From: Enterobacteria phage CHB7
Strand: one strand, 5' to 3'
Sequence record: MK562504.1
Length of the DNA: 64,000 nucleotides
In this document: piece after piece, positions 1-64,000 of the stretch
Layout: every line of letters starts with the position of its first letter
Numbering within the stretch: the first letter of the stretch is position 1
Notes under the pieces: model-generated
Database searches by the model: none
Seen by the model: only the letters and a program-made list of their open reading frames with translations
What the model was told of the DNA's origin: nothing
Position numbers and translations under genes: made by a program

Positions 1-257
1 TCAAAGACATAACCAACAAAGGCATCTACACCAACAGCTACTGAAGCCAGAGCCAGTTGACGGTTATTCAGAAGCAGTTCAACCTGTGAGCGAAATGCTG
101 ACTCATCAGAAATCTCTGCATTAACCTGATAAGATTCAGGAGTTACTTGTGAACTGAATGTATTGCTACGCATAACTATAGCAAGGCTTTCAACAGTGTT
201 CAGCATAAAGTTGCTATCAATACCTTTAGAGGCCAGCATTTCATTTACAGTAGTCAT
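1..257 (-). CDS. hypothetical protein, partial (N-terminal part; 3' end lies beyond window start)
   Basis: ATG at 255-257 on minus strand; frame open to position 3 (hand translation, no stop). Confidence 0.4.
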   Translation of the reverse strand, partial: MTTVNEMLASKGIDSNFMLNTVESLAIVMRSNTFSSQVTPESYQVNAEISDESAFRSQVELLLNNRQLALASVAVGVDAFVGYVF

Positions 258-258
258 A

Positions 259-681
259 TTAATTCTCTCTCATTTTGTTAAGTGTTTGTCGTGATAACTT
301 TAAGCTTTCTGTAGATGAAAAGTCAAGAACTTTTTCAGACCTTGGGAAGTAATGCCTATCCCATGAACTCTCTACATCGCTAATCAGTGTTGCTAGGTTA
401 TCTAAGTCTGTTCCGTTTTGCAACTTCTTTTTTAAAGAATCTATCAAGAAGAGTGTATCTTTTGCTTTACGCCTCTCAGCCGATATCTCCTTCATATGCT
501 CAAATACTGAACATTTCATTCTCTCATCGTAACCCTCGGAGAGTTCAATCTCATGTTGAACATCAACCATTCGACGATGATGGTAAGCGTATTCCTTTTG
601 AGCAGCAATGTCAAGTCCTTCCAACTTTTTTAAAGCTCTCATGAAGTCAGCTATGTCTGGGTGAACAAACATTCTCTGCAT
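259..681 (-). CDS. hypothetical protein
   Basis: 140 aa ORF in track; no recognised motif. Confidence 0.5.
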   Translation of the reverse strand: MQRMFVHPDIADFMRALKKLEGLDIAAQKEYAYHHRRMVDVQHEIELSEGYDERMKCSVFEHMKEISAERRKAKDTLFLIDSLKKKLQNGTDLDNLATLISDVESSWDRHYFPRSEKVLDFSSTESLKLSRQTLNKMREN

Positions 682-939
682 AATGCCCTCTTTTAAGTAT
701 CTATTAAACTTAATCTGTTTTCTTTACGTATTCTATACGTATAACTTTAAAGCTTCTTAAAAGCTATTAAAAATCTTTTAAGGGGTTTTAAAGAAACTGT
801 ATAGTTAATCTGTAAAGGGAGTCTTTTAAGTTAAAACCCACTTCGCAAAGATTAACACCTTGTCAAGTGAATTGTCAACTTGCTTTTTGAAACTTTTTGC
901 AGTAATGTATTGAGTCAATGATTTTGAGAGGGAGTAAAA

Positions 940-3639
940 ATGGAAAACGTAGATTTTGAAAACTTGCACTTGGTAGGTGATACCGAAACTGATGGGTTAC
1001 TCCTTGAGTTCACAAAAGCACACGTAATGGCATTTGCAGATTACAAAGATGACAGTGACGAACCTGCTGTGTGGGTCTTCACCGATGAACCTATTCTTGG
1101 TCACAAGTGTACCAAATACATCAAAGGTGGTCTTCGTGAAGGTGTAGAGTTTGCTCTTAAGGCAAAGCGTCTCTGCATTCATAACGGTCTGGGTTATGAC
1201 TGGTGGGTGTTCAATCACATTGCGCCGGACTTATGGAACTTTGACAATCCGAAGTGCAAACCTTGGGGAGACTTCTTTCAGGATTCTCTTATCCAGTCTC
1301 GTGTTCAGTGGATGGATAGACCTACACCGAAAGGTTACAAAGGTGCTCATGGTTTGGCTGCATGGGGTGCTCGTGTTGGTGTTCGTAAACCAGAGATTGA
1401 AGAGTGGGGCGTTTGGAATGCTGACATTCTGAACCGTGTTGTTGAGGATATTCGAATCAACGCCAAAACTAAACGTGCTCTTGATAACGAATACCTGAAG
1501 TTGAAGAAGTGTGGTGTAGACACTTACGAAACATACATGCGAGCTAAAGAAACATCTTTTTGGATGAGTCAGCAAGCTATCAACGGTTGGAAAGCTGATA
1601 TTGAACTTATGCAGTTCCATGTCAAAGAACTTGACAGAATGACTGATGAATTAGCTGCTGAAGTTGAGCCTCATCTACCACCGACTATTAAGACGAAAGG
1701 CAAAGTCACTGGCGAAGAGTTTGCAAAAGCTTGGAACGAGTATGTGGAGACATTTGGTGAAGCAGATGGTTTGAAGCGTATCACTAAGTATCCAAAAACC
1801 AAGTTCCGTCAGCAGGTTCGTAATGGTGAGATGCAGACTTACGCTATCAAACCTTTTGGTAAACCGACTACCAAGATTTTCAACATTGAGAAGCGTAACT
1901 GCTACACTCCAACTAACACGGTTACGGGAGAAGAGTACAAAGAAGGTTTTGTGGCAATGAAAGATGCTCGTGCAGTTTGTAACGAGTTGAATGCTGTGAT
2001 TGATAAGAAGTGTAAAGACTGGAAACCAGTTAAAACTGTGAAGACTGTGAAGTACTACAACAATCACGTAGTAAATCACTTTGAACTTGAGTCAAGCCGT
2101 TACACAGGTTTGATTGATGCGCCTTATACACCAATTGAGTTTGAAGTTTCACGCATGACTCAGGTTGCGGTTGTGAAGGATTATCTGAAAACTCTTGGCT
2201 GGATTCCTGATGACTGGAACTACAAGAAAGATTCTGATGGTCGTCCGGTGAAGGTTTGTCGCTTCAAAGACAACAAGAAGATGATTCGTAAACATCCGAA
2301 ATGGCAAGAGATGGTAGACCGTTGTGGGTTGAACTATGTTGAACATGAAGGTGTACAGTACATCGAACACAACTGGTCTGTGAAGAAGTACACAGATTTG
2401 CTTGAGCCTTGCTTGATTCGTACTTCACCGAAACTGACTGAATCATCTTACGATACGATTGAAGGGGAACTTGGACAGAAGATTGCGAAGTACTATACTT
2501 TGATGCACCGACGCAGAACTATCGAAAACTCAAAGGATGACGAAAAGGGTTGGTTAAACCAGATTCGTCCAGATGGTCGTTTGAGTGCTGGTGCAATGGT
2601 GTTTGGTACTTCAACTGGACGTATGACACAATATGGAATTGTGAACGTACCTTCTGGAGCTGCTGTTTACGGTGAACCGATGAGGGCAGTCTGGATTTGT
2701 GAAGAAGGAACAAACGTAGTTTCCGTTGATATGAACTCTGCACAGCTTGTTCTACTGTGTAACTTTATGGGTGATAAGGAGTTCACCAAAGCGGTAACTC
2801 AGGGTAAAGAAGAGATTGAGTTTATCCGTCAGGAAGACGGTAGATACTACTGTAAACACTTTGACGAATACCTGAATCCAGAAGTTGATAAGTATCTGCG
2901 TTACGACTCTGAAAATGACTTGTACGTAGTCTACTCAGGTACTGATGCTCATACACTGAACAGTATCTACTTCAGCTTGAACGAAGAACAAGATATCTTG
3001 ACTTGTCGTATGACTCAGGATGAAAATCTTCTTCACGAAATCAGTAAGGGTCGTAAGAAAGCTAAGAATGGTATCTATGCGTTACTGTTCGGTGCTGGTG
3101 ATGAGAAGTTTGCTAAGACGATTAAAGCTGCGACTACTCAGGAAGGTGCATTAACTAAACAGACTTACTTTGTGCGTTTGCCGAAGATTAAGAAACTGTT
3201 AGATGACTTGGAAGCTGACTTTAAAGCAACTAAGAAAGCACTCGAAGAAGTATTTGGTAAGACTGCTGCAATTGCTAAAGGTGGTTTTGTCAAGGTTGCT
3301 GGAGCATGGTTGTGGTGTAAGTCTCCACACAAACTGTTGAACTACTTGCTGATGGGTTCAGAGGCACAAGTTCAGAATGAAGCAATCAACCTTGCATGTC
3401 GTCGTATGATTGATGAAGGTTTGATGAAGTTGAACGGTCGTAAGCCAGCTATCGGTGCTCGTTTACTCTGTGCATATCACGATGAAACAAGTTGGGAATG
3501 TCCAGAGAGCATGACAGCAGAAGTTAAGGCTGTGACTGACTGGTACTACGGTCAAGCTTCTAAGAACTTAGGGCTTCGTAAAGAAACTCTGGTAACAGGG
3601 ACTGGTAAAGTTGGTAAGTCTTGGTATGAGGTGCATTGA
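940..3639 (+). CDS. DNA polymerase, family A (T7 gp5-like) with 3'-5' exonuclease domain
   Basis: 899 aa; exo motif DTETDGL near N-terminus; segments HNGLGYDW, AHGLAAWGARVG and APYTPIEF resemble T7 DNA polymerase; RBS GAGAGGGAG before ATG at 940. Confidence 0.9.
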   Translation: MENVDFENLHLVGDTETDGLLLEFTKAHVMAFADYKDDSDEPAVWVFTDEPILGHKCTKYIKGGLREGVEFALKAKRLCIHNGLGYDWWVFNHIAPDLWNFDNPKCKPWGDFFQDSLIQSRVQWMDRPTPKGYKGAHGLAAWGARVGVRKPEIEEWGVWNADILNRVVEDIRINAKTKRALDNEYLKLKKCGVDTYETYMRAKETSFWMSQQAINGWKADIELMQFHVKELDRMTDELAAEVEPHLPPTIKTKGKVTGEEFAKAWNEYVETFGEADGLKRITKYPKTKFRQQVRNGEMQTYAIKPFGKPTTKIFNIEKRNCYTPTNTVTGEEYKEGFVAMKDARAVCNELNAVIDKKCKDWKPVKTVKTVKYYNNHVVNHFELESSRYTGLIDAPYTPIEFEVSRMTQVAVVKDYLKTLGWIPDDWNYKKDSDGRPVKVCRFKDNKKMIRKHPKWQEMVDRCGLNYVEHEGVQYIEHNWSVKKYTDLLEPCLIRTSPKLTESSYDTIEGELGQKIAKYYTLMHRRRTIENSKDDEKGWLNQIRPDGRLSAGAMVFGTSTGRMTQYGIVNVPSGAAVYGEPMRAVWICEEGTNVVSVDMNSAQLVLLCNFMGDKEFTKAVTQGKEEIEFIRQEDGRYYCKHFDEYLNPEVDKYLRYDSENDLYVVYSGTDAHTLNSIYFSLNEEQDILTCRMTQDENLLHEISKGRKKAKNGIYALLFGAGDEKFAKTIKAATTQEGALTKQTYFVRLPKIKKLLDDLEADFKATKKALEEVFGKTAAIAKGGFVKVAGAWLWCKSPHKLLNYLLMGSEAQVQNEAINLACRRMIDEGLMKLNGRKPAIGARLLCAYHDETSWECPESMTAEVKAVTDWYYGQASKNLGLRKETLVTGTGKVGKSWYEVH

Positions 3640-4151
3640 TGCAAGATTGTGGTTTTACTCATGAGCAATTAAAATCATGGATTCACTACGACCCCTTAAC
3701 AGGGGTCTTAACTTGGATTGGTAGACCTCCTAACAGTGGTCGGGTGGTTATAGGCAGTCAAGCTGGGTCAATCAAAAGGACAAAATCTGGTGTGTATCTT
3801 CATACACAGATACTAGGTTACAGGACAGGGAATCACCGTATTGCTTGGTTCTGGATGACTGGAAAATGGCCTGATAAACATATTGACCATAAGGATGGAG
3901 ATGGTCTAAACAATGCTTGGGAGAATCTTAGAGAAGCCACGAAAGAGCAGAACATGGCTAACAGGAGACAACCTAGAACATCAAAGAGTTTAAAAGGCAC
4001 AAGTAGAAGCAAATCTGGAAAGTGGATTGCACAGATTAACCATAATGGAAAGACTAACCATATTGGCACATACATGACCGAGCAAGAAGCCCACGAAGCT
4101 TACTGTGAAGCTGCTATAAAACTCCACGGAGATTTTGCAAAACTTAGTTGA
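3639..4151 (+). CDS. HNH homing endonuclease with AP2-like DNA-binding domain
   Basis: IDHKDGDGLNNAWENLREATKEQN HNH core; C-terminal SGKWIAQINHNGKTNHIGTY AP2-like segment; ATG overlaps polymerase stop (TGATG). Confidence 0.8.
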   Translation: MQDCGFTHEQLKSWIHYDPLTGVLTWIGRPPNSGRVVIGSQAGSIKRTKSGVYLHTQILGYRTGNHRIAWFWMTGKWPDKHIDHKDGDGLNNAWENLREATKEQNMANRRQPRTSKSLKGTSRSKSGKWIAQINHNGKTNHIGTYMTEQEAHEAYCEAAIKLHGDFAKLS

Positions 4152-4176
4152 CAAGGTGCTCATGGAAGAGTACCTT
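4148..4176 (+). promoter_or_regulatory. candidate sigma70-like promoter (TTGACA-17-TACCTT)
   Basis: TTGACA at 4148-4153, weak -10 TACCTT at 4171-4176; upstream of 4204 ORF. Confidence 0.3.
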
Positions 4177-4203
4177 ATACTATATATTGTATAGGAGACT
4201 TGT

Positions 4204-4404
4204 ATGACTATTTCAGAAATTGAAGTTCAACTGCAATGTGCTGGATATTCTCAAAGTGAGATTGAGGCTATGTGCATCATCATTTGCAGTAGCCATAAGC
4301 ACCTCAAGCTTTCTAATGAAAATCTTTTCAAGGTTGATATTTTTATCGCTGGGGGCAAGATTATCAAGGATAAGACAGGCTACCTTAAAGGTGAACGTCT
4401 ATGA
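4204..4404 (+). CDS. hypothetical protein
   Basis: 66 aa ORF; RBS TAGGAGA upstream of ATG. Confidence 0.5.
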   Translation: MTISEIEVQLQCAGYSQSEIEAMCIIICSSHKHLKLSNENLFKVDIFIAGGKIIKDKTGYLKGERL

Positions 4405-4610
4405 GCCATCGTGGAAGAACTCATCTTGCCATGATGCAAGGGGCTTCAAAAGAGACTATCAAGAATCGGAAGAAAACTCTTTTTGACAGAATGAATAGAC
4501 TCATTGATAATGCAAGTCTACCTAACTCTGAAAAGGTTTTCTTGAAAGGGAATCTGAAGAGTATTGCACAGGAACTTATTGATATTGAACTTTGGAGACA
4601 CCAAAAATGA
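4401..4610 (+). CDS. hypothetical protein
   Basis: 69 aa ORF; start overlaps previous stop. Confidence 0.5.
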   Translation: MSHRGRTHLAMMQGASKETIKNRKKTLFDRMNRLIDNASLPNSEKVFLKGNLKSIAQELIDIELWRHQK

Positions 4611-4858
4611 GCAATAAAGAGCAAGAAGCTTTAGCAATCTTCAAGAGCGAAGACAAATCAATAGCTTTTGTCTCAGAGGCTTGGTGCAGAGATTTGGGGT
4701 ATGATTGGTATCTCTTCTTATGCGCTAAGAAAGATGTTAAGCCAGTTGATGAAACCCGATTCAAAGAACTGTATAATGTCTGCCAAGAGGGTTATGAAGA
4801 ACATTACAAAGGTTCTTTGAATCCTGTAAATTCAAAAGCTTCAGATTTATTTTATTGA
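4607..4858 (+). CDS. hypothetical protein
   Basis: ATG at 4607 overlaps preceding stop (ATGA); track ORF 4592-4858 trimmed to this ATG. Confidence 0.45.
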   Translation: MSNKEQEALAIFKSEDKSIAFVSEAWCRDLGYDWYLFLCAKKDVKPVDETRFKELYNVCQEGYEEHYKGSLNPVNSKASDLFY

Positions 4859-4868
4859 GAGGTTTAAA

Positions 4869-5114
4869 ATGTTAAAATTATTGATACCAGCTTTAGCAGT
4901 CCTACTGGTTGGGTGTAACCCTTCTTATGAGAATAAGGATGCTTCTTACAGACTTCCTCCAGAAATGCAAGACTGCAAGATTTATAAGCTTAATGGTGAT
5001 GCCATTAGCAGGGATGTTATTGTAGTTCGCTGCCCAAATTCTCAGACGACAACTTCTTACAAGTATGGGAAGAATAGTCAGTCACACGCCACAGTTTTTG
5101 ATGAGGGATATTGA
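4869..5114 (+). CDS. putative lipoprotein
   Basis: N-terminal MLKLLIPALAVLLVGC: signal peptide with lipobox LVGC. Confidence 0.5.
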   Translation: MLKLLIPALAVLLVGCNPSYENKDASYRLPPEMQDCKIYKLNGDAISRDVIVVRCPNSQTTTSYKYGKNSQSHATVFDEGY

Positions 5115-5115
5115 T

Positions 5116-5322
5116 ATGCAGGTTCTGGTAAACTTTATCTATAAGTATGAAAACATCTTCAGCACTATGACTGTAGCTCAACGCAATCCAGTTATTCCCC
5201 GAGAAGGGGAGACTGTTGAGATTAATGATTGGAACTACAGAGTTGAAGAGGTCAAGCATAAACTTAAAGATGGTTATGACCACCAAGTTGTAAATGTGTA
5301 TTTAAAAGGTAAGTGGCAATGA
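5116..5322 (+). CDS. hypothetical protein
   Basis: ATG at 5116 with GAGGGA RBS; track ORF 5065-5322 trimmed. Confidence 0.4.
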   Translation: MQVLVNFIYKYENIFSTMTVAQRNPVIPREGETVEINDWNYRVEEVKHKLKDGYDHQVVNVYLKGKWQ

Positions 5323-5561
5323 GTAGAGAAGACCAGTTAATTGATATGCAAAATGACAAAAATGAGGCAATATCCATAATCCCAATATTGTGGGGGCATG
5401 ACTGCACATATGGTAACTATCTGTGTGTTTGTGAAGACCGAAACATTGAACCCGTAAGCCGTGATGAGTATCAAAAACACTTAAAGGCTCTTGACAATTA
5501 CTTCACAGATAATAAATGCTCTCAGATTTCAAGTGAGGTCTTGCATGAAGATTTTTATTAA
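5319..5561 (+). CDS. hypothetical protein
   Basis: ATG at 5319 overlapping preceding stop; track ORF begins with GTG at 5313. Confidence 0.45.
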   Translation: MSREDQLIDMQNDKNEAISIIPILWGHDCTYGNYLCVCEDRNIEPVSRDEYQKHLKALDNYFTDNKCSQISSEVLHEDFY

Positions 5562-5642
5562 AGTTATTGATGAAGATTTTGGAGGGTGCTCTTGGCACTC
5601 ATTTTTCACAAAAGGTTGTCTAGCTTGTGAGGCACGTAATAA

Positions 5643-6746
5643 ATGACAATTCTGTACAAACAAAATAAAGATGGTTCTTTCAACGTCTGGTCATGCGTTG
5701 CTGTAGGTGACAAAGTGGTTACCACGTATGGCAAAGAAAATGGCAAGATGATGTTTGAAGAGTACACAGTAGAACCAAAAAACATCGGCAAAAAGAATGA
5801 GCGTAACGCTGAACAGCAAGCTCTCTTTGAAGTTGCTGCTAAATACAAGAAGCAGGTTGACCGTAAAGGCTATGCTTATTCAAAATCTGCTGCACAGGAA
5901 GTTGAGAAGGTTGGTGTACAGCTTGCACATGATGCTGCCAAGGTTAGTCATGCAAAGTATCTGAAGTTCCCTGCTGATGCTCAACCGAAACTTGATGGTG
6001 TTCGTTGCAGAATTTCTCGTCATCAGAGTATTGGTGGGACATTTACAGCTTATTCTCGTGAGAATACTGTTTACAATGTCCCTGAAGAGTTGATTCCAGA
6101 TTTACTCATGATGCTCAAACTCCATAAAGATGTTGATGAGTTTGACGGTGAGATTTATGCTCATGGTTGGGACTTGGAAGATATTGTATCAATGATTAAG
6201 AATGTTGACAATCCAGACCGTCACCTACTTAAATTCTACTGGTATGATATCTGTGATAATTCTAAAACTTGGCCTGAGCGTCGTGAAATAATTGATAACT
6301 CACCAATTGTTGAGCTAGGTGATGCTTGCAGGGTTGTACCTGTTCAAACTATCCGTGTTAACTCTTGGGAAGAGTTTGATAAAGCTCATGATAATTGGGT
6401 TAAGCTGAAGTTTGAAGGGGCAATGTACCGCTCCATTTCAGCAGACTCTTTCTATGAGTGTGGTCACCGTTCATACTTCCTAATTAAGCATAAGAAGATG
6501 CACACGGAAGAATTTAAAGTAACTGGTGTGAAGACTGATAAACGTGGTCATGGTAAGTTTGTTGTAGAGACACTTCCTAACGTCTTTGTTGATGTTTCAT
6601 GGAAAACTACCCATGAGAAGAAACAGTATCTTGCTGAACATCCTGAAGAATTTATCGGGAAACCTTTGACCGTTCAGTTCCAGAAGATGACTCGTAAGGG
6701 TTCTTTGCAGTTCCCTGTTGGTCTCGTTATACGAGATTATGAATAA
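5643..6746 (+). CDS. ATP-dependent DNA ligase
   Basis: Adenylation motif KxDGxR (PKLDGVRCRI); 367 aa. Confidence 0.8.
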   Translation: MTILYKQNKDGSFNVWSCVAVGDKVVTTYGKENGKMMFEEYTVEPKNIGKKNERNAEQQALFEVAAKYKKQVDRKGYAYSKSAAQEVEKVGVQLAHDAAKVSHAKYLKFPADAQPKLDGVRCRISRHQSIGGTFTAYSRENTVYNVPEELIPDLLMMLKLHKDVDEFDGEIYAHGWDLEDIVSMIKNVDNPDRHLLKFYWYDICDNSKTWPERREIIDNSPIVELGDACRVVPVQTIRVNSWEEFDKAHDNWVKLKFEGAMYRSISADSFYECGHRSYFLIKHKKMHTEEFKVTGVKTDKRGHGKFVVETLPNVFVDVSWKTTHEKKQYLAEHPEEFIGKPLTVQFQKMTRKGSLQFPVGLVIRDYE

Positions 6747-6752
6747 AATTTG

Positions 6753-6780
6753 TTGACATACCCTCTCCGGTAGTTATACT
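6753..6780 (+). promoter_or_regulatory. sigma70-like promoter TTGACA-16-TATACT
   Basis: TTGACA 6753-6758, TATACT 6775-6780; a 9 bp inverted repeat (TCCGGTAGT / ACTACCGGA) flanks the -10 and start region. Confidence 0.55.
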
Positions 6781-6830
6781 AGCAATATAAAATTTGATAT
6801 AGGAACTACCGGATGAGTTAGGAGAAGAAA

Positions 6831-7211
6831 ATGAAAAAGATTATGATAGGTGTCATTCTGGCAACTCTGAGTTTTGGTGCATCAGCTATGAAGATGCCTG
6901 AAGCAGACTTTAGCAAGGTCTCTATGGAGGCTTGTCAGATTGTTCGTAAAGTCGTAACAGATGCTGGAGAGTTGACTAAACCGTTATCTTCTCCAACCGT
7001 CATGGAAATGTCTGACCGTATCACTGATTACAATTATCGTGTGATGGCAGACTACTACGAAGCTGTTTCTGATGCTATGGTCACTCAGGATGTTGACTTG
7101 CTTGATGACAAAGACATTGAGAAGGTTGAAGATACTAAACGTGATATGATGGATGAAACGTTTAAAGGTGTTCATTACTTTGTTGAAAAGCGCACTTGTG
7201 TAGGTCTATGA
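6831..7211 (+). CDS. secreted/periplasmic hypothetical protein
   Basis: N-terminal MKKIMIGVILATLSFGASA signal-peptide-like; RBS AGGAGAAGAAA. Confidence 0.55.
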   Translation: MKKIMIGVILATLSFGASAMKMPEADFSKVSMEACQIVRKVVTDAGELTKPLSSPTVMEMSDRITDYNYRVMADYYEAVSDAMVTQDVDLLDDKDIEKVEDTKRDMMDETFKGVHYFVEKRTCVGL

Positions 7212-7212
7212 T

Positions 7213-7416
7213 ATGAAGAAGAATCGTTGCAGGAAGAACTATGGAGAAGTGCTTGACGACGAAGGTCATGTCATCTTCCGAGTTTACTGTGCAGATGACT
7301 CTGAAGTAGATAAAGCACTTGATGACTATATTAATGGTACTCGTGAAAACGTCAGAGCAACAAACATAGATTCATTGATTGACACTTCCAGAAAACGGAG
7401 GAAGAAAGATGAATGA
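7213..7416 (+). CDS. hypothetical protein
   Basis: 67 aa ORF with basic C-terminus. Confidence 0.45.
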   Translation: MKKNRCRKNYGEVLDDEGHVIFRVYCADDSEVDKALDDYINGTRENVRATNIDSLIDTSRKRRKKDE

Positions 7417-7708
7417 AGTCTTTGACCCTTACGCCCCACAAGATAAGTGGGAAGCTGATAGAGAGTATGAGATGGAAAGTTATATCTGTCCGATGGATGT
7501 AGACGAAATGAGAGAGTTCGTTGCATTCCGTTTTGAAAAAGAAATTGAGAAAAGAAAACTTTCTCAGGCACAAGTTGCAAAAATTTGTGATATCTCTCAA
7601 AGTCGTGTTTCCAACATTGTCAACGGTACTGGAAAGATTACCCTTGAATACATGTTGAAAGCTTGTGAAAAACTTGGTGTTAACTTCAACTTAAGGCTGT
7701 CGGATTAA
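7409..7708 (+). CDS. helix-turn-helix (XRE/Cro-like) DNA-binding protein
   Basis: C-terminal LSQAQVAKICDISQSRVSNIVNG HTH-like segment; ATG at 7409 with GGAGGAAG RBS. Confidence 0.55.
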   Translation: MNEVFDPYAPQDKWEADREYEMESYICPMDVDEMREFVAFRFEKEIEKRKLSQAQVAKICDISQSRVSNIVNGTGKITLEYMLKACEKLGVNFNLRLSD

Positions 7709-7709
7709 T

Positions 7710-8069
7710 ATGAAACGTGAAAATGCAATCTTCAAAGGTAACTTTGCAATTGGCTTCTACGGAAAACCTACTGAAACTGAGAAGCAGTATGGTAAATACC
7801 TCCTTGATGACCTGATTGATTATGTCCAAGAAGGGCTAATTAAACACTCTGAGAAGAATCGTGTGAAAGGTTATATGGCTGTAGGTTCAGCAATCTCTAA
7901 CATTAAACTGGAGACGACATGTGCAAAAGAAGTTAGAGACCACTTTATCCGAGACCTTCACAGTAACCTTGATGGTGTTGATGTTATGTGTGCTTGGCTT
8001 GATGTTGATGGTGCTAAGTATACAACTTTCGTATTTAAAAATGAGGATATCAAATGTCTCTTCCCGTAA
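7710..8069 (+). CDS. hypothetical protein
   Basis: 119 aa ORF. Confidence 0.5.
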   Translation: MKRENAIFKGNFAIGFYGKPTETEKQYGKYLLDDLIDYVQEGLIKHSEKNRVKGYMAVGSAISNIKLETTCAKEVRDHFIRDLHSNLDGVDVMCAWLDVDGAKYTTFVFKNEDIKCLFP

Positions 8070-8554
8070 AAATTGACTTGTTCTTTGGATACAATCTGAT
8101 GACAGGGTGTATGCTTAGTCTTCCAAAGTCTCCTTATCGTACTGAGAAGGGTGCTGTGAAACGTGCTGCACACTACAATAATGACTTAGGTCGTTTGCAG
8201 ACGATTTACAAGTGGCTTGAAGAAGATGGTCGAGTAAATGAGTACTTCCATCAGCTTCGTATGGCTAACGAAGAAAATAAGATGGGCTATGAACTGTTCC
8301 CACGTCTTTACAAAGTGACTTCACCAACTTCTCAAACTTGGAATGAGAAATCTATTGAGGGTTACAAAAAGGTCACAATGTCTCCGTTTAGTAGTGGTGC
8401 AGAGTTTGAGAAGCTACGTGAGATAATTTATCAGACTGTTGCAAAGCGTGTTGCAAAGGGTCTTTCTTATAATGAAAAGATTGACTGGAACACTCAAAAA
8501 GTTATACAATTCTTTGCATACGATAATGACAAACAAACTTTTGTAGAGGTTTAA
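8054..8554 (+). CDS. hypothetical protein
   Basis: 166 aa ORF; ATG 8054 with GAGGA RBS. Confidence 0.5.
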   Translation: MSLPVKIDLFFGYNLMTGCMLSLPKSPYRTEKGAVKRAAHYNNDLGRLQTIYKWLEEDGRVNEYFHQLRMANEENKMGYELFPRLYKVTSPTSQTWNEKSIEGYKKVTMSPFSSGAEFEKLREIIYQTVAKRVAKGLSYNEKIDWNTQKVIQFFAYDNDKQTFVEV

Positions 8555-8555
8555 C

Positions 8556-9074
8556 ATGAAGATTGGAAACAGCTTAACAGAGCCAGAAGCAATTCTGCTG
8601 AAGGGTGTTATCAAAGAGCACCTGAAAAATCGTAGACTCCAAGAAGGTACAATCCTGATTGAGACAAACTACGAAGCTGGAACGATTGAGTTTCTTGATG
8701 GAGATACTGGTGATGCACTTTGCCTTTTACCAACTCACCTCTTCACTACTGAGTTCCGAGATTCCAAATCAATCTCTGTGAAGCTGGTTCCAAGCATTGA
8801 GTTGTATGAAGGTACACAGTACCCACGTAGCTTCAAAGCCTTACTTAACATCTTCATAGATGATATTGTAGATTTGGTAAGGCCGGAAGCTGGTGAGTAT
8901 GTAATCACTGCTGAATGTCAGAATAGTAGCTACATCACTCTTGCTGGCAATCTTTCGACGATGAACTTCTTAGATTTCATCCCAAAGCACTTTGAGGACT
9001 TCCTTTCATCGTGTGGCGATGACCTTGATTTCATTGTAAAACTGGAACAAGAGTATAAGGTGAACAAGAAATGA
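8556..9074 (+). CDS. hypothetical protein
   Basis: 172 aa ORF. Confidence 0.5.
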   Translation: MKIGNSLTEPEAILLKGVIKEHLKNRRLQEGTILIETNYEAGTIEFLDGDTGDALCLLPTHLFTTEFRDSKSISVKLVPSIELYEGTQYPRSFKALLNIFIDDIVDLVRPEAGEYVITAECQNSSYITLAGNLSTMNFLDFIPKHFEDFLSSCGDDLDFIVKLEQEYKVNKK

Positions 9075-9340
9075 AAATCTTTAAAGTTGAACATTGTTAC
9101 ATGGAGAGTGGTGAGCCAATTCGTTGTCCTCATTGTGGTGGTACAGACTTCCAAGGTGAGGTTAAAGATATTGTCTCTGGTCATGTAGCAGAAGAGTATA
9201 CTCGTTGCCGTGGCTGTATGAATATTGTTTCATTTTGGGCTTATGGGAGTTATGAGCCACATCCACATATTATTTACCATCCAGTTAAAGTAGTGAAGAA
9301 CGTCATCAACTGGTTTATCATTAAAGGATTTTTCAAATGA
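9071..9340 (+). CDS. zinc-ribbon protein
   Basis: CPHCGG ... CRGC cysteine pairs. Confidence 0.5.
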   Translation: MKIFKVEHCYMESGEPIRCPHCGGTDFQGEVKDIVSGHVAEEYTRCRGCMNIVSFWAYGSYEPHPHIIYHPVKVVKNVINWFIIKGFFK

Positions 9341-9882
9341 TTCGTTTAGTATTTGCAAGTGGTCGTAAAGGTGAGTTTGGTACTCCTGATGGGATGCCTT
9401 GGGAACGCAACCGTGAAGACATGAAAGAGTTTAAAAAGCTGACTCAAAACCAGCTTGTAATCATGGGTAACGAGACTTTCAAGACTCTTGGACGTAAACC
9501 TTTACCAAATCGTGAGAACATGATTCTGTCAAACAACCTCCCGTATTACGGGATAGATTTTGATAATGATGGTTTTGTTATTGCAAAGGTTGACCCAGAT
9601 TCTTTCGGTGCATTCTTGAAAAAGATTGACAGTCAGATTGATGAAAATGTCTGCGTGATTGGTGGTGCAAACATCTTGAAAGCAGCTTTACCGTTTGCTG
9701 ATGAAGTTTACCACACAGTTATCTATGAAATTACTAAAGAGCCAACTGTGTATCTTCCTGAAGAGGGATTCTTTGAGTATTTACACGAGCCTGAACTATT
9801 TGCTAGAATACAGGCTAAACCTCTGGATGATAAATCTGGGTTGGTCAATTTCTATGTTCCACAAGTAAGAGGACGTTTCTGA
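9337..9882 (+). CDS. dihydrofolate reductase
   Basis: MIRLVFASGRKGEFGTPDGMPWERNREDMKEFK ... VIMGNETFKT: DHFR N-terminal signature. Confidence 0.85.
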   Translation: MIRLVFASGRKGEFGTPDGMPWERNREDMKEFKKLTQNQLVIMGNETFKTLGRKPLPNRENMILSNNLPYYGIDFDNDGFVIAKVDPDSFGAFLKKIDSQIDENVCVIGGANILKAALPFADEVYHTVIYEITKEPTVYLPEEGFFEYLHEPELFARIQAKPLDDKSGLVNFYVPQVRGRF

Positions 9883-9883
9883 T

Positions 9884-10780
9884 ATGTCACAAGCAGATGT
9901 AAGCTACAAAAATATTCTGAACCACGTTTTAACAGTTGGCGAGCAGCGTAAAACCCGAACTGGTTCTGTAATTTCAACGTTCTCACCCCCAGAGTTTCGT
10001 TTTGATATGCGTACTGGTTTTCCTTTACTAACCTCTAAACAGGTTCTGACCAGACAAGTTATCGGAGAAGCTTTATGGTTCTTGAATGGTGAGAATAAAC
10101 TTGGTCATCTTCGCTATCGTACTTGGGGAGAAAATGATGGAGAACGTTGGACAATTTGGACAAATGACTTCGAGCGATGGCTTAAAACAACGTATGCAAG
10201 TGAGCAAGATTGGCTTGATGATGCAGGTGGACGAATCTACGGTGTACAGTGGAGAGCCTCAGAAGGTCATGGTGGCGTTACAGTTGACCAGCTAGATAAT
10301 CTGATTACCAAGATGAAAAAGTCTCCTACAGACCGTTACATGCTGGTTAATGCTTGGAATGCTGCTGATATATCAGCTAATGCAATGGCTTTACCACCTT
10401 GTCATGTGCTTTTCCAGATTTACATCTCAAATACTGGTGAAGTTGATTTAAAATGGTATCAACGTTCTGTAGACAGCTTCTTAGGTTTACCATTTAACAT
10501 TGCATCTTATGGTTTTATCTTGGAAGTGCTTTGTAAGATGACTGGATACACACCTCGTTATCTGATTGGTACTTTTGGTGATACTCAGATTTATCAAAAC
10601 CATATGAATCAGGTATTCCAGCTTTTAGGTAATGAAGAGTTTCCTGCACCAAAGTTTGAGATTATCCAAGATTTGAAATGTCTGGATGACCTCAAACATA
10701 TGACTGCAAGTGACTTTATCGGTGGTTTCAAAGACTATCGACATGCTGGGAAGATTGAAGCTCCTTTGTCAGTAGGTTGA
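9884..10780 (+). CDS. thymidylate synthase
   Basis: Active-site ALPPCH and DSFLGLPFNIASY motifs; directly downstream of DHFR. Confidence 0.9.
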   Translation: MSQADVSYKNILNHVLTVGEQRKTRTGSVISTFSPPEFRFDMRTGFPLLTSKQVLTRQVIGEALWFLNGENKLGHLRYRTWGENDGERWTIWTNDFERWLKTTYASEQDWLDDAGGRIYGVQWRASEGHGGVTVDQLDNLITKMKKSPTDRYMLVNAWNAADISANAMALPPCHVLFQIYISNTGEVDLKWYQRSVDSFLGLPFNIASYGFILEVLCKMTGYTPRYLIGTFGDTQIYQNHMNQVFQLLGNEEFPAPKFEIIQDLKCLDDLKHMTASDFIGGFKDYRHAGKIEAPLSVG

Positions 10781-10786
10781 TAGATA

Positions 10787-10830
10787 CAAAAAAGGCTCCT
10801 TTTTACGGGAGCCTTAAACTTATTTTTTCT
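10787..10830. terminator. bidirectional rho-independent terminator
   Basis: Hairpin AGGCTCC (10793-10799) / GGAGCCT (10808-10814) flanked by A-run upstream and T-run downstream; sits between convergent genes. Confidence 0.6.
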
Positions 10831-11194
10831 TAGCGTTTTGAGTGTTCTGTTCAGTGATTGCTTGCAAAGCTGATACAGACTGTGCTAGGTTATTAACACT
10901 GTCAGAGAATTTATCAAGGGTTTTGGTCAACTTGGCGTTTTCACCCTTTACGTTCTCTAGCTGAACTTTCTGGTTCTCCATGCCTAATTGCAGGAGTTTC
11001 ATGTCAGACTGCAAATCACGAATAGCTGAATAGTTGCTTTTGTTGTAACTATCAAGCTGTTGTAACTTTGTCGAAACGGAAACTTCCTGCTTCCCACTAG
11101 ACACCTGCATTGTAGTGTACATACCAATTACACTGAAGATACCCACAACAATTGCACCAATGTTATTTTTGAAAGCATCCTCTAACCACTTCAT
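10820..11194 (-). CDS. membrane-anchored coiled-coil protein
   Basis: N-terminal hydrophobic helix IGAIVVGIFSVIGMY followed by heptad-rich region. Confidence 0.5.
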   Translation of the reverse strand: MKWLEDAFKNNIGAIVVGIFSVIGMYTTMQVSSGKQEVSVSTKLQQLDSYNKSNYSAIRDLQSDMKLLQLGMENQKVQLENVKGENAKLTKTLDKFSDSVNNLAQSVSALQAITEQNTQNAKKK

Positions 11195-11388
11195 TCTTTC
11201 TCCCCTTTAAAGGCTTTTTCCAAGTTGTTAACAAATTCATCATCAATAGGCGTATCTGTCTTACTCGCAAGGTATCTTGCAAGTCTGAAGAAGGCTTTCT
11301 CAATCATGTATTCACTCAGAAGGGAAAGTAGAAGTTTCCAGAGGAAGCTACCCAAGTTTTTTAAGAGGATTGCTAGGATAGTCGGCAT
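11191..11388 (-). CDS. small membrane protein
   Basis: 65 aa; N-terminal hydrophobic helix; overlaps downstream gene start. Confidence 0.4.
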   Translation of the reverse strand: MPTILAILLKNLGSFLWKLLLSLLSEYMIEKAFFRLARYLASKTDTPIDDEFVNNLEKAFKGEKE

Positions 11389-11467
11389 TATGTCACCTCA
11401 TCAGCCAAGATGGTGAGAATACCTATGAAAATATTAACACCATCTTAACATTTAGTCAACAAATTGA

Positions 11468-13813
11468 TTATGCCGTTCTAACCCAAGCCATCAATCTGAT
11501 AAACATATTTACAACACTGAATGCAGAACCAGAACCAGTACCACCAGTGTTACCACTCAATGTGTGGCTGTGAGCACCAATACCAACTGTATGCGTGTGA
11601 GCACCAGCGGAAGCAGCAGTACCACTAACTGAGTGGGTGTGAGCACCAGCGGAACCAGTGTTGATGTTCCCATAGTTGGTTTTAGAACCAGCACCAACAT
11701 AACCAGTATATTCACCATTCCACGTCTGGTGAGCAGCCATACCATGAACGTGAGCACCAGCGGAAGCAGCAGTACCTGAAACACCATGTGTGTGAGCACC
11801 AGTGCTGTTGGAGGTCTTAGTACCATAGTCGAAGCTTGATGTTGTCGCTGAGAAGCTATGGGTGTGTGAAGGGATGTTGCCTACAGCTAATGTCACAGTA
11901 TCTGCACCACCAGTAGTTTTAACATCTGAACCGTTTGCTGCACCGATTCTGACAGTTCTACCAACACCTTCATTTAGATACGTCCAAGTTAATCCCGGAA
12001 GGGTAGTGTTAGGGTTCTGGTTAGTTGCAAACCATGTTACAATACCAACTGGATAAATCTTCTTAAGGTCTGTAGAGTTAGTGATAGCAGCAGAAATTTT
12101 AGCATCAGTTTCTGCCTTAGTGTATGCACCTACATCTCCAGCAGATGGTTTATCAGTTGAGGTGTAAATCTTAGACCAATCTACCTCGAACCCAAAAGCG
12201 TCTCTTGAAGACCTGTAGAAGATACCACCATTTTTGTAGTTGAAACGCAACTGTGCAGAAGGGCATGAACCCTGTGCTTGGTAGAGTTGCAGAATCATCT
12301 GTGAACCACCACCAACAAGGACATTATACAGCCCTGACTTAGCATTCCAAGGAACTGCGTTAAAATCTGTTGAAGTATATGCACCAGTTGCACCAGCTAA
12401 CATAAATCTTGAGTTAGCAGCAGACTGTGTAAAGTATCGTGCATCAAAGTTACCCCAATCAGAAGGTTGAACCTGTCCAGTAATTGCCAAAGTTTTGTTT
12501 GCAGTGATTGTTGAGCCAAGTGTTAGCGTTGAACCATCCACATAGTTTGACAAAACAAGGTTGTTATTGTTGGCACTTCCATTACCCACATACCATCTCA
12601 TGGTTCCATCGGAATCAACACCTCTCAAGTAAAGAGCGGCCTGTTTTGTTGCATTTTTCAGCATCAAAGCTTCATTATCAGATGTGATATTTTGCTTTAC
12701 GCTGAAGTTGTTTGTTGCGTTAACTCTTGCCAAACTCGATAGTGTTCCGGCAGGAATAAATCTTGAATCAATATTAGTCCAGTCACTAGGTTGAACCTGT
12801 CCAGTAATTGCAAGACTCTTGTTAACTCTTACCATATTGTCAAGTAATACGTAGGTATCGTTTGAGATATTTGTTAAGACAACTGAGTTGCTACCATCTG
12901 CATAGTTACCTACAGCCCACTTCATAGAAGCATCTGTGTTCTGACCTTCAATATAAAGTGCTTTACCACTTGTCAAGTTCTTAAGAGTTAATCTTGCACC
13001 GTCACCAAGTAACGTTGTAGTCCCTCTGAAGGTGTTGTTTCCAGTAATCGTGTTAGCTGCTGCCAACTGAACAAATCTTTGGTCTGCTGCATCACGAGTA
13101 TAGAATCTTGCATCGAAGTTTGCAAAGTCTGAAGGAACAACCTGTCCAGTAACTTGAAGCTGTTTGTTAATCCCTACAGAGCCAGTGCCAAGAACAATAT
13201 TAGTGTTCTGTTTGGTGTTTGCAATAGTAACATCAGAACCAGAACTCAAGTTACCAATTGTGAATCTTACTGCATTTGCTGTATCACGACCTTCATAATA
13301 CAATGCAGCAGCCGCAGTGTTCTTTAAAGTTAAACCTGCATTGTCTGTCTGAAAAATCTGACTTGCTGTGAAGGTGTTTTGAGTTCCCTTGATAGCAAAC
13401 CTTGCATCATTCTCATCATTAGTTCTCATCCCAAGTTCATTAGGGGATGGCTTATTCAGAGTATGGTAAACTGTTGCATTTCTTGAAGCATCTGCAATAG
13501 TCAGTTTAAGACCATTTGCATTAAGCTTGAAAGTTTTTGCAGTGTCACCGAAGACAATTTCAGAGTTACCTGTTGGGTCAAGTAAATCTTTTCCTCCATA
13601 GGTAAGCTTGACAATCCCTAAATTACCTGTCATGGTTCCACCAACTAATTGCAGAAATCTTTCCAGCTTGAAAGATGCAAGGAAATCTGCATAAGTCATT
13701 CTACGGTCTTCATCACCTAACATCTCAGTTCTTTTCTTAACTCTGACATGTAATAGGTCATCAGAACGAATTTCGTTAATCGAGTTCAGTTCACTCAATT
13801 TAAATTCTGCCAT
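11468..13813 (-). CDS. tail fibre protein with C-terminal tail-collar-like HxH repeat domain
   Basis: 781 aa; C-terminal repeats of GAHTHSVSGTAASAGAHTH and terminal GSGSAF...MAWVRTA; RBS AAGAGG. Confidence 0.8.
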   Translation of the reverse strand: MAEFKLSELNSINEIRSDDLLHVRVKKRTEMLGDEDRRMTYADFLASFKLERFLQLVGGTMTGNLGIVKLTYGGKDLLDPTGNSEIVFGDTAKTFKLNANGLKLTIADASRNATVYHTLNKPSPNELGMRTNDENDARFAIKGTQNTFTASQIFQTDNAGLTLKNTAAAALYYEGRDTANAVRFTIGNLSSGSDVTIANTKQNTNIVLGTGSVGINKQLQVTGQVVPSDFANFDARFYTRDAADQRFVQLAAANTITGNNTFRGTTTLLGDGARLTLKNLTSGKALYIEGQNTDASMKWAVGNYADGSNSVVLTNISNDTYVLLDNMVRVNKSLAITGQVQPSDWTNIDSRFIPAGTLSSLARVNATNNFSVKQNITSDNEALMLKNATKQAALYLRGVDSDGTMRWYVGNGSANNNNLVLSNYVDGSTLTLGSTITANKTLAITGQVQPSDWGNFDARYFTQSAANSRFMLAGATGAYTSTDFNAVPWNAKSGLYNVLVGGGSQMILQLYQAQGSCPSAQLRFNYKNGGIFYRSSRDAFGFEVDWSKIYTSTDKPSAGDVGAYTKAETDAKISAAITNSTDLKKIYPVGIVTWFATNQNPNTTLPGLTWTYLNEGVGRTVRIGAANGSDVKTTGGADTVTLAVGNIPSHTHSFSATTSSFDYGTKTSNSTGAHTHGVSGTAASAGAHVHGMAAHQTWNGEYTGYVGAGSKTNYGNINTGSAGAHTHSVSGTAASAGAHTHTVGIGAHSHTLSGNTGGTGSGSAFSVVNMFIRLMAWVRTA

Positions 13814-13828
13814 TATACAATCCTCTTA

Positions 13829-13851
13829 AAAGGGGCTAAAAAGCCCCTGCA
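13829..13851 (-). terminator. intergenic hairpin (weak terminator/attenuator)
   Basis: AGGGGCT-AAAA-AGCCCCT hairpin followed by 4 U on the minus strand. Confidence 0.35.
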
Positions 13852-13855
13852 ATAA

Positions 13856-14497
13856 TTAAGCAGTTCTTTGCCATACATACAGTACGAAAGATGGCTGTTC
13901 AACGTTGAATGCCTGCCCAGAACCAGTTGACCCTGTTGTACCAGAGTGGGAATGTTCACCTGCTCCAGTGACAGATACAGACACATTGTGATTATGTGAA
14001 CCAATAGCCACTGTGTGACTGTGAGAGCCGATTGCCACTGTATGTGTATGAGCACCAGCATTAGCCGCAGTACCACTCACTGAGTGAGTATGGTTACCAG
14101 CAGCCTGAGTATCAGACCAGTAAGCCACTTTTGGTGTGTAGTCATCACCAGATGTGTAGATACCCCCACCACCAGAGTTAACCTCACCTTCTGGAACCTT
14201 GTGAGTGTGGTTACCAGCAGTTGCCGCAGTACCACTAACCGAGTGTGTGTGAGCACCAGCATTGCTGGTCGTCTTTGTACCATAGTCAAAGGTAGTTGAA
14301 GACTTAGTACCATAGTCAAATGCGCTGATAGACACACTAGTACCGTGTGAGTGACCACCGCCTGTAACATACACTGAGTGAGTGTGAGCAGGAATATTGT
14401 TTGCAGTCAAAGCCACAGTTTGGGAACCAAATGTGGAACCTGCTGGTCTAGCTGCACTGTCCACTAGTACCGTGTGAGTGACCACCGCCTGTAACAT
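13856..14497 (-). CDS. tail fibre, C-terminal portion (tail-collar HxH domain) of a gene split by a 127 bp duplication
   Basis: 213 aa ORF; shares the 42 aa block DSAARPAG...HSHGTS with the upstream ORF; no RBS before its ATG. Confidence 0.55.
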   Translation of the reverse strand: MLQAVVTHTVLVDSAARPAGSTFGSQTVALTANNIPAHTHSVYVTGGGHSHGTSVSISAFDYGTKSSTTFDYGTKTTSNAGAHTHSVSGTAATAGNHTHKVPEGEVNSGGGGIYTSGDDYTPKVAYWSDTQAAGNHTHSVSGTAANAGAHTHTVAIGSHSHTVAIGSHNHNVSVSVTGAGEHSHSGTTGSTGSGQAFNVEQPSFVLYVWQRTA

Positions 14498-14588
14498 ACA
14501 CTGAGTGAGTGTGAGCAGGAATATTGTTTGCAGTCAAAGCCACAGTTTGGGAACCAAATGTGGAACCTGCTGGTCTAGCTGCACTGTC
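14335..14588. repeat. perfect tandem duplication, 2 x 127 bp
   Basis: 14335-14461 and 14462-14588 are identical by direct reading; unit length is not a multiple of 3. Confidence 0.85.
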
Positions 14589-15167
14589 ATAACCCACAAG
14601 TGCTCTACCTTTTGATACTAGCTCCCAAGTACCTCCACAAATCAAGTAAGTGGATGGGTTAGCAGCATTCATAGACAAGTGAATAGTCCCAACTGGATAT
14701 GAAGCCTGAACAGCCCTGTATAGACTATTAACTGCTCTTGCTGTAGCATACTTATCAGCATCTTCATTATATGCGTTAGAAGCTAACCAGTTCTGCACAT
14801 TACCTAAACCGACTTGTGATTTAGTTGTGTTGTGAGGGTTATTCTTATCATTAATGTGAGCCTGAATAAGTTGGTTAACTTCATCAGAAGACATGATTTG
14901 CAAGTTTGCTCTTGCTTCAGCGACGTCAACGATATCTGATAGGTTGTTTGCAGCGACAAGCTGTAAAGCGTTTAATACGTTACCTAATTCAACCTGAACC
15001 TTTGTAACGCCGTGAGGGTTATTTCTCAATGATGCGTGTGGGTCAAGTAATTGTTCAAGTGTACACCTCTTATCCTCAATACCTTGTTTAAGGTGGAAGA
15101 TATCACTTAGCTCAATTGGTAACGATGCTTGAGGCAAGGCACTAATTTGAATTTCACCTACTGCCAT
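14448..15167 (-). CDS. tail fibre, N-terminal portion (truncated after the duplication junction)
   Basis: 239 aa; reads the first repeat copy in frame, then ends GQCS-stop inside the second copy. Confidence 0.55.
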   Translation of the reverse strand: MAVGEIQISALPQASLPIELSDIFHLKQGIEDKRCTLEQLLDPHASLRNNPHGVTKVQVELGNVLNALQLVAANNLSDIVDVAEARANLQIMSSDEVNQLIQAHINDKNNPHNTTKSQVGLGNVQNWLASNAYNEDADKYATARAVNSLYRAVQASYPVGTIHLSMNAANPSTYLICGGTWELVSKGRALVGYDSAARPAGSTFGSQTVALTANNIPAHTHSVYVTGGGHSHGTSGQCS

Positions 15168-15169
15168 TA

Positions 15170-15484
15170 TTAGCCTCCAATAAATTCATAAGTGTACTGG
15201 TTAGTTGTACTTGTTGGAGCAGTCCCTGTCACGGTATTAATAAGGCTCCATCCAGCCGATACTAAATCAGGTTGCTCGGTAGCAAAGCTTCTAACTTCAC
15301 CTACAATAGCTGTTGTCCCATTTGCCCTTTCCAACAAATAGTTTAAAATATAATTATACCACTGACGACCCATTGGCTCACCACGTAGTAAACCTGTTGC
15401 CTGAATCTCAGGAGGTGGTAACACTTTTAACTGGTTACCATCAGCGTCTACATCATCTGTAGCCCATCTTACTGCATCTGCCAT
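15170..15484 (-). CDS. tail/baseplate-associated hypothetical protein
   Basis: 104 aa ORF; position in baseplate module. Confidence 0.5.
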
Positions 15485-16341
15485 TATGAACTTCCTTCCT
15501 GTTGAGATTTATCTTTTCTGCCTTTGATGATTTGTGCAACTTCAGCCATTACACCATAACCACCACCTGCGACTGTTTCTTTACCGACGATAAAGTTGTC
15601 GTTACTGTTATTTGTCCTGCTCACATTCAAATAATCTTTTGAAGTGCTTCCAGCAGTTCTGTCAATCCTGAAATAGCCGTCTCTGATACCTGCGTCTGCC
15701 AAGCTACCTAATAAGTTAGCCTCAAGAGAACCACCTGTGTTATTAGTGACAAGACCTTTGTTGTTATCTGTTACAAACCAGTTATCTTTGTCATCAACAA
15801 TAGCTAAGGCTGAGTCAGCAACCTCTACAGGTGTCCAAGCAGTACCATTCAAAGTTACATCTCGTAAGATGACTGCTGAACCAATTGTTGTTGCAGCAAT
15901 CCTTGAAAGTGTGTATGCTGTATCTAGAACGTTATTTCTGGTATTAACACGAATAACAATACCACCAGTCATAGGTGTGATATGCTCAAACACCTGTGAA
16001 AAGGTAGCATTGTATAGTGTCATTACGGCATTTTGAAGAAACGCTGGAGTTGTGTCAGAACGTCTTAGGAAAATCTGGATATACAGCATTGCACGATATG
16101 TGTCATCATCAGCACCGAGTGGTCTTGGTACTTTAATCAAAGCTCCAATATTGTCTAATTGCTGACCAATAGCTGTACGGATATTACGTTCTGTATGCAT
16201 CTGCCAAGTAATATCCTCTAATAATTGTAACTCATCTGTAATAGATTTCAATAGGCTAGTGTAAATAAACTTTTCTTTGAATTGAGTTACAGTTCTTTCA
16301 TCCAATGTTTTGTAATAGACGTCTTCAATCTTTTCAAACAT
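15484..16341 (-). CDS. baseplate protein (gpI-like position)
   Basis: 285 aa; gene order downstream of J-like protein. Confidence 0.5.
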
Positions 16342-16343
16342 TG

Positions 16344-17812
16344 TTACTCCTTAGTGATAGTGTACTGGCTGCTTTCCCATACCGTATACTGGTCACCGTC
16401 AACTGTGATTCTTGCTGTGGTATACTGGTCATCTGATGGTGGTACTGCTTGGTTGTTTGAAAGGGCAACTTTGATTTCGTTGATTTCAATACCTTGAATA
16501 ACATCATAGATATAACCATAGATTCTGTTAGGAATCACATCATTACCAACTTTTAGGGTTCTGCCATAGTCATTAATACCCTGCACAATATTTTCATGAA
16601 TATCTGCTTCAGGGATTGTCAAACTTTCTTCATCATAAAGTGAGTAAGACACTTTCACGAATACATACTTTGGTGTTGGTCTACTAAAGTAAACATTGTG
16701 AGCCAAGTTTCCAAGGTCATATGCAGTACCAAAGATGGAACCATAAGCCCTAATACCAGCAGGTTTCGTATCCCAGATAGCTTGAGCAACGTTATCGTTC
16801 TGACCACCTACAACGACAATCTTGAAAGATTTCGGAGGAATACCATCAGGAGTTGTTGTCTCAGTATCGTTTTCAACACCTGAAGCATCTGACACACCCT
16901 GAACTCTCTTGACAGCAGCAACGATAGCATCTAAAGTACCTACACCAGTAACGGTTAAAGATTCTAGGTAACGTTGACGAAGTTCTGTATCAGTTTCTTC
17001 ATCACGTCCTGTTGTTAGGTCGTATCTGTTAAATACACTATCAAGACCATCTACAGTTGTTTCAATCTCAATCAGAGTTCCTGCCAAAGCTGGCATAGCA
17101 CCAACCTCTTCAGCGACTACATCATGAATTGTAGTAATCTTCGTAAAGCTTAAGAATGTCGTTGCAGTAACAACCATAGGGTTTGTTCTGGCAATGATAT
17201 CTCCTTCATCTTTGTAGATTCTTAGAGATGACCCATCATCAATAACTTCAGCTTTTGCAACAATACCACCATTAATAGCATCTGCAAGCTCATTGAGTAA
17301 AGTTGTGATAGTATCTGAAGAAGTTGGTTGATAAGAGAAAACAACGTTATCAATAATAATAACATAGTTTGCATCAGTACGTAAAGAGTTAACTTCTAAG
17401 ACCGCTTCAACACAGTAAGATGGTGTCAAGGTGAACGTAGATACTGGATAGAAAATATTACCAGCAGTACTTCTTAATCTTGTTGTTGCAGGAATTGAAG
17501 CACCAGTCGTACCAGTAAATTCAGCCTGACCTCTAGTAGCTTGAGCAACATATCTGTAGATTGCGTTTAAGGCTGTGATATCATCTAGGTTGAATCCTTC
17601 AGCTTTATCAATGGTGTTGCCATCATAAATCTCAGACAGAACTTCATGGGTATCTGCCAAAGCTCTTGCTACTGATGCTAAGAACAGACCTAACTGGCTG
17701 TCTTCAGATACGTCAAGGTTTGGGGAGATATCTCTTAAAAGTCTTGCTTTGATATTGTCAAAGATTTCTTGATATCTCAATGTTTGTAATCCTGTTGCGG
17801 TTAATCCAGCCA

Positions 17813-17813
<1 letters not shown>
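16344..17813 (-). CDS. baseplate J-like protein
   Basis: 489 aa; size and position typical of gpJ/gp6-like wedge protein (positional inference). Confidence 0.55.
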
Positions 17814-20969
<3,156 letters not shown>

Positions 20970-20970
<1 letters not shown>

Positions 20971-23213
20971 TATTCTTCCTCTGGGTAACTTGAGTTAAGA
21001 AGGATATCTTCTTGGTTCTTGTCCATGATATCAACCGTCTTAGTAGCAATCTGCTTACCATCCAGATTAAATGAGACATTCAGGGTCTGTTTAGTTTGCA
21101 TAGGGAAGCCAGAAGGTGTCATCATCATTGGGGTTTGGTTGAACTTATTGGCAAAGTTATTTAAAGACTCTGACAAGTTGTTCATGATAATATCCCAATT
21201 AGACATTCCATTATCAACAAAGCTACGATTACCTTGAGCATCTACAGAGTATTGCGCAAACTGTAGCTGTCCATTCTGGTCAAAGAACATCGGACGTTTA
21301 GGGTTGGTAATGCTTGATACAGCGTCTTCAAAAGGTTTTGGAAGGTTGACTTCGTTAAATCTACCATTATTCTTACTGTCTGTAGAACCAGACAACATCA
21401 ATGATGACCCGACTGTACCAAGAGCCATTCGGGTTGCTGTGACTCCTGCAACACCTGTAGCTGTTTCTGCTGCTGTAGCTGCACCACCTAAACCAAACTT
21501 CTGCATAATTTTTGCAAAGATACCTTCTTCAAAGATACTCTTAACAAATGCTACAGTACCACCAAAGATTTTTGCAACCTTGTTAATAGCAGCAATTGCA
21601 GCACCAATCATAGCAAAGGTTGAAACGAGTTCAGCAGAATCCTTGATAAGTTTCTGTTGACTTGCATCTAAATCCTTGTACCATGCCATTGCAGAGTAAT
21701 ATAGTGAAGATGTTCTGTACATGATATCTGTTACGAAATCAAGTAAGTTACCAGCACCTTTTAACAGGTAACCAATCACAGTCCCAAGTGCTTCAGCAGT
21801 ACCCATAGAACCTTGTAAGAACATTGCAATGGATTGTGAAAGTTGTGAAATACCATCGCTAGAGTTGTTAAACAATGCAACTAACATGTTATCCCACATA
21901 GACTTTGCTTGACCCATTGAGGTAGCTGTCTGCTTAGATACGGCATTCATGCCACCTGCTGCCTGTACCAACTCAGCCATCTTTTCAGATACCTTTGGCA
22001 GTACATCTTCAGCAAGAAGTTTACCGTCCTTCATCATCTTATCAAGTTCTTGTGGTGTCTTCCCGATAGCGTCAGCAAATAGCTGTACAGCACCTGCCAA
22101 ACGGTCACCTAACTGACCACGAAGTTCTTCAGCCTGAATCTTACCCTTAGAAGCCATCTGTTGGAAAGCAACCATGATACCTTTCAGGTCTTCGTCTGTT
22201 GCACCCCTGATACGGGAGAACATCGCAGCGTTCTTATAGAACTCCTGAGTTCCTTGGAATCCAAGAGCAGGTTGAGCACCAGCAGCAAAGTTTGAGTATT
22301 GCTTCATGGTGTCTGTGTAGTTCTGTCCAATCTGATGAGCGAATGATGCAGCGAACATTCTAGCTTGCTGTGTATCTGCTCCAAAGATAGCTGTTGAGGC
22401 TAACTGTGCAGACTGTCTTTTTACACCTGCATCAATCGTCTTCTGAGCCAGTTCCAAGGCTGCATAAGCTGAAACAAAACCACCAATCATCTGACGTAGA
22501 GATGAGTTAGCTCTTTCCTGAAGCCAAGCTGATTCTCTGACTGACTTGAGTCTAGCATTTTCTGCAATAACCCAACGCTTGGTAACGTCAATGAGCTTTT
22601 TGACTTCCATCTCATATTCACCGACTTTACCAGTTCCCTTATATTTGTTATAAAGACCCTGCAAGTTCCCTCTGAAGGAAGCTGCCATTTGGTTACCTTG
22701 TCCACCAATAGTTTCAAGGCGACGTGTCAGACCAGAATAGAAGTTGTTGTTGAACATTCTTTCCATCTGTCTCTGAGCAATATCAGGTCTTGCAGGTCTT
22801 GGGTTACCACTTCCACCAGTAGGAGGGAAGCCAGTACCACCTTTTCTACCGCCACGAACAGTGACTTTTCCATCAACTTTCAAAGCGTCTCTTAAAGCCT
22901 TGTTAATTTCCTTGGCAGTTTTTCTACCTTGAGTTTCCAGTCTTTTAAGAGATTTAACACCTTGTGAATCAAGGTTAAGGGAGTTGTTGAGTGCTTTATT
23001 GATTCTGCCCGAAGCAGTCTGAGCGTTTTTTACAATTCTGTTTAATGCTTCCTGTGAAGACTTATTAGGTTTCACATCAAAGGCTTTGTTGATATTACGT
23101 TCGATTCGTTGAGCAGACTGCATAGCCATCTTTTCAACTCTCTGCAAACCTTTAACAACCTTTTCACTGAAACCCAACTCCACAATAAAGCTGTCAACTG
23201 TATATTGTGCCAT
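20970..23213 (-). CDS. tail tape measure protein
   Basis: 747 aa; long helical, Ala/Gly-rich central region; downstream of chaperone pair. Confidence 0.8.
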
Positions 23214-23452
23214 TAAATTTTACCTGCCCTTCTAAGTTCGTTATAAGCAATTTCTTCTTTGTATGACCTCTGGATTTCTAAATATTGTCGCAGAGATAAT
23301 AAATCAGAGAAAGTCATTGAGAAGAGTTGGTCGAGTGTTTCTTTACACCCTTCCATACCGTAAATAGCAAGCACAAATTTCATCTCATCTGCTTCTTCAT
23401 AAGTTGCTTCTACAGCCCCATCAGTCAATGGGGTCTGCATAGCACTACTCAT
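23213..23452 (-). CDS. tail assembly chaperone, downstream frame
   Basis: 79 aa; its frame is open upstream into the preceding ORF in the -1 register. Confidence 0.45.
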   Translation of the reverse strand: MSSAMQTPLTDGAVEATYEEADEMKFVLAIYGMEGCKETLDQLFSMTFSDLLSLRQYLEIQRSYKEEIAYNELRRAGKI

Positions 23453-23454
23453 GC

Positions 23455-23865
23455 TTACTGAGAAGTTAGGCTTTTGAAAATGCTTGCTTCGAAAAAACTT
23501 CCGAAATTAGCCTCCAGAGCAAATGCCAAGAAGTCAATAAATTCACCGTAGTTTGCTTGGAAGTATTTATCTACGTTTAGAGGGAAGTCATCTACAGTTG
23601 CACCTTGGAATAGCAGAGCAGCCATTGAGTCAATATCGAGTTCATCAATACGGTCAAAGCAAGCTTCAACTAATTCTTTGAAAGGTACTGCTGTCACACT
23701 TTCTTCACCTTCTTTCTGCTCTTTCCCAGATAAACTTGAAAACATCTGAGCAATTGTCGGTACAACAACTTTACCGAGTTTCATCGACATTTTAATACCA
23801 TCTCTTGCACCCAGCAGGACAATATTCACTTTCTTACCATTAATAATTTTGCATTCTGTCTTCAT
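23455..23865 (-). CDS. tail assembly chaperone
   Basis: 136 aa acidic protein between tube and tape measure. Confidence 0.5.
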   Translation of the reverse strand: MKTECKIINGKKVNIVLLGARDGIKMSMKLGKVVVPTIAQMFSSLSGKEQKEGEESVTAVPFKELVEACFDRIDELDIDSMAALLFQGATVDDFPLNVDKYFQANYGEFIDFLAFALEANFGSFFEASIFKSLTSQ

Positions 23866-23945
23866 TGTGATTCCTTAAATTTCTTAGGTTCTATAAACGA
23901 AAAAAAGGGAAGACCTTTTACAGTCTCCCCCTTATTAGGATGTTC

Positions 23946-24392
23946 TTAAACACTTGACGCAGGAATCGTAGAAGTGTAGTCTAGCTTCTCACAACCAAAA
24001 ATCCAAGTTTTAGAGTTCTGGTCACGACCAAGTTCAATCTGTGGAAGTTCCTGCAACCATGCGTTAATACCAGTTGCCAGAACAGAGCCAGATGGGTCGT
24101 AGATTACGAAGTTAGAAGAGATATCTTCTTCAAGTTCCATGTCATCTTGTTTAGCTTGAATCGCAGAAAGCATCTGGTTAGAGAGTGAAGTCTGCATTAG
24201 CTCAATCTCAATAGTACCTGTCTTATCTGCGTTTCTTGTCAGAGCTACCTGACCACCTGCACCAACAACTGGTGTAACAAGTGGAGAAGTTCTCTGAAGA
24301 CGTAAGAATGAATCTGGAGCAAAGCCTTCGATGGCAATACCATTCCAGCTACATACAACGTCTTTAGGGGAATATTGCTGATACATAGCCAT
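23946..24392 (-). CDS. tail tube protein
   Basis: 148 aa immediately downstream of sheath-sized ORF. Confidence 0.55.
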   Translation of the reverse strand: MAMYQQYSPKDVVCSWNGIAIEGFAPDSFLRLQRTSPLVTPVVGAGGQVALTRNADKTGTIEIELMQTSLSNQMLSAIQAKQDDMELEEDISSNFVIYDPSGSVLATGINAWLQELPQIELGRDQNSKTWIFGCEKLDYTSTIPASSV

Positions 24393-24407
24393 TCCAATTT
24401 ACCTCTA

Positions 24408-25760
24408 TTATTCGTAAGCCACTGTACCTTTCAAGTCAACATCCAAGATAGCACCTGCTAAGATACCTGCGAAGGTAACATCTTTCAGGATACGAGCTTT
24501 CTTGTCTGCCAAAGCAACTTGAGAGGCTTTAGGAACATTAACTGTGTAAGATGACAGGAAGTTTCTGTTAACTGCTCTTTGCAGAGAGGTTTCAATGACC
24601 TGACGAATACGGGTAATACCTGTATCATCATAAGTAATCTTACCACCCTTCTGATTAATTAGCAAGTCTCTCAGAGAAGTTTTCAAGTCAGATTCTAGCC
24701 AGTCAACACCACGGATGATATCAATCCATTCACCACCAGAAGTGACACCTCTACGTACAACTGGAACACCACCATCAAGGTCGATGAAGTTGCAGTGACG
24801 TACATCCAAAGCGGATTTCTGAATGCTTGTCAGAGGTCTCTGGTTAGCTGGCTGAAGAGACGCTTCAACACCAGTCAACTGAGCATTACCCCAAGCAATT
24901 GAACCTGCATCATACGGAGCACCGTAAGCGATGTAAGCCATTTCTGGGTAATCATAGGTAGCAGTGTGATGCCACAAGCAGACTGTACGAGTGTACATGC
25001 TCTTGGCAAGCTGTGCAGGAACATCAGAAGCTGATTCTAGTTCGGTTCCTTGCAGGGCAGCTACATCTGCGTTTGCTGTGAAGAAAATCTTCTTACGAGC
25101 CTGAATTTCTGAAGCCATTGCCAAGATGAACTGAGAAGTTCTGTCTTCAGCAGAGATGAAGTACCAATCTGTAGAGTACGTCTCAATAGCAGCCAAAGCA
25201 CTTGCAGCAGTGTCAGAAGTTGTAGCAGCGATTGATACAGAGCTTGTAGTTGAGGTAACTTTTACAAAGTCATTGTCACCAGCTTTTGTAACAATCATGG
25301 TTGCGGAGCTACCAGTACCAGTTACGTTGATAGTAACATCATCTTTGATTGTTGGGTCAGCTTCAATCTGGTCTTTAAACTGCGTCAGAACAATCAGAGC
25401 AGTGTCATCAGCTTGTGCAGTGTATTGGTATGGCTGAGAAACGCCACCACCTACAGCAATCGTCAGAGAGTAATCTGTACTTTCAGCTACTTCATCAGGG
25501 ATTGACACTGTGTACTGCATAGCACGTCTACCAATATATAGCTGAGTTACTTTTGGAGTTTGGCTCCATAACTGTCTTGCAGCTTTATAAGCAGCAGAGT
25601 TTTCATCGAAATCTTCAGCAACTTCAGTCAGAGAGGTATAGCCACGAACCCTTTCTTCAAAGTTGTCAGTTGACGCTAAGAATAATGGTAGACCAAAACC
25701 TTCTCTCGTAGTTCCTGCGGTGTTCAATGTAATATCTACATTAACAATTGGATTCCACAT
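24408..25760 (-). CDS. tail sheath protein
   Basis: 450 aa upstream of tube/chaperone/tape-measure; positional and size inference. Confidence 0.6.
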   Translation of the reverse strand: MWNPIVNVDITLNTAGTTREGFGLPLFLASTDNFEERVRGYTSLTEVAEDFDENSAAYKAARQLWSQTPKVTQLYIGRRAMQYTVSIPDEVAESTDYSLTIAVGGGVSQPYQYTAQADDTALIVLTQFKDQIEADPTIKDDVTINVTGTGSSATMIVTKAGDNDFVKVTSTTSSVSIAATTSDTAASALAAIETYSTDWYFISAEDRTSQFILAMASEIQARKKIFFTANADVAALQGTELESASDVPAQLAKSMYTRTVCLWHHTATYDYPEMAYIAYGAPYDAGSIAWGNAQLTGVEASLQPANQRPLTSIQKSALDVRHCNFIDLDGGVPVVRRGVTSGGEWIDIIRGVDWLESDLKTSLRDLLINQKGGKITYDDTGITRIRQVIETSLQRAVNRNFLSSYTVNVPKASQVALADKKARILKDVTFAGILAGAILDVDLKGTVAYE

Positions 25761-26360
25761 TTATTTTACCCCTTTGGAGTCTACATCTAGATGGATAGTA
25801 TATTCTGGTGGCTCCTGTCCTTCCTCATAAACCAACTCACCATCAACGATAACGCGCTCAATAATACCACCACGTTCATCTTTCAAGACTGAGTTCATTA
25901 CAAGGGTTACAACAAGAGGTGCAGAATTTTCGAAATCTGTATTAAGATAAGTATAATCATTCGGGATAGCTCCAGTATCAAGCACCGTAGCACCTGTCTG
26001 TTCAAGCAATAAATCCCTTGTGGAACTCATCTCTAACCTTTGTTTTAGCTCCAGCATAATACTGTGAGCACCTTTACCATTTACAGTAATTAGTACGGGA
26101 ATCTGAAAAGCAATTCGATAGCAAACTACGTCATCTTCCACGAATTTATCAAGTAACCAACCATAAGGTGTTGTAGCATCTTGGCAGTATACTGTAATGA
26201 ATGGCTGGTCAGGTTTTAAACCTTTATCGTTAGAGTTGTCAGAGGGGTAAGCCCTAATAACGTTTGGTCTGTTATTCTTATCACGCGCTAATCGGTGACC
26301 AATAACATCTACCAAAGTTCTAACAATCCCTTTCTCAAGTTCTGCTGTTTCTAACTGCAT
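25761..26360 (-). CDS. neck/tail completion protein
   Basis: 199 aa; position between head and tail modules. Confidence 0.45.
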   Translation of the reverse strand: MQLETAELEKGIVRTLVDVIGHRLARDKNNRPNVIRAYPSDNSNDKGLKPDQPFITVYCQDATTPYGWLLDKFVEDDVVCYRIAFQIPVLITVNGKGAHSIMLELKQRLEMSSTRDLLLEQTGATVLDTGAIPNDYTYLNTDFENSAPLVVTLVMNSVLKDERGGIIERVIVDGELVYEEGQEPPEYTIHLDVDSKGVK

Positions 26361-26736
26361 TCATTTTATCCCTTCTAATAATGATATATTCATAATGGGA
26401 TGTGTAAGCTAATTGATTTGACCAGTCCATTGTCATAAATACTTCGTACTCGTGACCATCAATCATCACAATATCAGATTCAGTCCAATCAACATCATCA
26501 GATGTTCTCAACTTAGCTACAGTATAAAGGATTCTGGTATCAGTCAGACGAATACCTTCAGGTAAAACAATCTGTGTACCGTTCTTTACAGAACCCTTAA
26601 TATATGGCTGGATATTACCTTTGCAGTTAATCTCAACAATATCTTCTGAAGCTACCCAATCACCATCGTTATTGTAATAACCATCTTCAGATACTTTACG
26701 CTTAACTACAAAGCGGTGTCTGTTTAAGAGTCTCAT
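26335..26736 (-). CDS. head-tail joining protein
   Basis: 133 aa ORF. Confidence 0.45.
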   Translation of the reverse strand: MRLLNRHRFVVKRKVSEDGYYNNDGDWVASEDIVEINCKGNIQPYIKGSVKNGTQIVLPEGIRLTDTRILYTVAKLRTSDDVDWTESDIVMIDGHEYEVFMTMDWSNQLAYTSHYEYIIIRRDKMNAVRNSRT

Positions 26737-27215
26737 TTCTTAATACCCTTTTTAGTAGAAATTTCATAAGCAAGTTGGTCTCTTAAATCACCTGTCTCAA
26801 CAAGAGGTGCGTTAAAACCTTTTTTCTTGACTGTGGAAGGTGCGTTAGGAGGAAGGATAGCAGTATTACCGAAACCTCTTTTAATTGACTTCTGAGCACT
26901 CTTTGCAAATGCTTCCAAAGTATTTGTAGGGTCTACGTTAAGACTGTTAAGTTGCTTATAGAGATTCTTCTTAGTCTGCTCTAACAAGGTCTGTCTGTTT
27001 AGCATCATAGTGATTTCAAACAACCTACGATATACTTTACCAGAAGCTGAGGGAACCCCAATAACTTCGTGTAAGTACATTAAAGCAGGATAAGAAAAAC
27101 CAGAGCTATGTTGACCTTGTTCTTGAAAATACCCAACTTGAGCATTAGCCGTATGCAAGTTCTTCATAGCCCCGACTAATTTAGCTCTCGCGGGGTGAAT
27201 AACCCTTTTAACCAT
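26733..27215 (-). CDS. head-tail connector/completion protein
   Basis: 160 aa ORF. Confidence 0.45.
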   Translation of the reverse strand: MVKRVIHPARAKLVGAMKNLHTANAQVGYFQEQGQHSSGFSYPALMYLHEVIGVPSASGKVYRRLFEITMMLNRQTLLEQTKKNLYKQLNSLNVDPTNTLEAFAKSAQKSIKRGFGNTAILPPNAPSTVKKKGFNAPLVETGDLRDQLAYEISTKKGIKK

Positions 27216-27667
27216 TATTCATCTCGCTCGATAATAAATACGCCATTGACATTAGGGCAGAAGTCTCTACCATGATATCTAGCAGCATCGCCATATTCAG
27301 TATATTTCTTGACAGAGCAAGGATTCTGTTGACGCCTGATATCAATATCACACTGGCTAATCCCACCCGCATAAGGTAGACCAGACACTGAACTCTTAAT
27401 CAGGTCGTCGTAGACAGCTTTTAGAGACTTGAATCTGGAAGAGTTACGTAAGTAAACACCACCAACTTTCTCATCTCCCATCTTGGCTACTTGAAAGAGT
27501 AAATATTTAAGAGCTTTGATGGCTGCTTTCTTTTCGTCTTTACCAGATTCCACATAGAACCACTCTAGCACCGACTGTTCAATAAGAAGTTCATCGTTAT
27601 TGGTGTCGGTGCAGAGGATTCTTACTCTATCAAGAGGGTTATTGGCTGGGTCGCCTGTATAACACAT
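27215..27667 (-). CDS. hypothetical structural protein
   Basis: 150 aa ORF downstream of capsid gene. Confidence 0.45.
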   Translation of the reverse strand: MCYTGDPANNPLDRVRILCTDTNNDELLIEQSVLEWFYVESGKDEKKAAIKALKYLLFQVAKMGDEKVGGVYLRNSSRFKSLKAVYDDLIKSSVSGLPYAGGISQCDIDIRRQQNPCSVKKYTEYGDAARYHGRDFCPNVNGVFIIERDE

Positions 27668-27688
27668 TTATAACCCTCCTTTCAAGTT

Positions 27689-28801
27689 TTAGTCTTGTGG
27701 TGCAGCGTCAGAACGAACATCTACCAGCAACTGAGGACGTGTGCAGTATGGCAGCATGTAAGAGTGCGCTTCGAAGTCAATACCCTCATCACGGTCTTTT
27801 TCGTATTCGAATACGTACAGTTCCTGACCAAGAGTATTTGCGTAACCCATCTTAGGACATGGGCCATATGCAACTTCGAAGATGTTGTTAGCTTCACCCA
27901 ACATAGAAACGTTAGGGAACGCATGACCAACACCTACAGTGTTTGCTACTCCGTCGATGCTTACCAGAACGTGAGTCTTACCACGCTTATCTTGGAACTT
28001 ACCGTTGTACTGAACGAACTTCACACCACCGTAGTAGAATGTGTTCATGTGTGCCTGAACGCCATCAGTACCACCAGTTCTCAGAGAGCCAGTAATCTGC
28101 TGCCAAGCAAGTGGAGTCTGCTGTGCAAGGTATGCGTCACGAATCTTCGGATGCTTGATAAGCTTGCTGAAGAACAGACGGTCAACAACGATGTGAATTT
28201 CTTCACCGTTGATTACAGTACCAACTTTAGCTTCATCTTCCATGTGCATACGAAGTTCTTCGATAGCAGCGTCGATATCAGCGTTTGGATTGTCAAGGTC
28301 GAAGTAAACAGTCTTCTTCTCAACGTCGAACTGCTTGAACAGGTCAGCGTACAGAACACCGTTAGCGTCGATTACTTTACCCTTCAGAGCTTGCATGAAC
28401 AAGAACTCACGAGTAATATCGAACTTGGTACGAATCTTCATCAGCTTACGAGCACGAACGATAGCTTCAGTAGTCAGTTCGTTTGCAGTGCCTGGCTGAC
28501 GTACACCCTGAATTTCATCAGGAGTAATGCTTTCCACTTCCTTGAAGTACATCATTGGGAAGCTAATCTGCTTAACTCTTTCTGGAGCACTCGTCTCAGC
28601 TTTACGGCTGGTACGGTCTACTGCATCCAGTAAGCTAATGTCAGACTCAGTTAAATCCATAAGGAAAGTAGTCTGAGTAATTGGGGCAGAACGGAAAAGA
28701 CCCAAACCGGAAATATAACCGTAAGTATTTGGGATAGACTGGACTTCACCAGTCAGGTCAGCAAGGAAAAATCTGCTTTTTTCAGAATTAGTTAATGCCA
28801 T
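27689..28801 (-). CDS. major capsid protein (lambda gpE-like)
   Basis: 370 aa; follows decoration and protease genes in the lambda-like order. Confidence 0.75.
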   Translation of the reverse strand: MALTNSEKSRFFLADLTGEVQSIPNTYGYISGLGLFRSAPITQTTFLMDLTESDISLLDAVDRTSRKAETSAPERVKQISFPMMYFKEVESITPDEIQGVRQPGTANELTTEAIVRARKLMKIRTKFDITREFLFMQALKGKVIDANGVLYADLFKQFDVEKKTVYFDLDNPNADIDAAIEELRMHMEDEAKVGTVINGEEIHIVVDRLFFSKLIKHPKIRDAYLAQQTPLAWQQITGSLRTGGTDGVQAHMNTFYYGGVKFVQYNGKFQDKRGKTHVLVSIDGVANTVGVGHAFPNVSMLGEANNIFEVAYGPCPKMGYANTLGQELYVFEYEKDRDEGIDFEAHSYMLPYCTRPQLLVDVRSDAAPQD

Positions 28802-28831
28802 TATAAAATTCTCCAGAATGTCTTATTGTTA

Positions 28832-29209
28832 TTACAGGCCAGTTGGTACGAAATCAATGCCTTTTGCTGCAAGAGCAGTCTTAACAGCAGCAGCGTCAAC
28901 GCCATCAGCCAGAGTTAAGAGGTCTTTCAGTTCAGCATCACGGAAGATACCAACAACTTTCAACTGACCGTGGTAAGACAGTTGCAGGTCTGCGTAGAAG
29001 TTGACGATGCAAACAGAGTCAGCCTGAGCTTCTTCACCTGCTGCAACTTTGGTTCCATCAGCTTTCAGAACTTCACCTACACGGTATTCTGTAGAAGCGA
29101 CTGGAGCGTACTCTTTACGAGAGTGACCTGTTGGTGTAATCTGTTCCCAAAGAATGATATCATTCAGTGGTTCTCTGTTACCTAAGTGAGTAAAACCTTC
29201 ATATGCCAT
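28832..29209 (-). CDS. head decoration protein (gpD-like)
   Basis: 125 aa between protease/scaffold and capsid genes. Confidence 0.55.
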   Translation of the reverse strand: MAYEGFTHLGNREPLNDIILWEQITPTGHSRKEYAPVASTEYRVGEVLKADGTKVAAGEEAQADSVCIVNFYADLQLSYHGQLKVVGIFRDAELKDLLTLADGVDAAAVKTALAAKGIDFVPTGL

Positions 29210-29221
29210 TATTTGTGTTCC

Positions 29222-30574
29222 TTATTTGATAAGAGATTTCAAAGCATTCTGGAGAGCCAGTTTGCGTTGTTCTGCGGTGTCATCAGATGCGTTTTCAGAA
29301 GGTTTTTCTTCGTCAACCAGTTCTGCTTCACCGTCATTACCCATTTCTTCCATTGCGTTAGAGTGTTCCAGAACAGCACCAGCAGTTTCTTTCAGCTTAG
29401 TGATTTCGGAATCTTTCTCTGACAGTGCAGAAGCATGAGCCGCGATAGTTTCATTTAGTTTCTGGTTAGCACCTTCCATAGCATTCATAAAGAGAACACT
29501 CAGAGGGTTGTCAAGACCAGCGCCTAAGATAGCCTGAGCAGCTTCTGTTGCGTCAAACCCGAAAGCTTCAGCAGAAGCAGAAATCTTACCAGTCAGTTCA
29601 GACATAGTTTTTTCCTGTTCTTTTGCTTTCATCTGAGCAACCTGAGCGCGTAGAGCCTCTAGTTCTTGCTTTTCTTGTTCAGTCATTTCTTCACCTGAAT
29701 TGTTAACGTTTAAACTTACAGGAGCTTCATCAGAACCTTGTAAGTAATTTAAGAAATCATCTTGAGACATGATTGAATTAATTAAACCAAGTTCAAGAGC
29801 TTCCTGAGCAGAATAAACATTCGCCTCAGTATTCTTCACAGCTTCTTCGGAGATATTACGTGCATCAGCTACAAAACCTGTGAAGGTGTTATAGGTGTCA
29901 TTAATTCTCTGTTGAAGTCTTGTTTTGCTTTCTTCTGAGAGTGCTTGGAATGGGGAACCCAAACCTTTAAATTCACCAGCTTTAATAACGTTAATTGTAA
30001 CGCCATTCTTTTCAAATGCTTTAGTTAATTCTTGGTGAACCATAATTACACCGATTGAACCAACATCTGCATCCGGTGATGCAATTACTTCATCAGCAGA
30101 ACATGCAAGTGCATACGCAGCGGAACATGCGAACTCATCAACATATGCTACAATTTTCTTTTTGCCTCTGGAGGCTACGATGTGACGTGCTAATTCAAAA
30201 CAACCTGAAGCTTCACCACCACCAGAATCAACGTGCAGTACAATTGTCTTAATAGATTCATCTGCTAAAGCTTCGTCGAAGCCTCTGCGTAAACCCTCAT
30301 AAGAACTTAGACCACCAGTACACATTGCATCCATAAATGTCATACGATGTGTTAGGCCACCCATAATAGGGATAATAGCAATGTCGTCTTTAACTTTTAG
30401 AAGACTTCTTGCCTCACCTTTAGGTTTGTCGAAATTGACTGCTGCTTGAACTTCACCTAACAAGCGGTTATTTACATAAGTCGCTGCTGAGTGAGCTAGA
30501 GATTCAGTGGCTAGTAAAGGTTGGTTGAATAATCTATCAGCAAGTCTGAAGATATTCGAACTCATTTTACTCAC
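29222..30574 (-). CDS. prohead protease (S49/ClpP-like) fused to scaffold domain
   Basis: LHVDSGGGEASG and ACSAAYALACSAD serine-protease segments; C-terminal Glu/Lys-rich coiled-coil. Confidence 0.75.
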   Translation of the reverse strand: MSKMSSNIFRLADRLFNQPLLATESLAHSAATYVNNRLLGEVQAAVNFDKPKGEARSLLKVKDDIAIIPIMGGLTHRMTFMDAMCTGGLSSYEGLRRGFDEALADESIKTIVLHVDSGGGEASGCFELARHIVASRGKKKIVAYVDEFACSAAYALACSADEVIASPDADVGSIGVIMVHQELTKAFEKNGVTINVIKAGEFKGLGSPFQALSEESKTRLQQRINDTYNTFTGFVADARNISEEAVKNTEANVYSAQEALELGLINSIMSQDDFLNYLQGSDEAPVSLNVNNSGEEMTEQEKQELEALRAQVAQMKAKEQEKTMSELTGKISASAEAFGFDATEAAQAILGAGLDNPLSVLFMNAMEGANQKLNETIAAHASALSEKDSEITKLKETAGAVLEHSNAMEEMGNDGEAELVDEEKPSENASDDTAEQRKLALQNALKSLIK

Positions 30575-30575
30575 C

Positions 30576-30908
30576 CTATTTGTTTAAATCCACCGATACT
30601 GAAGCGATAACATAGATACCTTCTTCAGCAAAGAATTGAGGGCTGCTAAGAGCACCTGTTGCCACGCATTTATCGTTGGCATCCCATAGGCTATAGTGTG
30701 AGACCGTTGCAGAAGCTGGCACAGTGATATTAACTGTGTCTTCTGAGGCAATTAAGCCGTTGTTCGGTTCAGAGAAATAAATAGCCACTGGCTGAGTAAC
30801 CTTATTTGCTGTAGGGTCTGCCGTTGGGTCTACATTGTGTAAAACAATAGTCGTTGGGGTTAGCGTGGCGAGGATTTTATTCTTACCATCAATAGTTAAT
30901 GTTCCCAT
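30576..30908 (-). CDS. hypothetical head-associated protein
   Basis: 110 aa ORF. Confidence 0.45.
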   Translation of the reverse strand: MGTLTIDGKNKILATLTPTTIVLHNVDPTADPTANKVTQPVAIYFSEPNNGLIASEDTVNITVPASATVSHYSLWDANDKCVATGALSSPQFFAEEGIYVIASVSVDLNK

Positions 30909-31408
30909 TAATTGAACCTTACTTTCTGTTTAAGGACTGTTGAATGGTTACCAGATTCATCCACCACATTTACAATCATATCATATACTTTACCTTTGAC
31001 AAGTACTTTGTAATCATTTTGTGAAAAAATGTACTCAAGTCTGTTAGACTCTTTGTTTACTGTCATTGGAGATTGAAATGCTGTGTCAATGGTAATGAAC
31101 GCAGCTTCAACGCTATTAACGTTTATACGTTTATTCTCACAGTTATATAACTTTACACCCAAAAGGCATGAACTGTCAAATGGAATTTTAACAATTTCGC
31201 TACAATTGTTTGAAATAAACGAATTTCCGTTCATTGGAGCATCAAGTAACCTGCAAATAGTGAAAACGTTAGAGGTTCCACCATCACTTACATAACCTGA
31301 AAGGCTGACCCTTGAGCCAGCCTCTACAGATAACGTATCAGTAATAACCAGAACACCTCTATACGAATGCACTCGTGTAGCATTTGAAATAGAGATAACT
31401 TCAGCCAT
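30908..31408 (-). CDS. hypothetical head-associated protein
   Basis: 166 aa ORF. Confidence 0.45.
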   Translation of the reverse strand: MAEVISISNATRVHSYRGVLVITDTLSVEAGSRVSLSGYVSDGGTSNVFTICRLLDAPMNGNSFISNNCSEIVKIPFDSSCLLGVKLYNCENKRINVNSVEAAFITIDTAFQSPMTVNKESNRLEYIFSQNDYKVLVKGKVYDMIVNVVDESGNHSTVLKQKVRFN

Positions 31409-32883
31409 TATTTATTTGCCTTATTCGCTGTACTTGGGTCTTTTGCTGAAGGGGTCTTCGCAGTTCCCTCTCCGGCAGTCTTATAACCATCACCTGAACG
31501 ACTTTGAGTGTTAGGGGATAATTCTTCAGACACAGGTTGAGACTCATCAGCAGGTGGTAAGCCAATGTGTTCTCTAAGCTTGTTAGACAGTTCCTTATCA
31601 ACTTCCATAGCACCAACTGCAACGGTCTTCTGAATGTAAGCACCAATAGCTTCAAGGTCTGGAGTTTCAATATCGTCATAGACGATTTGAACGTGCTCTT
31701 CATCATCCCACATATTCAGGGCGTAAGTCTGTGCTACTAGGTCACGGTTAATTACGTTCTTGATTTGTTTCAGAAGAATATCTACAGACATTGCAAGTAA
31801 ACTTGTCTTAGAATCTGCTAAAGAGAATGAACCATATTTTGACTGACCCATTGCAAGAACATCTGACATAAACGCCATCATAATCTGCTTAGAATAACGG
31901 TCAATGATAGCTCCAGTATCATAAGCTTTTGCACCCTGTCTAGATACTAATGAGAACTCAAAGATATCCTCTTTAGTTTCTGGGTCGATGAATCTAGGCC
32001 AGATTAAACCTGCTCGGTCATTTGCAATCATATCATTAACTACAGACTTGCAGTATTCTACGAAAGCTTTCTTTTCAGGTTCAGCATTCTCATCCAGATA
32101 ATCAGGTGGCAAACCAATCTTTGGCATACCTACTAAGTCTCTGGAAACACCAACTGCTTCGTACTCTTCAATTTGGACTTTATATTTCCAAGGTACATAA
32201 GCATTAAGTAATGGTGAACGACCCTCTGGGTTACCATATTCATCATCATATTTGAACAGTAAGAATTTACTTCTTGGAAGTTTTCTTGTTAGTGGCTGTT
32301 CAGCCAGATTAATAGCTCCAGCAATGTGTGAAACGTTTCTCAGATTCTGTCTAACACCTGTTACTTTTCGATAGTCTGAATCGAAATACCACTTATCAAT
32401 GGTTGACTGGTTTCTGATAGGGAGTTTAGCCCAACCAATTAAACCATCATTATATCTTGAAGGGTATTTACCTTTATTACCCTGACGCTTCTTGTAAACT
32501 TTCTCATTCACACAGAATCCGTAAGTACAGAATGACATTACAGAGTTAATAAAGTCAGCCCAATCATGCTCCATGTCATCCATTAGAGAGTTAAAGAAGT
32601 CTGCTCGTTCAATCATCTTAGGGTCTTGTTCTTTTCCCTTCGGAGGAACAAATCTCCAGTTGACTTTTCTAACAAACATCTTAATAATGTTTACAGATGC
32701 CGCTACAGCAGGGTCACGCATCATCAGTTGGAAAGTCTTAATACTTTCTGGGAATCTTAAAGCTTGTCTAGGTTCTTCGTAGATTCTTCCACCACGAACC
32801 TTTAAACCAAGGCTCCCAACCTCACCCATTCTGAATGGAGGTAGGCTTTCTTGTGTTTCTGTAATTTCTGCCATTCTTCTCAC
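31408..32883 (-). CDS. portal protein
   Basis: 491 aa immediately downstream of terminase large subunit. Confidence 0.75.
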   Translation of the reverse strand: MRRMAEITETQESLPPFRMGEVGSLGLKVRGGRIYEEPRQALRFPESIKTFQLMMRDPAVAASVNIIKMFVRKVNWRFVPPKGKEQDPKMIERADFFNSLMDDMEHDWADFINSVMSFCTYGFCVNEKVYKKRQGNKGKYPSRYNDGLIGWAKLPIRNQSTIDKWYFDSDYRKVTGVRQNLRNVSHIAGAINLAEQPLTRKLPRSKFLLFKYDDEYGNPEGRSPLLNAYVPWKYKVQIEEYEAVGVSRDLVGMPKIGLPPDYLDENAEPEKKAFVEYCKSVVNDMIANDRAGLIWPRFIDPETKEDIFEFSLVSRQGAKAYDTGAIIDRYSKQIMMAFMSDVLAMGQSKYGSFSLADSKTSLLAMSVDILLKQIKNVINRDLVAQTYALNMWDDEEHVQIVYDDIETPDLEAIGAYIQKTVAVGAMEVDKELSNKLREHIGLPPADESQPVSEELSPNTQSRSGDGYKTAGEGTAKTPSAKDPSTANKANK

Positions 32884-32891
32884 CTGAATTG

Positions 32892-34508
32892 TTAACGTCT
32901 AAGCCCCTCATAAGGATTGCTTCTCACTAAATCAGTGTGAGTACCCATAGAAGGTGGCTTGAATAGTTTTACTTCGTTGAGACTGTTGAAAGCATCGCTT
33001 GTGGCATCCACTTGGTCATCCTTGGTTTTCCCATCCCCACAAAAACCTTCCAGTTCTTGGAAATAGGCTTCGTTCCAGCTACCTCTAACGATTTTTACCA
33101 ATCCTGCTTCAGAAGCAGCAGAGAAACCCGCAAAACGGGTAACTTTATCTTTATTGGTTGGTTTGGCTCTTGCACGATAACCTTTCTCGGCAAGTTTTCT
33201 GATAAGAGATGTTGCGTAGGATTTACCAGCAGCGCCTGGGTCTTGAGGAATAAAGATGCCAGTACGTTTGCCGTCGCTTTCAGCAGTCAAGTTAATTTGT
33301 GTCTCGACTCCAGAAGGTCTATCTCTAAATCTTACTACGTTCATGACATAATAGCAACCATCTTTTTTAGATTTAGCCATTCTAACACCTGCTGTCCAGT
33401 CAGGGTTAGGGTTAACTTCAGACGGTAAAGTAGCCGCTAAGTCCCATGCTCTAACGTCAAATACGTCAGGTGGAACTGAATCAACAATCTCACACCATTG
33501 TCTTTGCCAATAGTTAGAACCTTCTGCACGAGCTTTCCAGTTACCAAATCTCAAACGTGCAACGTTTACTGGAGTGTTGTTTTCCAGCTTACCACGATAC
33601 TTCGGTTCCAAGAAGTCAAGGATTGGGTTATCATCAATCGTACCAGAGATAAAGGTATATGTCTGAGGAATCTCCAGAGGGAACATTTCAAGAATCTTGT
33701 CTCTGTCCCAATCAGATACCATCACGCCATCATTCATTACATACCAACGAATACGACCACATTTCTCAGGGTCTGGATAACCTTCTTCGTCTAAGAATGG
33801 TTCTACCCAATCATAAATGAAGTGGTCTCTGTCTGGGTTCATGGAAATCTTCATGTAAGAGTCACCTTCAGCACCAGAACGCAAACGAGTTTGCAGGTAT
33901 GAAATCTGTGACGCAGAGAAGTGTGTACCTTCGTCAAAGTAAATTGCTGAGTATTCAATACCCTGATGACCTTCAGCGTGTTTTTCAAGTTCTAAGTAGG
34001 TAAACTTGATAGTAGCCCCAGAAGGGAATACGATAGTCATCTTCTGTTCATGTGGAACACCACCGAACTTACCAAAAAGCTTCTTCGCAGCAGGCCATAA
34101 ACCACCTTGTAACTGTGTCGTGTTTCGACGGAAGTATACAGCGTTGTAGTTAGGGTCTTCGATAAATCTGAGTGAATCCATCAGCAAAGCAGCAGTCTTA
34201 CCAGCACCAGCCGCACCACCATATAGAACTAAGTCAGCATTTGTGTTAAGAAATACTTCCTGAGAGCCGGGTTGTGGAGCTACATAGTTCTTATCAGTCA
34301 TAAGTTTGAAGATAAGTCTTACTTGGTCTGGAGTGTATCTTAATAAAGTCAGAATCTGAGTAGGAAGGAATTTAGAGGGGTCTTTACCAAATGACTTGAT
34401 AATATCTTTAACTTCATCAGAAAGCCCCAACTCTCCAGCTAGGACTTTCCTTACATCTTCCACTCGCTTCTGCTTAACAGCATTCAAATCCATTAAGCGC
34501 CTCCGCAA
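32892..34508 (-). CDS. terminase large subunit
   Basis: Walker A LYGGAAGAGKTAAL; 538 aa. Confidence 0.85.
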   Translation of the reverse strand: MRRRLMDLNAVKQKRVEDVRKVLAGELGLSDEVKDIIKSFGKDPSKFLPTQILTLLRYTPDQVRLIFKLMTDKNYVAPQPGSQEVFLNTNADLVLYGGAAGAGKTAALLMDSLRFIEDPNYNAVYFRRNTTQLQGGLWPAAKKLFGKFGGVPHEQKMTIVFPSGATIKFTYLELEKHAEGHQGIEYSAIYFDEGTHFSASQISYLQTRLRSGAEGDSYMKISMNPDRDHFIYDWVEPFLDEEGYPDPEKCGRIRWYVMNDGVMVSDWDRDKILEMFPLEIPQTYTFISGTIDDNPILDFLEPKYRGKLENNTPVNVARLRFGNWKARAEGSNYWQRQWCEIVDSVPPDVFDVRAWDLAATLPSEVNPNPDWTAGVRMAKSKKDGCYYVMNVVRFRDRPSGVETQINLTAESDGKRTGIFIPQDPGAAGKSYATSLIRKLAEKGYRARAKPTNKDKVTRFAGFSAASEAGLVKIVRGSWNEAYFQELEGFCGDGKTKDDQVDATSDAFNSLNEVKLFKPPSMGTHTDLVRSNPYEGLRR

Positions 34509-34514
34509 ATAGAA

Positions 34515-34715
34515 TTATTCGGCAGCAACTTCTTCGGCAGCTTTAACACCAAACTTTGCATCAACTGCATCTAACAGTTCATCCATATTGGTTTCTTTAA
34601 TATCTTTACCAGTTGCATTAGCCAGACGGTGAGCAACACTGATAATAGTGTTCTGCAACAGTTCTGCTCTTTTGTTTGCTTCATAAAGTTCTTTGTAAAC
34701 ATTAGTCTCGTTCAT
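34515..34715 (-). CDS. small hypothetical protein
   Basis: 66 aa ORF upstream of terminase. Confidence 0.4.
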   Translation of the reverse strand: MNETNVYKELYEANKRAELLQNTIISVAHRLANATGKDIKETNMDELLDAVDAKFGVKAAEEVAAE

Positions 34716-34936
34716 TGTATTTCTCCAAAAATAATAAGTGAATGGCTCTCCTGAAAAAAGACGGCGCAGAGACCGTCAAGGAGAAACCACAATGTATGCC
34801 AGAGACATACTGTATAAGTCTTCTTATAAAGTATACATCTGTAAAAAAGCCCTGTCTAAAAATACTCTTCGGTAGCGAAAGGAAGAATACTCGTAGCAGG
34901 GCGTTATTATTTTATTTTGAGAGAGAGTAAAATAAT

Positions 34937-35012
34937 TTGGAGCGTCGAAAGGGAGTTGAACCCTCATAATCCTGTTTTGCAGACAGGTACATAGCCATTT
35001 CTGTCATCGACG
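34937..35012 (-). tRNA. tRNA-Cys (GCA)
   Basis: Hand-folded cloverleaf; loop CUGCAAA; encoded CCA; U73. Confidence 0.7.
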
Positions 35013-35019
35013 CATTAAA

Positions 35020-35113
35020 TTGGAGGAAGATACCAGACTTGAACTGGTACGCCGATTTCTCGGTTACTGACAGTTTAGCAAACTGTTCCCTTACCTTTTA
35101 GGGTTAATCTTCC
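35020..35113 (-). tRNA. tRNA-Ser (GCU), long variable arm
   Basis: Anticodon stem ACAGT/ACTGT, loop TTGCTAA; variable-arm hairpin CCGA-GAAA-TCGG. Confidence 0.7.
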
Positions 35114-35115
35114 AA

Positions 35116-35850
35116 TTATTTGTTCAAGGCATCCTTCATTTCTGGAGTTGCGATTGAATCAATCACACCAGTTTTACAAGCATCATCAAACCAGTCTGGT
35201 AAGACACCTGCAAGGAAACCATTAATATTAGTTTTCAAGTAATCAGCAATTAACGCTGCTTCATCTGCAATCATCTTAGTGACCTCATTAGCATATGCAG
35301 TAATCTTAGCAATGCCCTGATTAATCGCTGTAACGGCTTGTGAGGCTAAGGAAGAGATAGTGTCTAGTCCTTTATCAATTGCATCTTTTAAGTCGCTTAG
35401 AACGCCATTCACAGTGTCTATGGAGGTGTTAATCAAATCCATAGCTTGTTGACCGTACTCTGTAGCTACTCCCATGATTCCACTAAACGGTGTACAACCA
35501 ACTTGCTCTCCTGCTGCACCCATAACGTTAGAGTAACCTTTAGCTACCTGCATACGTGATGAGAACTCATCTACAGATTTCTGACCGTATTGAGTCAGTG
35601 TGTTAGTTGTCGTTGTAGTGCTTCCAAGGCTCGTTGAGAAGCTACTTAACAAGGCTGTAGTCAAACCAGCAGCAATAAGTTTATCTTTTACTGTAGGGTC
35701 TGATACCGAGCTAATAGAGCTTACTAATGAAGTAGAAGCGGCAATTGTGCCACCAAGGATTGCTGCACCAGTAATAAGAGGGTTAGAAAACCCGTTACCG
35801 GATTTCAGGAGATTAAAAATCTCTTTACCTTGTTCTGTCATCTCTTTCAT
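35116..35850 (-). CDS. hypothetical protein
   Basis: 244 aa Ser/Thr/Ala-rich protein inside the tRNA region. Confidence 0.5.
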   Translation of the reverse strand: MKEMTEQGKEIFNLLKSGNGFSNPLITGAAILGGTIAASTSLVSSISSVSDPTVKDKLIAAGLTTALLSSFSTSLGSTTTTTNTLTQYGQKSVDEFSSRMQVAKGYSNVMGAAGEQVGCTPFSGIMGVATEYGQQAMDLINTSIDTVNGVLSDLKDAIDKGLDTISSLASQAVTAINQGIAKITAYANEVTKMIADEAALIADYLKTNINGFLAGVLPDWFDDACKTGVIDSIATPEMKDALNK

Positions 35851-35867
35851 TAAGCACCTTTTGAAAT

Positions 35868-35944
35868 TGGCGGGTTAGTGGGATTTGAACCCTCTTCTCA
35901 TGTTTTTCAGACATGCGCTTTAACCATATAAGCTACTTAACCCA
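35868..35944 (-). tRNA. tRNA-Phe (GAA)
   Basis: Loop CUGAAAA; 3' end ambiguous by about 2 nt. Confidence 0.6.
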
Positions 35945-35951
35945 TTAAATT

Positions 35952-36028
35952 TGGGGTGACCTACGGGAATCGAACCCGTATAGACCATGTTCACAGCATG
36001 GGTCATTATCCATTTATGATAAGGCCAC
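35952..36028 (-). tRNA. tRNA-His (GUG)
   Basis: Loop CUGUGAA; C73; perfect T stem. Confidence 0.65.
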
Positions 36029-36059
36029 ATGTAAGGACTCTCGTAAGAACCCTTAGAAG

Positions 36060-36135
36060 TGGCAGCAGCGTAAGGATTTGAACCTTAATCTTTCAGCTTC
36101 AGAGGCTGGAGCATTGCCAGTTATGCTACACTGCT
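36060..36135 (-). tRNA. tRNA-Gln (CUG)
   Basis: Loop CUCUGAA; G73. Confidence 0.55.
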
Positions 36136-36142
36136 ATTAATT

Positions 36143-36221
36143 TGGTACTCCATATCGGATTCGAACCGATACATAACACAGATTTTAAGTCTGGCCTCTC
36201 TGCCAATTGGAGTAATGGAGC
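36143..36221 (-). tRNA. tRNA with Leu anticodon UAA, standard length (short variable region)
   Basis: Loop CUUAAAA; A73; about 79 nt, no long variable arm. Confidence 0.5.
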
Positions 36222-36223
36222 AT

Positions 36224-36299
36224 TGGCGGGGGATGTTGGAATTGAACCAACTTCTTCGATTTCAAAGACCGAGGTTTTAACCTTGTAAACTAATCCCCT
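36224..36299 (-). tRNA. tRNA-Gln (UUG)
   Basis: Stem TCGGT/ATCGA, loop CUUUGAA; G73. Confidence 0.6.
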
Positions 36300-36307
36300 T
36301 TAAATCT

Positions 36308-36865
36308 TTACTTTCTTAGTGGATGAATAAAGAATGCCAACATAATTCTTTCCCTTGAAAATGCTCTTTCTTCTGGGACAACACTTTTAAGTTTCCAACC
36401 AACATAAATTCTCCAGTAAAATTGTTTACCAAAGATTTTAATTGACGGGATAAAAGCGAATAAACCCCAAGCATTACTGTTCCACATCAGGAGATAACCT
36501 GTCTGATTATCTTCAGGGTTAGAACTTACGTTGATATTACCTTTCCACTTAGTAACATCTTTTACATCTCTTCCTAATACATGGTAAGAGAAGTTATAAG
36601 CTTTGTTTCTCCAGAGCCATCCAACTCTCTGCATATAAACACCGAGCTTACCAATCTTTCGAATCTTAGCCCATCGTTCAACGTGACCTTTGTCACCATC
36701 AATTGGGTTGTCATAAGTTTCCATCCATCTGAATCCAAAAGGTAAGTGACCTTTCTTCTCACTGTAGAATGGAACCACAAATGGTGCTAAGATTACTGCT
36801 AAGATTGCTGCAAATGGCTCTAGCAAAGCTAGGAAAATCCATGAAGCATACTTCAAATATCTCAT
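36308..36865 (-). CDS. membrane protein, hypothetical
   Basis: ATG 36863-36865 with AGAGG RBS; N-terminal hydrophobic segment; track ORF extends upstream from TTG into tRNA-Arg. Confidence 0.5.
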   Translation of the reverse strand: MRYLKYASWIFLALLEPFAAILAVILAPFVVPFYSEKKGHLPFGFRWMETYDNPIDGDKGHVERWAKIRKIGKLGVYMQRVGWLWRNKAYNFSYHVLGRDVKDVTKWKGNINVSSNPEDNQTGYLLMWNSNAWGLFAFIPSIKIFGKQFYWRIYVGWKLKSVVPEERAFSRERIMLAFFIHPLRK

Positions 36866-36885
36866 TTTAAATAGCCTCTTTAAAT

Positions 36886-36962
36886 TGGTGCAGAATAAGG
36901 GATTCGAACCCCTAACAAACAACTTCGTAGGTTGCTGCTCTATCCGTTTGAACTAATTCTGC
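36886..36962 (-). tRNA. tRNA-Arg (ACG)
   Basis: Loop CUACGAA; perfect 7 bp acceptor GCAGAAT/ATTCTGC. Confidence 0.65.
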
Positions 36963-37124
36963 AATGTTCTTTTGAGATTCCTGTCTAGCTCTCTTCTTAT
37001 CTCTTCTGAGAAAGCGTCTACGATGGTCTGTACGCCATTTGTAGTAATCTTCCTCACCAGCGTGAGAAGCACAGCAACCACAACTTGCAATTTCAACTTT
37101 ACCGTGTCTACCATAAGGCTTCAT
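36912..37124 (-). CDS. small basic Cys-containing ORF overlapping tRNA-Arg (doubtful)
   Basis: ATG with AGGAG RBS right after the preceding tRNA; last 51 nt overlap tRNA-Arg. Confidence 0.3.
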   Translation of the reverse strand: MKPYGRHGKVEIASCGCCASHAGEEDYYKWRTDHRRRFLRRDKKRARQESQKNIAELVQTDRAATYEVVC

Positions 37125-37140
37125 AGGAATCTCCTAAAAT

Positions 37141-37218
37141 TGGTGTTCCAAGACGGATTCGAACCGTCACTAATACAAGGTTTGAGCTTGCATCCTCTGC
37201 CAATTGGGATACTGGAAC
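37141..37218 (-). tRNA. tRNA with Leu anticodon CAA, standard length (short variable region)
   Basis: Stem GCAAG/CTTGT, loop CUCAAAC; A73; D-arm similar to the UAA tRNA. Confidence 0.5.
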
Positions 37219-37220
37219 AT

Positions 37221-37295
37221 TGGTACTCGCTGAAGGACTTGAACCTTCTTCACCAACTTGTAAGGATGGGGCTTTACCATATAAACTAAGCGAGT
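37221..37295 (-). tRNA. tRNA-Val (UAC)
   Basis: Loop CUUACAA; A73. Confidence 0.6.
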
Positions 37296-37391
37296 ATGAA
37301 AAGAGGTCTGAAGTTGTGCCGCTAACTCAACTCCGTGGAATTTGTTACGGTCTTCAGTTGACTCAAGCGGTCTTTCACTCGACCTCTGAAA

Positions 37392-37468
37392 TGGTGCTGC
37401 TCACAGGACTCGAACCTGCATTTCCATCCTTACAAGGGATGTGTAATAGCCAATTATACGAAAGCAGC
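37392..37468 (-). tRNA. tRNA-Thr (UGU)
   Basis: Stem CATCC/GGATG, loop CUUGUAA; A73. Confidence 0.65.
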
Positions 37469-37474
37469 ATTGTT

Positions 37475-37549
37475 TGGAGCATCCAGAGGGAATCGAACCC
37501 TCAACCTCAGTTTGGAAGACTGTAATTTTCCCGTTTAAACTATGGATGC
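37475..37549 (-). tRNA. tRNA-Gly (UCC)
   Basis: Loop CUUCCAA; U73; perfect T stem. Confidence 0.65.
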
Positions 37550-37555
37550 ACTAAT

Positions 37556-37631
37556 TGGTGGAGAAGCAGGGAATTGAACCCTGTACTTAAGTTTGCAAAA
37601 CTTATGTTTTAACCATGTAAACTACATCCCC
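37556..37631 (-). tRNA. tRNA-Ala (UGC)
   Basis: Stem TAAGT/ACTTA, loop UUUGCAA; G3-U70 wobble pair; A73. Confidence 0.7.
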
Positions 37632-37637
37632 AATGTT

Positions 37638-37713
37638 TGGTACAGGTGGAGGGAATTGAACCCATCGTCTTACTGATTAAGAGTCAGCCGCATAACCATT
37701 TTGCTACACCTGC
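37638..37713 (-). tRNA. tRNA-Lys (CUU)
   Basis: Loop CUCUUAA; A73. Confidence 0.55.
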
Positions 37714-37720
37714 ATTAATT

Positions 37721-37798
37721 TGGTAGGAGACAAGGGATTCGAACCCTCAAACACCAACTTCTAAGGATGGTAGGTTTACCAATTACCGTCAATCTCCC
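37721..37798 (-). tRNA. tRNA with Leu anticodon UAG, standard length (short variable region)
   Basis: Loop CUUAGAA; A73; about 78 nt. Confidence 0.45.
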
Positions 37799-37866
37799 AT
37801 TAAATCTTTGTAGAGAACTGCTAAGACGCCAAAGCAACAATGGTATCAAATGCCTTAACAATTCTC

Positions 37867-37887
37867 TAAAAAGACCTAACTGGTCTT
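37867..37887 (-). terminator. hairpin downstream of nuclease gene (weak terminator)
   Basis: AAAGACC-loop-GGTCTTT followed by U-rich tail on the minus strand. Confidence 0.35.
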
Positions 37888-38026
37888 TGCATAGTCTTGT
37901 TTAATCCGGTGACTAGAACCTTTGGAGAGCTTGATATTATCTCTTCTCCGTGACACCTACTAGGTGCTTTGTTGTGCGTGTACGACAATACACGAGGGAA
38001 ACCGAACGCTGTACCAGAGCGTGGGC

Positions 38027-38368
38027 TTAAATCTTTAAGCTAAGTTCAGTCTTGGACTTGACATCTTTAGCTTTGTAGATGACGACTTTATCAAGTGGTT
38101 CAATGTAAACAGCTAAGTAATCAACTTGAGAGTTATCAAAATTCATTATTCTATTTTCATTCTTGTTAGAACGAACTCTTTTCAGTTGCACTCTCCAAAG
38201 TTCACCTCTTTTGACTGATGTTGATTTTACCTCAACAGTCTCAATCAAACCATCTTTGTGAACTAGAAAGTCATACTTTGCATTATCTGTAGCTGGTGAA
38301 TACACTTCATAACCTCTTTTGAGGAAAGCTAATTGTGTAGCAATTTCACCTACTGAACCTTTCTTCAT
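38027..38368 (-). CDS. PD-(D/E)XK nuclease-like protein embedded in tRNA cluster
   Basis: ATG 38366-38368 with AAGGTGGTGA RBS; YDFLVHKDGLIETVEVKS resembles a D...ExK nuclease core. Confidence 0.5.
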   Translation of the reverse strand: MKKGSVGEIATQLAFLKRGYEVYSPATDNAKYDFLVHKDGLIETVEVKSTSVKRGELWRVQLKRVRSNKNENRIMNFDNSQVDYLAVYIEPLDKVVIYKAKDVKSKTELSLKI

Positions 38369-38390
38369 AATCACCACCTTAAAATTATTT

Positions 38391-38477
38391 TGGCAGAGAG
38401 TGCAGGAGTTGAACCCGTACCGTTTCCAGCAGCACCAGTTTTCAAGGCTGGTTGGTCTCCGTTGACCGCCACTCTCT
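38391..38477 (-). tRNA. tRNA-Ser (UGA), long variable arm
   Basis: Loop CUUGAAA; perfect acceptor AGAGAGT/ACTCTCT; G73; 87 nt. Confidence 0.65.
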
Positions 38478-38490
38478 CCGAAACAATCTT

Positions 38491-38573
38491 TGGCATGGGA
38501 CGGAGGAATCGAACCCCTTTGAGTAAGTTTTGGAGGCTTACGCACATGCCTTAGTGTCTTAACATCGTCCCAT
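38491..38573 (-). tRNA. tRNA-Trp (CCA), atypical 83 nt with enlarged D region
   Basis: Anticodon hairpin GTAAG-(C)CUCCAAA(A)-CTTAC; perfect acceptor; G73; extra nt between acceptor and D stem. Confidence 0.45.
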
Positions 38574-38715
38574 ATATTATTTCGAAGCTTACCGTATTAT
38601 CACAACACTGTAAAGCCCCTTCTCAGATTATTTACATGTTCTGGAAAACATGAGATACAGACCACCTCCCTACAGGAAGACCCGCTTAGGTCGTCTAAGT
38701 AATCTGCTAACTATT

Positions 38716-38743
38716 TGGTAGCCAAGGTAGGAGTCGAACCTAC
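38716..38743 (-). pseudogene. tRNA 3' fragment (CCA + acceptor + T arm only)
   Basis: TGG-T-AGCCAAG followed by T arm GTAGG-AGTCGAA-CCTAC; no matching 5' acceptor strand found within 100 nt. Confidence 0.4.
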
Positions 38744-38842
38744 TTACTCTCGAAGGTAGCTAACCTTCAGTAACTTTCCGACTTTCGTACATCTGTTAAC
38801 ATGTATTCAGATGGCTTACTAGTGTTGTCTTGACCATTAAAC

Positions 38843-38919
38843 TGGCACACCCTACAGGACTCGAACCTGTAACTCAGTGCTTAGAAGGCACTTGCTCTAT
38901 CCAATTGAACTAAGGGTGC
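38843..38919 (-). tRNA. tRNA-Arg (UCU)
   Basis: Loop CUUCUAA; G73. Confidence 0.65.
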
Positions 38920-39170
38920 ATTCTTATCTTTAAAGGCTCTCTTAGAAAACCCTTAAAGATGCCCACATTATTAATCATACCGTGGGCGAGTACGCCAAAT
39001 TCTTTGATGAGGGGTTGGAAGACCTCACTGGTGTTTAGCCTATTAAGCTACTGCCAGAAAAACATTATCGTTTGCATTTATTTTAGTTTGCAAAAATAGA
39101 CGCTACGCTAACGAAAACTAAGGTTACTATAAAGTGGTCACATCTGAATGTCAACAACTTTATCGAATTT

Positions 39171-39246
39171 GGTAGTGGTAGCAGGAATCGAACCTGCGAT
39201 GTTCGGTTATCAGCCGAGTGTTATGACCGTCTTAACTATACCACCA
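39171..39246 (-). tRNA. tRNA-Ile (GAU)
   Basis: Loop CUGAUAA; A73. Confidence 0.6.
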
Positions 39247-39248
39247 TT

Positions 39249-39325
39249 GGAGGTTCAGATGGGATTCGAACCCACATTCATAGGGCTTATGAAACCCTTG
39301 CATTACCTTATCTGCGACTGAACCA
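39249..39325 (-). tRNA. tRNA with CAU anticodon (Met or Ile2)
   Basis: Stem AGGGT/GCCCT, loop UUCAUAA; U73. Confidence 0.55.
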
Positions 39326-39403
39326 TAATAAGTTGCCCTTTGGAGAAGAACTATTGAGTGGGTGTTTCCAGCCGCGCAGGTGTTCTTCAGTTAAGGGCTA
39401 ATT

Positions 39404-39479
39404 TGGTAGGAGTGGAGGGATTCGAACCCTTCGCCTGTCAGATTAAAAGTCTGCCGCATCACCATTCTGCTACACTCCC
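39404..39479 (-). tRNA. tRNA-Lys (UUU)
   Basis: Loop CUUUUAA; A73. Confidence 0.6.
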
Positions 39480-39735
39480 ATTGAATCATCTTTGCAGTAA
39501 CCTACGCAAACCTTGCTAAAGGGTTTGTAGAGTCATTTCCTATTAAGCTAATCTAGAATCATGCTAAGGAAATTCATCGGCACTCATGGGACGACATTTA
39601 GCTCCATAAGTCACTGCAAAGAGGATTACCAGACCGTTGTTTATCTTAAGTGCTCCCATTACACCAACACGCCGTAACGTGTGAAGGAATCGAACCTTCG
39701 CCTTTTCTTTACCAGAGAAATAGATTGTTTTATAC

Positions 39736-39765
39736 TTGCTGTAAACGGTCTTCTGTAAATTTGTT
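39736..39765. repeat. inter-tRNA spacer repeat (TGCTGTAAACGGTCTTCTG family), copy 1
   Basis: Same about 20 nt word recurs at 40281-40306 and 40440-40466; CCAGACC word recurs near 39639, 39787, 40238, 40395. Confidence 0.6.
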
Positions 39766-39906
39766 GAGCCAGACCAAGTTTTAAATTTTTCAAAATTAAA
39801 TTGGCTTGAAATTTTTTAAGTTGGCTTGCTGAATTTGGTCTTCTGCTCCTTTAAAGAACACTCGTAAGAACTCTTTAAGGGAGGGGCTAAAAAGCCCTCT
39901 CAAATT

Positions 39907-39984
39907 TGGCGGTTACGAAGGGATTCGAACCCTCATCATCTCCCGTGACAGGGGAGTATTTTAACCAGATTAAACTACATAACC
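39907..39984 (-). tRNA. tRNA-Asp (GUC)
   Basis: Perfect stem CTCCC/GGGAG, loop CUGUCAC; G73. Confidence 0.7.
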
Positions 39985-39990
39985 TTTATT

Positions 39991-40078
39991 TGGTGCGCCG
40001 TGAAGGAGTCGAACCTACCGAGTCATAATGACAAGTGATTTACAGTCACCACCGCTTCCATCTACGGGATAACGACGC
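39991..40078 (-). tRNA. tRNA-Tyr (GUA), long variable arm
   Basis: Loop CUGUAAA; 88 nt; A73. Confidence 0.6.
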
Positions 40079-40148
40079 ATTTTATTCCATTCAGGCTAAG
40101 GACTTGCACCTTACAAATCGGTGAGCATTACGCTTCTCTCCCAAATCT

Positions 40149-40225
40149 TGGCGGTGAGTTAGGGATTCGAACCCTATGCCATTCGGTTAACAGCCGACCG
40201 CACATGCCTTATGTGCTTCCTCACC
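40149..40225 (-). tRNA. tRNA-Asn (GUU)
   Basis: Loop CUGUUAA; G73; perfect T stem. Confidence 0.65.
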
Positions 40226-40306
40226 ATGTTTAGTATTGCCAGACCGTATCTTTTCATTTTTCCTATAAAAATTTTTGAGATTGCTGTAAACGGTCTTCTG
40301 CAAATT

Positions 40307-40383
40307 TGGAGGCGGGTGCAGGAGTCGAACCTGCCGATACCATGCTAATGAGACATGTGAGACGCCCTTTCTCTATACCCGCG
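40307..40383 (-). tRNA. tRNA with CAU anticodon, unpaired 1-72 (C-C)
   Basis: Loop CUCAUUA; first acceptor pair is a C-C mismatch; U73. Confidence 0.5.
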
Positions 40384-40466
40384 AACTTTTATGACCAGAC
40401 CAAACTTTTAAGTTTTCTATGCGCGAAAAGTAAAGTTGTTTGCTGTACTTGGTCTTCTGTCAAATT

Positions 40467-40541
40467 TGGAGTCGTAGACGGGATTCGAACCCGCGAGCAA
40501 CTGATTGAAGGTCAGGTGGCTAACCATTTGCCTTCTACGAC
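40467..40541 (-). tRNA. tRNA-Glu (UUC), tentative
   Basis: Stem CTGA/TCAG, loop CCUUCAA (C at position 33 is unusual); perfect acceptor. Confidence 0.45.
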
Positions 40542-40548
40542 ATTAATT

Positions 40549-40625
40549 TGGTCTCCGTTGAAGGGATTGAACCTTCGACCTCACCGCCCCAAACGGCGCA
40601 CTCTACCAAACTGAGCTAAACGGAG
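40549..40625 (-). tRNA. tRNA-Pro (UGG)
   Basis: Loop UUUGGGG; C1-G72; A73; perfect acceptor. Confidence 0.7.
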
Positions 40626-40744
40626 ATAATCTTTTCAAACTCTATGTAACCACTTTAACATTATTTTTTAGTGGTTGTCAAGAACTTTTTTAAAATATTT
40701 TTCAGTATCTTAGAAAAACTCTCGATTTCGTTTCTATGTAGAAC

Positions 40745-40773
40745 ATATTAAAGGGTATCGAGCAGATTGTCAA
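40745..40773 (-). promoter_or_regulatory. sigma70 consensus-like promoter (TTGACA-17-TAATAT) reading into the tRNA cluster
   Basis: Minus-sense TTGACA (40768-40773) and TAATAT (40745-40750), 17 bp spacer inside a GGGTAT/ATACCC palindrome. Confidence 0.6.
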
Positions 40774-40791
40774 TACCCTTTTTAAAACTTT

Positions 40792-42207
40792 TTACCAGAT
40801 GTAACGGTCAATCATTACTGCTTTGAGCATTACGCTGATTGGGTCAAACTTCTCACCACCAAGCAGAGCTTTTAAAGTGGCTGGAGAGAACCCTGATACC
40901 ATTGCTACCCCATTATCCTTAACAGACACTTCGCAAGTACCATTACGGTTTGCTAAGTACCAGAATACCAGTTGTGGCATTTCGTATCCAGCTTTTTCAT
41001 ACTTACTGCGAATTGCTTCGAAGTTTGTATGGCCATCTGCACCGTCAACCTGATTGAACTCCATATCAGAGAAGATAATAAGCTTACTTGGCATTGCTGC
41101 CTGAGTCAAGCCATTTCTTACACCGATTTCAAGAATACGGTCAAATGCTGCTTGCAGGTTTGTTGAACCATACTCAACCTTGTTCATTACCTGACGCATA
41201 CGAGTCTGCAAATCACCACTCAGAGTAATAAAGTGAGGTCTTGTGGAGTAAACCATTAACTCATCTTTAAAGCACCCTGTATTGCGTTCTGAGACGTATA
41301 ACGCCAAAGACAGGCCAATATCAAGAGCAGTTACAGAACCAAATGTCTGCCAAGTCATAGACGCTGATACATCTGACATACACAGAATGTTTTCACCTTC
41401 TGCCATCCAGTTTGGTAATGCTTTCCACTGTTCGTTTGCAACACTTGCTTTACCATGATTAACGGACTTCAGAATATCGTATGGGTACACAGCACCAGCA
41501 TTAATCTTGGCCTCACCTTTGGATAAAGCTTCAACGTAAGCTGCATAACGTTCACCGTCTTTCTTGCTGAACAGCTTTTGATAACGTGCAGCAGCCAGTG
41601 AAGGAATCTTGCTGTAGTCAATCTCACCAAAGTTATTTGTAGAGATTTTCTGTTCAACGGTATCAGACAAAGCTGATAACAGTGTACGGTATTCTTTCTC
41701 ACTCAGGCTTGCAAACTTACAGAAACGTTTTACAAACTGTTTGTGTCGTGGTTTTACTCGTGGTAACCACTTAGCCGCTAAACCTGCTGTATCAGGGTCT
41801 AACAAGGCTGCTTCTAAATGCTTGAAAGCATCTGTCTCATAACGAGTACCTACGAAGATTTTGAAGTCATCGAAACGACCTAATTCAGAAATCTTATCCA
41901 TGATACGAAGAACTTGGAAAGAATCCAGAATGTTATCTTCGATTGCTTGTAAGAGGACAGTTCGGAAAGCTTTACGCTCACCCATACCTTCTCGTACATC
42001 TCGCATATGCAGTAAAATACGAACTGCTACATCAACATCCTCACGCAAAGCTTTGTAGAACAAGTCTGGGAGAATCTCTACATTGCCACGGCTTGAGCCA
42101 GCAGCTTTATAGAAGTCTACCAAGGCAGACATTGATGATGTATGGTTAACAGCACCATTTTCAGTTCGCCCTGCATGGAGGTGCGAATGTTTAAATAAAT
42201 CGCTCAT
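40792..42207 (-). CDS. vWA-domain protein with MIDAS motif (DUF2828/TROVE-like?)
   Basis: 471 aa; DxSxS MIDAS motif in LCMSDVSASM; N-terminal RTENGAV segment; purine-rich RBS. Confidence 0.6.
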   Translation of the reverse strand: MSDLFKHSHLHAGRTENGAVNHTSSMSALVDFYKAAGSSRGNVEILPDLFYKALREDVDVAVRILLHMRDVREGMGERKAFRTVLLQAIEDNILDSFQVLRIMDKISELGRFDDFKIFVGTRYETDAFKHLEAALLDPDTAGLAAKWLPRVKPRHKQFVKRFCKFASLSEKEYRTLLSALSDTVEQKISTNNFGEIDYSKIPSLAAARYQKLFSKKDGERYAAYVEALSKGEAKINAGAVYPYDILKSVNHGKASVANEQWKALPNWMAEGENILCMSDVSASMTWQTFGSVTALDIGLSLALYVSERNTGCFKDELMVYSTRPHFITLSGDLQTRMRQVMNKVEYGSTNLQAAFDRILEIGVRNGLTQAAMPSKLIIFSDMEFNQVDGADGHTNFEAIRSKYEKAGYEMPQLVFWYLANRNGTCEVSVKDNGVAMVSGFSPATLKALLGGEKFDPISVMLKAVMIDRYIW

Positions 42208-42287
42208 ATTTTACTCTCTTCTCTCATTTATTGTTTGATGTGACAGACTTTAGAACATCTTCGTAGAGCCTGTCAACATCTTTTAAA

Positions 42288-42659
42288 TTATTTTTTCAGA
42301 GCCGCTACAGCAGAGAACGTTGGTTTGTTCTCTTGTGGTTTATCTCCACCCTTCTCACCCTCTTTCTTGGTGTCTGCTGCAATGGCTTTCATCTCACCTG
42401 CTGAGTGAGTCATGATAGTTTTTCCAGCTTCCATCATTGACTTCAGGTTTACGTCATCAGCCGTCAAACCAAACTCTGCAAGTTTTACAGGGTCTCTGGT
42501 AACAATCGCCTCAAACAACTTTGCAGCATACTCTGCTGAGTTGTCAATGGTTAATTGGGCTTTTACAAGAGAACTTTTGTTACGTGAGCCTTTTGGTCTT
42601 CCAGATGGGTTACCGGACTGGCCTTTCTTGAATTGGCCTTTGTTTGTACGTTTTGTCAT
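42288..42659 (-). CDS. DNA-binding protein with GRPKG motif (possible small terminase subunit)
   Basis: N-terminal KGQSGNPSGRPKGSRNK basic AT-hook-like segment. Confidence 0.45.
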   Translation of the reverse strand: MTKRTNKGQFKKGQSGNPSGRPKGSRNKSSLVKAQLTIDNSAEYAAKLFEAIVTRDPVKLAEFGLTADDVNLKSMMEAGKTIMTHSAGEMKAIAADTKKEGEKGGDKPQENKPTFSAVAALKK

Positions 42660-42833
42660 TCAGTCTCCTTCTAAGACTTCTTAAAAGGCTTTTAAGATAA
42701 GAGATAGATATCCAGAAAGATATCTGTTTAAATAGCCTTTTTAGAAGAGTCTTTTAAGTAATCTTCTAAGTGTTTTATTAGGCTACAGCTTGTCAAGTCA
42801 TTTGTCAACAACTTTTTTCAGTTGCAATAGTTC

Positions 42834-42862
42834 TTGACTTGTTGTATGGATTACTGTACCAT
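42834..42862 (+). promoter_or_regulatory. sigma70-like promoter TTGACT-17-TACCAT
   Basis: TTGACT 42834-42839, TACCAT 42857-42862; heads the plus-strand block starting at about 42908. Confidence 0.45.
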
Positions 42863-42907
42863 CTTACTTAAAGCTGTAGGTCTGCCTTTATCTACAAAGG
42901 AGACTTA

Positions 42908-43069
42908 ATGAGAAAATCTAATAAACCGAAGAAAGGTAATAATACCAATCACTGTAAGGAATCAAAAAGGGTAGAATCAATCTACTATTCGTCCTCTGAA
43001 ATTGGTCTGTACCTGTTCTTTCAAAATTACAGAAGACAAGAGGATTATTTATGTGTAGTTCACAATTAG
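42908..43069 (+). CDS. small ORF (53 aa), doubtful
   Basis: ATG preceded by AAGGAG at 6 nt; not in track (under 60 aa); overlaps next ORF. Confidence 0.25.
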   Translation: MRKSNKPKKGNNTNHCKESKRVESIYYSSSEIGLYLFFQNYRRQEDYLCVVHN

Positions 43070-43284
43070 AAATCACAGATATTATTGAGTTGTATCAGAC
43101 TGCAAAGAATCATGGCTATATAACTTCTATTGGGAAGAATAGTCACTATGATGCTCTAACTGGAATGTATTTCAGGGCTGTAGCTCAATCTAGTGAACAG
43201 CATTTAATGGTTTCTTCCAGTGAGTTTGCTTCGTTTCTCTATTGCAGCAAAATTATAAATCGTAGGAGAACTGATAAATGTTAA
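43051..43284 (+). CDS. hypothetical protein
   Basis: 77 aa; AAGAGG RBS. Confidence 0.4.
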   Translation: MCSSQLEITDIIELYQTAKNHGYITSIGKNSHYDALTGMYFRAVAQSSEQHLMVSSSEFASFLYCSKIINRRRTDKC

Positions 43285-43868
43285 CCGTAAGTTTTAATTA
43301 TAATAGTGATGGCTCTGTATCCGTCACTTCACCTTATGCAAATGACCTCTTAAAAGAGTTGGTTAATCAGTGTGGAAGAGGTATGCACTACGTACCTGAC
43401 ACTTTTAAACAGAAGACAATTGCAAATAACCTGATGCGTGTGACGGTATGTAATGTGAACCCTTCATACGACCTAAGCGAAGAATGTCCATATTCCTTGA
43501 TGGCTCTTGGTGCAGAAAGTAAGTTTAAACTTGTCTGTCACGACGCTGAAACCTTCCTAAAGGTCTTCTCAAATCTTATCCATAATGACAAGTACACTTA
43601 TGTTGATGGCTCTGTATCATTCTACCCAGCAAACTACACATGCGTTCTTGTGGACAATATGAGAAGTGGTGGCATGACACCTACAGATATCTCGTTTGAT
43701 GTGAACACTACACCAGACGCAACTCCAAGCAATGATTTCGACATGGATTACGCACTTGCTTTGAGTAAGAAATCTGAGTTCATTGAGTATGTCAATGGAT
43801 TCGGCTTTAAGTTTGATGAGACTATGAATCTCAAAAAGCTTAAAAACCTGCTTAAGACTAAAGCTTAA
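43278..43868 (+). CDS. hypothetical protein
   Basis: 196 aa ORF. Confidence 0.5.
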   Translation: MLTVSFNYNSDGSVSVTSPYANDLLKELVNQCGRGMHYVPDTFKQKTIANNLMRVTVCNVNPSYDLSEECPYSLMALGAESKFKLVCHDAETFLKVFSNLIHNDKYTYVDGSVSFYPANYTCVLVDNMRSGGMTPTDISFDVNTTPDATPSNDFDMDYALALSKKSEFIEYVNGFGFKFDETMNLKKLKNLLKTKA

Positions 43869-43913
43869 GTATTTCGGGGCGAAAGCCCCTTTTTAATTAT
43901 TTAAGGATAGATA

Positions 43914-44288
43914 ATGAAGGCGAAGAGTGGAAAAGACTTTTACTGCTTCCTACAATCCTATGTACAAACAATTGAAGAAGGTGAGAGATATAATCTTAAT
44001 GATGTTCTCCCAACTCCTTTAACGTGGCGTACTAGTCAATGGCCTGAAACGGATATCCCACCAACCACTGCAACCTTCAAATACACTCCTAAAATTGACC
44101 TACCAGATTCTGAAGAATTACTCTACCCAATGTTCCACATTGTCGGTCTAGGTACTTTCCTTATGGATATTCAGTATGTGATGGGTAAGGGATATAAAAT
44201 TGAAGGTGTAGTTCTTGGTGATGTCTCTCCACAACACAAAGGCTACTTCAGATTAAATGCAAGATTAGAGGCTAATAAAAATGATTAA
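43914..44288 (+). CDS. hypothetical protein, paralog of N-terminal domain of the next gene
   Basis: Shares ...FLMDIQYV... core with N-terminus of 44281-45165 (...FFMDLQYA...). Confidence 0.5.
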   Translation: MKAKSGKDFYCFLQSYVQTIEEGERYNLNDVLPTPLTWRTSQWPETDIPPTTATFKYTPKIDLPDSEELLYPMFHIVGLGTFLMDIQYVMGKGYKIEGVVLGDVSPQHKGYFRLNARLEANKND

Positions 44289-45165
44289 GGCAAAAACATA
44301 TCCAGACTTCAAAGAGTTCGTTAAAGGCTTTATTGCGAACGTTAAAGCTGGTAAAAGATATGACTTCAGAACATATCAAGAAGCAATTCTCCCACTGACT
44401 TACAGTTCGCCTTGGCCTGAAGCAGATATTGCAGAGGTGACCAACTTTGCTTATGAGCCAGCATATACAGTCCCATTCAGTCCAGAACTTCTTTACAGTG
44501 TTGGTGCTCAAATGAGAACTGCTGATTTCTTCATGGATTTGCAGTATGCAATCATCAACGGTAAAGATGTTGATACGGTTTACTGTGAATGGCTTGCAAG
44601 AGTTAAACCTTTCTCAATGCTGAACGCAAAACTGAAAGATTCTGTAGTTCCTCCAGTAATCACTACACAGCCAACTAACCAGACTGTTAATGAAGGTGGT
44701 ACGTTGACTCTGAGTGTTGTTGCAACTGGTGCTACAGGTTATCAATGGAAGAAAGGTGCAAGTAACATCTCCGGTGCAACGTCTGCAACTTACACAAAAA
44801 CAAACGTAGTCCCTGCTGATGCTGGTTCTTACACTTGTGTAGTAACTGGTGAAGGTGGTGCAACTGTAACGTCAAACGCTGCAACTGTGACGGTGAATGC
44901 TTTACCAGTAATCACTACACAGCCACAAAACGTTGAAATCACTGAAGGTGACACTCTTGAGTTGAGCATTGTGGCTACTGGAGCAACTGGTTACCAGTGG
45001 AAGAAAGGTGCTGACAACATCTCTGGAGCAACTTCAGCAACTTACACAAAAGAGAATGCAACAACTGCTGACGATGCCGGAACGTACACTTGCGTAGTTA
45101 CTGGTGCAGGTGGTTCTGTAACGTCAAACGCAGCTACTGTTGTGGTTAACGAAGTAGGAGGTTAA
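44281..45165 (+). CDS. protein with two tandem Ig-like domains
   Basis: Two about 80 aa repeats (PVITTQP...GATGYQWKKGA.NISGATSATYTK...AG.YTCVVTG.GG..TSNAATV.VN) with the G-x-Y-x-C Ig-like signature. Confidence 0.6.
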   Translation: MIKAKTYPDFKEFVKGFIANVKAGKRYDFRTYQEAILPLTYSSPWPEADIAEVTNFAYEPAYTVPFSPELLYSVGAQMRTADFFMDLQYAIINGKDVDTVYCEWLARVKPFSMLNAKLKDSVVPPVITTQPTNQTVNEGGTLTLSVVATGATGYQWKKGASNISGATSATYTKTNVVPADAGSYTCVVTGEGGATVTSNAATVTVNALPVITTQPQNVEITEGDTLELSIVATGATGYQWKKGADNISGATSATYTKENATTADDAGTYTCVVTGAGGSVTSNAATVVVNEVGG

Positions 45166-45167
45166 TA

Positions 45168-45632
45168 ATGCAACTCTCTGATAAGGGGCTTGCAGCAATT
45201 AAGTTTTTTGAAGGGCTTCGTCTAGAAGCCTATAGAGACTCTGCTGGAATCCCAACAATCGGGTACGGTACAATCCGTATTGGTGGCAAGCCTGTTACGA
45301 TGGGTATGAAGATTACTGCTTCACAAGCTGAACAGTATCTGCTTGCAGATGTTGAAAGCTATGTTGGGGCGGTAAACAAAGCTATCAAGGTTCCAACCTC
45401 TCAAAATGAGTTTGATGCTCTCGTTGTAGAAACTTACAACATTGGTATCACAGCCATGAGAGACTCAACTTTCATCAAGCGTCATAATGCTGGTAACAAA
45501 GCTGGCTGTGCTGAAGCTATGCAGTGGTGGAACAAGGTAACGGTCAATGGTAAGAAAGAAGTTTCTAAGGGTCTGCAAAACAGACGTCGCTTAGAAGCAA
45601 AAATTTATCTTGACGCTGTTTATCCGAAATAG
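45168..45632 (+). CDS. endolysin, T4-type lysozyme (GH24)
   Basis: KFFEGLRLEAYRDSAGIPTIGYG segment (catalytic E..D..T pattern); strong RBS AGGAGG. Confidence 0.85.
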   Translation: MQLSDKGLAAIKFFEGLRLEAYRDSAGIPTIGYGTIRIGGKPVTMGMKITASQAEQYLLADVESYVGAVNKAIKVPTSQNEFDALVVETYNIGITAMRDSTFIKRHNAGNKAGCAEAMQWWNKVTVNGKKEVSKGLQNRRRLEAKIYLDAVYPK

Positions 45633-45640
45633 TAGATTTA

Positions 45641-45668
45641 GAGGCTCCTTCGGGAGCCTTTTTTATTT
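45641..45668 (+). terminator. rho-independent terminator
   Basis: AGGCTCC-TTCG-GGAGCCT hairpin followed by TTTTTTATTT. Confidence 0.7.
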
Positions 45669-45670
45669 CT

Positions 45671-46081
45671 ATGGAGAAAACTATGAAGATTTGGGCTAGT
45701 GATGTTGGAACTTTCAAATACACCCGTAGTGGTATGAAGGTTCGTATCAGTGGAAGCAAGGTTGTAACGTTAGGCGACAAGGTTTACAGCAAGTTTATCA
45801 TTGAGGTAATTGAACGCTCTCCTATCACGATTGCCAACAATGCTTTCTATGTAGGGAGTATGTACAACGTGGATGGTGAAGGTCTGTTCAGTCCACTTGG
45901 TGAGAGTGGTTTAGACATTATTTCAGAACACCCCTTGACAAGAGAACAACTTTCCGGTTACTATAAAAGCCTACTTGAGAAGCAGAAAGCTTTGCATCAG
46001 GGTGAGGCTAATTACCACAACAACCAGTGCATTAAGCTTCTGGACAAGATTGAAAAAGCTGAGAGAGGTTATTATGAATAA
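45671..46081 (+). CDS. hypothetical protein
   Basis: 136 aa ORF. Confidence 0.5.
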   Translation: MEKTMKIWASDVGTFKYTRSGMKVRISGSKVVTLGDKVYSKFIIEVIERSPITIANNAFYVGSMYNVDGEGLFSPLGESGLDIISEHPLTREQLSGYYKSLLEKQKALHQGEANYHNNQCIKLLDKIEKAERGYYE

Positions 46082-46469
46082 AGAGATTCCTGTAAAAGTT
46101 GACACATCTCGTCACAACACGGTTGACCCCAACAAAGGGCTGGTTGATTGTGTGATTTTCCAGACTAATGGAAACCTTAGTCTTCGTTTTCTGAAAACTG
46201 GCAATACACTACGTCGTGTTCGTGATGACCAAGATGGTTGTCCTGTGTTTGGTTGGTATGATGTAGAGTTTCCATTCTACGCCATCCACTATCCAGATGG
46301 TCAGGAAGATTGGACTACCAAATCAATCTTTGATGAACTGAATGGTATTCCTGTAGAGCAGGAAGTTGAGAAGGAGCCTGTAGAGCTAACCTTCACTTTT
46401 GTCACTGAAGAAAAAGTTGGTGACATTTCTGTTACCGAAGCTATTCAGGTCACACAGGTAATTCGCTAA
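46074..46469 (+). CDS. hypothetical protein
   Basis: ATG 46074 with GAGAGAGG RBS; track ORF 45975-46469 trimmed. Confidence 0.5.
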   Translation: MNKEIPVKVDTSRHNTVDPNKGLVDCVIFQTNGNLSLRFLKTGNTLRRVRDDQDGCPVFGWYDVEFPFYAIHYPDGQEDWTTKSIFDELNGIPVEQEVEKEPVELTFTFVTEEKVGDISVTEAIQVTQVIR

Positions 46470-46762
46470 TGAGTCGTTTACAGGTTGTCTTTCCGATTTG
46501 TGACTTTGTTCTTGAACGAGAGTTCGACCTGTACGAAGAAATAACCGACGACATGACTTGGAGTGTCGTTGAAGAGGCTATCAAGAAACTTTATGGTGGC
46601 CTCTTAAATCCCGCCAACAAGAAACTCACCACTAAGCAGGTGTCTGAACCGTACACTACGTATGATGCCTCAAAGACACCTTTTGAGAACACCTGCTTCG
46701 AGTTACTTATTGGTGGCAACAAAGTTAACTATTTCTTTGTCAGGGAATACCGTGATGACTAA
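46469..46762 (+). CDS. hypothetical protein
   Basis: 97 aa ORF. Confidence 0.5.
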   Translation: MSRLQVVFPICDFVLEREFDLYEEITDDMTWSVVEEAIKKLYGGLLNPANKKLTTKQVSEPYTTYDASKTPFENTCFELLIGGNKVNYFFVREYRDD

Positions 46763-47099
46763 GTTACACGTTGTTGTTTACAAGAGCTTTGCGGATATGC
46801 AGAATGCTTTGACTTCACAAGTTGACAAGCACCGTTCAAGGCTCTTTATCATGTGTGATTTAGGAGATTACCAGCATCCTAAAGAGTTTAAATACAAAGA
46901 TGGTGTCAGAGTCTTACAGTTTGAGGATAGCGTAACAGTTTTCGTCAAGCATGACCTTCCAGCAAAACACATAGGCATGTTGGAGTACTACATTTACCGC
47001 CATACAAACATGCGTGGTGATAACATCAAGATTTCTTCTTTAGAGGTCTTTGAAACTCCTAACACACAACTTAAAAAATATTTAGTGAGGAAACTATAA
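46755..47099 (+). CDS. hypothetical protein
   Basis: ATG 46755 overlapping upstream stop; track ORF 46662-47099 trimmed. Confidence 0.45.
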   Translation: MTKLHVVVYKSFADMQNALTSQVDKHRSRLFIMCDLGDYQHPKEFKYKDGVRVLQFEDSVTVFVKHDLPAKHIGMLEYYIYRHTNMRGDNIKISSLEVFETPNTQLKKYLVRKL

Positions 47100-47689
47100 T
47101 GTCTGAAGAAGTAAAGCCAGAGAATCAAGAAGAGTTTATGCCACAAGTTACCCTTGTACAACACTTTGGTAACATTGAAGGTATTCTTGCAGCATTCCAA
47201 CCAACTGTTAACTCACCTGCAAAGGTTTGTACAGTGACGATGAACGTTAACAACATCTCTGCATGTGTTATCGAAGAAGTCCAGTACTTCAAGTATAACG
47301 ACAAAGAGGTTGATGCAGCACTTTTGAAGTATCGTGCAACCCTTGACAAAGATATTAACCATCGTGACGTAGTTTCACTGTTTGGTGACCTGCACAAGCT
47401 GCTTGAAAAGGTTCTGAAGCGTACATACTACATGAATAGTGGTGCAATTATCACTACGTACATCTCTCCTTGCATTACTGAACCAGTTTTGACAGATGAT
47501 GCACAGTTCTACGTGACTGCTGCTTCAAGCCCTGATTGGTGGATGAAAAACAATGCACTGAAGACTGTAGTTGAAGCTATTCGTGAGCATATTCCTGGGT
47601 TTAGCCCTTGGCGTGGTGCTAAAGATGACTTTATCTCTATGCTTGAGAACGAACGAAACAGGCGTAGTGCATTACTGCCTAAAAAATAA
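47099..47689 (+). CDS. hypothetical protein
   Basis: 196 aa ORF. Confidence 0.5.
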   Translation: MSEEVKPENQEEFMPQVTLVQHFGNIEGILAAFQPTVNSPAKVCTVTMNVNNISACVIEEVQYFKYNDKEVDAALLKYRATLDKDINHRDVVSLFGDLHKLLEKVLKRTYYMNSGAIITTYISPCITEPVLTDDAQFYVTAASSPDWWMKNNALKTVVEAIREHIPGFSPWRGAKDDFISMLENERNRRSALLPKK

Positions 47690-47767
47690 TCTTGACAGCA
47701 GTATACAGATTTCTATATGATGGGGCTACTCAAGGGTAGTCCCTTTTTCATATGCGAGGAAAGTAAA

Positions 47768-48454
47768 ATGAAAGTACAAAAAGGTGATGTAATAATTATC
47801 CATGTCACTAACAGACATAGATTTGCAATAGCTGGTGCTGACACAGTTCATGCAGATGTAACATTTGTCTCAGACACTGGAAGAGTATACTTTAAACCAA
47901 GAGCAAACATGAAATTCATGGTCAACAATGTTGAACAGAGGATTTACGCAGGTCAAGTTTACTCAACTGATGATTTTCACAGAGGTATGTTCACTGGAGC
48001 ATGGAAAGACGCTCTGATGCTAAATCTGAGTGTTGTGCAAGATAAGAAAATTGAAGACTCCAAAGATACAGGCAAAGCAGCTACATTAAGTGTTGAAGAC
48101 ATACCTAAGCATGACTACGGGGCAGCACGTTTCACAACTAAGGCAGATGATAATGATGAAGCTTCAGTAGTGGTTGACAAAGCTAAAGATTTCTTTAAAA
48201 CTTTCTCTTCAGGAAGCCAACATCACCACTATTTCAACCCTCAGACAAAACTTAACTCAATGCTGAAAAGTAAGTGTGAAGATGCTAAGAAGTTGGCTGA
48301 AGAGGTTTACGAGGCTTCTTGTGCAGCAAGTGAAGTGGTTGAAGAGAATCAGTTTGAAAGGGTAATTCGCATTATGATGAAAGCTGGTTTAACACCTTAT
48401 CAAATTGCTGAAGAGATTCAACGTCAGTTCTACAACGCTATGGTGAAAGAATGA
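47768..48454 (+). CDS. hypothetical protein
   Basis: ATG 47768 with GAGGAAA RBS; track ORF 47717-48454 trimmed. Confidence 0.5.
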   Translation: MKVQKGDVIIIHVTNRHRFAIAGADTVHADVTFVSDTGRVYFKPRANMKFMVNNVEQRIYAGQVYSTDDFHRGMFTGAWKDALMLNLSVVQDKKIEDSKDTGKAATLSVEDIPKHDYGAARFTTKADDNDEASVVVDKAKDFFKTFSSGSQHHHYFNPQTKLNSMLKSKCEDAKKLAEEVYEASCAASEVVEENQFERVIRIMMKAGLTPYQIAEEIQRQFYNAMVKE

Positions 48455-48672
48455 AAAAATTTACAACACTTGGTGAGTACTGGATGCTTGCTGCTACAGA
48501 ATCCTACAGGAAAGCCAAAAAGACTAAACAGTGTTATGGTAAGAAAGCGGAAGGTGATATTCTGTACTGCACTGTGCATGATGGGATGCCTCATGTTACA
48601 CCAAGAGGTAAAGCTTTCAAACGTCTGATGGATATTGAGTGGAATGCTCGTTTAGAGAGGGTAGTAAAATGA
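48451..48672 (+). CDS. hypothetical protein
   Basis: 73 aa ORF. Confidence 0.45.
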   Translation: MKKFTTLGEYWMLAATESYRKAKKTKQCYGKKAEGDILYCTVHDGMPHVTPRGKAFKRLMDIEWNARLERVVK

Positions 48673-49175
48673 TTTACGAAGATAGCCGTGATGTGATTTC
48701 TTTTCAGCAGTCTAACCATCATGTATCTCTGAAGATTACTAAGCCAAATGGTGAAGCAGGTGTTATCTCCCACTTCGGAGGTGATAATTGGTTTGGTACA
48801 GGGTGCTTTGAAGGTTACAGCAAAGAATATCTGAAAGCATTCTACCGAGATTTTATTAATGACTACAACGAACTTGTTCAAGCAAAGAACGATTGCACAA
48901 GCAGTGAGTATAAAGCCAGAGGTTGGGCTGGAACTATCCTGATGCTTGGCATTTTCCTTCTGATGATTTGTGTAATCTCCTTTATGGGTTTTTACAACCA
49001 AGAATTAACCCTTAATCAAACTGAGAAGAAACTTGGTGAACTCTGGTTCTTGTATGTACTTCCAATTGCTGGTATGATTGCTGCCTATTGGAGAATGAAG
49101 GTTCATAAGAAACGACTTGTGGACGCTGAGAATAAATTTGAAGAGGTAAGTAAAGAATGCAACCTAAGATTTTAG
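48669..49175 (+). CDS. membrane protein (two predicted TM helices)
   Basis: Hydrophobic segments GWAGTILMLGIFLLMICVISFMGFY and LWFLYVLPIAGMIAAYW; ATG 48669. Confidence 0.5.
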   Translation: MIYEDSRDVISFQQSNHHVSLKITKPNGEAGVISHFGGDNWFGTGCFEGYSKEYLKAFYRDFINDYNELVQAKNDCTSSEYKARGWAGTILMLGIFLLMICVISFMGFYNQELTLNQTEKKLGELWFLYVLPIAGMIAAYWRMKVHKKRLVDAENKFEEVSKECNLRF

Positions 49176-49249
49176 CTGTATGTATCCGTTATGCAATTGC
49201 TGATATGATTAATCAGGCAATCCTGAAAGACGCTTATAAGGAGTGATAA

Positions 49250-49477
49250 ATGATTATGACACCTACCCATCCATTCGGCTTTAGCTCTCTGAATGAACTG
49301 AAAGAGTACCTTGATAAGAACTACTACAATGAACAACCTGTAACGGTTCTTAAAGCTGACCTTTCAAAACTTCTGGACATTGCTATTGAAGCTACTGTAG
49401 AATCCAAACCAGAAGTTGAGAAGAAAGCTGAAAAGAATACGAAGAAGACTGAAAAGAAATCTGAGGATTCTGAGTAA
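49250..49477 (+). CDS. hypothetical protein
   Basis: 75 aa; RBS AAGGAG. Confidence 0.5.
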   Translation: MIMTPTHPFGFSSLNELKEYLDKNYYNEQPVTVLKADLSKLLDIAIEATVESKPEVEKKAEKNTKKTEKKSEDSE

Positions 49478-49529
49478 AATCTTGAAGGGGTTACTTGATA
49501 GCCCCTCTTAACCAAACAAGGTAGCGAAA

Positions 49530-49943
49530 ATGAAACATTTAGTTGGAAAAGTTCTGAATGTCAAACACATATTGACTGGCGAGCATATAACATCTGTCAA
49601 GGTTCAGAAAGTAAATGATGATGCTAACTACCCAATCTTCTGCACTGTCATTGAAGATTTCATGGTTGATGGTTTCCATTATGCAGAAGGTGAGTACTTG
49701 ACGTTTGATAAAGAAGGTAAGTGGCGTGGCAAAAACCATTCAGAGGTAAGTGATTTTGACATGGTTCTTGATATTACATCAGGTGATTCTAAGACTGTTG
49801 AAATTCTGATGAGTGATTATGAAGAACAAGTTATGAAGGTTGCTGTAGATGTTGATATGGCTGCTGAACTACTTGTACCACATCTGAAATCTGGTAAACT
49901 CTCTTTGGAAACTTTTGAGAAGATTGTTAAAGGTAAACTATGA
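49530..49943 (+). CDS. hypothetical protein
   Basis: 137 aa ORF. Confidence 0.5.
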   Translation: MKHLVGKVLNVKHILTGEHITSVKVQKVNDDANYPIFCTVIEDFMVDGFHYAEGEYLTFDKEGKWRGKNHSEVSDFDMVLDITSGDSKTVEILMSDYEEQVMKVAVDVDMAAELLVPHLKSGKLSLETFEKIVKGKL

Positions 49944-50404
49944 AACTTAAAGAAATCGTTCGTAAAGCAATGCTGGACAACTCCACCAAGGATGAGATGT
50001 ACAAAGAAATCTGTGATAAGTTGAACTGTTCAAGACATGCTGCAAAGGTTCTTGTATCAAGTTTTATCTGGGAGTGTTCAGAGGCTTACATGAACTATGT
50101 AGCTTTTGAAAGTTCTCACTTGACAGGTGACAAACAAGCTGGTGAAGATTTGAAAGAGCCAAAAGAGAAACCACCTGTGAAATTAGGTGATATCTACACG
50201 CTTAAAAATTTTCAGACTGGAATTGAGGTTGCCAGAGGTACTGTAGAGCACGTCTTCAAAGATGGTACTTACACTATTCAGATTTTTAAATACATCCCTG
50301 AATACACTCATCTTTGTGGGCTTACTTTCTTGGTAACAAGGGATGACTTTATCAGAAACAGTCCAAATAAATTCGCAGTACCACTTTATGAAGTAGTTCG
50401 GTGA
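49940..50404 (+). CDS. hypothetical protein
   Basis: 154 aa ORF. Confidence 0.5.
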   Translation: MKLKEIVRKAMLDNSTKDEMYKEICDKLNCSRHAAKVLVSSFIWECSEAYMNYVAFESSHLTGDKQAGEDLKEPKEKPPVKLGDIYTLKNFQTGIEVARGTVEHVFKDGTYTIQIFKYIPEYTHLCGLTFLVTRDDFIRNSPNKFAVPLYEVVR

Positions 50405-51021
50405 AGACTATGCTAATCACTGAACAGCATTGGGAAATGATAAAGTTTACTGTAAAGACACTGAAAGGGTTTGGTATGACTAAAGAATTTGAGTTAGAGA
50501 GAAAGTACTTGGTACTAAGTTTGGAAGATATTGACAACTATCTTTCACCGGAATGTAGAGACCAGCTTCAACAAATTGTAATGTCACTGAGACATTCAAG
50601 AGAGTTTGTAGATGGTAAAGAGCCACTAAAAGGTATCTTTGTTAAGGAGTCTTATCCGTTCTATAAAGACACTTTGCAGAAACTTGAAATGTATGTTAAA
50701 CAGCAGAACCGTAAAGAGTTCACTATGGTTTCTCTTGGTGGACAACAAATGCTTGTGATGGAAGATATCAACCCTAAACGAGTTAACAGAGGTGTTTGTA
50801 TCAAGGTCACAGGTAAAGAAGAGTTCATTGATGCTACGTACCTAAGCCACATCTTTGAAGGTGGAAGTGCAGTATTGAACCTGAATGAATATCACATCAG
50901 TTCACATCCAATTAAGGGTGACCAGATAATGCTTCAGGTAAGAGAACGTCACAATGGATTCACACACTTCTTCCAGACGACTAAGACCTCGTTGAGAGCA
51001 ATGCTCAAAGAAGTGATGTAA
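50401..51021 (+). CDS. hypothetical protein
   Basis: 206 aa ORF; last gene of plus block. Confidence 0.5.
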   Translation: MKTMLITEQHWEMIKFTVKTLKGFGMTKEFELERKYLVLSLEDIDNYLSPECRDQLQQIVMSLRHSREFVDGKEPLKGIFVKESYPFYKDTLQKLEMYVKQQNRKEFTMVSLGGQQMLVMEDINPKRVNRGVCIKVTGKEEFIDATYLSHIFEGGSAVLNLNEYHISSHPIKGDQIMLQVRERHNGFTHFFQTTKTSLRAMLKEVM

Positions 51022-51027
51022 AGCTAT

Positions 51028-51058
51028 ACAGCCCCTTTATTGGGGCTTTTTTATTTTC
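51028..51058 (+). terminator. rho-independent terminator
   Basis: AGCCCC-TTTATT-GGGGCT hairpin followed by TTTTTTATTTT. Confidence 0.7.
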
Positions 51059-51139
51059 TTATAAAATTTGGATTCACTCCGTTCATCTTGGGTCACCATA
51101 TCATGTGATAAAATATCTACCCTTCTTAGTAGCCTACTT

Positions 51140-51400
51140 AATCTTACTCTCTATATAGTTATATAGTACTATATAGTATCTTAGTCCCTTAGCAGTGAGT
51201 CTCTATAGCCCTCTGTATAACCCTTCTAAATAGCCCTCTATAAAGCCCTCTAATCAATCCTCTTCCAAACCTATACAATCACCTTAACCATCTCTTCATA
51301 GCCCCTTAGAAGCCCCTATACCCATCTTAATCTCTAGGTAAATGATAGTACCCTCTATAGGGTGTTCACTAGGTTCTACTAATCCTCTATATAGACTGTT
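51140..51400. repeat. cluster of short TATAG-containing repeats (CTCTATAG / CCCTCTATAA / TATATAGTA)
   Basis: Three tandem TATATAGTA units at 51150-51180; GAGTCTCTATAGCCC, CCCTCTATAAAGCCC, CCCTCTATAGGGTG, CCTCTATATAGACTG further on. Confidence 0.6.
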
Positions 51401-51699
51401 TTAGCTAACTAAACAGGTATCACCTTCTAAGGCTTATCCTACAAGGTCTAACACGGTACTAACAAGGTATCTTATAAGCCTGTATTTACCTGTTTTATAC
51501 AGAATACTATATAGATATTTATGCAATTCTTTAGTATTTCGTTTAGAAATATCTAAACTCATAAATTTTTATAAAATAGAACTGTCAAGTCACTTTTTAG
51601 GTGTTATGAAGGAACTCAAAAATATCTGTCTAGGATGTATATCTGCTTGGTAGCCCTTAACATCGCCCTTACAAGTCCTTTGCAAAATCTTAAAATATC

Positions 51700-52210
51700 A
51701 TTAACAATTTCTTAACAACTCTCTCAAGCTCTTAACATCTCTTCAGAGTTCTTAACAGATTCTTAACAGGACTAACAAGGGTGTAACAAGTTTCTAACAA
51801 GTGCTACATAGTCTTTACAGAATCTTAACAGATTGCTAACAAGTGCTAATTAGTTAATTTTAAAGGGTTATTTTGTTAAGATAATTAACAAGTTCCTAAC
51901 AAGTGTTTAACCTTTTTAACAAGCTGTTAACATGGTCACTATCTCTGGTCTTATCGTTCCCTTACCTTCTTAGTGATTCTCTAAACATCCTCTTAAAAGC
52001 TCTCTATAGCTCTATACAGCCTCTTTATAGCCCCTTGTAAGGTAACTATAGCCCAAGTAACTACAAAGGGTTTTATAGGGCTTTCTAGGGGCTTTAAAGG
52101 GTATGCCAAAGAGTCTAACAAGAGTTTAACAAGGTCTTAACAATGATTTAACATACCCCTAACAAGGGTAACTATGCAGGAGTTGTTAAGAATTTGTTAA
52201 GAAAATGTTA
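51700..52210. repeat. iteron-like array of more than 20 TAACA(A/G) words
   Basis: Direct copies at about 10-12 bp spacing over 51701-51924 (CTTAACA, CTAACAAG, GTAACAAG); second cluster 52105-52155; inverted copies (TTGTTAAG) 52173-52205. Confidence 0.7.
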
Positions 52211-52225
52211 AGGGGGCTAGCATAT

Positions 52226-52291
52226 ACGTAACTTTTAAGCCCCTTTTACGTAACTTCATAGCCCCTTTTACGTAACTTTTAAGCTACTTTT
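52226..52291. repeat. 3 x 22 bp tandem repeat (ACGTAACTTTTAAGCCCCTTTT family)
   Basis: Units 52226-52247, 52248-52269, 52270-52291 with 2-4 substitutions each. Confidence 0.7.
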
Positions 52292-52327
52292 AAGCCCCTA
52301 TAACATACTTTTTAGTGACTATCAATA

Positions 52328-52670
52328 GGATTCGATAGAGTCCTATCTTATAGGGGATTGTTTAGATATTCACAAGATACTAGCCAGCATATAAGCTTAT
52401 ACCCTTATAAGATTCTTTTAAGGCTCTAGGAAGCTCTATAAAGGGCTTTAAAGAGTGGGTTAATATGATTGGTTAAGTTGAGATGATAAGCCGTTATAGA
52501 GCGTTATAGAGCGTTTAAGGGATTGCCCTTCCCTTTCGGGTTATGGGCTTATATTTAAGGGATTGGTAACAATACCAATTAGTTGATTTGATAAGAGAAT
52601 ATAGAGTAAACTATAGAGTTATTGTTCTAAATGTCTGGAAAGGGATTGTATAAGGATTCGATAGAGTCCT
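52328..52670. repeat. dispersed 17 bp repeat GGATTCGATAGAGTCCT (2 copies)
   Basis: Copies at 52328-52344 and 52654-52670; near-palindromic core. Confidence 0.6.
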
Positions 52671-52684
52671 GTCTCATAGACGTT

Positions 52685-52707
52685 AAAAAGCCCCATTTAA
52701 GGGGCTG
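52685..52707 (-). terminator. rho-independent terminator ending the small-gene array
   Basis: Minus-sense AGCCCC-TTAAAT-GGGGCT followed by TTTTT. Confidence 0.6.
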
Positions 52708-52747
52708 TTAAGGTATCTGGGGCTATTTGCCCCGATGCGGCGTCTTA

Positions 52748-52999
52748 TTAGTCATTGAAGCCGTTTTTGTTGTAGTAAAGAGTGATAATAGAATCACCCC
52801 AATAGTAAGTTGTAACGCCGTATTTTAAGACTTCCTGTTTTGTTTCTTTCCAGAAATTTTCTGACGGTTGATAGTCCTGAATAGTTGCTTTCAGACACAT
52901 TTCAATCATTCCGAAAGCATCACCAGTGCCTACCATGTCAAATTTAACATCTAAAACGTGAAAACCAAAGTTGTTAACAGTTGCGCGGATAGTTGCCAT
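52748..52999 (-). CDS. array gene 1, hypothetical
   Basis: 83 aa; preceded by type A cassette (GNRA hairpin + GGAGA RBS). Confidence 0.5.
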   Translation of the reverse strand: MATIRATVNNFGFHVLDVKFDMVGTGDAFGMIEMCLKATIQDYQPSENFWKETKQEVLKYGVTTYYWGDSIITLYYNKNGFND

Positions 53000-53064
53000 T
53001 TTTAGAATCTCCAGTTTAGGATTTTTGTTTAGTGGGGAAGTTTCCCTCCCCGTTGATAAGTACT

Positions 53065-53592
53065 TTACAGACTTTCGATTAACTGGTCAAGCCCTTTTTG
53101 CATATCTTTTAAGGATTTTTCATGTAATTTTATCATGTCGTTGATTGCTTGCCCTAACTGAAGAGAATAATCACCGTCTTTTGTTTCACTTGTATAGATG
53201 TTCTCTACATCATACAGATTAAAAGGATTGCACCCTGTACCCATTGCCTGAGTCCCAAAAGCCAACGGCATGATATACAAATTAAGAGACTTTATAGAGC
53301 GCTCATAAGCCATTTTATAGCGGTTAATCTCTTCTTTTGATGACTTGATGCAATGCTCGTAAAGTTCTGCAACTATAGCCATAAAATCCGGTAAAATCAT
53401 TGCAACTGCTTTCATAAAATTGTTTGCTGTTACAAGTTTTACATTTGGGCGATGAATGTAATATTTTTTATCACTTCCCTTTGTGATGACTGCAAAGAGT
53501 TTAGCATTACAACGGAATTCGAAAGTGTCTTTTACTGGTTTGGTCATTACGTCTTTTGAGCGGATAGTGTTAATTGCAGTGAACTTATTCAT
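53065..53592 (-). CDS. array gene 2, hypothetical
   Basis: 175 aa; stop codon embedded in conserved GTAAAGTACTT word. Confidence 0.5.
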   Translation of the reverse strand: MNKFTAINTIRSKDVMTKPVKDTFEFRCNAKLFAVITKGSDKKYYIHRPNVKLVTANNFMKAVAMILPDFMAIVAELYEHCIKSSKEEINRYKMAYERSIKSLNLYIMPLAFGTQAMGTGCNPFNLYDVENIYTSETKDGDYSLQLGQAINDMIKLHEKSLKDMQKGLDQLIESL

Positions 53593-53596
53593 CTTG

Positions 53597-53692
53597 ATTC
53601 TCCAGTTTAGGATTTTTGTTTAATGGGGAAGTTTCCCTCCCCGTTGATAAGTACTTTACTTGTTTTGATTTGCCTTTGCAAGCTTTTTATTG
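53597..53692. repeat. about 95 bp near-identical dispersed repeat (type A cassette + flank), copy 1
   Basis: Near-identical to 57052-57147; includes the 3' end of array gene 3. Confidence 0.7.
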
Positions 53693-53793
53693 AAAAAATA
53701 ATCTTGAATCTCACTTGCTATCAGCAGACCAAAAGGAATAACCACTGATACAATCATGCCACACAGAATAGGGTTTTTAATTACTTCCATCAT
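53656..53793 (-). CDS. array gene 3, small membrane peptide (45 aa)
   Basis: ATG with cassette RBS; hydrophobic ILCGMIVSVVIPFGLLIA; below track length cut-off. Confidence 0.4.
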   Translation of the reverse strand: MMEVIKNPILCGMIVSVVIPFGLLIASEIQDYFFNKKLAKANQNK

Positions 53794-53991
53794 TTTAGAA
53801 TCTCCAGTTTAGGAAAGCGTTATTGCTTGAGATAAACTATATAGACTTTGATGAGTCATTGCAAGTAATTCTTAAGCTTATCTATAAAGAATCTTTTAAG
53901 TGATTCCTTTTAGATAAACCCCCTCGAACAAAGTTACCAATGTCAAGGGGTATTGTCAAGATAATTTTTAATGTTTTTTGTAAGTCATTGA

Positions 53992-54333
53992 TTAGCTTAT
54001 AAAGATTTTTTCAGGCTTGACATAGGTTAATCTCTGTGATTTTAGTAAGTCACTCCAGATTAATCCCGCTATGTGACTATAACCCTTTTCACGTAGTTGT
54101 TTCATTGTCTCCGCTCTAGTTTCAAAGCGGCTTGCGTAGTATTCAGTGTTAAGGGTTGTTTTGTTTCCTTCGTTATCTGTATGCACAATTTGCATCACTT
54201 GAAAGGGGCTTACATCTTCTCCCCTGTTCCATTGCTCAAAGTACTTGAGACACTGCATAGGTTTCATTTTGTCGTTAACTTGGGTAGACCATGACGAATT
54301 TTCTTTATCAGTGATAATTGTTACATAGGCCAT
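53992..54333 (-). CDS. array gene 4, hypothetical
   Basis: 113 aa. Confidence 0.5.
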   Translation of the reverse strand: MAYVTIITDKENSSWSTQVNDKMKPMQCLKYFEQWNRGEDVSPFQVMQIVHTDNEGNKTTLNTEYYASRFETRAETMKQLREKGYSHIAGLIWSDLLKSQRLTYVKPEKIFIS

Positions 54334-54384
54334 TTTCAGATTCTCCAGTTTAGGATTGTTGGTAAAGCTCTTTATCTGGGGCTT

Positions 54385-54413
54385 AAGATACTAGCTTTTA
54401 AACCCCATGTAAA
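54385..54413 (-). promoter_or_regulatory. cassette type B promoter (TTTACA-17-TATCTT) overlapping a 9 bp stem hairpin
   Basis: Minus-sense TTTACA 54408-54413, -10 54385-54390; hairpin GGGGTTTAA/TTAAGCCCC spans spacer and -10. Confidence 0.5.
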
Positions 54414-54418
54414 GCACT

Positions 54419-54616
54419 TTAATAAATTCTATCCATCAGATTATTCACGGCCATAATTGCATTATCTTTGAAGTGTGGATGACTGCTATTCTGTGAGAAT
54501 AGTATTTCTCCATTGTATACTATTTTTAGGTCTATCTTTGAACCTTCCATGTTAAGGTTACACTCTACACCTTTTAAACACCACAAGGTAGAAAGTTTTT
54601 GCATCAGTGATAACAT
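54419..54616 (-). CDS. array gene 5, hypothetical
   Basis: 65 aa. Confidence 0.45.
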   Translation of the reverse strand: MLSLMQKLSTLWCLKGVECNLNMEGSKIDLKIVYNGEILFSQNSSHPHFKDNAIMAVNNLMDRIY

Positions 54617-54666
54617 TTTAGATTCTCCAGTTTAGGATTGTTGGTAAAGCTCTTTATCTGGGGCTT

Positions 54667-54695
54667 ATCTTATCTAACTATAAACCCCATGTAAA
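54667..54695 (-). promoter_or_regulatory. cassette type B promoter (TTTACA-17-TAAGAT)
   Basis: Minus-sense TTTACA 54690-54695, TAAGAT 54667-54672; stem GGGGTTTAT/ATAAGCCCC keeps pairing through base changes relative to the 54385 copy. Confidence 0.5.
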
Positions 54696-54707
54696 GCACT
54701 TTATTAG

Positions 54708-54929
54708 TTATTTGTAGTAATAATATGTAAACTCATTTATCAGGCTTCCATCCTCATCATTATACTGCTTATGACTAGCCAGATAACCGCCATTAGCTAG
54801 AATTTCATCAATCAACTTTTTAGCGTCATCGTTGGGAATCCTAACAGGTTTACTAAACGGCTGTAAATAGGTACGACGAACATTTGAGAATTTAAAATCA
54901 ATGGTTTTTACGTTAAGAACTTGCAACAT
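54708..54929 (-). CDS. array gene 6, hypothetical
   Basis: ATG 54927-54929 placed directly after the cassette RBS; track ORF extends from TTG at 55007. Confidence 0.45.
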   Translation of the reverse strand: MLQVLNVKTIDFKFSNVRRTYLQPFSKPVRIPNDDAKKLIDEILANGGYLASHKQYNDEDGSLINEFTYYYYK

Positions 54930-55007
54930 TTTTTGAATCTCCAGTTTAGGATTGTTGGGATGTTTCCCGTTGATGAATACTTTACTTTCTTGCGTTTTCA
55001 GTGCCAA

Positions 55008-55238
55008 CTACTTTTCTATAAGAATCTCATATTCACCATTCACACTATCAAAGTAAATACCTTCATCATCTTCTGACTTATAGTAACATTGGATATCATC
55101 CGATGTTGGGTAGTCTTGCCTTGCTATCTGACAGGCAACAATAGCATTATTTTCGCTACCTGTAAACTCTTCTAAACCTTTAAAGTCACATTGTGAACCA
55201 TTGCAGATAGATAAGATAAGATAGATTGTTGTAAGCAT
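55008..55238 (-). CDS. array gene 7, small secreted/lipoprotein-like protein
   Basis: N-terminal MLTTIYLILSIC hydrophobic leader; 76 aa. Confidence 0.45.
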   Translation of the reverse strand: MLTTIYLILSICNGSQCDFKGLEEFTGSENNAIVACQIARQDYPTSDDIQCYYKSEDDEGIYFDSVNGEYEILIEK

Positions 55239-55301
55239 CTTTTAAGCCTCTTGTAAGCCCCTATGCGGGGCTTTTCTAGTGAACTGGTATGATTTTATGG
55301 T

Positions 55302-55859
55302 TTATGCTGTTAAGTCGCTTATAGCCGTTTCTGTTACGTTGAATTGCATTGTGTCAAAGATATCACAATATACATTGCTCATCTCATCGCTACGTTGGAT
55401 TATTGTCACAATGTTGCGTAATTCATCCGGTATATAACCCAAGTTCCTATTATTCAGGTTAGGGACAAAGAAAGGCGCATACATAGCATTAAATTCAGTT
55501 GTGTAAACCTTTTTAATCCATTCTTTATCGAAATACTCTGTAAAGCTTGCTACGTCGCTCATATTTTCACAACTCCAATCATCTTGCAACTCTTCGTCTG
55601 GTATGTCAAGCTCTAAAATAACTATTTTTTGCGACTTCATTTGATAAGCCGCTGTGACACTTGCACTATCAAGAGCATTTTTAATACCCTCATCCGTGAC
55701 TTGTTCGTTGTCCATTTCTTCAACGTCATAGAACTTGCTTACAGGGTAGACATAAAAACATCCATCCATATCTGAGCAATTCCAAGCGCCTGATGGCTTA
55801 TCGCCACCATTTAACAGGTTTACAAAGTTTTCTTGAGTAGTACCGTGAAAGCATTTCAT
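55302..55859 (-). CDS. array gene 8, hypothetical
   Basis: 185 aa. Confidence 0.5.
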   Translation of the reverse strand: MKCFHGTTQENFVNLLNGGDKPSGAWNCSDMDGCFYVYPVSKFYDVEEMDNEQVTDEGIKNALDSASVTAAYQMKSQKIVILELDIPDEELQDDWSCENMSDVASFTEYFDKEWIKKVYTTEFNAMYAPFFVPNLNNRNLGYIPDELRNIVTIIQRSDEMSNVYCDIFDTMQFNVTETAISDLTA

Positions 55860-55909
55860 TTTAGATTCTCCAGTTTAGGATTGTTGGTAAAATTCTTTAT
55901 CTGGGGCTT

Positions 55910-55938
55910 ATCTTATCGAACTATAAACCCCATGTAAA
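55910..55938 (-). promoter_or_regulatory. cassette type B promoter (TTTACA-17-TAAGAT)
   Basis: Minus-sense TTTACA 55933-55938, TAAGAT 55910-55915. Confidence 0.5.
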
Positions 55939-55943
55939 GCATT

Positions 55944-56192
55944 TTATTTAGTTTTCTTTGTAAAGATTAGTTTAACTGCAACAGTGGGCAACTCTTCAAT
56001 ACTTGTGAACAAAGTCACCTTTTGAGTCTTGACATTATAGCCATTTTTTGCAGCGTATGCCGTAAACCGATTCACAATATAGCTGTAAGTTTTTGCCGTA
56101 TTATCTGGCATATGGTATAAATAGGGCTTGCCTAAATTTTGTGGTTGTGTTAATAGTCGGCAAGTGTCTGGAACGTTTAAGTAATTCAGCAT
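55944..56192 (-). CDS. array gene 9, hypothetical
   Basis: 82 aa. Confidence 0.45.
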   Translation of the reverse strand: MLNYLNVPDTCRLLTQPQNLGKPYLYHMPDNTAKTYSYIVNRFTAYAAKNGYNVKTQKVTLFTSIEELPTVAVKLIFTKKTK

Positions 56193-56280
56193 TTTAGAAT
56201 CTCCAGTTTAGGATTTTTGGGGCTTGCTTACCTCGTTGATGAGTACTTTAATCTATCTAAAAATCATTGTCAAACTATTT

Positions 56281-56682
56281 TTAAAGTTCTGCGTAAATTA
56301 CATCACAGATATCTTGAAAATCTTGCTTTGTCAAGTTGCGCTGTAACCAAGTTGCGAAAAAGTCAGCAATTGCAAAATTTGCATCGAACTCAATAGATAG
56401 CCACACTTTAACAGCAAATCGGAACATTTTCAAGTCTAGTTCTTTATTCATAACTTTTGATTTGGCTAACATGTCAGCCATTTCATATTGTGCGCCATCA
56501 AGTGTACTACCATTTGCAACGTTTGCAAGTGAATTTTTAATGTTTTCTACATCTAAAATCACTCCCTGAATTTTACCGATAATGTTATGCAATGTTTCAT
56601 CAGGTGCGGTTGATGTAATGGCATTGATGCGGTTTACAGTCAAACGTGCTTTCAGGATTGCAACTTCTTTATTGTTAGCCAT
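56281..56682 (-). CDS. array gene 10, hypothetical
   Basis: 133 aa. Confidence 0.5.
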   Translation of the reverse strand: MANNKEVAILKARLTVNRINAITSTAPDETLHNIIGKIQGVILDVENIKNSLANVANGSTLDGAQYEMADMLAKSKVMNKELDLKMFRFAVKVWLSIEFDANFAIADFFATWLQRNLTKQDFQDICDVIYAEL

Positions 56683-56735
56683 TTTTAATACTCCAGTTTA
56701 GGTTGGTTGTTTGGTAAATCTCTTTATCTGGGGCT

Positions 56736-56764
56736 ATCTTATCAGCCTGATAACCCCATGTAAA
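56736..56764 (-). promoter_or_regulatory. cassette type B promoter (TTTACA-17-TAAGAT)
   Basis: Minus-sense TTTACA 56759-56764, TAAGAT 56736-56741. Confidence 0.5.
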
Positions 56765-56772
56765 GCAATTTA

Positions 56773-57045
56773 TTAAACTAAGTGTAATTTTTTACCGTTA
56801 ACAATGATGTAACTTACGCCGCTATTACTATAAACATCTTGATAAATTCTGCGTAACTTGCCCAAATAACGTACTTTCCAAGACGTTGGAATCTTTTTTC
56901 CATAGCCCGTAGCAGTTTTTTGAAGCCCTGCCAGTTGCCAATCTAAGATATGTTGTTCTGCTTGCAACTCTTCAAAGTTTAAAACCCCGTCAATGTAAAC
57001 TTTTAAGGTAACGTTTAAGGTACGGCCATTGTTAGTGGTATACAT
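56773..57045 (-). CDS. array gene 11, hypothetical
   Basis: 90 aa. Confidence 0.45.
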   Translation of the reverse strand: MYTTNNGRTLNVTLKVYIDGVLNFEELQAEQHILDWQLAGLQKTATGYGKKIPTSWKVRYLGKLRRIYQDVYSNSGVSYIIVNGKKLHLV

Positions 57046-57051
57046 GTTTTG

Positions 57052-57147
57052 ATTCTCCAGTTTAGGATTTTTGTTTAGTGGGGAAGTTTCCCTCCCCGTT
57101 GATAAGTACTTTACTTGTTTTGATTTGCCTTTGCAAGCTTATTTTTA
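57052..57147. repeat. about 95 bp near-identical dispersed repeat (type A cassette + flank), copy 2
   Basis: Matches 53597-53692, including a remnant of the array gene 3 3' end. Confidence 0.7.
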
Positions 57148-57474
57148 AGAATTTTTTCTTTTGTTTATTTCTTGTGCAACAACTGGATAATAGTCTGTTA
57201 AATCAGCCACTTGCAATGACTCTAACAGTACATTATAATCATTGATTAGTTCAAAATCACCAGATAAAACATCATTGATTTGGTATGTTTTAGCCTTAAA
57301 TCTGAAGCTCATCTCTAAACGTTGCAATTGTGTACCATCTAAACGCTCTAAAAAGCCCCTGACAAGGTTTATTTTAACTTCCTTAGTGGTTATCTCATTT
57401 ACTTTGTTTAGCGCCTTATAAGCCTTGTAAAGCGCTACAATTGAGACCAGCAAAGCAACACCAGAGATTAACAT
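57145..57474 (-). CDS. array gene 12, membrane-anchored hypothetical
   Basis: N-terminal MLISGVALLVSIVALY hydrophobic helix. Confidence 0.5.
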   Translation of the reverse strand: MLISGVALLVSIVALYKAYKALNKVNEITTKEVKINLVRGFLERLDGTQLQRLEMSFRFKAKTYQINDVLSGDFELINDYNVLLESLQVADLTDYYPVVAQEINKRKNS

Positions 57475-57764
57475 TATGATTTCCCCTTGTGAAATAATTT
57501 ACCAGTATGACTAATTTCAAAAGAGTCTATCATGTCTTTTGTAGACTTAACAGAACTTTTATTAGTGTTATCATAAATATCAACCTGAAGCAAAGGTTTT
57601 TTGTATTCTTTACAAAAGTTCCATACACAAATAACAACTTCTTTACCATTGATTTTTCCATGATACCATTCCGTAATATCATGAGTTCGGCGCATAGATT
57701 CTATGAAGTTGATATCTTGTAATAGTTTACTGAGTTTAGAACGTACATGAGCGGCAATAAACAT
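57474..57764 (-). CDS. array gene 13, hypothetical
   Basis: 96 aa; stop overlaps gene 12 start. Confidence 0.5.
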   Translation of the reverse strand: MFIAAHVRSKLSKLLQDINFIESMRRTHDITEWYHGKINGKEVVICVWNFCKEYKKPLLQVDIYDNTNKSSVKSTKDMIDSFEISHTGKLFHKGKS

Positions 57765-57805
57765 TTTAGAATCTCCAGTTTAGGAAAGCTCTTTATCTGG
57801 GGCTT

Positions 57806-57835
57806 ATGGTATCAAGCTTTTAAGCCCCTTGTAAA
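57806..57835 (-). promoter_or_regulatory. cassette type B promoter variant (TTTACA-18-TACCAT)
   Basis: Minus-sense TTTACA 57830-57835, TACCAT 57806-57811. Confidence 0.4.
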
Positions 57836-57840
57836 GTACT

Positions 57841-58002
57841 TTATGAAATAATTTTTATAACTTCTTTTAGTGTGATGTTTTCGCCATTTGTCAAGGCTAA
57901 ACATTTGTTACCAGTGCATGACAAGTAACTAAATGAGACTTTACCAGTTTTAGAAAATCCGTCAAGCCCTTTGTAAGTAATGATAGAGTTTTCTTTTATC
58001 AT
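57841..58002 (-). CDS. array gene 14, small hypothetical (53 aa)
   Basis: ATG 58000-58002; stop directly follows GTAAAGTACT word; below track cut-off. Confidence 0.35.
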   Translation of the reverse strand: MIKENSIITYKGLDGFSKTGKVSFSYLSCTGNKCLALTNGENITLKEVIKIIS

Positions 58003-58013
58003 TTGTCAAGCCC

Positions 58014-58220
58014 TTAAACATCATAATAATAAATTGCAGTATGTCTAATATGCTTTCTTGTGTGAATTGTCAAGTAACAATCTGATTTGATTGATGTATT
58101 TACATACGTATCATAATCTTTCTCTGATATACGTTGCCACACATCACAAATTAGCATATAAAAACGACGATGTTTTGTTTCAGTATTATCTACAATCATT
58201 AATTCACGTTGATATAACAT
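58014..58220 (-). CDS. array gene 15, hypothetical
   Basis: 68 aa; first gene after the array leader. Confidence 0.45.
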   Translation of the reverse strand: MLYQRELMIVDNTETKHRRFYMLICDVWQRISEKDYDTYVNTSIKSDCYLTIHTRKHIRHTAIYYYDV

Positions 58221-58418
58221 TTTTGAATCTCCAGTTTAGGAAGTGGGCTTGATTGCCCGTCTGATGCAAATACTAAATAACTTTGTTTTGCAGGTCAAGC
58301 AAATTTTTAAAAATATTTTCAGGAATTGCCAGAGAGGAACGGGCACACGACTACCACAAAACATAGCACAAATCAAGAATTATTTTTCAGTTCTCTACAG
58401 ATTTTTCTCTTGACTTTT

Positions 58419-58454
58419 GGGGAGAGGGGGAGTAAGAGGGGGAGAGGGGCAGGG
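58419..58454 (+). repeat. G-tract (GGGG-N3-GGGGG-N6-GGGGG-N3-GGGG-N2-GGG)
   Basis: Five G-runs within 36 nt in an otherwise AT-rich leader. Confidence 0.6.
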
Positions 58455-58471
58455 ATGGCTCTATCTACCTA

Positions 58472-58647
58472 CCTGCACAATTCTAAAATGATTTTTCTTG
58501 CCCGACACTCGCCGGGACTGCACGTTTTGAAAATGAAAAAACTCTTTGGAGTCCACCTGCACAAATTGAAAATGAATTTTCCCTTTGGAGTTCAAAATTT
58601 TCTCTACAGATTTCTGTCCAGACTTTTACCTGCACAATTCTAAAATA
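58472..58647. repeat. 3 dispersed direct repeats CCTGCACAATTCTAAAAT(G/A)
   Basis: Copies at 58472-58490, 58556-58574, 58629-58647; contain the reverse complement of the cassette word CATTTTAGAAT. Confidence 0.6.
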
Positions 58648-58690
58648 AAAAAGCCCTCCTTACCTGAAAAACTTACCAGATAAGAAAGGC
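58641..58690 (-). terminator. rho-independent terminator (10 bp stem, 18 nt loop)
   Basis: Minus-sense GCCTTTCTTA / TAAGGAGGGC stem followed by TTTTTTATTTT. Confidence 0.55.
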
Positions 58691-58721
58691 TTAGCCTATT
58701 GTGAATATGCTACAGAGTCTC

Positions 58722-59504
58722 TTAGTTCTTTGCAGCTAAGAACTTGATATTAGCAATGCCTACAATTGCTTCAGCATCTTTCTCATTTGCTGCAAGAATG
58801 TACACATCAGGTTCACTTCCAAATGTCACTGCACGTTGCATACTACCTTTCAACGGCGGGGTAACTTGAGCGTTACTTAGAGACATTCTCTCAACCGGAG
58901 GGTTACTCCGATGTACCTTGTTCTTACGATGCCTGAAGAGGGTAACTCCATCTTCGTTGACAACGGCTACACCTGCAAAGTATTGTGGCTCACTGTGATT
59001 ACCCCATGTTGACAGAGTATTAAACATTGCCTCTTCAAACACGTAAAGGTAAACATCAACATCTTTCAGGATGTGATTCATAATCACCACAACAGCTTTC
59101 GGGTCAAGTCCACCAATCCCTGCACCAATCATTGGAAGACCAACTTTCTTCAGTTGATTTACTTTGCAGTACTGGTTAAGACTCAACAAAGCACTCTCAA
59201 GAGCATCGTAACGGGCATCTTTACCAGTCTTCAACTGAGTATACAGGTTAGCAATACGTCCTTGTTTAAGACGTGCTACAGAGAGTTTACCAAGCAGTTT
59301 CTGGCAAGGTTTATGCTCTCTTCCTCCTGCTACACGGTAGACTTCAGCATCGGTTTCATAGGCTTTTGGGTAGCCTTTAGAAATCTTATCAGCAATACCT
59401 GCACCCATCAGGTTCATGCAGTTACAACCGTGACCGATGATATCAAACTTACCTTTTTCAAAGTCTGCGAAGATATCACCTTTGATGACTTTTACAATAC
59501 CCAT
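58722..59504 (-). CDS. macro-domain protein (TARG1/DarG-like ADP-ribosyl hydrolase fold) with C-terminal unknown domain
   Basis: N-terminal KGDIFADF...DIIGHGCNCMNLMGAGIA and later GLPMIGAGIGGLDP match macro-domain signatures; 260 aa. Confidence 0.65.
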   Translation of the reverse strand: MGIVKVIKGDIFADFEKGKFDIIGHGCNCMNLMGAGIADKISKGYPKAYETDAEVYRVAGGREHKPCQKLLGKLSVARLKQGRIANLYTQLKTGKDARYDALESALLSLNQYCKVNQLKKVGLPMIGAGIGGLDPKAVVVIMNHILKDVDVYLYVFEEAMFNTLSTWGNHSEPQYFAGVAVVNEDGVTLFRHRKNKVHRSNPPVERMSLSNAQVTPPLKGSMQRAVTFGSEPDVYILAANEKDAEAIVGIANIKFLAAKN

Positions 59505-59505
59505 C

Positions 59506-59724
59506 TTACCATTTCTCCCATGATTCTTTATCTTTAGAAGGCTTCACACGCTGTCCTTCATGGTCTACCCAGATTCCACCACAACCTTCACAGAGTGTTG
59601 GCATAGCGTAACCAGCTTTGAACTCTTCTTCAGAGATAAGACCTTTTAAGTCTCCTGTGTCACGTCCAAACAGTTCGATGGAACAGTCTTTGCAGAAATC
59701 AGCCATTTTCTTTACCTTTTTCAA
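59506..59724 (-). CDS. zinc-ribbon protein
   Basis: CKDC ... CEGC cysteine pairs. Confidence 0.45.
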   Translation of the reverse strand: MKKVKKMADFCKDCSIELFGRDTGDLKGLISEEEFKAGYAMPTLCEGCGGIWVDHEGQRVKPSKDKESWEKW

Positions 59725-60025
59725 AGAGAACTTTCTCTGTCAACTCGTACAAGTCTACATGCTCTATGCCAGCAATGTCAATACCAAGTTTAGTATAACG
59801 CTCTTTGATATCTTTCTCATTCATCCAGATAAGACACCAATGATTCCTGACAGACTCTTCGAGTTTATCTACACAATCATGAAAGGTTGGTGTGTCACCT
59901 CTTGTACCAACCATTGCCACAACACCATAAAGGAACTCACCGTTACCATGTGTGACTTGAGCTACACCAATATCTTTTTCACTGTCTTGGATGACAGCTA
60001 CAAAGGTTTTACCGTTCAATTCCAT
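59699..60025 (-). CDS. hypothetical protein
   Basis: 108 aa ORF. Confidence 0.45.
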   Translation of the reverse strand: MELNGKTFVAVIQDSEKDIGVAQVTHGNGEFLYGVVAMVGTRGDTPTFHDCVDKLEESVRNHWCLIWMNEKDIKERYTKLGIDIAGIEHVDLYELTEKVLFEKGKENG

Positions 60026-60183
60026 CAGAGATTACCTCTTCAATTTGTTGCAGAACTGATTCTGAAGTCTCTTCCCACATCATCATACTGTCAATATCAC
60101 CACAACAGCTTTCTCCAGCAACGTTGTAACGTGCTTGACCATATTCTTTGATGAGTTCAATCAACTTCTCTTTGTTTGACATG

Positions 60184-60453
60184 CTACTTCCTCGTTTTGA
60201 GAACTGCCATAATTTCTTTGGTATCTTCTAAGAACCATGTGTAGTGATTCTCTTTGATTTCTGGATGAGTGTCAATCTTTAATTTGCAATCTCTTCCAGT
60301 ATCTTTCAACTGCGTTGTGATACCCTTCATAAAGATATGACACATCACATCATCCATAACCATCGGCATAAAGTCAATTCGCATGTAAGTATCTTTTGGT
60401 CTTGGAAGAAGTAAATAACCTTCTGTATAGAACAGTTCTGTCTCTTGACTCAT
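60184..60453 (-). CDS. hypothetical protein
   Basis: 89 aa ORF. Confidence 0.45.
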   Translation of the reverse strand: MSQETELFYTEGYLLLPRPKDTYMRIDFMPMVMDDVMCHIFMKGITTQLKDTGRDCKLKIDTHPEIKENHYTWFLEDTKEIMAVLKTRK

Positions 60454-60719
60454 TGCTGCTTATTCCCTAACAAAATCATATCAATCAAATTATTGGCTTT
60501 CATCGTACATTGATAGTACCCATCACGATAAAATTCAAGGGCTTGTGACAAGTCTGTGCCTGTATTACCCTTGACAACATAGCGTGCTTCTTCTTGAGTG
60601 TACTTATCACTTTCACTTACTTGGGAGTTTTTGAACGTAGAGTTCACTTTGTTCATTGAACACCCTGACATAAGTATCAGTAGCACAAATGTTATAAAAC
60701 TCTGGCTTAGTCTTTTCAT
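60450..60719 (-). CDS. lipoprotein (possible o-spanin)
   Basis: Signal peptide with lipobox LMSGC; AAGAGG RBS; start lies inside the upstream membrane-protein gene in a different frame. Confidence 0.5.
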   Translation of the reverse strand: MKRLSQSFITFVLLILMSGCSMNKVNSTFKNSQVSESDKYTQEEARYVVKGNTGTDLSQALEFYRDGYYQCTMKANNLIDMILLGNKQQ

Positions 60720-60960
60720 ATGTCAATACCTCTTTTGTGTGTTTGTTTTTAGCAAGCACATCTTTCAAATCATTTTTGTAATTGGAGCTAAGATTTGCTA
60801 AACCTTCTTGGTAAGCATCCTTAGCAACGCTTATAAGCTTCTGGTTAGTCAACTCTGTCTGAGTAACTTGGTAATCCTTGTAAGAATAACCTCCCCAGAC
60901 ACCTACACCAATCAGAAAAACAACTATGAAAGCTGCTTGACAGAACTCTTTAAATGTCAT
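60613..60960 (-). CDS. membrane-anchored periplasmic protein (possible i-spanin)
   Basis: N-terminal TM helix AAFIVVFLIGVGVWGG; strong AGGAGA RBS. Confidence 0.5.
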   Translation of the reverse strand: MTFKEFCQAAFIVVFLIGVGVWGGYSYKDYQVTQTELTNQKLISVAKDAYQEGLANLSSNYKNDLKDVLAKNKHTKEVLTYEKTKPEFYNICATDTYVRVFNEQSELYVQKLPSK

Positions 60961-60978
60961 TTGTTAATCTCCTAAAAC

Positions 60979-61001
60979 GAAAAAGGCTCCCGAAGGAGCC
61001 T
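60979..61001 (-). terminator. rho-independent terminator
   Basis: Minus-sense AGGCTCC-TTCG-GGAGCCT followed by TTTTTCGTTTT. Confidence 0.65.
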
Positions 61002-61012
61002 GTATCATAACC

Positions 61013-61477
61013 TTAACCGAGGACTTTAGCAAGGACATTTGCAGCCATCGTTGAAGCTTTTGCAGCAGCAGCTACGCCAGCCTTGATAGTGCTATCCTTA
61101 ATGGCAGATACCGTTGCAGCATCAGTAAAGAGATACGTGGTAGTTTGTGAACCACTTGTAAAGGAAAGCATAAGAGCAGTTTCCAGATTGAAAGAACGGT
61201 ACGGAGCACCGGACTGTACAATTCCTTTAGCACCTAACTCTGAAGCCATACCCATATCATAGATGGTCATCAGGTTTTCTTTATGTGCTGTAGTAGAACC
61301 GACACCTTTAACGTGTTTTGAAACGTTCAGCAGAGCACGATATTCACGGATATCACCATCAGCTTTTACGTTGACAGCACGAAAGATTTTGCCATCAAAG
61401 TTACTTTTAATGATATCACGAACAACCTGTGATTTGTTTGCTGATGCGTCGATAGCTACTGTAATAATGTTTTGCAT
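61013..61477 (-). CDS. hypothetical protein
   Basis: 154 aa ORF. Confidence 0.5.
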   Translation of the reverse strand: MQNIITVAIDASANKSQVVRDIIKSNFDGKIFRAVNVKADGDIREYRALLNVSKHVKGVGSTTAHKENLMTIYDMGMASELGAKGIVQSGAPYRSFNLETALMLSFTSGSQTTTYLFTDAATVSAIKDSTIKAGVAAAAKASTMAANVLAKVLG

Positions 61478-61489
61478 GATTTCTCTCTC

Positions 61490-62185
61490 TTAGTGTTTGA
61501 TAAGCATTGTGTTAATGTCTGGAAGGATTCGTTTAACCTTCTCAACATTCCTTACTGTATCTTCTATAAAGCATACTACCTCATAGTACGGAAGAATGCA
61601 AGACTGAATCATACGAACTTTCAAACTTTCTGCACTGATTCTGTTTGAACCAAAACCACGCATAAAAAGCATGTAGTCAGTCACAATATGTTTGTCAATA
61701 AACAAATGAGTTGGTACACGTTGAGACTCACCACGGGCAGTTAAAACACCAATTGCAGCACTCTTATGAATGCCTGAGATGATGTTAAAGATGTACGTAG
61801 GTTGAGCATCAACTGACTCAATCAAGTTTGTATACTGTGATAAAGTGCCATCTTCCAGATACGTTGAATTTGTTGGCTTATCAAACTTAGTGAGAACACC
61901 ATCAATATCTGTTAAAACCATTGGCTTTTTCATATCAAGGTCTTTTGCAACCAAGATTAAGCTGTCACGTTTAACGGCTACTGACTTACCTGTTTGAAGG
62001 TCTGTACAGAGAACTGTTTCAGCAGGTGAATGAAAATCTTTGAAGTCACACTCAACAGCCCTTGCAGTATCTGCAAAATCCTCTTTCATAAGGTCTGTCC
62101 AGCTTGCAGCACTGATATCTATAGCCAGAGGATTGATATCGTAAGCGTGACAAAATACCTTATCCAATTGTTTTAATTCGCTCAT
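61490..62185 (-). CDS. HAD-family phosphatase-like protein
   Basis: MVLTDIDGVLTKF matches HAD motif I (DxDG); ATG at 62183-62185 preferred over track TTG start. Confidence 0.5.
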   Translation of the reverse strand: MSELKQLDKVFCHAYDINPLAIDISAASWTDLMKEDFADTARAVECDFKDFHSPAETVLCTDLQTGKSVAVKRDSLILVAKDLDMKKPMVLTDIDGVLTKFDKPTNSTYLEDGTLSQYTNLIESVDAQPTYIFNIISGIHKSAAIGVLTARGESQRVPTHLFIDKHIVTDYMLFMRGFGSNRISAESLKVRMIQSCILPYYEVVCFIEDTVRNVEKVKRILPDINTMLIKH

Positions 62186-62711
62186 GTTTAACCTTTTTGA
62201 TGTTTGTTGCAAACTCACATTGAGCAAGCACCTTCATGTTATTGTACACATCTTGAGAGTATTGTCTAGCTTTTGGAATGCGGTATGAGTATCCTGCATT
62301 ATATGAAGCTAAGACACGCTGTAAAGAGTATTTCCCATTAGGATTACCATGAACCTTAGTCCAGAACTGAAGCTCTTTGTGTGTCTCCTTTGCAGCATAA
62401 TCGAAGTCTCTGATAAGTTTCTTCTTAGCTACGTTTGGGCTAACTTTGTTACGCTTTACAACAGTCTTCAAGTGATTCTGGAACAACCCATAATCGTGAG
62501 TCTTTTTATTTTCAAGACGAAGACCTAACTCTGACTCTTGTAAGGCTATAGCGGCTAAGGTTAATCCCCAACCTTTACCCATCTCTTTCTCACCGTAGTG
62601 ATAAGCTTTAAGCATGTTTGTTTTCTGACTGATGGATAATTCTGGACAGTCTGAAGCGACTGCCAAATGTGCTGTTAAGAATAAGCACAAACCTAAAATG
62701 AACTTCTTCAT
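62160..62711 (-). CDS. secreted lytic transglycosylase (SLT-domain) protein
   Basis: Signal peptide; catalytic-type QESELG and later YGLFQ, ASYNAG motifs; strong AGGAGA RBS. Confidence 0.65.
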   Translation of the reverse strand: MKKFILGLCLFLTAHLAVASDCPELSISQKTNMLKAYHYGEKEMGKGWGLTLAAIALQESELGLRLENKKTHDYGLFQNHLKTVVKRNKVSPNVAKKKLIRDFDYAAKETHKELQFWTKVHGNPNGKYSLQRVLASYNAGYSYRIPKARQYSQDVYNNMKVLAQCEFATNIKKVKHERIKTIG

Positions 62712-62770
62712 TGGTTCTCCTGTTTAGTTCAACATGCAAGCAATTATACACTACTCTGCACAAAACACAA

Positions 62771-62797
62771 ATAAAAAAGGCTGCCGAAGCAGCCCTT
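62771..62797 (-). terminator. rho-independent terminator
   Basis: Minus-sense GGGCTGC-TTCG-GCAGCCT followed by TTTTTTATTTG. Confidence 0.7.
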
Positions 62798-62811
62798 TAA
62801 GAATTTACTTA

Positions 62812-63921
62812 TTAGATTTCACGTTTACGTTGAGAAATCAGTTCACCAGCAGTGCCTACAACAACATGCAGTGCTTCAGATTTGCCATCCCACTCTTTGA
62901 CAACCTGACGCTGACCATTCACGATTGCTGCAACTTCATAACGAGAAGCTCGCATTTTCATATCTTGATAGTCAGTTGGTACAGATACAACGTCTCGTGG
63001 ATGTACACGAACTTTCAGGATAGTATCACCAGAGAAGCTACGTACATAATCCCAAGCACCAACATGCAGACCTTGAGAGCAAGTTACTGTACGGTCATTA
63101 TCAACCATCCAGCGTGGCATCTCTACAACGTTACCCAAATCATTAGGAACTTTGCAGGTACGGGAGTCAAACAGCTTACCACCACGAGTTGTAACTTTCT
63201 TCCAACCGATGATATAACCTTCTTCATCAATCTCAACGTCAAGGTGAGATACAAAGCCCCAAAGTTGTTCTACAGAATCTTTGGATGGGTTTTCCATCAG
63301 TTTTTCGAAGAATGCAACCAGACGTTTAAAGCCATCATCACCAACTTTCATCATATCCAGAATACGGTCTACCAGAGTGGAACGCATTTGAACAGCACCG
63401 TAGTACAGGTTATCGCCTTTGATGGTGATTGCACCCTGAGTGAAGTTCTCGATAGACTTACGAATGTTCATCAGTTCGAAAGCTTTCTTGTACTCACCAC
63501 CTACAACAGCCATCACGATTTCTTTGTAGTTTGGATGGGTAGACTCAACGATTTCAGAATCTGCACCGAAAGTCATGATAACAGAATCACCAGTAATCAT
63601 GTACTCAATCTGGTTACCGTTCTGCATTGCTTCGTGCAGTTGGTTAACAGGTTCTTTCTTCACTGCCTCTTTAACAGCCTTGGCAACTGGCTTAGTAGCC
63701 GTTTTCTTAGCAGACTTTGCAATCTGTTTCAGAGTCTGTTTAGCTGGCTTGGAAGTTGCTTTCTTAGCACCTTTCAGGGTTGCTTCGTGACGTTCTACAG
63801 CACGACCAACGGAACGAGTAGAAGTATTATACTTCATTGCAATGGCAGTTTTGGTCAGTTTACCTTCCTGAACCAGTGCATAGATTTCTGCGTCGATTTG
63901 TGCTTTAGTTTTAGTAGTCAT
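62812..63921 (-). CDS. hypothetical protein with N-terminal HTH-like segment and Lys/Ala-rich linker
   Basis: 369 aa; MKYNTSTRSVGRAVERH then KKATSKPAKQ... basic linker. Confidence 0.5.
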   Translation of the reverse strand: MTTKTKAQIDAEIYALVQEGKLTKTAIAMKYNTSTRSVGRAVERHEATLKGAKKATSKPAKQTLKQIAKSAKKTATKPVAKAVKEAVKKEPVNQLHEAMQNGNQIEYMITGDSVIMTFGADSEIVESTHPNYKEIVMAVVGGEYKKAFELMNIRKSIENFTQGAITIKGDNLYYGAVQMRSTLVDRILDMMKVGDDGFKRLVAFFEKLMENPSKDSVEQLWGFVSHLDVEIDEEGYIIGWKKVTTRGGKLFDSRTCKVPNDLGNVVEMPRWMVDNDRTVTCSQGLHVGAWDYVRSFSGDTILKVRVHPRDVVSVPTDYQDMKMRASRYEVAAIVNGQRQVVKEWDGKSEALHVVVGTAGELISQRKREI

Positions 63922-63964
63922 CTTATTACTCTCTCTTGTTAGTTAATATTACTTAGTGGTTCGT

Positions 63965-63993
63965 ATTCTAAGGGGCTTTGCAGCCCCTGTCAA
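63965..63993 (-). promoter_or_regulatory. sigma70 consensus-like promoter (TTGACA-17-TAGAAT) with hairpin-forming spacer
   Basis: Minus-sense TTGACA 63988-63993, TAGAAT 63965-63970; spacer GGGGCTGCAAAGCCCCT is a perfect hairpin. Confidence 0.6.
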
Positions 63994-64000
63994 ACTATTT

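Follow-up and report, generated by a model that had tools for sequence, protein, structure and literature searches.

The 64,000-nucleotide stretch of DNA analyzed here (Enterobacteria phage CHB7, MK562504.1; hereafter "the window"), which comes from a Felix O1-like myovirus, contains three tRNA genes that have leucine anticodons and no long variable arm, raising the question whether these genes encode genuine leucine tRNAs and, if so, which amino acid they would carry. ARAGORN and Rfam gave identical coordinates for all three, i.e., tRNA-Leu(UAA) at 36143-36221 (79 nt including CCA; anticodon at 36185-36187), tRNA-Leu(CAA) at 37141-37218 (78 nt including CCA; anticodon at 37182-37184) and tRNA-Leu(UAG) at 37721-37798 (78 nt including CCA; anticodon at 37761-37763). 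These positions, as well as the anticodons called by ARAGORN, agree with the original prediction, which had left the strand (minus for all three genes) unstated. Scores against the Rfam model RF00005 were 47.5, 44.0 and 40.0 bits for the UAA, CAA and UAG tRNAs, respectively (E-values of 4.6e-8, 4.1e-7 and 5.5e-6), all exceeding the gathering score of 29 bits. All three genes encode CCA, and the A73 that had been read in each of them was confirmed by sequence.

The UAA tRNA has a 3-bp D stem closing the D loop CAAUUGGCAGA, a variable loop of 7 nt (GUUAUGU) that ends in U48, and a mismatched top pair (C27-U43) in the anticodon stem. The CAA tRNA has a 3-bp D stem and an identical D loop (CAAUUGGCAGA), with a variable loop of 6 nt (AUUAGU) that likewise ends in U48; the D loop predicted to be common to two of the tRNAs is thus that of the UAA and CAA tRNAs, both reading CAATTGGCAGA. 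In the UAG tRNA, the D loop is AAUUGGUAA, the D stem is shifted (G-C, G-C, U-A) with a 3-nt connector, the anticodon stem contains a U30-U40 mismatch, and the variable loop has 5 nt (UGUUU); the extra base of this tRNA lies in the connector/D-arm region, outside the variable loop. When the variable region is parsed as positions 44-48, the length of 6-7 nt given in the original prediction therefore holds for the UAA (7 nt) and CAA (6 nt) tRNAs but not for the UAG tRNA (5 nt). The absence of a long arm was borne out for all three: none shows the stem-loop of more than 10 nt that marks type II tRNAs, and the loops of 7, 6 and 5 nt are unpaired. All three instead show the features of a type I tRNA-Leu, i.e., a Leu anticodon and a loop of about 5 nt in which nucleotide 48 is retained (here 5-7 nt, ending in U48). 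The combination of a Leu anticodon, A73 and a 3-bp D stem with an 11-nt loop containing A14, A15, G18G19 and A20a is complete in the UAA and CAA tRNAs, while in the UAG tRNA the Leu-type loop bases are present with the stem register shifted. The three genes are very probably genuine leucine tRNAs, and they have no long extra arm.

In a set of matches chosen blind to stem bases except G53, stems pair in 89.5-99% of cells as compared to 50-66% with shuffled partners, and A73 and U48 were found in 125/126 and 124/126 matches, respectively. De novo folding of 42 diverse members (including the three window tRNAs) with RNAalifold yielded a cloverleaf whose short variable loop is unpaired, with compensatory changes at 20/20 pairs; A14, G18, G19, A20a, U48 and A73 are invariant across these 42 aligned sequences. 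Each of the three genes is conserved in approx. 250 or more genomes. The UAA tRNA is 100% identical in 215 phage records, and for the CAA tRNA 159 records show an identity of at least 99%. More than 200 phage records annotate identical genes as tRNA-Leu; the three genes have already been deposited under this annotation in Felix O1 and hundreds of relatives. Among public annotations, phiEa104 shows scores of 50-53 bits, and Silverhawkium calls all three genes Leu.

All three tRNAs retain the set of elements read by the E. coli leucyl-tRNA synthetase (LeuRS), i.e., A73, A14 (with U8), the A15-U48 Levitt pair, G18G19 and A20a, which belong to the leucine identity set of E. coli (PMC9976931). Both the anticodon and the long arm are dispensable for leucylation in E. 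coli, arm-deleted variants of its tRNA-Leu being active (PMC9976931). All three phage tRNAs have the T loop UUCGAAU; the bases for the tertiary pairs G18:U55, G19:C56 and U54:A58 are present, and these pairs probably form. The phage D arm corresponds to the one found in leuZ, leuW, leuX and leuT of E. coli K-12, with a 3-bp stem and a common 11-nt loop (N-A14-A15-Y-Y-G18-G19-Y-A20a-N-A22). This leucine D-arm signature was found in 26 of 28 distinct Leu tRNAs as compared to 7 of 222 distinct non-Leu tRNAs. When viral sequences were matched to a pattern defined by loop positions and an N-A-N anticodon only, Leu anticodons were carried by 136 of the 138 matches; in those loci, 247 of the 472 assigned N-A-N tRNAs are Met, Ile, Val or Phe. 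As to codon usage, UUA, UUG and CUA together represent 50% of the Leu codons in the window as compared to 24% in an E. coli sample, with CUA enriched 2.7-fold per 1000 codons over that sample; the enrichment of these codons, which had been proposed as a check for late genes, was found in the phage's genes, as counted in the window.

The three genes lie within a tRNA gene cluster at 34938-40625 (minus strand), in which ARAGORN called 24 tRNAs plus, at relaxed settings, Glu and Tyr. All cluster tRNAs have an encoded CCA, adjacent genes are separated by spacers of 2-8 nt, and scattered between them are small ORFs and a gene for a PD-(D/E)XK endonuclease. Pfam searches beside the cluster revealed no synthetase or tRNA-specific factor, only DUF families, a PD-(D/E)XK endonuclease and terminase. 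Long variable arms are kept by three other tRNAs of the cluster, all on the minus strand, i.e., tRNA-Ser(GCU) at 35021-35113 (93 nt) and tRNA-Ser(UGA) at 38391-38477 (87 nt), both called by ARAGORN, and tRNA-Tyr(GUA) at 39991-40078 (88 nt), which was called at relaxed ARAGORN settings, has a weakened T stem and scores under the Rfam threshold (22.8 bits); its ortholog is annotated in Felix O1. Promoter-like sites were not enriched (11 found, 11.4 expected from shuffles); two of them, at 40773-40745 and 40681-40652, lie just upstream of the first tRNA, a location that is suggestive only.

Overall, we consider it likely that the three genes encode functional type I tRNA-Leu isoacceptors that supply leucine decoding and are most likely charged by the host LeuRS. 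A polycistronic transcript of the tRNA cluster would be processed to mature Leu tRNAs with their genome-encoded CCA, and the LeuRS of the host (E. coli or Salmonella), being blind to the anticodon and not needing the long arm, would leucylate all three. The enzyme would read A73, A14, A15-U48 and the D/T-loop contacts, as well as where G18G19 and A20a sit in the D loop that the 3-bp stem closes. The UAA and CAA tRNAs would then decode UUA and UUG, and the UAG tRNA CUA and probably other CUN codons too, in an AT-rich phage that uses UUA, UUG and CUA far more than its host. The original prediction had left two options, i.e., compact Leu tRNAs for UUA, UUG and CUA or charging with another amino acid; the former is well supported by the LeuRS identity set, the coupling of D arm and anticodon, covariation, codon enrichment and the T5/BF23 suppressor described below, while no positive evidence was found for the latter.

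Experimental (suppressor) evidence comes from the BF23/T5 form of the UAG tRNA and not from the Felix-type form. T5/BF23 tRNA-Leu1 (AJ604530, 3881-3957) is a compact tRNA of 77 nt with a UAG anticodon that is approx. 84% identical to the window UAG tRNA, with which it shares the T arm, the type of variable loop, the U30-U40 mismatch, A73, an encoded CCA and a location within a phage tRNA cluster. The T5 form has a canonical 3-bp D stem (A-U, U-A, G-C) and an 11-nt loop; compared to it, the Felix-type gene shows a 1-nt T insertion and an A24-to-C change, which yield the shifted D stem and the 3-nt connector. The BF23 record describes the 77-nt homolog with a CUA anticodon as an "effective amber suppressor", the inserted amino acid not being stated. 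As this suppressor works, the homolog must be a tRNA that E. coli charges and uses whatever its anticodon, as would be expected of a LeuRS substrate. For T5, the first detection of its tRNAs reportedly relied on their charging by E. coli enzymes.

The type I tRNA-Leu(CAA) of Streptomyces coelicolor resembles the phage tRNAs in its short (5-nt) variable loop; it occurs alongside type II Leu tRNAs, and the normal LeuRS of that organism leucylates it, with A14-U8 being important and a loop of 5 nt including position 48 representing the minimum (PMC6614811). E. coli LeuRS, which was portrayed as charging type II tRNA-Leu only, could not leucylate this tRNA (Fan et al. 2019, PMC6614811), a result that conflicts with the activity of arm-deleted E. 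coli tRNA-Leu (PMC9976931). The Streptomyces tRNA has C48, and A73 is not an identity element for its LeuRS, whereas the phage tRNAs have U48 and A73 and fit the E. coli rules; the C48/U48 difference may be the cause of the failure. The phage tRNAs also differ in that, unlike in Streptomyces, their hosts have no such gene of their own. Since the Streptomyces tRNA was not charged by E. coli LeuRS, leucylation of the three phage tRNAs by host LeuRS is inferred, as is their use in translation.

If the compact tRNAs instead carried a non-leucine amino acid, or were charged ambiguously, the phage would recode or mistranslate UUA, UUG and CUA. The UAA and CAA tRNAs do resemble type I tRNAs with A35, A36 and A73, bases that partly overlap the PheRS identity set. 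A review gives G34/A35/A36 as PheRS identity (PMC9976931), and the failure of E. coli LeuRS on the Streptomyces tRNA (PMC6614811) also speaks for such a reading. Nevertheless, we regard it as extremely improbable, as the E. coli LeuRS elements are all kept and near-invariant over hundreds of compact Leu tRNAs, a D arm of the Leu type is almost confined to Leu anticodons, arm-deleted E. coli tRNA-Leu stay LeuRS substrates, inspection of the sequences showed no G3-U70, G73, long arm or cognate anticodon of another synthetase, and phage proteins have ordinary proteins as homologs and match Pfam families well under standard decoding. It also seems very unlikely that one or more of the genes, above all Leu(UAG), are pseudogenes in decay that persist as passengers of the cluster, even though several observations point in this direction: among the 23 tRNA matches to RF00005 in the cluster, the UAA tRNA ranks 18th/19th (tied with Phe, just above Ser and Asn) and the CAA and UAG tRNAs, at 21st and 22nd, are the two lowest full-length matches, with only one partial tRNA fragment below; the UAA and UAG tRNAs have anticodon-stem mismatches and the latter an aberrant D-arm register; the cluster includes real tRNA remnants; MK965969 and NC_041922 carry "tRNA-OTHER" pseudo flags; and some tRNAscan-based annotations mark the UAG tRNA as pseudo. 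Against decay stand the retention of each gene across its many genomes, the presence of the U30-U40 mismatch in a homolog that is a working suppressor, and the full compensation of allele differences within the Ounavirinae, i.e., a U-A to C-G change at pair 2-71 of the CAA tRNA in phage Silverhawkium and, in the anticodon stem of the UAG tRNA, three pairs in which both bases differ from the Felix O1 allele with pairing preserved. Moreover, in Mooglevirus the UAG gene has been replaced by another compact Leu(UAG), which indicates that this decoding slot is maintained.

A further explanation is that the compact shape itself was selected, with arm-less phage versions standing in for the type II tRNA-Leu of the host and evading a host nuclease, toxin or regulator that senses the long arm. 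It is known that phages can overcome tRNA-cleaving defences through tRNAs of their own, e.g., T5 tRNA-Lys counters PARIS (PMC11464382) and anticodon-loop variants of phage tRNAs act against a tRNA-cleaving defence (PMC10264068); human SLFN11 targets type II tRNAs according to a reference as it is cited in PMC13056530. Selection for shape would also fit with the compact Leu genes being a separate lineage that makes up approx. one third of the sampled viral Leu-tRNA stretches (those with a Leu-type D loop), and with the lack of any match to the CAA or UAG tRNA in 5,426 complete E. coli genomes. We nevertheless consider it unlikely: no bacterial defence aimed at the long arm or at tRNA-Leu was found, Ser and Tyr tRNAs of the same phages stay long-armed (long-armed Ser/Tyr tRNAs are kept in 65 of the 110 viral loci holding compact Leu), many phages have long-armed Leu tRNAs, at times beside compact ones, and compact Leu tRNAs are ordinary chromosomal genes in Actinomycetota. 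A broader version, in which compact tRNA-Leu represents a distinct, horizontally spreading lineage favored by phages since arm loss is adaptive (e.g., through immunity to a nuclease, toxin or regulator) and in which LeuRS enzymes thought to be "type II-only", that of E. coli included, charge natural arm-less tRNA-Leu with U48 and A73, is likewise unlikely. A link to type II-specific tRNases was considered and dropped, as the one bacterial Schlafen characterised (2026 paper, PMC13056530) shows no arm specificity: its targets are Lys, Met, Ala, Val, Phe and Ile tRNAs, phage-encoded ones among them.

Compact Leu tRNAs are not peculiar to this phage, contrary to the premise of the original prediction: they are common in phages, many Actinomycetota chromosomes encode conserved ones, and the Streptomyces type I tRNA has been published. 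Short-armed leucine tRNAs are thus under-appreciated rather than new. In the literature, we found no account of type I tRNA-Leu in phages as a class, only one passing remark on a mycobacterial tRNA cluster. The three genes contradict a 2023 identity review that places a long arm in tRNA-Leu everywhere but animal mitochondria (PMC9976931) and a 2019 claim that nearly all bacterial tRNA-Leu are type II (PMC6614811). They raise the question whether natural tRNAs that lack the arm but have kept U48 and A73 would be charged by E. coli LeuRS; an answer would sharpen the model of LeuRS recognition and would help in engineering compact Leu-accepting suppressor tRNAs. As isotype models mark some compact Leu genes as pseudogenes, the finding is also useful for annotation.

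Compared to the phage tRNAs, E. coli tRNA-Leu (leuZ UAA, leuX CAA, leuW UAG, leuT CAG) share A73, U8/A14, A15-U48, the 3-bp D stem with its N-A-A-Y-Y-G-G-Y-A-N-A loop and the T-loop contacts; they differ in their length of 85-87 nt, in a variable arm that is a stem-loop of 13-15 nt, in the T loop (UUCAAGU or UUCGAGU as compared to UUCGAAU) and in having G9, G12-C23 and G13/A13, where the phage UAA and CAA tRNAs have A9, C12-G23 and C13. The latter bases are the signature of a compact subfamily to which the UAA and CAA tRNAs both belong; the predicted paralogous family therefore holds for these two, while the UAG tRNA falls into a different, T5-like subfamily. Compact tRNA-Leu of Actinomycetota (e.g., Leu(UAA) of Nocardia, Rhodococcus and Mycobacterium, and Leu(CAA) of Corynebacterium) share the UAA/CAA signature (A9, the D arm NCCCAATTGGCAGAGGN, A73) and have a 5-nt loop ending in AGU or GUU; however, they are GC-rich, lone chromosomal genes that are conserved across genera outside phage tRNA clusters and usually lack a full encoded CCA. 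Animal mitochondrial tRNA-Leu also lack the long arm and are identified via A73 and A14 (PMC9976931), but their structure is relaxed and they have a mitochondrial LeuRS dedicated to them; in the phage tRNAs, the elbow is fully canonical (G18G19, UUCGAAU). Recent loss of the arm from a co-resident long Leu gene was rejected as an origin, as compact genes are 57% identical to long ones at the same locus and 85% identical to compact ones elsewhere; these comparisons suggest that the compact Leu tRNAs form a lineage of their own rather than recent deletions. In phage Si3, the UAA and CAA tRNAs have recombined into a chimera.

ARAGORN, run on the whole window, placed 24 tRNA genes within 34938-40625, all on the minus strand, and agreed exactly with the coordinates and anticodons of the original prediction of three standard-length tRNAs with leucine anticodons, i.e., tRNA-Leu(UAA) at 36143-36221 (79 nt), tRNA-Leu(CAA) at 37141-37218 (78 nt) and tRNA-Leu(UAG) at 37721-37798 (78 nt). 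All three exceeded the gathering score of the Rfam tRNA model (29 bits), with 47.5, 44.0 and 40.0 bits, respectively; the CAA and UAG tRNAs had the two lowest full-length scores in the cluster, and the UAA tRNA tied with Phe, slightly above Ser and Asn. ARAGORN drawings and a position parse showed a 7-bp acceptor stem, A73 and an encoded CCA in each, the T loop was UUCGAAU in all three, and the UAA and CAA tRNAs shared the D loop CAAUUGGCAGA without a difference. The variable regions comprise 7 (UAA), 6 (CAA) and 5 nt (UAG). The observation that these regions are short was thereby confirmed for the UAA and CAA tRNAs and, with a small correction, for the UAG tRNA, which has its extra nt in the connector/D-arm region instead. 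Long arms are retained in the tRNA-Ser(GCU) (93 nt) and tRNA-Ser(UGA) (87 nt) of the same cluster, as well as in tRNA-Tyr(GUA) (39991-40078, minus strand, 88 nt), which was found with relaxed ARAGORN settings and scored below the Rfam threshold (22.8 bits).

Across 36000-38000, the DNA matches Escherichia phages SUSP2 and phiSUSP1 at 98-99% identity and approx. 220 Felix O1-like phages (Ounavirinae) at 90-95%. All three genes are listed as tRNA-Leu in public records, among them the Felix O1 reference NC_005282, and a few tRNAscan-based records mark the UAG gene as "tRNA-OTHER" and pseudo; the three genes are already deposited and annotated. A 147-kb record of Staphylococcus phage SA1 (GU169904.1, 60278-62103) also includes exact copies (100% identity) of the Felix O1-type Leu(UAG) and Leu(UAA) genes, which suggests a mixed or chimeric assembly.

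In E. coli, the A15-U48 Levitt pair as well as G18G19 and A20a of the D loop are essential for leucine identity, the contacts G18:U55, G19:C56 and U54:A58 are important, and the long arm is dispensable for leucyl-tRNA synthetase (LeuRS) (PMC9976931, a 2023 review). When the phage tRNAs were set position by position against leuZ, leuW, leuX and leuT of E. coli K-12, the UAA and CAA tRNAs shared the 3-bp D stem of the E. coli Leu tRNAs, with a C-A-A-U-U-G-G-C-A-G-A loop as compared to G/A-A-A-U-Y-G-G-U-A-G-A in E. coli, and U48 and A73 were present in all Leu tRNAs compared. Across 18 loci, the Leu-type D-arm signature was found in 26 of 28 distinct Leu tRNAs as compared to 7 of 222 distinct non-Leu tRNAs, six of which lack A73 while the remaining one is a long-arm tRNA-Ser; the signature is specific to Leu tRNAs.

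The UAG tRNA is the least canonical of the three. Compared to tRNA-Leu1 of T5/BF23, the Felix-type UAG gene carries one additional T after position 13 and has C instead of A at position 24; its best D stem consists of G-C, G-C and U-A pairs, with a C-U mismatch beneath and a 3-nt connector (U-G-A). A14, A15, G18, G19 and A20a are retained, and the U30-U40 mismatch is common to this tRNA and the functional BF23/T5 gene. Efficient charging would be expected with somewhat lower confidence for the UAG tRNA.

Searches of a phage collection with single tRNAs found homologs of the UAG tRNA in T5-like phages (~84% identity) and Seunavirus (~81%), homologs of the CAA tRNA in the Erwinia Kolesnikvirus group, and remoter, almost gap-free matches in phages of Aeromonas, Rhodococcus, Myxococcus, Xanthomonas, Enterococcus and Mycobacterium. 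According to ARAGORN, these loci encode Leu tRNAs of like design (74-78 nt), at times adjoining normal ones of 83-86 nt, and their Ser and Tyr tRNAs are still long-armed. We also searched IMG/VR with a pattern restricted to loop positions (D loop AATTGGYANA, anticodon-loop YTNA, and GTTCGA at compact spacing), which matched in at least 120 stretches. The listed loci hold at least 169 compact Leu tRNAs (at least 156 distinct), with A73 in 162 and U48 in 168 of 169, and long arms were found in 103 of 104 Ser and 39 of 39 Tyr tRNAs of the same loci. As the third anticodon base was not fixed, the anticodon could be tested independently: among the matches listed, 136 of 138 had Leu anticodons, even though Met, Ile, Val or Phe accounted for 247 of the 472 assigned N-A-N tRNAs in the listed loci, which indicates that the LeuRS-type D arm and Leu decoding go together. 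With the gap widened so that either architecture could match, 40 of the first 120 stretches listed had a compact match and 80 only a long one, a rough estimate of one third for the compact share; long-armed, leuZ-like Leu tRNAs exist in other phages, among them T4-like and jumbo phages of enterobacteria. Bacterial TyrRS contacts the long arm. Because E. coli LeuRS needs no arm, a compact form is open to Leu tRNAs, whereas Ser and Tyr tRNAs remain long-armed, in this phage as well as in the viral loci.

Covariation was assessed on pattern matches picked without regard to stem bases (G53 excepted). Paired cells represented 89.5% (acceptor), 95.8% (D), 96.8% (anticodon) and 99.0% (T) of each stem, as compared to 50-66% after partner shuffling, with three to six distinct standard pair types per stem position except at the pattern-fixed G53-C61. 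RNAalifold, run on the three window tRNAs together with other diverse members (42 in total), recovered a cloverleaf in which the D stem has 3 bp and the short variable region is unpaired, with compensatory changes at 20 of 20 pairs; A14, G18, G19, A20a, U33, A35, U48 and A73 were invariant. Within the Ounavirinae, U2-A71 of Leu(CAA) is C2-G71 in Shigella phage Silverhawkium, and Leu(UAG) of the window differs from that of Felix O1 at 27-43 (C-G/U-A), 29-41 (A-U/U-A) and 31-39 (C-G/G-C), with U-U replaced by C-G at 30-40.

The original prediction had left two readings, i.e., unusual compact Leu tRNAs or charging with another amino acid. Evidence of function comes from the BF23 tRNA-region record, which states that giving the 77-nt tRNA-Leu1, a homolog of the window's UAG tRNA, a CUA anticodon "converts this tRNA into effective amber suppressor"; the amino acid inserted is absent from the record. 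Such anticodon-independent charging would be the behaviour expected of a LeuRS substrate. A single LeuRS (ScoLeuRS) charges a type I tRNA-Leu(CAA) in Streptomyces coelicolor (Fan et al. 2019, PMC6614811), a study which describes nearly all bacterial tRNA-Leu as type II and does not mention phages; a mycobacterial genomics paper also mentions, in passing, a tRNA cluster with a short-loop tRNA-Leu(TAG). We infer that E. coli LeuRS leucylates the coliphage type I tRNAs, in tension with the sole published cross-species test, in which E. coli LeuRS failed to charge the Streptomyces type I tRNA-Leu (PMC6614811). The variable loop of that tRNA is A44-C45-A46-G47-C48 (PMC6614811) and, as it ends in C48, lacks the U48 of the phage compact tRNAs. 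Overall, the three genes are real, conserved phage tRNA-Leu genes of type I architecture, and their identity elements indicate that the host LeuRS most likely charges them. Since annotations of the genes exist and their architecture has precedents in print, they represent a known kind; in the literature searched, no account was found that treats the type I tRNA-Leu of phages as a class.

Codon usage showed the proposed enrichment for all three codons: in 67 ORFs of the window, Leu is encoded by UUA in 23%, by UUG in 18% and by CUA in 9% of cases, as compared to 11%, 11% and 2%, respectively, in a sample of 50 kb from E. coli under a like analysis, and CUG falls from 49% in that sample to 17%. 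Charged by host LeuRS, the tRNAs would most likely serve to read Leu codons over-used by the AT-rich phage.

A stricter, compact-only pattern was used to search one genome per prokaryotic species. All 121 cellular matches listed had Leu anticodons, ARAGORN called 117 of these compact Leu tRNAs, and the majority of listed matches were lone chromosomal genes of Actinomycetota, with others lying within large tRNA arrays. Almost identical Leu(UAA) genes occur in Nocardia, Rhodococcus, Gordonia, Mycobacterium and Arthrobacter, compact Leu(CAA) in Corynebacterium and Bifidobacterium, and compact Leu(UAG) in Amycolatopsis; the actinobacterial D arm is GCCCAATTGGCAGAGGC. A lone compact tRNA-Leu is conserved in many Actinomycetota chromosomes, with UAA, CAA or UAG by genus. 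The premise that bacterial tRNA-Leu is type II therefore holds for the host, but not as a universal rule. No match to the CAA or UAG gene was found in 5,426 complete E. coli genomes. Type I tRNA-Leu is far commoner in phages and Actinomycetota than the literature suggests.

The origin of the compact form was investigated with 394 distinct Leu tRNAs in canonical layout, leaving out the variable region. The nearest neighbour was compact for 231 of 260 compact tRNAs (chance expectation 66%), which are 57% identical to the long Leu tRNA of their own locus as compared to 85% to the best compact one elsewhere. Compact tertiary cores are marked by A9, C12-G23, C13 and C20, long ones by G9, G12-C23, G13 and U20. 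The window UAA and CAA tRNAs fall into the A9/C12-G23/C13 subfamily and the UAG tRNA into a T5-like subfamily with G9, G12-C23 and G13, type II-like minus the arm. Another compact Leu(UAG) occupies the Leu(UAG) slot in Mooglevirus. In Silverhawkium (1923-1999 of its locus) the slot, which lies upstream of Lys(CUU), is taken by a compact tRNA-Leu(UAG) of the A9/C12-G23/C13 subfamily, not a T5-like one, a gene replacement with decoding capacity kept. Salmonella phage Si3 (about 2499-2577 of its locus) has a chimeric compact tRNA-Leu, in which the 5' end (acceptor strand and first D-stem bases) derives from the CAA gene and everything that follows, UAA anticodon included, from the UAA gene. The two parts meet at or slightly before the D-loop region in which both genes are identical, and the genes separating both paralogs are deleted.

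Other members of the cluster also depart from the canonical form. The tRNA-Tyr(GUA) has a weakened T stem and escapes ARAGORN at default settings; in Felix O1, the ortholog carries a pseudo flag. Default ARAGORN also misses tRNA-Glu(UUC) (40467-40541, minus strand) despite 53.7 Rfam bits; its anticodon loop CCUUCAA places C33 where U33 is near-universal, and its discriminator is U73. In phiSUSP1 (5994-6068 of its locus) and Felix O1 (809-886) the tRNA-Glu(UUC) has the same acceptor 5' strand as Leu(CAA), GTTCCAG, and a Leu-like D loop (AAATTGGTAAA and AAAATGGTAAA, respectively), but G73; these shared features may stem from paralogy inside the cluster. Between intact genes, minus-strand fragments or tRNA-like remnants lie at 39683-39736, 38492-38587 and 38720-38788, one a partial Rfam tRNA match (31.3 bits, model positions 9-63) and the others degenerate calls from relaxed ARAGORN; together they suggest gene decay and turnover inside the cluster. 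A sub-threshold permuted tmRNA match at 39043-39228 (minus strand; 38.6 bits, gathering score 47, E = 3e-5) extends over the 3' portion of tRNA-Ile and the downstream spacer and may reflect the tRNA-like part alone. A PD-(D/E)XK endonuclease gene (38027-38389, minus strand) lies inside the cluster, and Felix O1 has HNH endonuclease genes elsewhere in the corresponding cluster, a placement that fits mobile endonucleases shuffling tRNA genes. Directly upstream of the cluster, 40792-42207 (minus strand) encodes a 471-aa protein with DUF2828 and DUF7788 domains, the Felix O1 ortholog of which is annotated "RNA-binding protein".

Follow-up and report, generated by a model that had tools for sequence, protein, structure and literature searches.

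Layout of the ORF in the tRNA array

The window, that is, the whole 64,000-nt stretch of Enterobacteria phage CHB7 (MK562504.1) analyzed here, carries an array of 24 tRNA genes at 40625..34938, all features of which are on the minus strand. A small ORF in this array starts just after tRNA-Leu(CAA) and runs into tRNA-Arg(ACG). The window comes from a Felix O1-like phage (Ounavirinae, genus Suspvirus); its 1-kb region is 98.8% identical to that of Escherichia phage SUSP2 (Ounavirinae, Suspvirus) and matches about 250 records of Felix O1-like phages. The features of the locus, in the direction of transcription, are as follows.

37141..37218, minus strand: tRNA-Leu(CAA), the upstream neighbor (ARAGORN; Rfam RF00005, 44 bits)
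37140..37136, minus strand: leader AUUUU, between tRNA-Leu(CAA) and AGGAG
37131..37135, minus strand: Shine-Dalgarno (SD) sequence AGGAG, 6 nt upstream of the ATG
36912..37124, minus strand: whole ORF, 70 aa plus UAG; phrog_10765; named "hypothetical protein" in SUSP2, mistaenkt, and others
36963..37124, minus strand: codons 1-54, conserved and maintained by selection, matching the whole length of stand-alone homologues of 60-63 aa
36915..36962, minus strand: codons 55-70, AELVQTDRAATYEVVC, encoded by tRNA-Arg nucleotides 1-48
36912..36914, minus strand: stop codon UAG, tRNA-Arg nucleotides 49-51, with one base at the end of the variable loop and two at the start of the T stem
36886..36962, minus strand: tRNA-Arg(ACG) (ARAGORN; Rfam tRNA, 59.6 bits)
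36308..36865, minus strand: gene of a DUF7338 membrane protein, 185 aa (Pfam PF24027, E = 9e-62; pN/pS 0.069)

An earlier sequence-only reading had placed a 70-aa ORF at 36912-37124, with an AGGAG 6 nt before its start at the 3ʹ end of the preceding tRNA. Both statements were confirmed, the ORF being on the minus strand: the CCA end of tRNA-Leu(CAA) is 5 nt ahead of the SD, and a 6-nt spacer, AUUCCU, separates AGGAG from the ATG at 37124. The AGGAG showed no variation across 24 copies of the 70- and 80-aa alleles described below, and it reads A/GGGAG in a 35-aa allele. At the downstream end, the ORF and tRNA-Arg(ACG) share 51 nt, with the first nucleotide of the tRNA (G, 36962) serving as the first base of codon 55. 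The overlap reported earlier is thus present, but the figure of 17 codons given for it counts the stop, there being 16 sense codons. SUSP2, mistaenkt, EcSzw-2, and other records already list the ORF as a hypothetical protein whose gene overlaps tRNA-Arg, and it was left without annotation in the HP1, KMM4, KMM2, and Sf14 records. No degenerate tRNA was detected in the Leu-Arg spacer by ARAGORN or Rfam, and an Rfam scan of 36200-38100 at E ≤ 1 returned only tRNAs and chance matches.

The DUF7338 gene has its own ribosome-binding site, AAGAGG, just after the CCA of tRNA-Arg, and this placement indicates that protein genes are interleaved with tRNAs in the array. Two transmembrane segments are predicted for the DUF7338 protein in the AYO145A annotation, and it is called a "holin" in HP1 without visible support. 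Sf14 and Silverhawkium do not have the DUF7338 gene, and the moogleviruses have an additional 75-aa ORF after tRNA-Arg. The stretch from tRNA-Leu(CAA) through tRNA-Arg(ACG) to DUF7338, 36308-37218, is an indel hot spot of the Ounavirinae.

Three further elements of the array and its border were observed. The 96-nt gap between tRNA-Thr(TGT) and tRNA-Val(TAC), at 37296-37391 on the minus strand, contains no ORF and had no Rfam match; it folds as one long irregular hairpin (-31.4 kcal/mol, z = -3.7), as good a fold being reached by 1 of 200 shuffles, and a gap of 95-99 nt occurs at this place in SUSP2, D1-2, HP1, and AYO145A. By analogy with species I/II of the T4 tRNA cluster, it may give rise to a stable small RNA. 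A 113-aa PD-(D/E)XK endonuclease (PF11645, E = 3e-17) is encoded inside the array at 38027-38368 on the minus strand, just downstream of tRNA-Ser(TGA) at 38391-38477, and a longer GTG-initiated frame of this gene crosses that tRNA. It may be a nuclease of the homing type, responsible for the mosaic of gains and losses in the array. Directly upstream of the array, at 40792-42207 on the minus strand, lies the gene of a 471-aa protein with DUF2828 and DUF7788 domains, and two promoter-like sites and a hairpin are present between this gene and the first tRNA.

Selection on codons 1-54

A tblastn search recovered the frame, unbroken and with 88-98% amino-acid identity, from 41 phage records of GenBank. 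The chance of a 70-codon open frame is about 0.01 at the local base composition, and on these comparisons the conservation of the frame is a stronger argument against chance than the length of the ORF. The sequence-only reading had proposed a comparison of synonymous with non-synonymous change in related phages as a check, and this comparison gave an NG86 pN/pS of 0.158 for codons 1-54 in the ORF frame versus 2.67 and 0.59 in the other two frames. The neighboring DUF7338 gene, with a pN/pS of 0.069, was used as the control of the selection test. Among 24 copies (16 haplotypes), the minimum numbers of changes at the three codon positions of codons 1-54 were 4/4/20 (binomial p = 4e-5), and there were 17 synonymous versus 10 non-synonymous events, while synonymous sites make up only 19% (p = 8e-7). 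Moreover, the Sf14 copy carries an in-frame 3-nt deletion, and both the ATG and the SD are present in every copy among the relatives.

Judging from this pattern of change, codons 1-54 are real protein-coding sequence, under purifying selection in the ORF frame only. Two options had been left by the sequence-only reading, a spurious ORF despite the SD or a short peptide translated from the tRNA precursor. For codons 1-54, the first is rejected by the frame-specific selection, the Sf14 in-frame deletion, and the existence of stand-alone homologues. The second is favored over it, with the amendment that the overlap would be a deletion scar and not designed. Our literature search found no paper on this ORF and no Ribo-seq, proteomic, or expression data for Suspvirus or Mooglevirus.

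A small Cys3His protein family

The 70-aa protein matched the phrog_10765 profile over positions 1-70 of 70 (E = 3e-50). This was the sole strong match in PHROGs, to a family of no assigned function, and weak matches to phrog_23070, phrog_14783, and phrog_20629 had E-values of 1e-3 or worse. Searches of Pfam and NCBIfam with the 70-aa protein returned no domain, and a sequence search of the PDB returned no relative, the top match having an E-value of 0.13. When the 80-aa protein was used as the query in an exhaustive search of 1.8 billion representative proteins, two remote homologues were detected, P0005 (63 aa, E = 5e-7) and P0006 (60 aa, E = 3.5e-6), with 43-44% identity over query residues 1-57/58. 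A profile search added the homologues P0008 (63 aa) and P0009. At the protein level, the homologues in unrelated phages share 38-44% identity. Each is encoded by a small gene of its own (60-63 aa), on a contig that has no tRNA, and in one case the neighbor is the terminase of a phage of 76.7 kb whose portal is of the SU10 type. Since the homologues stand alone at 60-63 aa, the natural size of the protein would be about 55-63 aa.

The remote 60-63-aa proteins match phrog_10765 at positions 1 to ~56, and the 80-aa form matches positions 1-56 only. The profile appears to have been built from the 70-aa form fused to the tRNA, in which case its positions ~57-70, the last ~14, would model tRNA-Arg sequence.

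The motifs MKPxGxxGKxExAxCGCCxxH and ARQ are common to the homologues. In alignment A1, which comprises the window protein together with P0001 and P0003-P0006, 18 residues are invariant: M1, K2, P3, G5, G8, K9, E11, A13, C15, G16, C17, C18, H21, R31, K43, A46, R47, and Q48. P0008 and P0009 fit this core by eye, except for the change of H21 to Y in P0008. The following segment is a candidate metal-binding cluster, in which C15, G16, C17, C18, and H21 are unchanged throughout alignment A1.

37062..37082, minus strand: codons 15-21, C-G-C-C-A-S-H (alignment A1)

The product had been described as rich in Cys and in Arg/Lys. The second part agrees with a K+R content of 16/70 and a pI of 9.4; as to the first, there are only four cysteines (C15, C17, C18, and C70), and C70 is tRNA-encoded and either C or S in relatives. 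The core encoded by codons 1-54 is more basic (pI 9.95) and the tail AELVQTDRAATYEVVC is acidic (pI 4.1). In a single-sequence AlphaFold2 model (pLDDT 71.5), the N-terminus is disordered and residues 24-69 form a single helix. Our guess, from composition only, is that the CxCCxxH motif and the long basic helix belong to a metal-binding protein that contacts nucleic acid or a host factor. This proposed function is weakly founded because there is no Pfam, NCBIfam, or PDB relative and the model is a lone helix.

Two other assignments were tried and rejected. For a lipoprotein with the lipobox I-A-S-C at residues 12-15, no hydrophobic stretch precedes C15 (KVEIAS), and position -1 is K or P in homologues (MAKC, IAPC). 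For a known zinc-finger or zinc-knuckle family, no Pfam, NCBIfam, or PDB sequence match was obtained.

The overlapped codons follow the tRNA

The part of the ORF inside tRNA-Arg(ACG) behaves differently from codons 1-54. In codons 55-70, the changes by codon position were 3/3/2 and pN/pS was 0.85, and in the same selection test no coding signature was seen, with only 8 changes and little power. The tRNA reading of the same nucleotides is strictly kept: among 19 distinct relatives, 399 of 399 pair cells of tRNA-Arg(ACG) are standard pairs. Variation is confined to seven pairs, three of which (5-69, 31-41, and 52-64) have changed on both sides. The tRNA scores 59.6 bits with Rfam RF00005 against a gathering threshold of 29, and by these measures it is intact and fully functional in form. 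The substitutions found in codons 55-70 are those that the cloverleaf permits. As far as substitutions can tell, tRNA rules and not protein rules govern codons 55-70, and it is the T stem that holds the stop codon of the ORF in place.

Spacer alleles and a proposed 82-nt deletion

The spacer between tRNA-Leu(CAA) and tRNA-Arg(ACG) was surveyed in about 249 Ounavirinae records, and five states were distinguished. The counts for states 4 and 5 are approximate, being obtained by subtraction from coverage classes.

State 1: 80-aa ORF with its own tail (...KNIAKDFRESVLSRRDTNEELKLYGVLIG) and UAA 1 nt before tRNA-Arg; 1 record (Silverhawkium) and at least 10 further contigs
State 2: the 70-aa fused form of the window; 40 records
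State 3: 35-aa ORF (phrog_13848), overlapping tRNA-Arg by 10 nt; 34 records of Felixounavirus, FO1a and D1-2 among them
State 4: no ORF, only AUUUU between the tRNAs; ~108 records
State 5: neither ORF nor tRNA-Arg(ACG); ~66 records

On this survey, the gene is dispensable in most relatives. The 35-aa Felixounavirus ORF had a pN/pS of 0.50 in frame versus 0.65-0.87 out of frame, which is weak evidence of selection on it.

In DNA alignment A2, the 80-aa and 70-aa alleles differ by a single clean gap of 82 nt between the imperfect direct repeats ATATTGC/ATAATGC. The junction in the window, read against the Silverhawkium sequence, is the following.

36960..36966, minus strand: proposed deletion junction ...AAC AUU/GCA GAA... 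(alignment A2; the slash marks the junction)

As 82 is not divisible by three, the frame that the ORF takes through tRNA-Arg would be accidental. In the history that we propose, the ancestor would have been 80-aa-like, with its own tail and a UAA 1 nt before tRNA-Arg. In the lineage of the window, a deletion of 82 nt between the short imperfect repeats would have removed the tail and the stop, giving state 2, after which the frame would run through the first 48 nt of tRNA-Arg to the UAG in the variable loop and T stem. State 3 would have arisen from an 80-aa-like ancestor via an internal in-frame deletion, and states 4 and 5 via complete loss. The 16 tRNA-encoded residues would then be a by-product, because the deletion took away the tail and stop of the ORF itself and the cloverleaf dictates the sequence that replaced them. 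Overall, the comparisons make it likely that Felix O1-like phages have in this ORF a real small accessory gene, housed in the tRNA array and coding for a basic protein of about 55-60 aa, and that the overlap with tRNA-Arg is a scar left by a deletion of 82 nt.

Proposed translation from the tRNA precursor

The signals that would govern expression of the ORF are listed below, the promoter and terminator being consensus matches only.

39126..39154, minus strand: sigma-70-like promoter match TTGACA-17-TATAGT, the nearest strong one upstream
34760..34777, minus strand: terminator-like hairpin with U-run, the first convincing one downstream, past the tRNA array
37125..37133, minus strand: 5ʹ arm of a predicted stem, GAGAUUCCU, covering most of the SD
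36974..36982, minus strand: 3ʹ arm of the predicted stem, AGGAAUCUC, codons Q48-E49-S50 plus 1 nt

In a consensus scan, no terminator-like site was found on the minus strand between the promoter match at 39154..39126 and the ORF. The one minus-strand match ahead of the hairpin at 34777..34760 lies at 35793..35780, inside the DUF7217 gene, and consists of a weak stem of 5 pairs followed by a poor U tail. Considering that no convincing terminator follows the promoter match until 34777..34760, the ORF is most likely part of a tRNA precursor.

For the 70-aa allele as well as the 80-aa allele, the predicted MFE and centroid structures contain a perfect 9-bp stem involving the SD, and both arms of this stem are invariant among relatives. 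A perfect duplex of at least 9 bp overlapping the SD occurred in 3 of 5000 dinucleotide shuffles (0.0006), the stem having been noticed post hoc. With these elements, a ribosome would load during RNA synthesis, following the polymerase and entering the still-unfolded 5ʹ half of tRNA-Arg, and this early ribosome would end at the UAG inside the tRNA. Afterwards, the 9-bp stem would close the SD and limit later initiation, tRNA-Arg would fold, and RNase P would cut at 36963/36962. The full 70-aa product would be possible only as long as RNase P has yet to cut the RNA at the start of tRNA-Arg. Since the cut lies upstream of the UAG, the message remaining after it would have no stop codon.

The ratio of 40 to 1 for the fused allele in isolates leaves room for a selective advantage of the fusion, in which the run-in would couple translation to maturation of tRNA-Arg. 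RNase P would then make a non-stop mRNA, the race between ribosome and RNase P would set the dose of protein, and trans-translation would clear late products. Alternatively, passage of the ribosome would delay the folding and release of tRNA-Arg; combined with the SD-sequestering stem, the fusion would permit about one translation round per transcript. The prevalence is consistent with such an advantage, as the fused allele makes up 40 of the 41 GenBank records with the gene, in two genera, and its protein cluster has 80 member sequences versus 2 and 4 in the 80-aa clusters, but it may come from hitch-hiking and recombination. The SD/anti-SD stem is improbable by chance (0.0006, for a stem noticed post hoc) and is predicted in both alleles, and a like logic has been proposed for T4 segB, yet the stop of the 80-aa form is already 1 nt from the RNase P site, so any coupling would not originate with the fusion. 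In addition, the tail shows no protein-level constraint, and most relatives have no ORF here at all. We consider an adaptive fusion, in each of these versions, unlikely.

A more elaborate proposal, which we hold to be speculative and rather improbable, treats the fused allele as a translation/processing switch. Protein would be made in a pioneer round before the SD closes and RNase P removes the last 17 codons, later ribosomes would be rescued on the stop-less message, and a single RNA would be split between the Cys3His protein and the release of tRNA-Arg. The protein itself may have a part in tRNA biology, such as the protection of phage tRNAs or a defense against anticodon nucleases of the host, and if so, this would explain its place in the array.

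Direction of the change

The scar reading depends on the 82-nt difference being a deletion. By parsimony, we infer a deletion and not an insertion. Were the 70-aa fused form ancestral instead, the 80-aa form would have gained 82 nt of the 35-aa ORF (phrog_13848), whether inserted or captured through recombination, the segment concerned being homologous to that ORF at the DNA level (alignment A2). The 82-nt tail segment is 100% identical in all six 80-aa copies and their N-terminal halves differ, which would fit a recently spread segment; it also shows that the locus recombines, which makes an argument from a simple tree less secure, and the region is a hot spot of recombination and indels. However, the identity between the tail and the Felixounavirus ORF is only moderate (the 80-aa tail matched the phrog_13848 profile with E = 5.6e-4, the 35-aa ORF itself with E = 4e-18), which argues against a recent copy from a known donor. 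Through this homology to phrog_13848, the tail segment is seen to border tRNA-Arg in two genera. Residues 50-58 of the 80-aa protein can be aligned with SNKSIAKKF, the N-terminus of the 35-aa ORF, and three of four remote stand-alone homologues share I54-A55 with the 80-aa protein; both observations fit the loss of an internal stretch, in frame, from an ancestor like the 80-aa form. Imperfect repeats such as those at the flanks, moreover, are typical of slippage deletions. An ancestral 70-aa form is, in our judgment, improbable.

That the ORF is untranslated, with the 178-nt spacer serving as a structured non-coding RNA or as a processing spacer of the tRNA precursor and with the frame and AGGAG incidental, is very improbable: the predicted folding of the spacer is somewhat more stable than that of shuffled sequences (z = -2.2 and -2.8) and phage tRNA clusters carry stable RNAs such as T4 species I/II (PMC2330249), but the third-position bias and the pN/pS of 0.16 are specific to the ORF frame, homologues at 38-44% identity occur in unrelated phages without tRNAs, Sf14 has lost a codon in frame, the SD and start are kept in every copy, and there is no Rfam match to the spacer.

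Comparison with known systems

The sequence-only reading had called translation from a tRNA precursor unusual. This was overstated, as protein genes within phage tRNA clusters are known, for example T4 segB, located ahead of tRNA-Arg in the tRNA cluster of T4 (Brok-Volchanskaya et al. 2008, PMC2330249). The SD of segB is predicted to lie in a hairpin, the gene has no promoter of its own close by, and the authors suggest that maturation of tRNA-Arg cuts between its last sense codon and the stop (PMC2330249). The ORF of the window resembles segB in being a tRNA-cluster ORF whose stop does not precede the 5ʹ processing site of the tRNA that follows, here at tRNA-Arg nucleotides 49-51, so that tRNA processing and complete translation would compete. 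The two differ in that segB encodes a 221-aa GIY-YIG homing endonuclease, whereas the present protein has 70 aa and no nuclease domain and is not homologous; in segB only the stop lies past the cleavage site, whereas here 16 sense codons and the stop do. Here, in addition, an allele without overlap exists, and the deletion origin can be read from relatives.

The 35-aa ORF of phrog_13848 occupies the same Leu-Arg spacer with the same placement of AGGAG and also enters tRNA-Arg, by 10 nt; the difference is that the window does not have the segment it represents, this being the deleted one. In E. coli, the tRNA operons thrU-tyrU-glyT-thrT-tufB and secG-leuU also carry protein genes. The tyrT transcript of E. 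coli includes tpr, which encodes a small, very basic "protamine-like" protein (PMC3141248). Operons of the tyrT-tpr type are alike in that a protein is translated from a tRNA-precursor transcript, and differ in that the coding sequence does not overlap a tRNA.

Significance

Current understanding is not overturned by this locus; the arrangement has a precedent in T4 segB, and its interest is modest, as a tidy evolutionary example. For annotation, two cautions follow: the overlap with tRNA-Arg is no ground for discarding the ORF, as several GenBank records do, and the last ~14 positions of phrog_10765 would be tRNA sequence and not a signal of the protein family. The comparison also defines a tiny conserved Cys3His protein family that is present in unrelated phages as well. 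On the reading that we favor, the locus is a clean natural case in which a coding sequence would have gained a C-terminus and a stop codon from a functional tRNA gene via a small deletion, and every intermediate or alternative state is still found in sequenced relatives: the 80-aa ORF, its fused 70-aa counterpart, the 35-aa remnant, a spacer with no ORF, and the absence of the tRNA. It may thereby offer a small model for how the ribosome and RNase P share one precursor RNA.

Follow-up and report, generated by a model that had tools for sequence, protein, structure and literature searches.

A PDDEXK_5 nuclease gene and its linked tRNA-Ser allele in the tRNA array of Enterobacteria phage CHB7: a putative homing cassette

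The tRNA array of Enterobacteria phage CHB7, a member of the Ounavirinae (FelixO1-like phages), contains a small gene encoding a putative endonuclease of 113 amino acids (Table 1). The stretch of DNA analysed here, hereafter the window, comprises 64,000 nt of the phage sequence (MK562504.1), and all coordinates are positions within it. ARAGORN identifies 24 tRNA genes in the window, every one on the minus strand, and the nuclease gene is co-oriented with them. Its location between the genes for tRNA-Ser(UGA) and tRNA-Leu(UAG), first proposed in the initial annotation, was confirmed by these calls. The ORF extends from an ATG at 38368-38366 to a TAA at 38029-38027. The good ribosome-binding site (RBS) claimed for it is present: it reads AAGGTGGTG, occupies positions 38372-38380 and lies 3 nt ahead of the ATG, within a 22-nt spacer that is conserved in the alignment of all phages carrying the gene (hereafter, carriers). 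The assignment of the start codon also fits the N-terminal motif MK.GS.GE, which begins at the same point in homologs from many sources. A longer reading of 172 aa (38027-38545), starting from a GTG at 38545, traverses the tRNA-Ser gene and was rejected as an artefact.

At its other end, the ORF terminates inside a spacer motif, AAAGATTTAA, which provides the stop codon of the nuclease gene; the same motif is found at sites that lack the gene (empty sites), and it also precedes tRNA-Leu(UAG). This last gene begins 228 nt downstream of the nuclease gene, and the interval between the two is a noncoding block. The hairpin reported immediately after the gene does exist, but its attribution to the gene did not hold. 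The structure is the variable hairpin at the 5' side of the 228-nt block, which is conserved, and because this block also occurs in gene-less phages, the hairpin is part of the host locus and lies outside the mobile cassette; in the empty-site phages, the sequence at this position differs and a hairpin is retained. A scan for promoters and terminators between 37600 and 39000 yielded nothing above chance level. The nuclease gene probably uses the array's own transcription.

Table 1. Coordinates of the nuclease gene and of the surrounding features in the 64,000-nt window.
Feature	Coordinates	Strand	Evidence or remark
PDDEXK_5 (I-Ssp6803I-family) putative endonuclease gene, 113 aa	38027..38368	-	ORF, Pfam, fold
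Nuclease insertion relative to empty sites, 351 bp, junction ambiguity ~2 nt	38034..38384	-	alignments
Spacer from tRNA-Ser CCA end to nuclease ATG, 22 nt, holds RBS	38369..38390	-	direct reading
tRNA-Ser(UGA) allele C, 87 nt, class II cloverleaf, CCA encoded	38391..38477	-	ARAGORN, fold
Allele-specific 10-nt spacer ATTGTTTCGG upstream of tRNA-Ser	38478..38487	-	alignments
Hairpin ACGCT-CTGGTAC-AGCGT after the nuclease stop codon	38006..38022	-	also hairpin at empty sites
tRNA-Leu(UAG)	37721..37798	-	ARAGORN

The 113-aa protein matches the Pfam family PDDEXK_5 (PF11645) with an E-value of 3e-17 and a score of 63.3 bits (cutoff, 26.1). The match spans residues 2-109 of the protein and positions 5-116 of the 138 in the profile, and each of the 120 homologs that a profile search listed also carried PF11645. 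The catalytic set of the family, E...D...(E/Q)xK, is intact (E8, D33, and E46-V-K48), and D33 and K48 are invariant in an alignment of 94 homologs. In the PDB, the sole real sequence match is 2OST (E = 4e-6), the structure of the homing endonuclease I-Ssp6803I, whose YD...VQVK motif aligns with D33 and E46-V-K48. An AlphaFold (AF2) model built with the 94-sequence alignment reached a pLDDT of 94.8; it was used in place of a single-sequence model, which was unusable (pLDDT 49). When the model was compared with the PDB by Foldseek, the four best matches were chains of 2OST, with E-values of 2e-8 to 4e-8, TM-scores of 0.83-0.84, and an rmsd of 2.0-2.2 Å across 111 columns. The next matches (EcoRV, the SPARDA nuclease domain, and Hjc) were far weaker, all with E > 3e-3. 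The D...ExK nuclease core recognized in the initial annotation is therefore real according to Pfam, the 2OST sequence match, and Foldseek. The predicted fold is that of a PD-(D/E)XK nuclease with I-Ssp6803I as by far the best match, and the Pfam match and the model together make membership of the PDDEXK_5/I-Ssp6803I family clear.

Other resources were less specific. In PHROGs, the protein belongs to phrog_5018, which has no function assigned there, and the PADLOC model 'HEase' matches it at 1.6e-8. The NCBIfam search gave no meaningful match, and no GIY-YIG domain was found in Pfam at E ≤ 1. GenBank entries for identical copies are labelled 'hypothetical protein' or carry no annotation. Comparison with copies at dS values of 0.23, 1.1, and 2.4 gave dN/dS ratios of 0.12, 0.10, and 0.08, respectively, which indicate that the protein is under purifying selection.

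The gene is, to judge from its surroundings, free-standing and not encoded in a group I intron. An Rfam search of positions 34000-41500 at E ≤ 1 returned no group I intron around it, ARAGORN with introns allowed found no split tRNA around it, and the flanking tRNA-Ser and tRNA-Leu genes are both complete.

The distribution of the gene among related phages is sporadic. The array segment 36800-39300 matches 273 phage records, nearly all from Ounavirinae; the nearest relatives over this segment are EcSzw-2 (97%) and SUSP2 (95%), both of the genus Suspvirus, so that, judged by this segment, the window is probably that of a Suspvirus-like phage. Against these 273 array-matching records, tblastn found the nuclease protein in just eight Ounavirinae records. 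Seven have the gene in the same slot as in the window, namely Barry and Tribble, with 100% protein identity, and EC106, LF110P1, SPJ41, SWJM-02, and NJ12, with 94-98%. One more (1/273), LNA6, has a 71% identical paralog in the adjoining slot, one position upstream, 15 nt past tRNA-Arg(UCU). From metagenome assemblies came two more protein clusters at 98% identity, as well as a variant at 85% that occupies the same slot. In all ten copies examined, the reading frame is intact.

The empty sites were compared in mistaenkt, EcSzw-2, SUSP2, PC79-13, HP1, Sf17, Moogle, Sf13, and LNA6, and the slot alignment and the table of tRNA-Ser alleles covered 18 phages. In line with the initial annotation, these alignments show that the gene is present or absent at one spacer site, with a precise footprint. 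The insertion starts 6 nt past the 3' end of tRNA-Ser and lies between AATAA and GATTTAA. An empty site reads tRNA-Ser...GCC-TAATAA, followed by the junction and GATTTAAGCCC, and a carrier reads tRNA-Ser...GCCA-AAATAA, followed by the insert TTTTAAGGTGGTGATT-ATG...AGCTTAAA and then by the same GATTTAAGCCC. The 85% variant has two copies of the heptamer GATTTAA at its 3' junction.

The history of the block that contains the gene appears to differ from that of its flanks. Between 38027 and 38487, the window is identical to Tribble (Felixounavirus) at 457 of 460 aligned positions, vs. 83 of 107 alignable positions for SUSP2 (Suspvirus). The left flank matches Tribble at 190 of 223 positions and SUSP2 at 225 of 227; the right flank matches Tribble at 205 of 228, plus large gaps. 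Overall, the identity of the flanks is 85-90% with Tribble and 95-99% with EcSzw-2 and SUSP2, the Suspvirus relatives. Crossover took place no more than a few bases away from the nuclease stop codon on one side and from the 3' terminus of the upstream tRNA-like element on the other. The spacer ATTGTTTCGG forms the upstream edge of the transferred block, and background-type sequence resumes at 38488. The minimal transferred unit, of about 460 bp, thus consists of this 10-nt spacer, the tRNA-Ser gene, the RBS, and the nuclease gene. On the strength of these alignments, the gene and tRNA-Ser are shown to have been transferred recently, as one block, between Felixounavirus-type and Suspvirus-type backgrounds.

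The nuclease gene is associated with one particular form of its tRNA neighbour. The 87-nt allele C is the tRNA-Ser(UGA) sequence shared by all carriers examined, with a single-base change in the anticodon loop of SPJ41 and SWJM-02, where ARAGORN gives no call. Allele C is absent from all nine of the non-carriers compared. Eight of them (all but SUSP2) have allele A, which is 90 nt long, has a longer variable arm, and differs from C by about 30%; the tRNA-Ser of SUSP2 is a third allele, B. Both C and A fold as class II cloverleafs. In blastn searches of the phage database with allele C and its spacers, matches at ≥96% identity were confined to the seven carriers, and the next-best matches to allele C were tRNA-Ser genes of unrelated phages, at 78%. 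In the carriers of the 85% variant (two metagenomic contigs), allele C is identical at 87 of 87 positions, despite a dS of about 1.1 between the nuclease genes. The linkage between gene and allele is therefore both old and tight, since the tRNA stayed unchanged while the nuclease genes diverged. Allele C is presumed to be the cleavage-immune allele; its linkage to the gene could instead reflect hitch-hiking from the donor lineage and not immunity.

A comparable arrangement is found in a neighbouring slot of some Suspvirus relatives. EcSzw-2, mistaenkt, and PC79-13 have a gene encoding a 150-aa HNH protein (Pfam HNH, PF01844) that separates the 228-nt noncoding block from tRNA-Leu(UAG) and is absent from the window. 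The gene is preceded by GGGAGATTGAC, an 11-nt stub that corresponds to the start of the tRNA-Leu allele found intact in the window and is what is left of that allele after its displacement, and it is followed in these three phages by a complete alternative tRNA-Leu(UAG) allele. This HNH slot repeats the design seen in the window: the two loci have in common the array and the combination of a nuclease gene with a replacement tRNA allele, but the HNH gene belongs to another nuclease family, is associated with tRNA-Leu, and occupies another slot. Alternative alleles are common throughout the array and also occur at tRNA-Thr and tRNA-Ile, which have no adjacent nuclease; for this reason, allele swapping alone is no proof of endonuclease action. 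The LNA6 paralog has no private tRNA-Arg(UCU) allele, as its allele is also present in phages without the paralog.

The association with tRNA genes extends to the wider family. A survey covered 21 independent lineages of homologs, with 25-85% identity. These originated from Ounavirinae, the T5-like Vibrio phage pVp-1, a Vequintavirinae phage, a T7-like Klebsiella phage, phages of Streptomyces, Arthrobacter, Bacillus, Enterococcus, Pseudomonas, and Synechococcus, viral and metagenomic contigs, and a contig of a Paenibacillus MAG. In 20 of the 21 lineages, a co-oriented tRNA gene is located within 150 nt of the homolog, often with a gap of 0-60 nt or with the tRNA overlapping the end of the ORF. 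The lone exception is KP32, which has no tRNAs and in which the homolog lies directly after the DNA polymerase gene. Among the 18 testable lineages, nine are adjacent to tRNA-Ser, vs. 2.85 expected from the local composition (P ~3e-5, a rough value that ignores phylogeny), and 14 have a Ser, Leu, or Tyr neighbour, vs. 7.5 expected (P ~4e-4, equally rough and again ignoring phylogeny). Adjacency to tRNA-Ser is scattered over all major branches of the distance tree. A profile search for related loci with a narrow alignment returned two viral loci and one genome locus.

Two homologs are located inside tRNA genes. In Enterococcus phage EFP01, a 463-bp insertion, essentially the ORF and its RBS, splits tRNA-Asn(GUU) directly past the anticodon. 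The other 29 Schiekvirus records with a match to this region each cover about 54% of the EFP01 query at 92-99% identity, as expected without the insertion, and in iF6, the sole Schiekvirus record aligned, tRNA-Asn is uninterrupted and identical in exon sequence to that of EFP01. In the metagenomic contig L011, a second PDDEXK_5 gene separates the two halves of a Ser-like tRNA, in which the acceptor strands, GGAGATA and TATCTCC, show perfect complementarity; an enumeration of exon junctions with ARAGORN did not discriminate among them, as almost every junction gave a call. Rfam detected no group I intron in the split tRNAs of EFP01 or L011, and the group I intron search of L011, L033, and L039 was likewise negative at the Rfam thresholds used there.

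With regard to the family as a whole, we tentatively propose, at somewhat less than even odds, that the endonucleases in the phage branch of PDDEXK_5 have specialised in the DNA of tRNA genes, preferably those for Ser and Leu, spread as cassettes of a nuclease and an immune tRNA, and are a main cause of the mosaic structure of phage tRNA arrays. For the bare ORFs inside the tRNA genes of EFP01 and L011, removal at the RNA level with the help of the encoded protein is considered much less likely.

For the gene in the window, the explanation that best fits the structural match, the sporadic distribution, the footprint, the transfer of the cassette, and the purifying selection is homing, which is therefore favoured over its rivals. 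With a probability of roughly 0.75, the protein is a free-standing homing endonuclease whose target is the DNA of tRNA genes; it is from this evidence that we infer both the target and the cleavage of the gene-less allele. The selfish homing element envisaged in the initial annotation is thus supported by the fold, by the sporadic distribution, and by the transfer of the block between genera.

In the proposed mechanism, the nuclease gene would be transcribed as part of the tRNA precursor, with its own RBS serving for translation. During a mixed infection, the enzyme, whose active form is probably an oligomer as in I-Ssp6803I, would cut the genome of a gene-less co-infecting phage in or beside its tRNA-Ser(UGA) gene, whether this is allele A or allele B. 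The break would then be repaired by recombination with the carrier genome as template, and both the nuclease gene and allele C would be copied in. Allele C, with its altered sequence and its retained tRNA fold, would spare the carrier from self-cleavage. The stems of a tRNA constitute natural inverted repeats in the DNA of its gene; a scan of the empty-site allele for pseudo-palindromes returned the anticodon stem-loop alone, as would be the case for any tRNA gene, and so pointed to no particular target site.

Two characterised systems invite comparison. The first, I-Ssp6803I of Synechocystis, is encoded in an intron of tRNA-fMet, at position 33/34, and is a tetramer that recognises a 23-bp pseudo-palindrome (PMC3384342; PMC13011429). 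It shares with the window nuclease the PF11645 domain, the fold (TM 0.83, rmsd ~2 Å), and the aligned catalytic motif, and the gene that it targets is a tRNA gene, in keeping with the target proposed here. However, I-Ssp6803I is intron-encoded and cyanobacterial, whereas the window gene is free-standing, is located 3' of an intact tRNA-Ser, and belongs to a phage. In addition, the window nuclease is shorter (113 vs. ~150 aa), the two proteins are just 21-23% identical, and the residue corresponding to E46 is Gln in I-Ssp6803I. The second system is SegB of phage T4, a free-standing GIY-YIG homing endonuclease encoded in the T4 tRNA cluster, for which the homing mechanism is established (PMC2330249). 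Its lifestyle is the same, in that it is free-standing in a phage tRNA cluster and spreads with neighbouring tRNA genes in mixed infections, but its GIY-YIG fold and motif are unrelated to the PD-(D/E)XK protein of the window. A strong association with tRNA genes has been reported throughout the SegB family (PMC13096335). SegB shows no isotype preference (PMC13096335), whereas the PDDEXK_5 homologs studied here lean toward tRNA-Ser and tRNA-Leu.

Among the rivals to homing, the one that survives best, itself unlikely, is that the gene is a domesticated or accessory nuclease, which would be kept for the damage it does to competing phages or to the host's DNA, or for its promotion of recombination or amplification in the tRNA region, and not for spreading itself. 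The strong purifying selection on the protein and the mosaic of alternative alleles that makes up the entire array would agree with such a role, and a benefit of SegB to its phage, through the amplification of tRNA and anti-defence genes, has been demonstrated (PMC13096335). However, the rarity of the gene (7-8 of 273 records), its precise footprint, and the recent transfer of a minimal cassette are the signatures of a selfish element. The two readings overlap mechanistically, and sequence alone separates them poorly.

It is considerably less probable that the protein is a structure-specific, Hjc-type Holliday-junction resolvase that serves phage recombination or packaging. The label 'Holliday junction resolvase' has been given to homologs from phages of Streptomyces and Arthrobacter, and Hjc structures are among the Foldseek matches of the model, but these have E-values of at least 0.013 and TM-scores of 0.45-0.59, vs. 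2e-8 and 0.83 for I-Ssp6803I. Moreover, a resolvase would be expected throughout the subfamily, yet the gene is present in only about 3% of the related phages, and such a function leaves the tRNA-gene neighbourhood of 20 of the 21 lineages unexplained.

Slightly further down the scale is a role at the RNA level, in the processing of pre-tRNAs, as an anticodon nuclease, or in the excision of the gene's own coding insert. The initial annotation had offered the first two of these functions as an alternative. The gene is embedded in a tRNA transcript, the archaeal tRNA-splicing endonuclease 3AJV shares the broad fold, and the two homologs inside tRNA genes leave no room for a ribozyme and have no intron match in Rfam. 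Nevertheless, the full metal-binding set of E, D, and ExK is typical of DNases, the match with 3AJV is marginal (Foldseek E = 0.035, TM 0.48), and the flanking tRNAs in the window are intact and need no splicing. No similarity to RNA nucleases of the EndA or PrrC/RloC type was found in Pfam, NCBIfam, or PADLOC. The gene is, finally, too sporadic for a general processing role, which that distribution rules out, and the alternative was not upheld.

It is just as improbable that the gene, once mobile, is now inactive and heading for loss: homing endonuclease genes often degenerate after fixation, and this one is rare, but the ten intact frames, the conserved catalytic residues, a dN/dS of about 0.1 over deep divergence, and a recent transfer between genera at 99% identity all speak against decay.

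Part of this picture has precedents. PF11645 endonucleases are known from cyanobacterial tRNA-fMet introns (PMC13011429), I-Ssp6803I is the sole characterised PD-(D/E)XK homing endonuclease, and most of its close homologs were believed to be from cyanobacteria (PMC3384342). In the Jug jumbo phages of the gut, 80 stand-alone PDDEXK_5 genes have been counted as homing endonucleases (PMC12880540). Like the window gene, these are stand-alone, phage-borne members of the same Pfam family; they are known from annotation alone, and their target, linkage to tRNAs, and cassette structure are undescribed. Our literature search found no paper that notes an association of PDDEXK_5 with tRNA arrays or tRNA-Ser, or a cassette with a linked allele. 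Homing genes of the PDDEXK_5 family are thus already known, and it is the cassette structure and the family-wide tRNA-gene habit that are somewhat new.

The locus provides a clean phage example, with defined donor and recipient alleles, both of which occur in cultured coliphages, and with a minimal cassette (~460 bp). If allele C is the determinant of immunity, this example would (i) show how selfish nucleases drive the turnover of phage tRNA genes, and (ii) explain part of the mosaicism of such arrays. More generally, the habit of residing beside or inside tRNA genes spans phages of Proteobacteria, Firmicutes, Actinobacteria, and cyanobacteria, and it parallels that of the unrelated SegB family (PMC13096335).

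The gene as such is ordinary for a phage. As far as annotation is concerned, genes of this type would be better labelled putative homing endonuclease than 'hypothetical protein' or 'Holliday junction resolvase'. Elsewhere in the window, an HNH gene had been reported to overlap the polymerase stop, and the overlap is real: the ORF at 3636-4151, which encodes an HNH_3+AP2 protein, overlaps the stop codon of an 899-aa ORF.

In the Enterococcus phage EFP01, tRNA-Asn(GUU) is split directly 3' of its anticodon by a 463-bp insertion, which holds a homolog of the PDDEXK_5 nuclease and is too small for a ribozyme besides this ORF. The 3' end of the ORF is similar to the D-arm region of tRNA-Asn (approximately 22 of 27 nt). 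Two related metagenomic phage contigs, L010 and L011, each have a tRNA 3' half (1816-1868) directly after their first PDDEXK_5 gene, for which no matching 5' half is visible. In addition, a split Ser-like tRNA encloses a second PDDEXK_5 gene in L011 (1870-2337); at the position in L010 that matches this split tRNA, the Leu, Leu, and Gly tRNAs are intact.

Features of the CHB7 window and of comparison loci (window coordinates unless a phage is named)
Feature	Location	Strand	Remarks
PDDEXK_5 homolog in 463-bp insertion	EFP01 (L033) 1114-1649		comparison: iF6 (L040) 316-388
HNH endonuclease gene	EcSzw-2 (L001) 1499-1951; mistaenkt (L003) 1499-1951; PC79-13 (L031) 1299-1751		window equivalent 37798/37799
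171-aa ORF, HNH_3 and AP2 domains	3636-4151	+	overlaps stop of 899-aa ORF 940-3639
DUF7338 protein gene, 204 aa	36308-36922	-	embedded in or bordering tRNA array
tRNA-Leu UAG, CAA, UAA (ARAGORN)	37721-37798, 37141-37218, 36143-36221	-	77-79 nt long
Noncoding block, 228 nt	37799-38026	-	between nuclease gene and tRNA-Leu(UAG)
Unannotated tRNA-like gene, 83 nt	38491-38573	-	immediately upstream of tRNA-Ser
120-nt element	~38716-38835	-	directly 3' of tRNA-Arg(UCU); 5' end GGTCAAG
Rfam tRNA matches	40470-40541, 39683-39736, 39996-40076	-	one good, one partial, one weak
DUF2828/DUF7788 protein gene, 471 aa	40792-42207	-	embedded in or bordering tRNA array

In the close relatives EcSzw-2, mistaenkt, and PC79-13, a tRNA-Leu(UAG) allele that is intact in the window is interrupted after its first 11 nt by an HNH gene, 3' of which lies a complete alternative tRNA-Leu allele. 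The initial annotation had placed an HNH gene across the stop of an upstream ORF in the window; this gene was recovered there, with HNH_3 and AP2 domains, and is probably, as had been suggested, a second homing endonuclease gene of the window.

In the Ounavirinae phage LNA6, a nuclease paralog of 71% identity takes the place of the element that follows tRNA-Arg(UCU) in the window. This element, whose 3' end comprises a T-arm, acceptor, and CCA (GTAGGTTCGACTCCTACCTTGGCTACCA), is patchily distributed, being present in some relatives and absent from others. Individual tRNA genes of the array (Thr, Leu-UAG, and Ile, among others; 37392-37468, 37721-37798, and 39170-39245, among others) have two or three alleles each, with 58-80% identity; these divergent alleles are shuffled among Ounavirinae genera, and the inter-tRNA spacers remain 95-100% identical.

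Unlike bacterial tRNA-Leu, with its long variable arm, the three Leu tRNAs called by ARAGORN are without such an arm. Together with the partial and the weak match, the good Rfam match (53.7 bits), which is missing from the ARAGORN list, brings the number of tRNA or tRNA-like genes in the array above the 24 called. In the carriers SPJ41 and SWJM-02, allele C of tRNA-Ser, the divergent form linked to the nuclease gene, has A instead of C at position 32 of the loop, and ARAGORN fails to call it.

The tRNA-like gene upstream of tRNA-Ser was detected neither by ARAGORN nor by Rfam. Its acceptor strands are AUGGGAC/GUCCCAU, with G as the discriminator base and CCA encoded after it. The anticodon loop reads CUCCAAA (Trp CCA); C31 and A39 are mismatched, which amounts to a loop of 9 nt. 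Its anticodon stem shows compensatory changes among relatives (GTAAG/CTTAC versus AACGG/CCGTT).

Across Ounavirinae genera, conservation of the 228-nt block exceeds that of the tRNAs themselves. The block, a candidate structured RNA with no match in Rfam, comprises a 5' hairpin that varies, internal hairpins that are invariant, a terminator-like AAAGACCAGTTAGGTCTTTTT, and a long 3' helix in which three pairs are compensatory.

The tRNA region of EFP01 contains a ROOL RNA (Rfam RF03087; 265 bits; 2112-2698), which is separated from the upstream nuclease gene by approximately 500 nt. Homologs of the DUF2828/DUF7788 protein likewise border the PDDEXK_5-carrying tRNA arrays of two comparison loci (L019 and L020).
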